From a virus, in IMG/VR virus record IMGVR_UViG_3300036905_000054: a stretch of DNA of 41,680 bases; one strand, 5' to 3'. Position 1 is the stretch's first letter. Every line of letters starts with the position of its first letter. The translations under genes and the position numbers were made by a program. Positions 1 through 41,680 of this stretch are shown here, piece by piece. The notes below the pieces were generated by a model. It saw only the letters and a list, made by a program, of their open reading frames with translations, was not told the DNA's origin and made no database searches.

Positions 1-14815: not shown

Positions 14816-14905
14816 TGGCGGAAGTGCCGAGGCTCGAACTCGGATAGCCCTTTCAGGCTTCGGCGGCTTAGCAAACCGCTGGTTTAACCATTCACCCACA
14901 CTTCC
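14816..14905 (-). tRNA. tRNA-Ser (GCU)
   Basis: RC: GGAAGTG..GCGGT TTGCTAA GCCGC CGAAGCCTGAAAGGGCTAT CCGAG TTCGAGC CTCGG CACTTCC G CCA. Confidence 0.8.
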
Positions 14906-14907
14906 TT

Positions 14908-14936
14908 AAAATAAAAAAGCCGCCTTAATCGGCGGC
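14908..14936 (-). terminator. intrinsic terminator (GCCGCCGATTAAGGCGGC + UUUUUUAUUUU) abutting tRNA-Ser(GCU)
   Basis: Plus strand reads aaaataaaaaa then gccgccttaatcggcggc. Confidence 0.65.
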
Positions 14937-14989
14937 TATCAGTGTTTCTTTAATTGCTTTACGCAAACACACCCCGTTGGAGCTACTAG

Positions 14990-15135
14990 TTGAACTTCTT
15001 TTTTAAATGCGGGTTCTCCCCCACATAAAGATTCTCAGGCTACGCTTGAATTTAATACTTCTACGTTAACGCCTGATGGCTCGTTCCGAACCAACTACTC
15101 TTTATATAATACTGATAGTTGGAAAATTTGTCAAG
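14990..15135 (-). repeat. copy 2 of the 145-bp promoter-leader repeat
   Basis: Matches 4369-4513. Confidence 0.9.
15106..15134 (-). promoter_or_regulatory. sigma70-like promoter TTGACA-17-TATTAT with flanking 7-bp inverted repeat (copy 2)
   Basis: Identical core to 4484-4512. Confidence 0.65.
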
Positions 15136-15142
15136 ACTTATT

Positions 15143-15445
15143 TTAACTGGACACAATTCCATACAACAAAAATCCAATTATGGTTTTGTCTTCCAAGCTG
15201 GCGCAAAGGGGAATGGCGAAAGCAGAACCCCATTTATCGTTATTTTCGATGTCTTCTTCCGCGAAAACCTCAGCGTCACCCATCAACATAGGCTCCTTCT
15301 TCCGAAGTTCAACACTGGGTTTTTCAGCGATAGTCCCGCTGTACCCGCCGTGTCCATGTTCCCAAGCGGCTTGATCTACTGCTTCACTGAACGCTTTGTT
15401 TAAATCGTTCCCGTTCACTTTAAACATAAAATCGCAACCACCCAT
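15143..15445 (-). CDS. hypothetical acidic protein
   Basis: 100 aa. Confidence 0.45.
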   Translation of the reverse strand: MGGCDFMFKVNGNDLNKAFSEAVDQAAWEHGHGGYSGTIAEKPSVELRKKEPMLMGDAEVFAEEDIENNDKWGSAFAIPLCASLEDKTIIGFLLYGIVSS

Positions 15446-15454
15446 AATTCCTCC

Positions 15455-16183
15455 TTAATTCCTGGTCAATTGGGTTTCTAATGCTATGATACGGTCTAAA
15501 ATCTCCTGTTTTTCAGCTAGTCGTATCTGCTCCTTCATCCGCTCAATTGCAGCCCTGTGGTCAGGCGTTTGAGTCTGTGGTGCTGGTTTGGGTGCATTAG
15601 CGGGGATGTGCTCTCCAATCGAATCTCTGTGTCGATAGATAAAAATGAACTTTTCTGACCATCTGCCGTGATTGAAATTTTTGCAGCATTCATAGCATGC
15701 GGTGGGGCTACTTTTAGTGGAACGACGATGATAATGAACCACCTTACCACAATTCGGGCAAGTAGCTGTCCAGTTGCCTTTGGGTGCTACAACAACAGCG
15801 CCATCGTAGCAGCGCTCCGGTTTAGCACCGGTAATAAGGCACTTTGCTTTCCAATCCGCCCCGTGGATGTCTCTACGCGATATGCTTCTGCGCCCGAAAT
15901 CACTGGAAAAAGGGTTTTTTGCGTGGAAAGTTAATTTATCTTCTGTTACCAGAGCATGGGCGATTTCGTGACGGATGGTATCTTCAACATCTATTTGGGA
16001 GTTGAGTTGAACAATATGACGGCTGAGAGTAATCAATTTTTTTCTAGTATGACAGCATCCGAAGCGACTTTTAGAATTATCAAACTCGAATCTCCAGCAG
16101 CGCGGGAAGAGATTGAATTCGTGCATCAGTTTCTTGGCAAGCACTTCTGCTACGCTGAGTTCCATTAGCGGTGTCCCCTCCAC
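15455..16183 (-). CDS. SprT-like Zn metalloprotease domain protein
   Basis: HEIAHAL (HExxH) followed by Cys clusters (CPNCG...CYEC). Confidence 0.65.
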   Translation of the reverse strand: MEGTPLMELSVAEVLAKKLMHEFNLFPRCWRFEFDNSKSRFGCCHTRKKLITLSRHIVQLNSQIDVEDTIRHEIAHALVTEDKLTFHAKNPFSSDFGRRSISRRDIHGADWKAKCLITGAKPERCYDGAVVVAPKGNWTATCPNCGKVVHYHRRSTKSSPTACYECCKNFNHGRWSEKFIFIYRHRDSIGEHIPANAPKPAPQTQTPDHRAAIERMKEQIRLAEKQEILDRIIALETQLTRN

Positions 16184-16249
16184 CTATAGTATACATTGAG
16201 AACACCTATTTTGTGTATTTTTAAACCTTTTAAAATCAACATATTGCAA

Positions 16250-16756
16250 CTATTTTCGCTTGGTTTTGGGCTTCGCTTTCATTTTTATCGGATATAGTCT
16301 GATCTTTTGCGAGACATAATTTTTAAGATCGCAAGAGTCTGACACACTACCATCAGTTCCAATAGTTGTGATATCCATTATCTCCACGGGAATAATTTTA
16401 CATGTACCATATGCATCATCCGAATTCTTGTTCCAAGAATTCAAAGCTTCTTGAGCTGCTTCCTTAGTGAAGTAAGTATGGAATCCTGTTTTATAAGTTT
16501 TCCAACCACCTACGAAGAGCGTAGCCTCGTCGCCGCCGGTTCCGGCGCGAATTTCGAGGACGACGGTCAAGCCTTTTTCATCCCACTCCCAAGAAGCGAT
16601 TCTATCACCTGGCGTATCTGTTTGCCAGGTGATCGTTATAGAATTGTTCTTAAAACAGGAGAGTGCTTTCTTACCCCGTAAGACAATCTTCCAAGCTTTT
16701 ATAGGACCTGGGATTGGCTGATCTTCATGATTTTCAAGTATGCGAGCGAGACACAT
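16250..16756 (-). CDS. member of a 4-copy paralog family (MCL...AWKIV...IPVEI.DIT..G.DG...NYV.QKIRL.P + Lys tail)
   Basis: 168 aa; paralogs at 16760-17182, 38381-38815 and the remnant at 37084-37325. Confidence 0.6.
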   Translation of the reverse strand: MCLARILENHEDQPIPGPIKAWKIVLRGKKALSCFKNNSITITWQTDTPGDRIASWEWDEKGLTVVLEIRAGTGGDEATLFVGGWKTYKTGFHTYFTKEAAQEALNSWNKNSDDAYGTCKIIPVEIMDITTIGTDGSVSDSCDLKNYVSQKIRLYPIKMKAKPKTKRK

Positions 16757-16759
16757 AAC

Positions 16760-17182
16760 TTATCCTCTCTTCAGTTTATTTTTCTTTTTCTTTGCTGGTT
16801 GGGGCATCAATCGAATTTTTTGAGCAACATAGTTTTTTAGCATCGCTTGCTTAATTTCGTAAGTTGTGCCATCAATGCCGGTAGTTGTAATTTCATCGAT
16901 TTGAACTGGGATCACTTTTTTTGTTTTCATATACATATACAATACACGCGCCTTTGCAGCATCTTGTTGTGTAGTATAACAGTGAAACCCACTTTTGTAG
17001 CGAGTGCAGCAACTATCATTTGCGGCCAGGTAGCCTTTCCAAGCAGACTTCCATTTTTTAGTTATGCGGAACTGTTGAAACGGGGTAAAAACTTTACCCG
17101 ATATTACTTCAACTATCTTCCAAGCGATAATAGGTCCCTTGATTGGGTTACGATGATTTTTTGTAACGCTTAGTAAACACAT
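16760..17182 (-). CDS. paralog family member
   Basis: 140 aa, tandem to 16250-16756. Confidence 0.6.
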   Translation of the reverse strand: MCLLSVTKNHRNPIKGPIIAWKIVEVISGKVFTPFQQFRITKKWKSAWKGYLAANDSCCTRYKSGFHCYTTQQDAAKARVLYMYMKTKKVIPVQIDEITTTGIDGTTYEIKQAMLKNYVAQKIRLMPQPAKKKKNKLKRG

Positions 17183-17191
17183 AAATTTTCC

Positions 17192-17467
17192 TTATTCGTG
17201 ACTTGAGTCTCCGTTGTCAGATTGCATCTGGTTAATTGCTTTTTCATACTCTTCAGTAGCTACTTTTTCTACCCAACAGCGTAGGCAGTCTAAATCGAAC
17301 ACTTTACTTCCAAATATCGTTGTTTTGTGGTTTTCATCATGAATCGGCCAGGTAGCTAAAGGCTCATGCCAACGATTCCTGGCGATGATTTCCAAACTCA
17401 TGTTATTCTCTCCCAAAATACTTTGCGTTGATAGCGGTAAAATGCTTCCATTGTTCGGGTAAATCAT
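17192..17467 (-). CDS. hypothetical protein (start probably the internal Met near 17401)
   Basis: The 91-aa frame overlaps the ferredoxin gene by 65 nt. Confidence 0.4.
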   Translation of the reverse strand: MIYPNNGSILPLSTQSILGENNMSLEIIARNRWHEPLATWPIHDENHKTTIFGSKVFDLDCLRCWVEKVATEEYEKAINQMQSDNGDSSHE

Positions 17468-17666
17468 CTACTGGAAAGATAGCGGATACAGGACACACAG
17501 GAACACACGCTCCGCAGTCAATACACTCCACAGGATCAATGTAAAGTTGGGGATTCTGATCAAACTCAGGAGTCCCCTTCTTGGGGTGTATGCAGTCTAC
17601 AGGGCAAGAGTCCACGCATGCGGTATCCTTTACCCCTATGCATGGCTCAGCAATTACATATGCCAT
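17403..17666 (-). CDS. 7Fe-type ferredoxin (two Cys clusters)
   Basis: CIGVKDTACVDSCPVDC and CIDCGACVPVCP. Confidence 0.75.
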   Translation of the reverse strand: MAYVIAEPCIGVKDTACVDSCPVDCIHPKKGTPEFDQNPQLYIDPVECIDCGACVPVCPVSAIFPVDDLPEQWKHFTAINAKYFGRE

Positions 17667-17745
17667 GACTTACTTCTCCTCTTGGGTTTTACTGACTTTT
17701 TAGATGCCATTTTATTTACTCCTGTTTTAGTATACCACAAAAATT

Positions 17746-18612
17746 TCACAGTGTGTAGAAATCGTTTTTTACCTCTTTAATAAAATCTGTCAAAGCGGGG
17801 CGCAATGCCGCCATATTTTGCCATTGTTCCCAGCACAATCCCCGTTCAATCAAATCATATGTCTTTACTATGCTAGAAGATTTATCCCCACCTGGGGTCC
17901 ACCCCAAAGCCCAAATATGGTCACACACTGATGCCGCTGCTGTTACATCGTGGGTTACAACTATCACACAGTTTAAATCATCCATATTGGCTATCTTCAT
18001 GATCAGTTGTAACATCTTATCTTCCATGATAATATCGAGACCTGAAAAAGGTTCGTCCATAAGTAAGAAATATGATGATGATAAAATTTGCTGGATTATT
18101 GCTACTCTTTGTTTTTGCCCCCCTGATAATTGAGCAGGGTACAAATTTATTTTATCTGCAATGCCGAATTCATTAAGAAAGGTCATGATTTTTTCATGAG
18201 CGGTTTTTGCATCTTTTTCTTTTTTCTCTGCCGCCAACGTTAAATTACCCATAACTGTGCGATGCGCAAACAACGGATAATCTTGTGCTACTACTCCTAC
18301 CTCTCCGGCGACCACGGGAACCGCTTTCCCGTTTATCAAAACTTGTCCGGATGTGGGTTTATTAAGACCTGAAATAATACGAAATAGCTGTGTTTTTCCC
18401 CGTCCGGAAGGCCCCAATAACCCTACCATCTGCCCTTGAATTTGATTAGGGCGTTTGATCTTCTTGATTTCTGCACAGACATCCGTCAAAATAGCGCGGC
18501 TTCCAGGCATAGGCTTCGTTAGCAGGGAATTCCCATCCGCGGACGCGCTTAGGTACACATGATCAATCTTTAGGAGAGTATCACCGTAACTGTATGGATA
18601 AAGTGCGCTCAT
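17746..18612 (-). CDS. ABC transporter ATP-binding protein
   Basis: Walker A GPSGRGKT, signature LSGGQKQR, Walker B LLMDEPFSGLD, H-loop VTHD. Confidence 0.8.
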   Translation of the reverse strand: MSALYPYSYGDTLLKIDHVYLSASADGNSLLTKPMPGSRAILTDVCAEIKKIKRPNQIQGQMVGLLGPSGRGKTQLFRIISGLNKPTSGQVLINGKAVPVVAGEVGVVAQDYPLFAHRTVMGNLTLAAEKKEKDAKTAHEKIMTFLNEFGIADKINLYPAQLSGGQKQRVAIIQQILSSSYFLLMDEPFSGLDIIMEDKMLQLIMKIANMDDLNCVIVVTHDVTAAASVCDHIWALGWTPGGDKSSSIVKTYDLIERGLCWEQWQNMAALRPALTDFIKEVKNDFYTL

Positions 18613-19007
18613 TTATTTTTTCCTTTTACATCCGGCTTAACAGGAACCGGAGGATCTATTTCCTTTCCATTTCTTGCTTTCCATTTCTTAAGCCATGCGT
18701 CGTCAACAGTCCAGCTTGTTCTTTGTCCGCGAACTGTTTTGTATTGAATCAAAATCTCCTTTACTAGTTCAGTCCTTATCTCTATTGTTGGGTTATCACC
18801 AAGAGAGATGCCCCGATAAACATAGTAGCCATATCTGTTAAGATCATCCCATAGATGAACCTGCGGATGATCTTTGGGACTTATCCAAATTTTGATTCCA
18901 TCTTCTTTGAGAACAACCTTACCGTTCTTGTATGTCTTTATTGTCATCTGTTCTCCTTCTAATTTGCTCTTTCTCTCCTTTCTTAGATTTAAGCCATGCG
19001 TCGTCAT
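18609..19007 (-). CDS. hypothetical basic protein
   Basis: 132 aa, overlaps the start of the ABC ATPase gene by 4 nt. Confidence 0.45.
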   Translation of the reverse strand: MTTHGLNLRKERKSKLEGEQMTIKTYKNGKVVLKEDGIKIWISPKDHPQVHLWDDLNRYGYYVYRGISLGDNPTIEIRTELVKEILIQYKTVRGQRTSWTVDDAWLKKWKARNGKEIDPPVPVKPDVKGKNK

Positions 19008-19254
19008 ATGGTGATTTTGATTCTACGAGTTGATCCATGGCCCAGTCGCCCTTTAACTCGACAATCTTCACAGCGCCACAAATCTTACACCGATGAAGAA
19101 CTTCGGTATCAACTTGATCTTTACCCACGCAAAACGCGCCCACAATCTCCCACTCATGTGGGTGCCATTTCGATGCGATTTTGATAAAATACATCAAACA
19201 GAAACCCCCAGCAATAATTACGAATAATTCACAAAATAACCTGAGTGTATTCAT
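18919..19254 (-). CDS. hypothetical membrane protein with CxxC
   Basis: 111 aa with an N-terminal TM helix. Confidence 0.4.
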   Translation of the reverse strand: MNTLRLFCELFVIIAGGFCLMYFIKIASKWHPHEWEIVGAFCVGKDQVDTEVLHRCKICGAVKIVELKGDWAMDQLVESKSPYDDAWLKSKKGEKEQIRRRTDDNKDIQER

Positions 19255-19547
19255 CGTGATTTTAGGCGCGGAAACCCAGCAGTTATGCTGGGAGGAGCGC
19301 CGTCCTCCATGTGTTGAAACTCAGAAATGTGCAATCGTCTGGCTTGAAACTTTGTCCCCATCTCTTGCCTCTTCGACGGTTGCCTGCACAGAGGCTTGAG
19401 ACTAGAGAAGCATCCCAAACATGCTCTGAGGAACCACCCTCAGCAGGCTAACTTTGCGGCTATACAAGCCCTACTTGTCTAGTACATAGGTTTAACTTGC
19501 TTCCACCTGTTGGTCAGGCTTCCCCAAGCCCAGACTTTAGTCTGGGT
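19255..19547. other. 290-bp non-coding structured spacer (nested hairpins)
   Basis: GGCGCggaaaCCCAGCAgttaTGCTGGGaggaGCGCC, CTGAGGgtggttCCTCAG and CCCAGACTttaAGTCTGGG. No ORF and no recognisable RNA family. Confidence 0.25.
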
Positions 19548-20420
19548 CTATGACTTTCTCTCCGATCCAATTTTAGCATACGGGCAGAACATATTTTTAG
19601 CCACACCGATGAGGTAATCCTGCCCCAACCCCGTCAGCAAAATTGTTATTTGAATTGCAAGAACAGCGTCCAAATAGAAATGCTTATTCGCAGTGGCTAA
19701 CATGGCTCCGATGCCTCCCTCTGACCTCACCATGGATTCTATCATACTGAGCATCATCCAGCCAATAGCGGCGTTCTGACGCAGTACATCAAAGGCTTTA
19801 TCTATCTGCCCCAGTACGACAACTTCCCACATCGTACGCCAAGAGCCCATACGCAGCGTACGAGCTAGATCATACTGCTCTTTAGGGATAGATGCTACAA
19901 CATCTGCCATACCTGTGACATAAAAAACACTAACGCTAAAAACTAGCAGGGAGATTTTCAATTGATGCTGATTGTGGGCGGCAACTGTAAAAAAGAAACT
20001 CAACCCTACCATAGACATATAGCGGAATTTGCTCAACACCCCTACTATAGGACGCAGCCCTTCCAAGACTGTGAGGTACGCCAACCCCAGGGAAATGAGC
20101 GTGGCGATTGTCAACGCTTCTAAGTTGGCGAAGAGGCTTATACACAATTCGCCCATCAACCCCTGCCCCCATTGCTCTTTAAATGCCTCCCAAGTAGCGC
20201 CAATGGTAGGCAATAGGACAAACGGAGAGAACGCCCAAAGTAAGAAGAACATAATAACATAACCCGTCACCAGATAGGTAACCGTGGTTTTGCTAATTGC
20301 CCGATTGGGGATAAACGCTGATAGAATCTCGTTCATATATTTAAGATGCGAATAAAAAGAATTAGGGTCAGAATTTCTTCTGACCCTAAGTAGGTCTACT
20401 CCCACTCCCACCACCCACAT
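19548..20420 (-). CDS. ABC transporter permease
   Basis: Multi-TM with an EAA-like loop (DLARTLRMGSWRTMWEVVVLGQ). The start may be the internal Met at ~20336. Confidence 0.7.
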   Translation of the reverse strand: MWVVGVGVDLLRVRRNSDPNSFYSHLKYMNEILSAFIPNRAISKTTVTYLVTGYVIMFFLLWAFSPFVLLPTIGATWEAFKEQWGQGLMGELCISLFANLEALTIATLISLGLAYLTVLEGLRPIVGVLSKFRYMSMVGLSFFFTVAAHNQHQLKISLLVFSVSVFYVTGMADVVASIPKEQYDLARTLRMGSWRTMWEVVVLGQIDKAFDVLRQNAAIGWMMLSMIESMVRSEGGIGAMLATANKHFYLDAVLAIQITILLTGLGQDYLIGVAKNMFCPYAKIGSERKS

Positions 20421-20441
20421 ATTTTCAGTTGTGGGACTGTT

Positions 20442-22373
20442 TTACTTGCCTAGCAGGGTAATCGTAACCCTACGATTTTGAGCCTTCCCTTCGGCTGTAG
20501 CGTTAGAAGCTACGGGGTCTTGAGAACCGTGACCCGTGGCTTTGAAACGCTTTGCCGGGAAGTTTGTCGGCCAGTTTGTGTGCAGGTATGTAACCACAGC
20601 GGCCGCACGTCCCTTTGATAGTTCAAGGTTGTGATCTTCATTGCCTGTGCTGTCTGTATAGCCATCGACCTGAATAAACGCTCCGGTGATTGCCCAGCCA
20701 TCCTTCAATTGCTTCAACTGTGCCTCACCAGCCTCGGTAAGTTTCGCTTCATTCGTCTTGAAGTTGATATCATAGGCACGCTGACCAATGACACTTCCCG
20801 TAGCTTGCTGTTCATACGCTGGTTCCGCTGCTTCGGAGCCGGTGTTGTTATCCCCGCTGAGTATATCCTTCGCTCCCTGGATGAAAGACTTATCTTCCAC
20901 AAGCTTCACATCAGGAATTGGAGTCTCTTTGAACAAAGTTGGGTATTGCTGTACATCAATGTTCGCAAAGAGCGTATAAGTTGAGCGGAAGTTGTCATTC
21001 CCCTTATCCTTCATACCAAACAAGATAAGGTTATCATCCAAGTTGTTCACAGACGAACCGCCTAGTTCGACTATCTGCCCCGTGGTGGGATCCTTGTACG
21101 GAACACCCTTGTAATAACGGTACCAGTAGTCTCCGTTTTCGTTTGGAGCATCACCCTTATCGTCATAAACATCGGATGAAATAGCTGCCGCCTTGTGCAG
21201 AGCCAAGTCAAACGCCTTCACTTGGTCGCCACCTTCGAAAGTAGCAGCGAGCATGTTAGTGATTTCTTCCCGATTGTCTTGGAAATACTTTGCCGGACCA
21301 ATAATCACAGCGGGCATCTGACTGCGATTTTGTTTGGAAGAAACAACCTTCACTACGCCGCCCTTCTTCGTCACGGCTACAACATCTCCGGGTGTCCAAG
21401 TCACAAGGGAGTTTACACAGACATGCACCATATCCCCTGTAGGACGCCCCGCATGCACGAGTTTACGATCTTCGCACTTACCGGCGACATAATCTGTAGC
21501 GGCGGTGTTGTAATCCGGAGCATTGATCCAGTTAACTGCATCTGGATCGAAAGTCTTTTCGTCCGGGTTATTGGGGATGGCGTTATCACCAGCCCACTTT
21601 AAGGCGATGTTCCAATCACCATCACGAAGAACGCCTTCAACCAATAGGCCAGTAATTTCCTGACCCTTGGAATCTTGCGACCCAGGCATAGGGGATTGAT
21701 TGAAAGACTTGGAATCTTTCTTTACATTCGGAGGGGCCAAAAAGGCATCTTCTCCGCGGCTATATCCAGTTGCGGCGATAACCTTGAGCGTATACTTCGA
21801 AACGCAGCCCTTTGGCTTTCCCTTGCAGTCCAAGTCATAAAGCTTTGGATTGGTAGCAGCTGCAAATTGCCCCGCACCGTCGCCCATGATAATAACATAG
21901 TTCGCTCCGGTGGAACAATCCGTAGACCCCCCCGCTAGCTGGCTGGCACAAGCGATCAAATCCAATTGCATTTGATCGGTGAGATCTTGCCTCTTAAGTG
22001 TCAGATTAACATTACGCTTTGCCATCAGGGAACCAGCGGTTGTATGTTTACCGCCGTTTGCCAATAGATGACCTAACATAGCATTCCATTCCCAAACTTC
22101 TCCGATGATAGGCGTATTAGAAACGGTTGCCGGTGTGCTTTGTGGTAGGGGTGCCGGTACAACATTCGCAACCTGTGCATCTTTCACTTCTGGAAGTGAA
22201 ATGTGGGATGGGACAATCGCCTTCATGATGTTGGGAGTTGGCATCCAGCCCCGTTCCATCGCTGTCTTACCTAAGAAACAGAGTCCTACAACTCCAACAA
22301 TAACCAAAAGAACCTTCGCTTGTGGGGTAACATGTCCAGCCATAAATTTTTCTCCTCGTAAATTAAGATGCAA
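20442..22373 (-). CDS. large envelope protein: N-terminal TM anchor, periplasmic domain and C-terminal OmpA-like peptidoglycan-binding domain
   Basis: The C-terminus (GYTDSTGNEDHNLELSKGRAAAVVTYL) matches the OmpA_C motif. Calling the middle region a substrate-binding domain is a guess. Confidence 0.65.
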   Translation of the reverse strand: MHLNLRGEKFMAGHVTPQAKVLLVIVGVVGLCFLGKTAMERGWMPTPNIMKAIVPSHISLPEVKDAQVANVVPAPLPQSTPATVSNTPIIGEVWEWNAMLGHLLANGGKHTTAGSLMAKRNVNLTLKRQDLTDQMQLDLIACASQLAGGSTDCSTGANYVIIMGDGAGQFAAATNPKLYDLDCKGKPKGCVSKYTLKVIAATGYSRGEDAFLAPPNVKKDSKSFNQSPMPGSQDSKGQEITGLLVEGVLRDGDWNIALKWAGDNAIPNNPDEKTFDPDAVNWINAPDYNTAATDYVAGKCEDRKLVHAGRPTGDMVHVCVNSLVTWTPGDVVAVTKKGGVVKVVSSKQNRSQMPAVIIGPAKYFQDNREEITNMLAATFEGGDQVKAFDLALHKAAAISSDVYDDKGDAPNENGDYWYRYYKGVPYKDPTTGQIVELGGSSVNNLDDNLILFGMKDKGNDNFRSTYTLFANIDVQQYPTLFKETPIPDVKLVEDKSFIQGAKDILSGDNNTGSEAAEPAYEQQATGSVIGQRAYDINFKTNEAKLTEAGEAQLKQLKDGWAITGAFIQVDGYTDSTGNEDHNLELSKGRAAAVVTYLHTNWPTNFPAKRFKATGHGSQDPVASNATAEGKAQNRRVTITLLGK

Positions 22374-22392
22374 ACATTTAACAAATTAAATT

Positions 22393-23487
22393 TTATTTGT
22401 TAAACAAATCGTTGTAATCAGAGCCCGTTGTTCCGTTAGCTCCTACCCCAACACCGCGACCAAGGATCGGAGAATTTGGGAGTGTGGGTGATGGTGCTGC
22501 ATTAATAGCCGCCTGTAAAGCATCCGCCGCCGTGGGGCGACTCGCGTCTGCATCCAACTTTGCGCCAAATTCTGTAAATTTCTCCTTAGCCCTAGTAGCA
22601 TTGGCATCATTTTCAACATCGAAATCTGTAAGCATTTTTTCAGAGAAACGGTTAAAATCTTCAATTTCGCCTACAGTTCGTGCAGCATCATCGGCCATAA
22701 ATTCAATTGCACTGTTTACCAGCTTCAACTGTTCTGGGTCTCCCTTAAGAATTCGGTCGGCAAATTTGAGCGCTTTCTGAGCATCCAGAATAGTTTCTCG
22801 TTGATCAGACCAGTAACTTACTTGGAAATCTGTTCGCTCAATCTTAGCATCAGTTGCCACTTCCCAGCGTCGAAATTTATCCAAGAGACTTTTAGTTTGC
22901 ACTTCCAATTGGGACAACTGGTCAACTCCAGACATTAGGAATCCGGCTTTCTGCTGATTAGTAGTCGTCTTCATTTTGAAGCGATCAGCATCTAGTTGAG
23001 TTTTAGCTGCTGCTGCCATACGCTCAGCAGATTGGGCTTCTGCCATCAACTGCTTAATTGCCTCTTTGCGGTCGGATATCTTTCTAAGTAGTTTGCTATC
23101 ACTGCCAGCCATCCGGCGAATTGTGGCACTTAATTTTTCTTTGCCCTTTTTCATATCATCGAGATTATTTTTTAAAATTCCGATGGGGTCAATTGTTACC
23201 AGGATACCGGCTACCCCACGACAAAAAGATTGGAACATGTTCTTGACAACACACTGAACTGTAGGGTTCAGAGCGAGCATTATCATCCCGATCAAAACTG
23301 CACCGAGTACACCCAGATATATCATGTTTGTAAAGGCGATTAGCAGGAAAGGGAGAGCTTGAAAAAACCCGTAAATACCAACCGCGGCTAGAGCGAGTAA
23401 AACGGGTATTCCAAACCATTTACCCTCTGGCCGACTGAAGAAAGACTTCGGGGAGAAATTGCTTAGATTCAAAGGTGTTGTGCTCAT
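22393..23487 (-). CDS. membrane-anchored coiled-coil protein
   Basis: 364 aa; N-terminal TM helices, then a long helical region. Confidence 0.55.
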   Translation of the reverse strand: MSTTPLNLSNFSPKSFFSRPEGKWFGIPVLLALAAVGIYGFFQALPFLLIAFTNMIYLGVLGAVLIGMIMLALNPTVQCVVKNMFQSFCRGVAGILVTIDPIGILKNNLDDMKKGKEKLSATIRRMAGSDSKLLRKISDRKEAIKQLMAEAQSAERMAAAAKTQLDADRFKMKTTTNQQKAGFLMSGVDQLSQLEVQTKSLLDKFRRWEVATDAKIERTDFQVSYWSDQRETILDAQKALKFADRILKGDPEQLKLVNSAIEFMADDAARTVGEIEDFNRFSEKMLTDFDVENDANATRAKEKFTEFGAKLDADASRPTAADALQAAINAAPSPTLPNSPILGRGVGVGANGTTGSDYNDLFNK

Positions 23488-23523
23488 ATATGTTTCGCTC
23501 CGTGGTTGGATTTTATTCCTGAT

Positions 23524-24177
23524 CTAGTGCGATAGCAGGGCCGCAAATTCCGCCTTCTGTTGATCAATTTCTGTCGCTCGGCGTTGTTGTGCCAAGGCGT
23601 ATTGCGTTGTACCAGCAACGTGTTTATTCTGTTCATCCGCTAACTCAGCGGCGAGCTGGGTATGTTGAGTTTCCAGGGCGGTAATTTGATCAGTGATTTG
23701 CTGTATTTTTGTCTGCCGGGATGTAATTTGAGTTTTTTCTCGTTCCTCGGCAAACTTAGCGAAATTATTCGCATCTGCTGCCAGAGCGGTTTTCAAGCCA
23801 TCAAATGTGGCGAGGATTTTATCTGCCGTCAGACCGTCAAGCTTGGCGGCTTGCGCTATTGCCATCTTGAACTTAGTTTTAATGTCCATCGGCATACCTT
23901 CCATAGCGTCATAATACTTATGAATGGAGATACAAGCCGGTGTGGTTTCAAAGTTTGTTTTAGCGAGTACTTTCTGGTATACGCCCTCGTCTAGAGCCAC
24001 GGAACCAGGTACCAAAAATGGAGATGGTGCTGCTGTAGGTGCAGTACCTGAATTACCTAAACCCGGAAAAGTAAAACTTGGAGTTGCACCTTTAGCTGGG
24101 GCAGCAGTTGAAAGTTTTTCATCTCCGGGTACCCATACCGCATGTGCCGCACTTTCCAACATTTCTTTAATTGACAT
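23524..24177 (-). CDS. hypothetical protein (Pro/Ala-rich N-terminus, coiled-coil C-terminus)
   Basis: 217 aa. Confidence 0.5.
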   Translation of the reverse strand: MSIKEMLESAAHAVWVPGDEKLSTAAPAKGATPSFTFPGLGNSGTAPTAAPSPFLVPGSVALDEGVYQKVLAKTNFETTPACISIHKYYDAMEGMPMDIKTKFKMAIAQAAKLDGLTADKILATFDGLKTALAADANNFAKFAEEREKTQITSRQTKIQQITDQITALETQHTQLAAELADEQNKHVAGTTQYALAQQRRATEIDQQKAEFAALLSH

Positions 24178-24371
24178 AAATCATCTCCATTGTGTATGAT
24201 GTGGGTTTTTGCCGTATTGAACAAAATATTTTTTGAGTGTTGTTCCAGCGATTCTTTCGCTAATTTCGCCGCCAAGATTTTCTGTTGAGGCGTCATTGTG
24301 GATTCAGCGCTCATCTCCCTGACCCTCCAATTTTCGTCCGCTCCTTTACGGAGTCCACCCAGAATTTCCAC
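24057..24371 (-). CDS. doubtful ORF overlapping 23524-24177
   Basis: 104 aa in another frame, overlapping by 120 nt. Confidence 0.2.
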   Translation of the reverse strand: MEILGGLRKGADENWRVREMSAESTMTPQQKILAAKLAKESLEQHSKNILFNTAKTHIIHNGDDLCQLKKCWKVRHMRYGYPEMKNFQLLPQLKVQLQVLLFRV

Positions 24372-24596
24372 AGCAGGTCGAGCAGCGGCTCTCCATTAAC
24401 CGTATCTTCGGCATGGTGGCCGTGCCTCAGCAACCAATCCTGAATCGACTCAATCTTCTGCGTCATGCTCTCCCCTCCGCTAAAACTCTTGTGCGGGCCG
24501 GATTGGAACCGATTAGCGTAAGGATTCGTAACCTAAACCTTACCCCTTCATCCGGAGCGACCTAAATCGTTCCGCGTTAACGCCGCACCTAAAAGT

Positions 24597-24965
24597 TTAT
24601 TGTTCTTGTGTAGCCAAGGCTGTAGGTGGCGTAGGCGGAATCTGTGACGGGGGAGGAATATTCGACATTCCTGATTCAGCTGCACCAACCAGAGCTGTAA
24701 CTCCGTAGCAATAATCCCCCAAAGAGGCTACCGTTGTATCCGTATAAGTCTTTGCTGTACCGGTGAGTGATGTGGTTGTCAGGAGTGCGAAAGTTCCACA
24801 AGCTCCAGACGAATAAGTTGTTCTGTAGACATTAATACCTGTAGCCCCAGATGGGGGAGTCCAAGTCAAAACTACAGAATACGGATAAGAAACACCCTGT
24901 GCTTGGGAATTAACTCCCAAAACGAAGAAAAGTGCGATAAACATAGTAACGATTTTCATTTTCAT
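24597..24965 (-). CDS. secreted Fn3-like small protein
   Basis: Signal peptide MKMKIVTMFIALFFVLGVNSQAQG, then VVLTWTPPSGATGINVYRT. Confidence 0.55.
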   Translation of the reverse strand: MKMKIVTMFIALFFVLGVNSQAQGVSYPYSVVLTWTPPSGATGINVYRTTYSSGACGTFALLTTTSLTGTAKTYTDTTVASLGDYCYGVTALVGAAESGMSNIPPPSQIPPTPPTALATQEQ

Positions 24966-24976
24966 ATTTTCACTCC

Positions 24977-27073
24977 TTACGCCTGCTCTGGAACAAAGTT
25001 ATTTTGCGACATTTTAATGCCGCTATCGGACAAAGTTTTAACGAGCCAATCTTTCCCTACTTGTTTTATACCTAATTCTGCGGCTTTAGTCAACTTAGTT
25101 TTTCCCGCGTCATCACCAACGATCAAAAGATTTATTTTTTTGGTTACACCAGTTTTAGATTCGGCCCCTAAGCTAACAAGTTTCTTGATAAGAGAGTTTC
25201 TATCTTCGTCAAACTCCCCTGTAATGCAGAAAATAATACCACTTAGAGGTGCCCCAGCTACTATTTTAGGCGTTTCCGGAGGAGTAGGACGCACACCTAA
25301 ATTGAATAATGACAAACACAAAACTTTGTTGTCAGGGTTCGCCCCCCATTCAGATAAAGCTTTTATTTTCTGCGGCCCTATACCCTCAATTTTGTTCTCT
25401 TCCAAGTTTTGGGTAATTTGCCATAAATCTTTGAAGCTCTCTGGGGTGAGCTTAAAAAATGTCACCAAAGCTTTACCATGAGTTTCCCCAATCATAGGAA
25501 TCCCCAAAGCTTTGATCCAACGCTCCCAAGGAGCGGTTTTAGCCTTCTCTAAGGAATCCAACATTTTGGGAAGAGTGGCATCAAATCCTATCATTCGAGC
25601 ATAGGCGATAAATTCTTTATTTGTATCCATGGAGAGTCTTTTATCTTGGCATCTATTATAAAAATTAAAAAGCCCAGCCAGATCATGGATCCCTTCCTCT
25701 TTCACTAGTGTTCTTGCTGCTTCTGGACCCAACCCATCGATTTCTAGTACATCCCTACTACCAATAAAAGCCAAATACCCCCGTAGAATACCGGGGCATG
25801 CTTGATTGGTACAAAAATGTTGAATGATGCCTACTCCGCCCTCATCCATCTCCACAACTTTTCCAGCGCATTCCGGACATTTTGTTGGTGGAATGATTTC
25901 ATCATCCCCTTCGTCAATCACACGAACGATTTGAGGGATCACATCCCCGGATCGCAGCATTTCTACCTTTGCCCCCAGTTTCAAACCTTTTTCTTTAATC
26001 CAGGAGATGTTGTTAAGACTGGCGTGTTCGACCTTCGCGGAAGCCAGTATCACGGGGTCACATTCCGCAACAGGAGACAATTTTCCTGTTCGTCCTACCT
26101 GCCATTCGATGCTGCGTAGATACGTAGTACCAGAGGCAGATTGGGGTTTGAAGCAGGTTTGCCAGTTGGTATATTTAGAAGCAACTCCTAACTGTGTGCG
26201 TAAAGCATTCGAATCTACTTTAATGACTACGCCATCAGTTTCCAAGGAAAGAATATCACGAAGTTTAGTTGTGCGCTCCTTAAGTTTCTTCGCTAAAACA
26301 GCTCGTAGTGAAGCTTCATCTTCTACCAGTTCTCCCAAGGGAGCGACAAACCCCGCATCAACAAGCATATCCAAGCGGGCAAACCCACTATCATTTAAAT
26401 CTGAACCTGTCACTTCCCAAGGTCTATATTCAAGGTCACGACTAGCTACAATTTTAGCGTCTTGCTTTTTCATGGTACCCGCTGTTAGATTACGGGTGGA
26501 CTGATAAATTTTACCCCCATATTTTTGGGCCTCAGCGTTGAGACGTTCAAGGGTGTCATTCCGCATGACCATTTCTCCCCGAATGTCAAACACATTTGGA
26601 AAACTATTAGGTACTGTTTTTGGAATGGATTTGATCGCCATTACCTGTAAAGTGCAATCTTCTCCTTCACTGCCCGTACCGCGGGAAACGGCTTGATGCA
26701 ATTTTCCATGCCTATACCTTAATTCTACGCTCACACCATCAAATTTTGGCTCTAAGCAGAATTTGGCGTCGGGATATCCTGCCCATATTTTCTTAGCCCA
26801 TTCCACAAAGTCATCAACAGTGTATTTGTTCTCAATGCTGAGCATGGGACGGCTGTGCTTCACTCTTCCAGAGGCCGTTACATCGGAACCCACTGTATGG
26901 AGTACAGGGGCGAACACCTTCAATTGAGGATTAGCCGATATTATATCCGCCAACTCTTTTTCCTGAGCGTCATATTCAGCATCGGACATCACGGGTTCGC
27001 CCTTCTTGTAATAAGCGTCCCGTGCTTTTTCTAGTTTCGCGTTTAGCGCTGTGGTGTATTCTTGAAGACCCAT
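24977..27073 (-). CDS. ligA: NAD-dependent DNA ligase
   Basis: Adenylation motif EPKFDG, a Cys4 Zn finger (CPECAG...CTNQACPG), HhH region and a C-terminal BRCT-like tail. Confidence 0.85.
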   Translation of the reverse strand: MGLQEYTTALNAKLEKARDAYYKKGEPVMSDAEYDAQEKELADIISANPQLKVFAPVLHTVGSDVTASGRVKHSRPMLSIENKYTVDDFVEWAKKIWAGYPDAKFCLEPKFDGVSVELRYRHGKLHQAVSRGTGSEGEDCTLQVMAIKSIPKTVPNSFPNVFDIRGEMVMRNDTLERLNAEAQKYGGKIYQSTRNLTAGTMKKQDAKIVASRDLEYRPWEVTGSDLNDSGFARLDMLVDAGFVAPLGELVEDEASLRAVLAKKLKERTTKLRDILSLETDGVVIKVDSNALRTQLGVASKYTNWQTCFKPQSASGTTYLRSIEWQVGRTGKLSPVAECDPVILASAKVEHASLNNISWIKEKGLKLGAKVEMLRSGDVIPQIVRVIDEGDDEIIPPTKCPECAGKVVEMDEGGVGIIQHFCTNQACPGILRGYLAFIGSRDVLEIDGLGPEAARTLVKEEGIHDLAGLFNFYNRCQDKRLSMDTNKEFIAYARMIGFDATLPKMLDSLEKAKTAPWERWIKALGIPMIGETHGKALVTFFKLTPESFKDLWQITQNLEENKIEGIGPQKIKALSEWGANPDNKVLCLSLFNLGVRPTPPETPKIVAGAPLSGIIFCITGEFDEDRNSLIKKLVSLGAESKTGVTKKINLLIVGDDAGKTKLTKAAELGIKQVGKDWLVKTLSDSGIKMSQNNFVPEQA

Positions 27074-27078
27074 AATTA

Positions 27079-27414
27079 TTAGTCCATAGACTTGTATATT
27101 GAGTATACCAGCTTAACGGTGACAGACGCAAGTGCAGCCATCACTAAAATTGATACAAAATAGTCAATTGGAGCCCAACAAGAGATCACGATTGGGTGAT
27201 AAATACACACCAAAATAGCCGCAATCCACTGACTTGTACACCATGGGCAGGAAAGCAATTCGTCCAGCCAAGGGCTACGTAAACGTAACGCAGCATGTAG
27301 AGGGTTAAATATCGCCCCTTGGGTGATCAATGCACTCAGAGCACCACACGGGATGCTAAGGTATACCAGTTGGAATAAAGCGGATAAATTCATGGCTCTA
27401 TGTGTCCGATACAA
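27079..27414 (-). CDS. small integral membrane protein
   Basis: 111 aa with 3-4 TM helices. Confidence 0.5.
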   Translation of the reverse strand: MYRTHRAMNLSALFQLVYLSIPCGALSALITQGAIFNPLHAALRLRSPWLDELLSCPWCTSQWIAAILVCIYHPIVISCWAPIDYFVSILVMAALASVTVKLVYSIYKSMD

Positions 27415-27698
27415 TTATTGTAAAGACAGGCGTGGCAAGAACAACCCACTCTACAAGCTTGAATACGAGGTTTTTCAGCGCTAAATGATAAATCGGTGTA
27501 CTGCCCAGTGTTGGGGCAAACACCCCTTGTGGAACGTATATCAATTTCAGTGTACTGAATTTCGAATCGCTGACGGGGATTTGAGATCTCATACAATTCA
27601 CCCACAATGTCGCCTACAGGGTCAAGATGGATATTGATCGGAGAAATACCTTTTCCTTTCTTTACAGGAATTGCCGGTTTTGTTTTCTTTTCCTGCAT
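27390..27698 (-). CDS. hypothetical protein (Cys/His-rich C-terminus)
   Basis: 102 aa; TAATG overlap with the upstream ORF. Confidence 0.45.
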   Translation of the reverse strand: MQEKKTKPAIPVKKGKGISPINIHLDPVGDIVGELYEISNPRQRFEIQYTEIDIRSTRGVCPNTGQYTDLSFSAEKPRIQACRVGCSCHACLYNNCIGHIEP

Positions 27699-27907
27699 TA
27701 GCGAACCGATTTCTTTTTAGCTATTGCTACACAACAGGGTGCTCTAAAATATTCTGGTATATTCTGGTTCGGGTGTTCAATTTCTTCAAGCTCCTTCAAA
27801 ATATCATCCGCATCCCCTATGTCAATATTTGCATCGAGAGTTGGACCATGATTTTCTTGAGGGCGAGGTTTCTTTTCTTGTGGTCTTTCTTTTTGTACTT
27901 GAGACAT
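27698..27907 (-). CDS. small acidic disordered protein with a Pup-like helix (DADDILKELEEIE)
   Basis: 69 aa directly downstream of the Mpa-like ATPase. The basic, Pro-rich N-terminus and acidic helix resemble Pup's Mpa-binding region, but there is no GGQ/GGE C-terminus. Confidence 0.45.
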   Translation of the reverse strand: MSQVQKERPQEKKPRPQENHGPTLDANIDIGDADDILKELEEIEHPNQNIPEYFRAPCCVAIAKKKSVR

Positions 27908-29419
27908 TTAGGAATCATACCTCTGTTTTGAACTTGGAATTGGAACAGCTACCAGTTGTGCCGTAGGTGAAGATGGAGAACGAACATCGATCTTCACCCC
28001 GTTATGGTACTGCTCCATAGCTGTTACTTGCAATTTTTGATTCTCAACGAACTCTCGTAGCTCATCCATGTGATTCATACCATACTGCTCTTTATGCATA
28101 GCTGTTAAAGCAATGTCGAAATCTTTTTGACACAACCCATCAATATTTTTAGCGTCATTATTACGATCAATAGCAACCGCCGAAGCTCGCTCTACAATAC
28201 CAGCGATGAGCGCTCCACTGACCAGACTACCTAAACTGAAAACCCTAGTTCCTATAGTTGTTTCCAATTTATACAATGGATATTGTTCGCTAAAAAGTCT
28301 TTCATTGGTAGTTTTAATCAATTCCTCAGAGCTGACCCCCTTGGATAAAGGAACATTCCGCATATGAATATTCCAAATGGATGGCGCATTTTCCTTCGTT
28401 GGGGGCGCTACATAAACTGGTCGATCTATACGCCCAGGACGAATTACAGCGGGATCCAGCGTATCAGCCCGATTGGTTGCCAAAAGCACAAAAGTCCCGC
28501 TATCTTCAATTCCATCCATTTCAGAGAGAAATTGGGGAACAATGGTTTGCTCCATGCCAGCGGATGTGCGGCTTCCCCGGCGCATTAAAATAGCATCTGC
28601 TTCATCAATGAATAAAATAGCAGGGTACCCGTATTTTTTGTAGTGGCGTTTACAAAAATCAAATGCCAAACGAATTTGACTTTCTGACTCACCTACATAT
28701 TTATCTAAAATCTCCGGCCCTTTAATGTAAACAAATCCGGATTCCACTGATTCTTTGCTGTGCATACGAGCCAAGGAACCTGCGGCCGCTCTTCCGATGA
28801 GCGTTTTACCGTTCCCTGCGCGACCCCACAAAAGAGCCCCTTTAACTTCTTTTTTGTGGAAATACTTAAAAATATCTTTTTTAACATAAGGAGTTTCCAG
28901 CGCTGCAATAATTGCCTTTTTAGCATCTTCGCATGCGCCAATATCATCCCAGGTTAAAACTGCATTCGTTTTAAAGGCAAATTTAGAAGTCTGATTTATT
29001 TTTTTGATGATGACATGGTTTGTACTGTCCATGATCACATGATCCCCAATTTCCACGGGGACGGTAGCGTAATCAGTAGCCAATATACCAGATGGGGTAT
29101 TAAGTTGGATTGTTTTATCGTCTATTTGGACGACAGTTCCAGATACCCCGTAAGTAGTGTAGTCGCTTACCCGAACAATTTGTCCCGTTTCGGGATGAAC
29201 GTCTACTGACATTCCTACTTTTACTGGGATAGAACTTTCAACTTGATCTAACTCAAAAACTTGATTTGCCGTAACTACAATCACCGATTTATCCAAAACA
29301 GCGGTAACGACTCCCACATGATAAGCGGCGGCGGTGAGGCGTTTTAAAAGATTTTGCTGCTCCGTAATCTTTTCACGAGCATTATTGACAACAGCGATTT
29401 CCTTGTCAGTCATCGACAT
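27908..29419 (-). CDS. proteasome-associated AAA ATPase, Mpa/ARC-like
   Basis: Walker A GRAGNGKTLIGRAAAGSLA (Mpa-type ..GKTLIAKAVANSLA) and IKGPEILDKYVGESESQIRLAF. Walker B ILFIDEADAIL; SRH TIVPQFLSEMDGIED...ATNRADTLDPAVIRPGRIDRPVYV. The N-terminal coiled-coil/OB region is like ARC/PAN. Confidence 0.8.
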   Translation of the reverse strand: MSMTDKEIAVVNNAREKITEQQNLLKRLTAAAYHVGVVTAVLDKSVIVVTANQVFELDQVESSIPVKVGMSVDVHPETGQIVRVSDYTTYGVSGTVVQIDDKTIQLNTPSGILATDYATVPVEIGDHVIMDSTNHVIIKKINQTSKFAFKTNAVLTWDDIGACEDAKKAIIAALETPYVKKDIFKYFHKKEVKGALLWGRAGNGKTLIGRAAAGSLARMHSKESVESGFVYIKGPEILDKYVGESESQIRLAFDFCKRHYKKYGYPAILFIDEADAILMRRGSRTSAGMEQTIVPQFLSEMDGIEDSGTFVLLATNRADTLDPAVIRPGRIDRPVYVAPPTKENAPSIWNIHMRNVPLSKGVSSEELIKTTNERLFSEQYPLYKLETTIGTRVFSLGSLVSGALIAGIVERASAVAIDRNNDAKNIDGLCQKDFDIALTAMHKEQYGMNHMDELREFVENQKLQVTAMEQYHNGVKIDVRSPSSPTAQLVAVPIPSSKQRYDS

Positions 29420-29487
29420 TTTTGTTCCTCAAATCTTAGATGCTGAGTTTACCATAAAAGAATAATACTTTTCTAGGTCACAAGCTG

Positions 29488-30258
29488 CTAGTTCGGTTCG
29501 GGTAGCTTGGTAGGAAATAAGAATGTAAACTCAGCAGATGAAATTTCTTTGCGTTTACCATCGGGATCAGCAATAAAATACTGCTTTGGGTCATAACCCC
29601 TAATCTCCCCAGAAAGCTTCTCCCAAAGCTTTACCTGCCGCACTTTTTCGTAGCCTCCGAACTGCTGGCCCACCTTGTAAGCAGCATCATCTTCAGTCTG
29701 CACCACGTAGCCTCCGAACTGCGTATACTGACCCACCTTGTAAGCAGCATCATCTTCAGTCTGCAACACCCGTTTTGCTAAGTGATATTTATATTGAAGT
29801 TTGTCATGCCATTTTGGGTGAGCGATTTTAATATTTGGAAGGCGTTTAAGATTTGTGAGGAGGTCTGCGATTTTAACTAGTCTTCCGCCTTTCGACGCGC
29901 GGGCTCGATAAATAAAATCACGATAAAATTCTTTTATTCCATCGGATTCACGTCGGGTAACGGAATCTACGATATCTGCAACCACATCTCCGAATTCTTT
30001 ACGAACCTGATCAAGAGAAAAATCAGTGTCTTCAACCACATCGTGAAGTACAGCCGCTACTAAAAGTTGCTCTTTTGTAGCTCCATATAAAACGGGAAGG
30101 CAACAATCTGGAGTTTCATTGGGGGCACATTCCAGTTCTTTTTTTACAGCAAACATGACCTCTAAGCTGTGAAGAATGTGAGGGTCACCATCCGAGTCTA
30201 TTTGCCCATGGTGTGCTTTCAGCGCCAGCTCAATAGCTATTTCGAGTAAACTACTCAT
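29488..30258 (-). CDS. RelA/SpoT-type HD-domain small alarmone hydrolase (Mesh1-like)
   Basis: HGQ...HILHSLEV...AAVLHDVVEDT. Contains an internal 19-aa tandem duplication (QTEDDAAYKVGQ x2). Confidence 0.75.
   Translation of the reverse strand: MSSLLEIAIELALKAHHGQIDSDGDPHILHSLEVMFAVKKELECAPNETPDCCLPVLYGATKEQLLVAAVLHDVVEDTDFSLDQVRKEFGDVVADIVDSVTRRESDGIKEFYRDFIYRARASKGGRLVKIADLLTNLKRLPNIKIAHPKWHDKLQYKYHLAKRVLQTEDDAAYKVGQYTQFGGYVVQTEDDAAYKVGQQFGGYEKVRQVKLWEKLSGEIRGYDPKQYFIADPDGKRKEISSAEFTFLFPTKLPEPN
29650..29769. repeat. tandem duplication (~57 + 63 bp) inside the alarmone hydrolase gene
   Basis: Two units, gtagcctccgaactgc...catcttcagtctgca(c/a)cac; the second carries a 6-nt insertion. Confidence 0.85.
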
Positions 30259-30290
30259 GCTATTATTATACAGTTGAAGCAGGGGTTTGT

Positions 30291-32882
30291 CTACTCAAAA
30301 ATGAGTCTTTTTTGTAATAAGGGATTCCTAAAACTTGACACTGCAATGCCTTTGCGCACGGCATCTTCATTAGTTTTTGGCTCAGGAAACAGTCTTTTTT
30401 GCTTCACATTCCTTGATGGTTTTTTAGAAGGTTCGCCAAAAAGTTTAGCTACAGCCTTATTTGTTCTTTCGGGGTTCCACTCATCCCAATCATAGGGGAA
30501 TGACCAGCGAAATTCGGGAGTATCGTAATACCCTCCCGTGCCTCCAGCGTCTTGGTGGCCTTGGGCATCTTTTACCAGTTTCTTTTCATCCATGAGTTGC
30601 AAATAACGACCATCGGTGGTTGTTGTGATTTTGATCCTATCTTTATCTTTTAAGCCTTCTTGGACTTTCTTTTTAATATTTGCCCTTACCTCTGCTTGGT
30701 TTGGTCCCCCAGCCACATATGCAGCATGCAATTTTTGTAGTACAGGCACAGCATCCCACACTTTATTTTGATCGTAACCCTTTAATTTTTCTTTTATCTC
30801 TTGTATAACTTCAGGATTTGCGAATCCTCCCGTTTCATTCATCTCATTTTCCTGAGTAGTTAAATATTTTTTGAGTTTGTCAACTTCCTGGTCAAAAACT
30901 TTTTGCCCTTTAGCGATGTAAGCATTATATAAATCTGTAAGCGCCAATTTCACCGCAACTTTATCATTAGGGTTGAAATTTGAATACCATGATTGCATTT
31001 CTACTGGAAAATCATAAGTGAGGGATAAACCAATATTATGGATTTGCGGATCATTGATTCCGTTAAGCAAGTCCGTGAGTTCATCGATATCCGGGCTGTC
31101 ATAGTTGTGTTCACCAGTCTGAACAAACATCCACGCTTTCTTAGCTTCACTGTCACCTGTTTTCTTAATGAACTCTTCTTCATTAGGCCAAGAGGCAACC
31201 GCTACTCCGTATTTTGGGTCGTATGTAGCACTTTCTAAACCCAAAATAGCTTTGATTTTTTTCAACAGCTTTCCATCCATTCCATGTTCTTTATAATATC
31301 CTGCGATGGTCATTCCTACGCCTGGATTAATTTTATTGACGATGGCTTGTTGTTCAGGGGTAAGATCAGAAAAAGAAAAATTGTGAGACGCTAAGTATCC
31401 ACCGCCGCCAACGCCTTGTATTCTATGATCTTCCAATAATTTCATAATATATGGATGGTATTGAGGAGTAGGTTTTGCATTACCTTTACCCTTCATTTCC
31501 CCTAAAGTTCCACTGTCAGCACCTGGTGGGTCTTCATGAAGAATGAATGTAAGATGAGGTTCCCACAAAAAATCTTTTCCGTGTTTAACTGGTCTGCGTA
31601 AACTGAGTATGCCGATACCTTCTCTACCGGCGAAAGGGGAATTTCCGCAGTGACCCATGGCTTTAGCTTCTTGGTCACAGGAAGAGCGAGGTAAAAACCA
31701 CCAAGCCCAACCATCGGGAAACTTAATAAAAACTTTATCTTCTGTTTTAGGTTTAAGTCCTCGTTTTGCTGCTTCTGCCCAAGCCTGCTCAATGCTAGAA
31801 AATCGTTGTCGTAAATCAGTCCAAGTTTCTACTGTCGGACTATAATTATTGATCTCCGGTACATTCAAACCATAAAAGTGATCTAAATTTGCATGTATAG
31901 TCGATAAATCTCCTATACTCATACTATCAGCATCTGGATTTCCCCCTTTTGCTGACATGTCTTTTTTGTATTGATCTAGAACATTCTTTACTCGCTCTTT
32001 ATAAATCTGTTCTCTGGATTTCTCGCCTGGGGATGTTGGTTCAGCAGGTCTACCAGATCCAGCGGCTCCAGCGGCATGATAAAGTTCTTGCATGATAGCC
32101 AAGCGGATCCAGCGCAAAAACCAAATAACTCGATCCTGTTTTTTGAGACTCCGCTTAGCCCATGTAATTTCTTTATCTATCAAAAACTTGGATTCAGGGT
32201 TTAAAGCAAGTATAGACTTAAACATTTCCTCATAATTATAGGCTAAAATGATGTGGGAAGTGACACCAAATCTACCTTTGATTTGATTGCTTAAACTTTT
32301 AGCCATAAGAGGAGGAAATATCCTAGCTTTTTCGATATTTGGGCTAAAAGAAAATTTCTCTAGAGTAATGCCTTTGTAATCGGCGCTCGTAACATATAAA
32401 GTAGCTGGCAAACCCGTACTTCCTGTTTTAACCCCACCATCCAAAGCAACAATGGAATCAGCTTCTGCGTAATCTGGGCGTCTATTTAATCCTGGAGTGC
32501 CTTTTGCGGCGTTATTAACAGCTGTAGCAGCGGGGTTAGCCGCTTTTGATATATTCATCTGGTTATCCTCTAGAGCCCTCTGTAGGCTCTTTAATCCCGT
32601 TCCCCCGGGGGTATCTTCATAAACCGGCCCGCCCATGTCCAAAAACCATTGTTTGGTACCTCGCAGTACATTTAATTCCCCTTTTTGCTTGGGGCGCTTA
32701 AAAAGCAAAAATGTATCCGTACCGTACTTCAATTCCCAGCCGTATTGAGCTACCAGACGAGTTACTTTTGAGTCTTCGGGAGATTTTACCGCTTGTTTCC
32801 AGGCGAATCCCTTATCCCCAATGACAAATTGTCTACTGGTTTCCGGGTCGAAATAAGTAAGTTTTTGTAAAAGATTAGGCAT
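30291..32882 (-). CDS. large hypothetical protein (863 aa)
   Basis: No motif recognised with confidence. Confidence 0.65.
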   Translation of the reverse strand: MPNLLQKLTYFDPETSRQFVIGDKGFAWKQAVKSPEDSKVTRLVAQYGWELKYGTDTFLLFKRPKQKGELNVLRGTKQWFLDMGGPVYEDTPGGTGLKSLQRALEDNQMNISKAANPAATAVNNAAKGTPGLNRRPDYAEADSIVALDGGVKTGSTGLPATLYVTSADYKGITLEKFSFSPNIEKARIFPPLMAKSLSNQIKGRFGVTSHIILAYNYEEMFKSILALNPESKFLIDKEITWAKRSLKKQDRVIWFLRWIRLAIMQELYHAAGAAGSGRPAEPTSPGEKSREQIYKERVKNVLDQYKKDMSAKGGNPDADSMSIGDLSTIHANLDHFYGLNVPEINNYSPTVETWTDLRQRFSSIEQAWAEAAKRGLKPKTEDKVFIKFPDGWAWWFLPRSSCDQEAKAMGHCGNSPFAGREGIGILSLRRPVKHGKDFLWEPHLTFILHEDPPGADSGTLGEMKGKGNAKPTPQYHPYIMKLLEDHRIQGVGGGGYLASHNFSFSDLTPEQQAIVNKINPGVGMTIAGYYKEHGMDGKLLKKIKAILGLESATYDPKYGVAVASWPNEEEFIKKTGDSEAKKAWMFVQTGEHNYDSPDIDELTDLLNGINDPQIHNIGLSLTYDFPVEMQSWYSNFNPNDKVAVKLALTDLYNAYIAKGQKVFDQEVDKLKKYLTTQENEMNETGGFANPEVIQEIKEKLKGYDQNKVWDAVPVLQKLHAAYVAGGPNQAEVRANIKKKVQEGLKDKDRIKITTTTDGRYLQLMDEKKLVKDAQGHQDAGGTGGYYDTPEFRWSFPYDWDEWNPERTNKAVAKLFGEPSKKPSRNVKQKRLFPEPKTNEDAVRKGIAVSSFRNPLLQKRLIFE

Positions 32883-32926
32883 GACGGTTTCTACAGAAGA
32901 AGTAGAAAGTCACTGTTTTTATGGAT

Positions 32927-33412
32927 TTACTGAGTTGTGTTATTTTTTTCTATTCCACGTACTTTCAACCATTCTATTTCTTGGGGACTTAAGGGGCAGG
33001 GTGAAGGATCTCCAGGTTTCCAATTGTGGATGTGATCGGGAAGATTATTGAAACTAACATCTCTGTAACCAAGCCAAATCCAAACAGACATCATTATGGC
33101 GTTAAGAATATTCCAAGCGGCTTGGGGGAGGTGGGGTTCATTGCGATCTCCTTCTCGATAACGCTGAATGTGGCGTTCGGCGGAACCAAGCAACTCATTA
33201 ATTGGCATTCCATTTTCCCAATTACGAGTATCCCCATTGCCGATGCCGCCGTTGAGTTTATCCCTTTGGATGTTACCGTTCTCGTAAATGCGAGAAACAA
33301 GGAAAAGAGCAATAGAAGGCATCCAGTGTGGTGCCCCTTTCCCTATCGCTGCGTCTCTACTCGCACCGCCCTTAAATACACGTTCCTCACCTGTTTTTTT
33401 AAACTCTTCCAT
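32927..33412 (-). CDS. hypothetical protein
   Basis: 161 aa. Confidence 0.5.
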   Translation of the reverse strand: MEEFKKTGEERVFKGGASRDAAIGKGAPHWMPSIALFLVSRIYENGNIQRDKLNGGIGNGDTRNWENGMPINELLGSAERHIQRYREGDRNEPHLPQAAWNILNAIMMSVWIWLGYRDVSFNNLPDHIHNWKPGDPSPCPLSPQEIEWLKVRGIEKNNTTQ

Positions 33413-33460
33413 GTCTCCTAATACTGAACCTAGCGGTTTATAGATAAGAAAAAAATGGTA

Positions 33461-33901
33461 TTAAGACCAATCCACCACTTTATCTTCATCTTTTAGAGGC
33501 TGAGTCCATCGATACCCATTCGTGGTAGTAACAATACGCTTCCAGTTGTTACATTCCATGTTGGAGACGAGTATTGCATCGTCTTTAGTTGCGCGAGCTT
33601 TCACTTGTTTCAAAGTCTCGACCTTACCGCCCAAGTAATACATCCCGCTTGTTTTGGTTTCTTTGGAGTCCAAATCATCCACTCCCCTGCTGCGAGTAGA
33701 AAACCTAAATCCATAAGGTACAGCGTCATGACGTTCTTTGATCCCGCGAGCTTTTTTCTTGGCTTCTTCAACATCCCAAGAATCAATAGATAAGCAGCTT
33801 GTTTCTGCTACAAATGTACCCGGGCTGAAAAATGTTACAAAATGTTTTTCCATAACCACCTTTTTTTGAGTTTTTGCTTTAACTTTCTTTTTTGTTTTCA
33901 T
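33461..33901 (-). CDS. hypothetical basic protein
   Basis: 146 aa. Confidence 0.5.
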   Translation of the reverse strand: MKTKKKVKAKTQKKVVMEKHFVTFFSPGTFVAETSCLSIDSWDVEEAKKKARGIKERHDAVPYGFRFSTRSRGVDDLDSKETKTSGMYYLGGKVETLKQVKARATKDDAILVSNMECNNWKRIVTTTNGYRWTQPLKDEDKVVDWS

Positions 33902-33960
33902 AAATAGGATACAAGATACCTAAAATTTGTCATTGGCTCGTGCCTGCTTCTGTGTGATCT

Positions 33961-34296
33961 TCATATACCAGCCTTTCCGCACCTGCCACAAATGAAACCG
34001 TTCGCGGAATTAGTCCTATGTCGGTGCCAATGCGGTTTTATTCGGCCACTTCCCCAGCCCAATGCACGGGCAATTTCCGTACCCAACTGGTCCCCTGCAC
34101 TGGCATACCAATGATACCATTCTTTTTGATGCCCGAATACCCGGCAAAGCCAATCCCAAGTAGGGCCGTCCCGCCATCTCCGTTTGTACGGCCATGATCC
34201 AGTTCCTATCTTAAGCCTTGGCATTAGACCCACGCTCCGCAATCGTCGCAGGACGAGTCCATGCCGACTGGATGTGTCTTCTTGTGCGGGCAGCAA
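33961..34296 (-). CDS. hypothetical Arg/Trp-rich protein with C-terminal CGRCG
   Basis: 111 aa; start of a GC-rich island. Confidence 0.4.
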   Translation of the reverse strand: MLPAQEDTSSRHGLVLRRLRSVGLMPRLKIGTGSWPYKRRWRDGPTWDWLCRVFGHQKEWYHWYASAGDQLGTEIARALGWGSGRIKPHWHRHRTNSANGFICGRCGKAGI

Positions 34297-34430
34297 TTGA
34301 TATTGAAAACGAAATTGTGCAACTCATCATCAGTGAGACGATTCACCTTCGCCACGGCCAAACGAAGCAGCCGCTCTTTGGTCATTTTCTTGGGCATCAG
34401 AATGTCTTCTTTCCGACCCACGAGATCCAC
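34224..34430 (-). CDS. hypothetical small protein with Cys pairs
   Basis: 68 aa. Confidence 0.35.
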   Translation of the reverse strand: MDLVGRKEDILMPKKMTKERLLRLAVAKVNRLTDDELHNFVFNINCCPHKKTHPVGMDSSCDDCGAWV

Positions 34431-34468
34431 TTTTGGGCCTCGGGTGGGCTTTCAGCTTTTCTATCATA

Positions 34469-41680: not shown

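Follow-up and report, generated by a model that had tools for sequence, protein, structure and literature searches.

A phage-encoded Mpa/ARC-type AAA ATPase paired with a Pup/UBact-like small protein that carries a C-terminal cysteine pair

To our knowledge, every Pup/UBact-ARC system described so far is cellular and depends on a ligase to route proteins to the 20S proteasome. Threading reportedly begins at the N-terminus of Pup, as Striebel et al. are said to have found in 2010. The ATPases of these systems (Mpa/ARC; TIGR03689; PDB 5KZF, 5KWA, 7PX9) share their domain order with the phage ATPase described here: a coiled coil, then two OB barrels, one AAA module of the classic clade and a similar C-terminal region, whereas the phage-encoded protein has a much shorter coiled coil (~24 residues) and no GQYL tail. 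The classic-clade AAA module is also shared with PAN/Rpt and Cdc48/VAT, and PAN/Rpt have a coiled coil and an OB domain as well. However, the phage ATPase has two barrels and no HbYX where PAN/Rpt carry one OB domain and end in an HbYX tail, and it has one AAA module where Cdc48 has a pair, along with an N-domain of the double-psi barrel type; FtsH has a C-terminal M41 protease and TM anchors, neither of which is found in the phage protein. Pup binds the coiled coil of Mpa as a helix and is then unfolded, and docking on the 20S proteasome uses the GQYL motif with its penultimate aromatic residue (PMC8223512).

The locus lies in IMG/VR virus record IMGVR_UViG_3300036905_000054 (the window: the whole stretch of 41,680 nucleotides that was analysed). 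Its features are as follows (AF2, structure prediction).

27908..29419, minus strand: ARC/Mpa-like AAA unfoldase, 503 aa (pup_AAA HMM, AF2, Foldseek)
29336..29407, minus strand: N-terminal coiled-coil helix of the ATPase, residues 5-28 (AF2), proposed docking site of the small protein
28997..29320, minus strand: two tandem OB-like beta barrels, residues 34-84 and 90-141 (AF2 strands; Foldseek against Mpa)
28085..28957, minus strand: AAA module including the lid, residues ~155-445 (Pfam AAA, 3.3e-29; NCBIfam ranking)
27911..27997, minus strand: disordered C-terminal tail of the ATPase, residues 475-503 (pLDDT <50)
27698..27907, minus strand: 69-aa Pup/UBact-like disordered protein with a C-terminal Cys pair (ORF, conservation, pN/pS, hhalign)
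27818..27907, minus strand: basic Pro/Gln-rich disordered N-terminus of the 69-aa protein, residues 1-30, MSQVQKERPQEKKPRPQ... (conserved ERPQEKKPRPQ), with a putative pore-engaging role
27773..27817, minus strand: acidic amphipathic helix DADDILKELEEIEHP, residues 31-45 (hhalign to Pup 33-50)
27731..27736, minus strand: Cys pair C58-C59 (two invariant columns of the small-protein family)
27390..27698, minus strand: 102-aa paralogous small protein (ORF, TAATG overlap)
27079..27393, minus strand: DUF1360-like three-TM membrane protein, 104 aa (Pfam DUF1360; CPWC..W motif at 27226-27249)

An initial annotation, made from the DNA letters, had described the ATPase and the 69-aa ORF directly after it as a pair; both are present, on the minus strand and with ATG starts (the ATPase coordinates include the stop codon). 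It had joined the two by a TAATG overlap, which is misplaced: the junction is a TAA stop abutting an ATG start in the same frame, and the TAATG overlap joins the 69-aa ORF to the 102-aa ORF. The successive junctions are thus TAA-ATG adjacency, TAATG overlap and ATGA overlap. Scans for promoters and terminators gave signals not above chance. As the annotation had said, Dop/PafA and 20S genes are not seen in the window (no family match among its 39 ORFs of at least 100 aa). The annotation had described neither the defining Cys cluster at the C-terminus nor the 102-aa paralogue nor the membrane partner.

The ATPase is of Mpa/ARC type by HMM and fold. Its Walker A (GRAGNGKT), its second region of homology (with RPGRID) and an N-terminal helix followed by a beta-rich region are all present as first described. 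Among NCBIfam models the best is TIGR03689 (pup_AAA; 246.3 bits, residues 6-446), above the PAN models (115-153 bits) over the whole protein. For the AAA module alone (residues 150-372), pup_AAA (201.5 bits) again ranks above CDC48 (172), PAN (143) and FtsH (127), which places the ATPase nearer ARC than the FtsH/CDC48 grouping that the annotation had named as the outcome contrary to its assignment. The AF2 model (pLDDT 82.8) has a helix at residues 5-28, the barrels at 34-84 and 90-141, the AAA module at 155-445 and then a helix (451-460) and a strand (465-472). Searched against the PDB by Foldseek, its top 30 matches are all Mycobacterium tuberculosis Mpa (~470-500 aligned columns, TM 0.65-0.73), and Rpt subunits align over fewer columns. 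An FtsH- or Cdc48-type ATPase was ruled out by the HMM ranking and Foldseek together, and Pfam and AF2 show one AAA module, with neither a protease domain nor a TM segment.

Across 38 homologues of the ATPase, the catalytic residues K205, D272, E273, N316, R327 and R330 and the pore-loop residues K240/G243 are invariant, and A14, Q21, L25 and L28 of the N-terminal helix are nearly invariant (alignment A1). Identity to cellular ARCs of Verrucomicrobia, Latescibacterota and Nitrospiria is 31-34% over the full length. The C-terminus has neither a GQYL nor an HbYX tail; it ends in ..KQRYDS (close-clade consensus ..K[YF]D[AS], with the aromatic residue at -3), and this tail is absent in distant members. 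The protein is not an Mpa orthologue, because it scores below the equivalog cutoff of TIGR03689 (504.75 bits; its homologues score 227-341 bits), lacks the GQYL tail and is without a pup, dop, pafA or 20S gene in its neighbourhood.

The 69-aa protein has no match in Pfam, NCBIfam, PHROGs or PDB sequence searches, even at E 10. Its ORF is nevertheless under purifying selection (pN/pS 0.32-0.39 against the related loci L005 and L006), and the identical protein is recorded in 76 contigs. Homologues with 53-94% identity occupy the equivalent position in relatives, and of 53 related loci on IMG/VR and MAG contigs at least 42 have an analogous small ORF after the ATPase gene (about 11 have none). 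A chance ORF is ruled out by this recurrence and the pN/pS values; lack of conservation among relatives, the outcome set against the small ORF at the outset, was not what we found, as both position and sequence are conserved.

The family shares a basic N-terminus, a helix of the form [IV]P..DD.L..[LI]D..[LI] and a C-terminal Cys cluster. In the 69-aa protein the basic Pro-rich N-terminus and the acidic helix (DADDILKELEEIE) are both there as initially described. Just two columns are invariant in an alignment of 35 small proteins (alignment A3), both of them Cys, and in most of the 43 tabulated members Cys is confined to the last ~30 residues. The helix starts at residue 27-41 across the family (37 in Pup), and the strict helix motif fits no more than about half of the 43 members; a Q.Q motif is found in 14 of the 43, as compared to 13 of 664 background ORFs. 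The Cys/His heads vary (CxC, CxCGxxxCxIGPF, CPxCGxxxCP, GCxCxxCxxxxCxGH), and relatives end in CxC-type motifs or in ..GGFR. A protein database search with alignment A3 gave 8 matches only. A profile search over 1.84 billion representatives, a size at which short low-complexity profiles are underpowered, gave 5, including P0250 and P0251, which connect the ERPQEKKP clade to the CxC-ending class.

According to hhalign, the helix of the small proteins aligns to Pup residues 33-50, which form the Mpa-binding helix (probability 77-94%, P 2e-5 to 1.5e-7). The best alignment (probability 93.9%, P 1.5e-7) scores 36.4, i.e. 15 units over its reversed controls (20-21), and the highest of 100 column shuffles is 15.6; the signal is partly generic, because reversed controls still score ~20, and the match spans just ~18 residues of the acidic amphipathic helix. 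Using a Pup HMM, six ATPase-adjacent small proteins outrank all ~660 background ORFs. Against UBact the small proteins score 19.6-23.8 (Pup against UBact gives 14.9 on the same alignments), and this match extends over 41 columns including the N-terminus; the close-clade profile aligns its basic N-terminus to the UBact N-terminus DRIPRPVDP. The Pup-like character proposed by the initial annotation therefore stands at the profile level, for Pup and UBact alike, but not at the level of the Pfam Pup model, which matched none of 35 small-protein relatives at E up to 10.

Like Pup and UBact, the small proteins are disordered, 60-100 aa long and encoded beside an ARC-type ATPase, and in them a stretch rich in Q/K/R(/P) at the N-terminus leads through a Gly-rich or acidic linker into an acidic amphipathic helix of spacing DDxLxx[IL]Dxx[LI] that starts near residue 35. 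Unlike Pup, the small proteins all lack the C-terminal PafA/Dop-binding half with its second helix, and a C-terminal Cys pair or cluster replaces the GGQ/GGE of Pup and the RTGQ/E of UBact. The initial annotation had rightly noted the missing GGQ/GGE: the protein ends in ...PCCVAIAKKKSVR, and a G[QE] end occurs in none of ~50 small ORFs. Without the ligase-binding half and GGQ/GGE, the 69-aa protein would not be conjugable by PafA. In contrast to Pup (PF05639) and UBact, it has no ligase or deamidase gene nearby. AF2 predicts a single helix in the 69-aa protein (residues 34-42). When ATPase and small protein were modelled as a single chain, the small part had pLDDT 31-41 and a 9-residue helix and was left undocked, which is weak evidence, as the coiled coil needs two protomers and a monomer cannot form the dimer.

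In the 102-aa paralogue a basic N-terminus is combined with a helix (IHLDPVGDIVGELYEI) and a C/H cluster (CRVGCSCHACLYNNCIGH); its class is also found in L006, L008, L009, P0123 and P0128. The 104-aa protein encoded next matches Pfam DUF1360 (PF07098; 27.2 bits against a gathering threshold of 21, E 4e-06, residues 49-95) and phrog_781. Genes of this kind are the sole other broadly conserved neighbours (23 of 43 loci by BLAST). The alignment of the DUF1360-like proteins has an invariant CPYC.SHW after a basic loop, which is probably cytoplasmic, with topology judged by eye from charge distribution. The gene occurs with the short Cys-tail class in 25 of 34 cases as compared to 3 of 19 for the others (Fisher p 1e-4), and the small ORF adjoins the ATPase also at loci without DUF1360, multi-Cys classes included. 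Intermolecular metal sites of the zinc-clasp type join the CxC of CD4/CD8 tails to the CxxC of Lck, and CCS and Atx1 have CxC/CxxC motifs for Cu(I) hand-over. By analogy alone, the phage locus resembles these in the genomic pairing of a short CxC at the end of a disordered tail with a membrane-interface CxxC(..H); neither the small proteins nor the DUF1360-like proteins show any sequence relationship to them.

The ATPase/small-protein pair, usually together with a small membrane protein, was found in dozens of uncultured phage contigs. These differ widely in composition and include contigs binned with CPR bacteria. The full contig measures 178 kb, and some relatives lie on contigs of 450-890 kb (P0013, P0025, P0038 and P0065). 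Neither a near-identical phage in INPHARED nor a full-length relative in cultured phages was found; in a homologue from a Brevundimonas phage, the AAA module is fused without intervening domains to a disordered N-terminal part that bears a Cys cluster (CGDPNCMEC). Cellular loci of ARC come with genes for Dop/PafA, UBact and 20S, unlike those of the phages: none of pup/UBact, dop/pafA or prcBA is among the conserved neighbours of 43 loci, where the Cys-tailed small protein and the DUF1360 protein stand instead. Pattern scans of IMG/VR based on Dop/PafA-like and 20S-beta alignments from cellular ARC loci gave no match, a weak negative because exact peptide patterns were required. Literature searches on phages with Pup, Mpa or proteasome ATPases, and on DUF1360 with phages, returned nothing relevant, and the ATPase/small-protein pair with its membrane protein seems to be undescribed so far.

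On balance we lean, by a little, towards a phage module that is self-contained, works without a ligase and builds on Pup-Mpa recognition. The 503-aa ATPase is predicted to be an active hexameric unfoldase of the ARC/Mpa family, and the 69-aa protein would be its conserved, intrinsically disordered partner, a relative or analogue of Pup/UBact. Its acidic helix (DDILKELEEI) would dock on the ATPase coiled coil with the basic N-terminus MSQVQKERPQEKKPRPQ placed for pore entry; we infer both from the profile similarity, the Pup-like N-to-C order of parts and the strict gene adjacency. With lower confidence, metal or thiol chemistry at the Cys tail may connect the 69-aa protein to cargo. Among possible cargoes the DUF1360-like membrane protein, which is co-conserved and has its CPYC..H motif after the basic loop, is the foremost candidate, a link suggested by co-occurrence; the motor might be tethered to this protein or exert a pull on it. 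A further adaptor, differing in its Cys/His head, would be the 102-aa paralogue. The locus shows no evident protease partner; substrates may end up unfolded, extracted or remodelled instead of degraded. A broader version is offered tentatively, as a possibility we rather doubt: the small proteins are ligase-free phage descendants or analogues of Pup/UBact, serving as Cys-tailed adaptors that bind an ARC-type unfoldase through the Pup end and whose interchangeable Cys/His heads capture various targets through metal or thiol chemistry, one being the DUF1360 protein with its complementary CPYC..H motif. If true, this would be a new route by which proteins reach an AAA unfoldase, and one that is widespread among phages not yet cultured, huge ones among them.

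The initial annotation had suggested that the pair hijacks or blocks host Pup-proteasome targeting, either with the phage ATPase docking on the host 20S or with the small protein mimicking Pup/UBact and jamming host Mpa/ARC or PafA/Dop. Such a role could be read from the 31-34% identity to ARCs of UBact-proteasome phyla, which are plausible peat hosts, and from a small protein that resembles Pup/UBact in exactly the ATPase-binding part; the close-clade tail end K[YF]D[AS] could even be a docking motif. However, this end is neither GQYL, HbYX nor the ..[VI][IV] of the recovered cellular ARCs, and it is missing in distant phage homologues that keep the small protein. The proteasome and ligase genes of cellular ARC loci are absent from the phage loci, whose sole other conserved neighbour encodes a DUF1360-like membrane protein rather than a protease or ligase. 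The module also occurs in diverse phage contigs, in contigs binned with CPR bacteria and, as an N-terminally different relative, in the Brevundimonas phage. Mimicry of a PafA/Dop substrate is unlikely because the ligase-binding half of Pup is missing, and a mimic encoded beside the phage's own ARC-like motor points to a cognate pair. We therefore did not retain the hijacking role, which appears improbable.

It is unlikely, in our view, that the Pup resemblance is convergent or compositional, with the Cys-tailed proteins being partners of DUF1360 (metal-binding, redox, or lysis/regulatory peptides) and the ATPase merely co-transcribed and acting on other substrates. The silent Pfam Pup model, the reversed-sequence controls at ~20, the undocked AF2 fusion and a family whose invariant feature is the Cys pair and not the helix (strict motif in about half of 43 members) would all fit such an origin. 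It is countered by the small ORF staying beside the ATPase where DUF1360 is absent, by the 15-unit excess of the forward profile score and by three independent Pup/UBact-like features (Q/K/R/P-rich stretch, Gly-rich/acidic linker and helix) in matching order and spacing. The small protein might also act without cargo, as a pseudo-substrate regulator (an inhibitor or timer) that occupies the coiled coil and pore of the ATPase until displaced or consumed. The binding evidence is the same Pup and UBact profile matches as for the cargo-carrying module, and the tight translational coupling at the gene junctions, which would make expression roughly stoichiometric, would suit a regulator; we give it little chance, however, as it leaves unexplained the invariant C-terminal Cys cluster, its diversification into classes and into paralogues within one locus, and the association with DUF1360.

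The ligase-free module would retain the motor together with the part of the tag that binds it, replace conjugation by a Cys cluster, and be linked to a membrane protein instead of a protease. If confirmed, it would mean that Pup-coiled-coil recognition has been reused outside proteasomal degradation, supply intermediate sequences that score better against Pup and UBact than these do against each other, and give both DUF1360 and a module present in dozens of genomes of uncultured phages a function that can be tested. A minimal tag and unfoldase pair, encoded genetically, could also serve as a tool. At one locus (L037), an apparent fusion of the ATPase with a Cys cluster proved to be a read-through of the stop, with two separate small paralogues in its place.

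The ATPase and its small neighbor belong to a region of the window in which the minus strand carries every gene:

27908..29419, minus strand, 503-aa ATPase ORF
27698..27907, minus strand, 69-aa small ORF
27390..27698, minus strand, 102-aa ORF (second small protein), TAATG overlap with the 69-aa ORF
27079..27393, minus strand, 104-aa membrane-protein gene, ATGA overlap with the 102-aa ORF

An NAD-dependent DNA ligase gene lies five bases beyond the membrane-protein gene. The initial annotation placed a TAATG overlap between the ATPase and the 69-aa ORF; the overlap is present, but at the 69-aa/102-aa junction, and the ATPase and 69-aa ORF abut as TAA-ATG in the same frame. A single TAA (27908-27910) thus separates the ATPase from the small ORF (start 27905-27907), and read-through would give a 573-aa fusion. 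This in-frame adjacency is probably incidental, because the gap is 170 nt in L005 and 49 nt in L006 (two other loci with relatives of the ATPase).

Pfam reports only an AAA domain in the ATPase. Its best NCBIfam model is TIGR03689 (pup_AAA, "proteasome ATPase") with 246 bits, matching residues 6-446 to profile positions 19-483 of 512, whereas the matches to CDC48 (171), PAN (153) and FtsH (127) are all confined to the AAA module. The order is unchanged for residues 150-372 alone (pup_AAA 201, CDC48 172, PAN 143, FtsH 127). Since pup_AAA ranks first in both searches, an FtsH/Cdc48-type ATPase, the opposing outcome named beforehand, is ruled out, and the Mpa/ARC type first proposed is supported. 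An AF2 model from 38 homologues (mean pLDDT 82.8) contains a helix (5-28), two beta barrels (34-84 and 90-141), the AAA module, a short C-terminal helix-strand element and a disordered tail (475-503). Its top 30 Foldseek PDB matches are all M. tuberculosis Mpa (7PX9, 7PXC, 5KWA, 5KZF; E 1e-34 to 1e-27, 470-500 aligned columns, TM 0.65-0.73), with eukaryotic Rpt subunits next (1e-25, about 380 columns). Walker A K205, Walker B D272/E273, sensor N316, arginines R327/R330 and pore-loop K240-Y-V-G243 are invariant in the family, so the motor should be active.

The ATPase is no orthologue of Mpa: every family member tested falls short of the TIGR03689 equivalog cutoff (504.75 bits). Compared with Mpa, its coiled coil is short and it ends in ..QRYDS (clade consensus K[YF]D[AS]), which is neither GQYL nor HbYX, the tail motifs defined in PMC8223512. 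L25 of the coiled-coil helix hardly varies; with a/d assigned to 17, 21, 24 and 28 it falls at a flanking position (e), which would leave it available for packing against a third helix. Many distant phage homologues end in -AA, -VA or -TA (loci L011, L012, L015, L018, L021, L027-L029, L032, L035, L039, L043, L044, L053, L062), and others in -xN (L006, L022, L036, L041, L049); the Ala-Ala ends resemble ssrA-like C-terminal degrons.

The 69-aa ORF is a real gene, conserved in relatives and with a pN/pS of 0.32-0.39 (synonymous sites are near saturation). Relatives whose ATPases are 58-64% identical have a 67-68-aa ORF at the same place, and the small ORFs of close relatives share the pattern M.Q...ERPQEK.PRPQ.N....IDIG..DDILKE...IEHP......C.C. 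The identical 69-aa protein is recorded in 76 contigs. Scanning IMG/VR with the ATPase alignment, we found full-length relatives (31-45% identity) in about 55 viral contigs of 13-570 kb; in GTDB genomes, a further scan placed members of this family on contigs from bins of Saccharibacteria, Peribacteria and others. Of 53 loci, at least 42 have, directly after the ATPase, an ORF for a 60-115-aa protein of a common plan: a basic, often Q-rich N-terminus (Q.Q within the first 7 residues in 14/43 small proteins vs 13/664 background ORFs), a Gly-rich or acidic linker, an amphipathic acidic helix ([IV]P..DD.L..[LI]D..[LI]) starting at residue 27-41, a charged spacer and a C-terminal Cys cluster (the head). 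Two cysteines are the only invariant columns in a 35-sequence alignment, and most members have Cys residues only within the last ~30 residues. The heads fall into several classes:

Class 1: bare CxC or CC at the extreme end (..CGCG, ..CTCW, ..CKC, ..CCGCGC)
Class 2: CxCGxxxCxIGPF
Class 3: CPxCGxxxCP
Class 4: GCxCxxCxxxxCxGH, including the 102-aa ORF of the window

Several loci, the window among them, carry two paralogues with different heads. The 102-aa protein (27390-27698, minus strand) has the plan of the 69-aa protein but a Cys/His head, CRVGCSCHACLYNNCIGH; its class is also found in L006, L008 and L009.

The Pup-like helix of the initial annotation is recovered by profile-profile comparison, but the Pfam Pup model detected none of the small proteins using HMMER. 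Against 105 Pup sequences (hhalign), the 35-sequence alignment reached a probability of 77% (P 2e-5, score 28.4) and a 36-sequence alignment of the CxC class 93.9% (P 1.5e-7, score 36.4). Both runs pair IGDADDILKELEEIEHPN of the small proteins with Pup residues 33-50, TEETDDLLDEIDDVLEEN, a region that turns helical on the Mpa coiled coil (PMC8223512). Because either alignment reversed still scores 19.6-21.3, and column shuffles average 6-8 (maximum 15.6), the score is partly that of a generic "acidic amphipathic helix", with the forward match clearly above these controls. Among about 760 ORFs of these loci, the first six hits of a Pup HMM are ATPase-adjacent small proteins (E 3.5e-4 for that of L099).

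We also recovered UBact genes from cellular ARC loci (Verrucomicrobia, Poribacteria, Latescibacterota, Nitrospiria and Gemmatimonadota MAGs), located between a Dop/PafA-like gene and a 20S beta gene and encoding proteins that end in RYRQRTG[QE]. They include, among others:

L114:7271-7471, UBact gene
L121:6228-6401, UBact gene
L134:7895-8071, UBact gene
L151:7051-7227, UBact gene
L164:7062-7235, UBact gene

The cellular ARCs at these loci end in ..[VI][IV]. On these alignments Pup vs UBact scores 14.9 (P 0.025), and the phage small proteins vs UBact score 19.6-23.8 (P 8.5e-5 to 2.7e-3; 8-11.6 with UBact reversed). The alignment of the close clade with UBact covers 41 columns, comprising the N-terminus (ERPQEKKP / DRIPRPVDP), a common GP and then the helix. 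Since each phage score exceeds that between Pup and UBact, both accepted branches of the family, the N-terminal two-thirds of the phage proteins lie between the two. Unlike Pup and UBact, the phage proteins have neither the ligase-binding second half nor the terminal G-Q/E.

All-against-all clustering of 664 neighboring ORFs from 43 loci gave a single broadly conserved neighbor, a protein of roughly 100-150 aa that BLAST finds in 23 loci, encoded immediately behind the small ORF(s); its window copy matches Pfam DUF1360. The alignment of this protein consists of TM1, a basic amphipathic loop (T.T[KR]..F.P.R.W), an invariant L..CPYC.SHW, TM2, a short loop and TM3; judged by eye, the positive-inside rule would put both the loop and the CPYC motif on the cytoplasmic side. 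The gene is associated with small proteins of the bare CxC-ending class (25/34 vs 3/19, Fisher p 1e-4, counted with a conservative regular expression). No conserved protease, ligase or proteasome gene was found among these 664 ORFs; for the window this covers 41.7 kb, the genome being at least 178 kb long, and exact peptide patterns found no Dop/PafA or 20S in IMG/VR. A Dop/PafA-like gene adjoins 37/50 cellular ARC loci, many also with 20S subunits. In Brevundimonas phage vB_BpoS-Polewnik (ON529863.1; L168:2117-3538), a relative annotated "proteasome-associated ATPase" is without coiled coil and OB domains; ahead of its AAA module, and fused to it, is a disordered N-terminus containing RGCGDPNCMEC, which fits a functional link of such Cys clusters to this motor.

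The module thus combines an ARC/Mpa-type motor whose catalytic residues are intact with a conserved, disordered neighbor that is Pup/UBact-like in its N-terminus and helix and has an obligatory Cys cluster at its C-terminus; a membrane protein bearing a CxxC..H motif co-occurs with them. By analogy with Pup and Mpa, we propose that the helix docks on the coiled coil of the ATPase and that the N-terminus would be fed into the pore. More tentatively, the Cys head may stand in for covalent conjugation and bind cargo via a common metal site or thiol chemistry; in the CxC class, the DUF1360 protein might serve as cargo or as anchor, its CxxC paired with the CxC in the manner of a zinc clasp, a comparison drawn purely by analogy. 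As output, the motor might be tethered to the membrane, or a membrane protein might be extracted or remodelled; no finding points to degradation.

Of the unfoldase with tag-mimic adaptor initially suggested, the Mpa/ARC-type motor beside a Pup-like protein without G-Q/E stands and the adaptor step is plausible by analogy, but host targeting is not supported. Hijacking or blocking of the host Pup-proteasome is quite unlikely: the ATPase is without a docking motif and the small protein without a ligase-binding half, the phage brings its own cognate motor, and the module is spread over very different phage contigs. We are similarly disinclined to see the small protein as a pseudo-substrate regulator, which would leave the diversified Cys heads and the DUF1360 link unexplained. 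Convergence on a helix of unrelated function is doubtful but deserves some weight, as the match to Pup is short, Pfam is blind to the small proteins and a monomeric AF2 fusion of ATPase and small protein left the helix undocked; the forward profile match and the Pup HMM ranking favor the adaptor reading.

The literature searches brought up no account of Mpa/ARC-like ATPases that phages encode together with Pup-like partners, or of DUF1360 in that phage context; the small proteins have no PHROGs family, and no INPHARED cultured phage has a full-length relative. Pup/UBact-ARC recognition is known; what would be new is a form of it that does without ligase and proteasome and has both a Cys head and a membrane partner. 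There is a real chance that the module represents a new delivery principle.

The window looks like a piece of a large uncultured phage. Its genes are short and unidirectional, it has 19 tRNA genes and codes for Thg1, MazG, HNH endonucleases, RlaP and SprT-like proteins, and the identical ATPase occurs in 45 contigs, up to 178 kb long, of peat and bog metagenomes; no DNA-level relative was found among 50,697 deposited phage records. The tRNA genes form three clusters (1749-4180, 13081-14905 and 37589-38192, minus strand) and include tRNA-Arg x4, tRNA-Ser x4, tRNA-Lys(CTT) x3 and, besides these, one tRNA with an aberrant anticodon loop. They are accompanied by a Thg1 tRNA-His guanylyltransferase (39135-39980) and an RlaP nucleotidyltransferase (5953-6786). 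An 826-aa ORF (7063-9543, minus strand) matches the major vault protein shoulder domain PF11978 (3.6e-26) and vault repeat PF17795 (1.8e-08), which is unusual for a phage genome. At 17746-22373 (minus strand), an ABC-transporter ATPase (288 aa) and a weak permease-like ORF (290 aa) lie together with a 643-aa protein with a C-terminal OmpA peptidoglycan-binding domain, possibly a sign that the host envelope is of Gram-negative type. The HD-domain gene at 29488-30258 codes for a 256-aa HD_4 (RelA/SpoT-type hydrolase-like) protein with an internal direct duplication, QTEDDAAYKVGQ...QTEDDAAYKVGQ (about 29644-29760, minus strand). Upstream of it is an 863-aa ORF (30291-32882, minus strand) without Pfam or PHROG match, shorter relatives of which are at the same position in L005 and L006.
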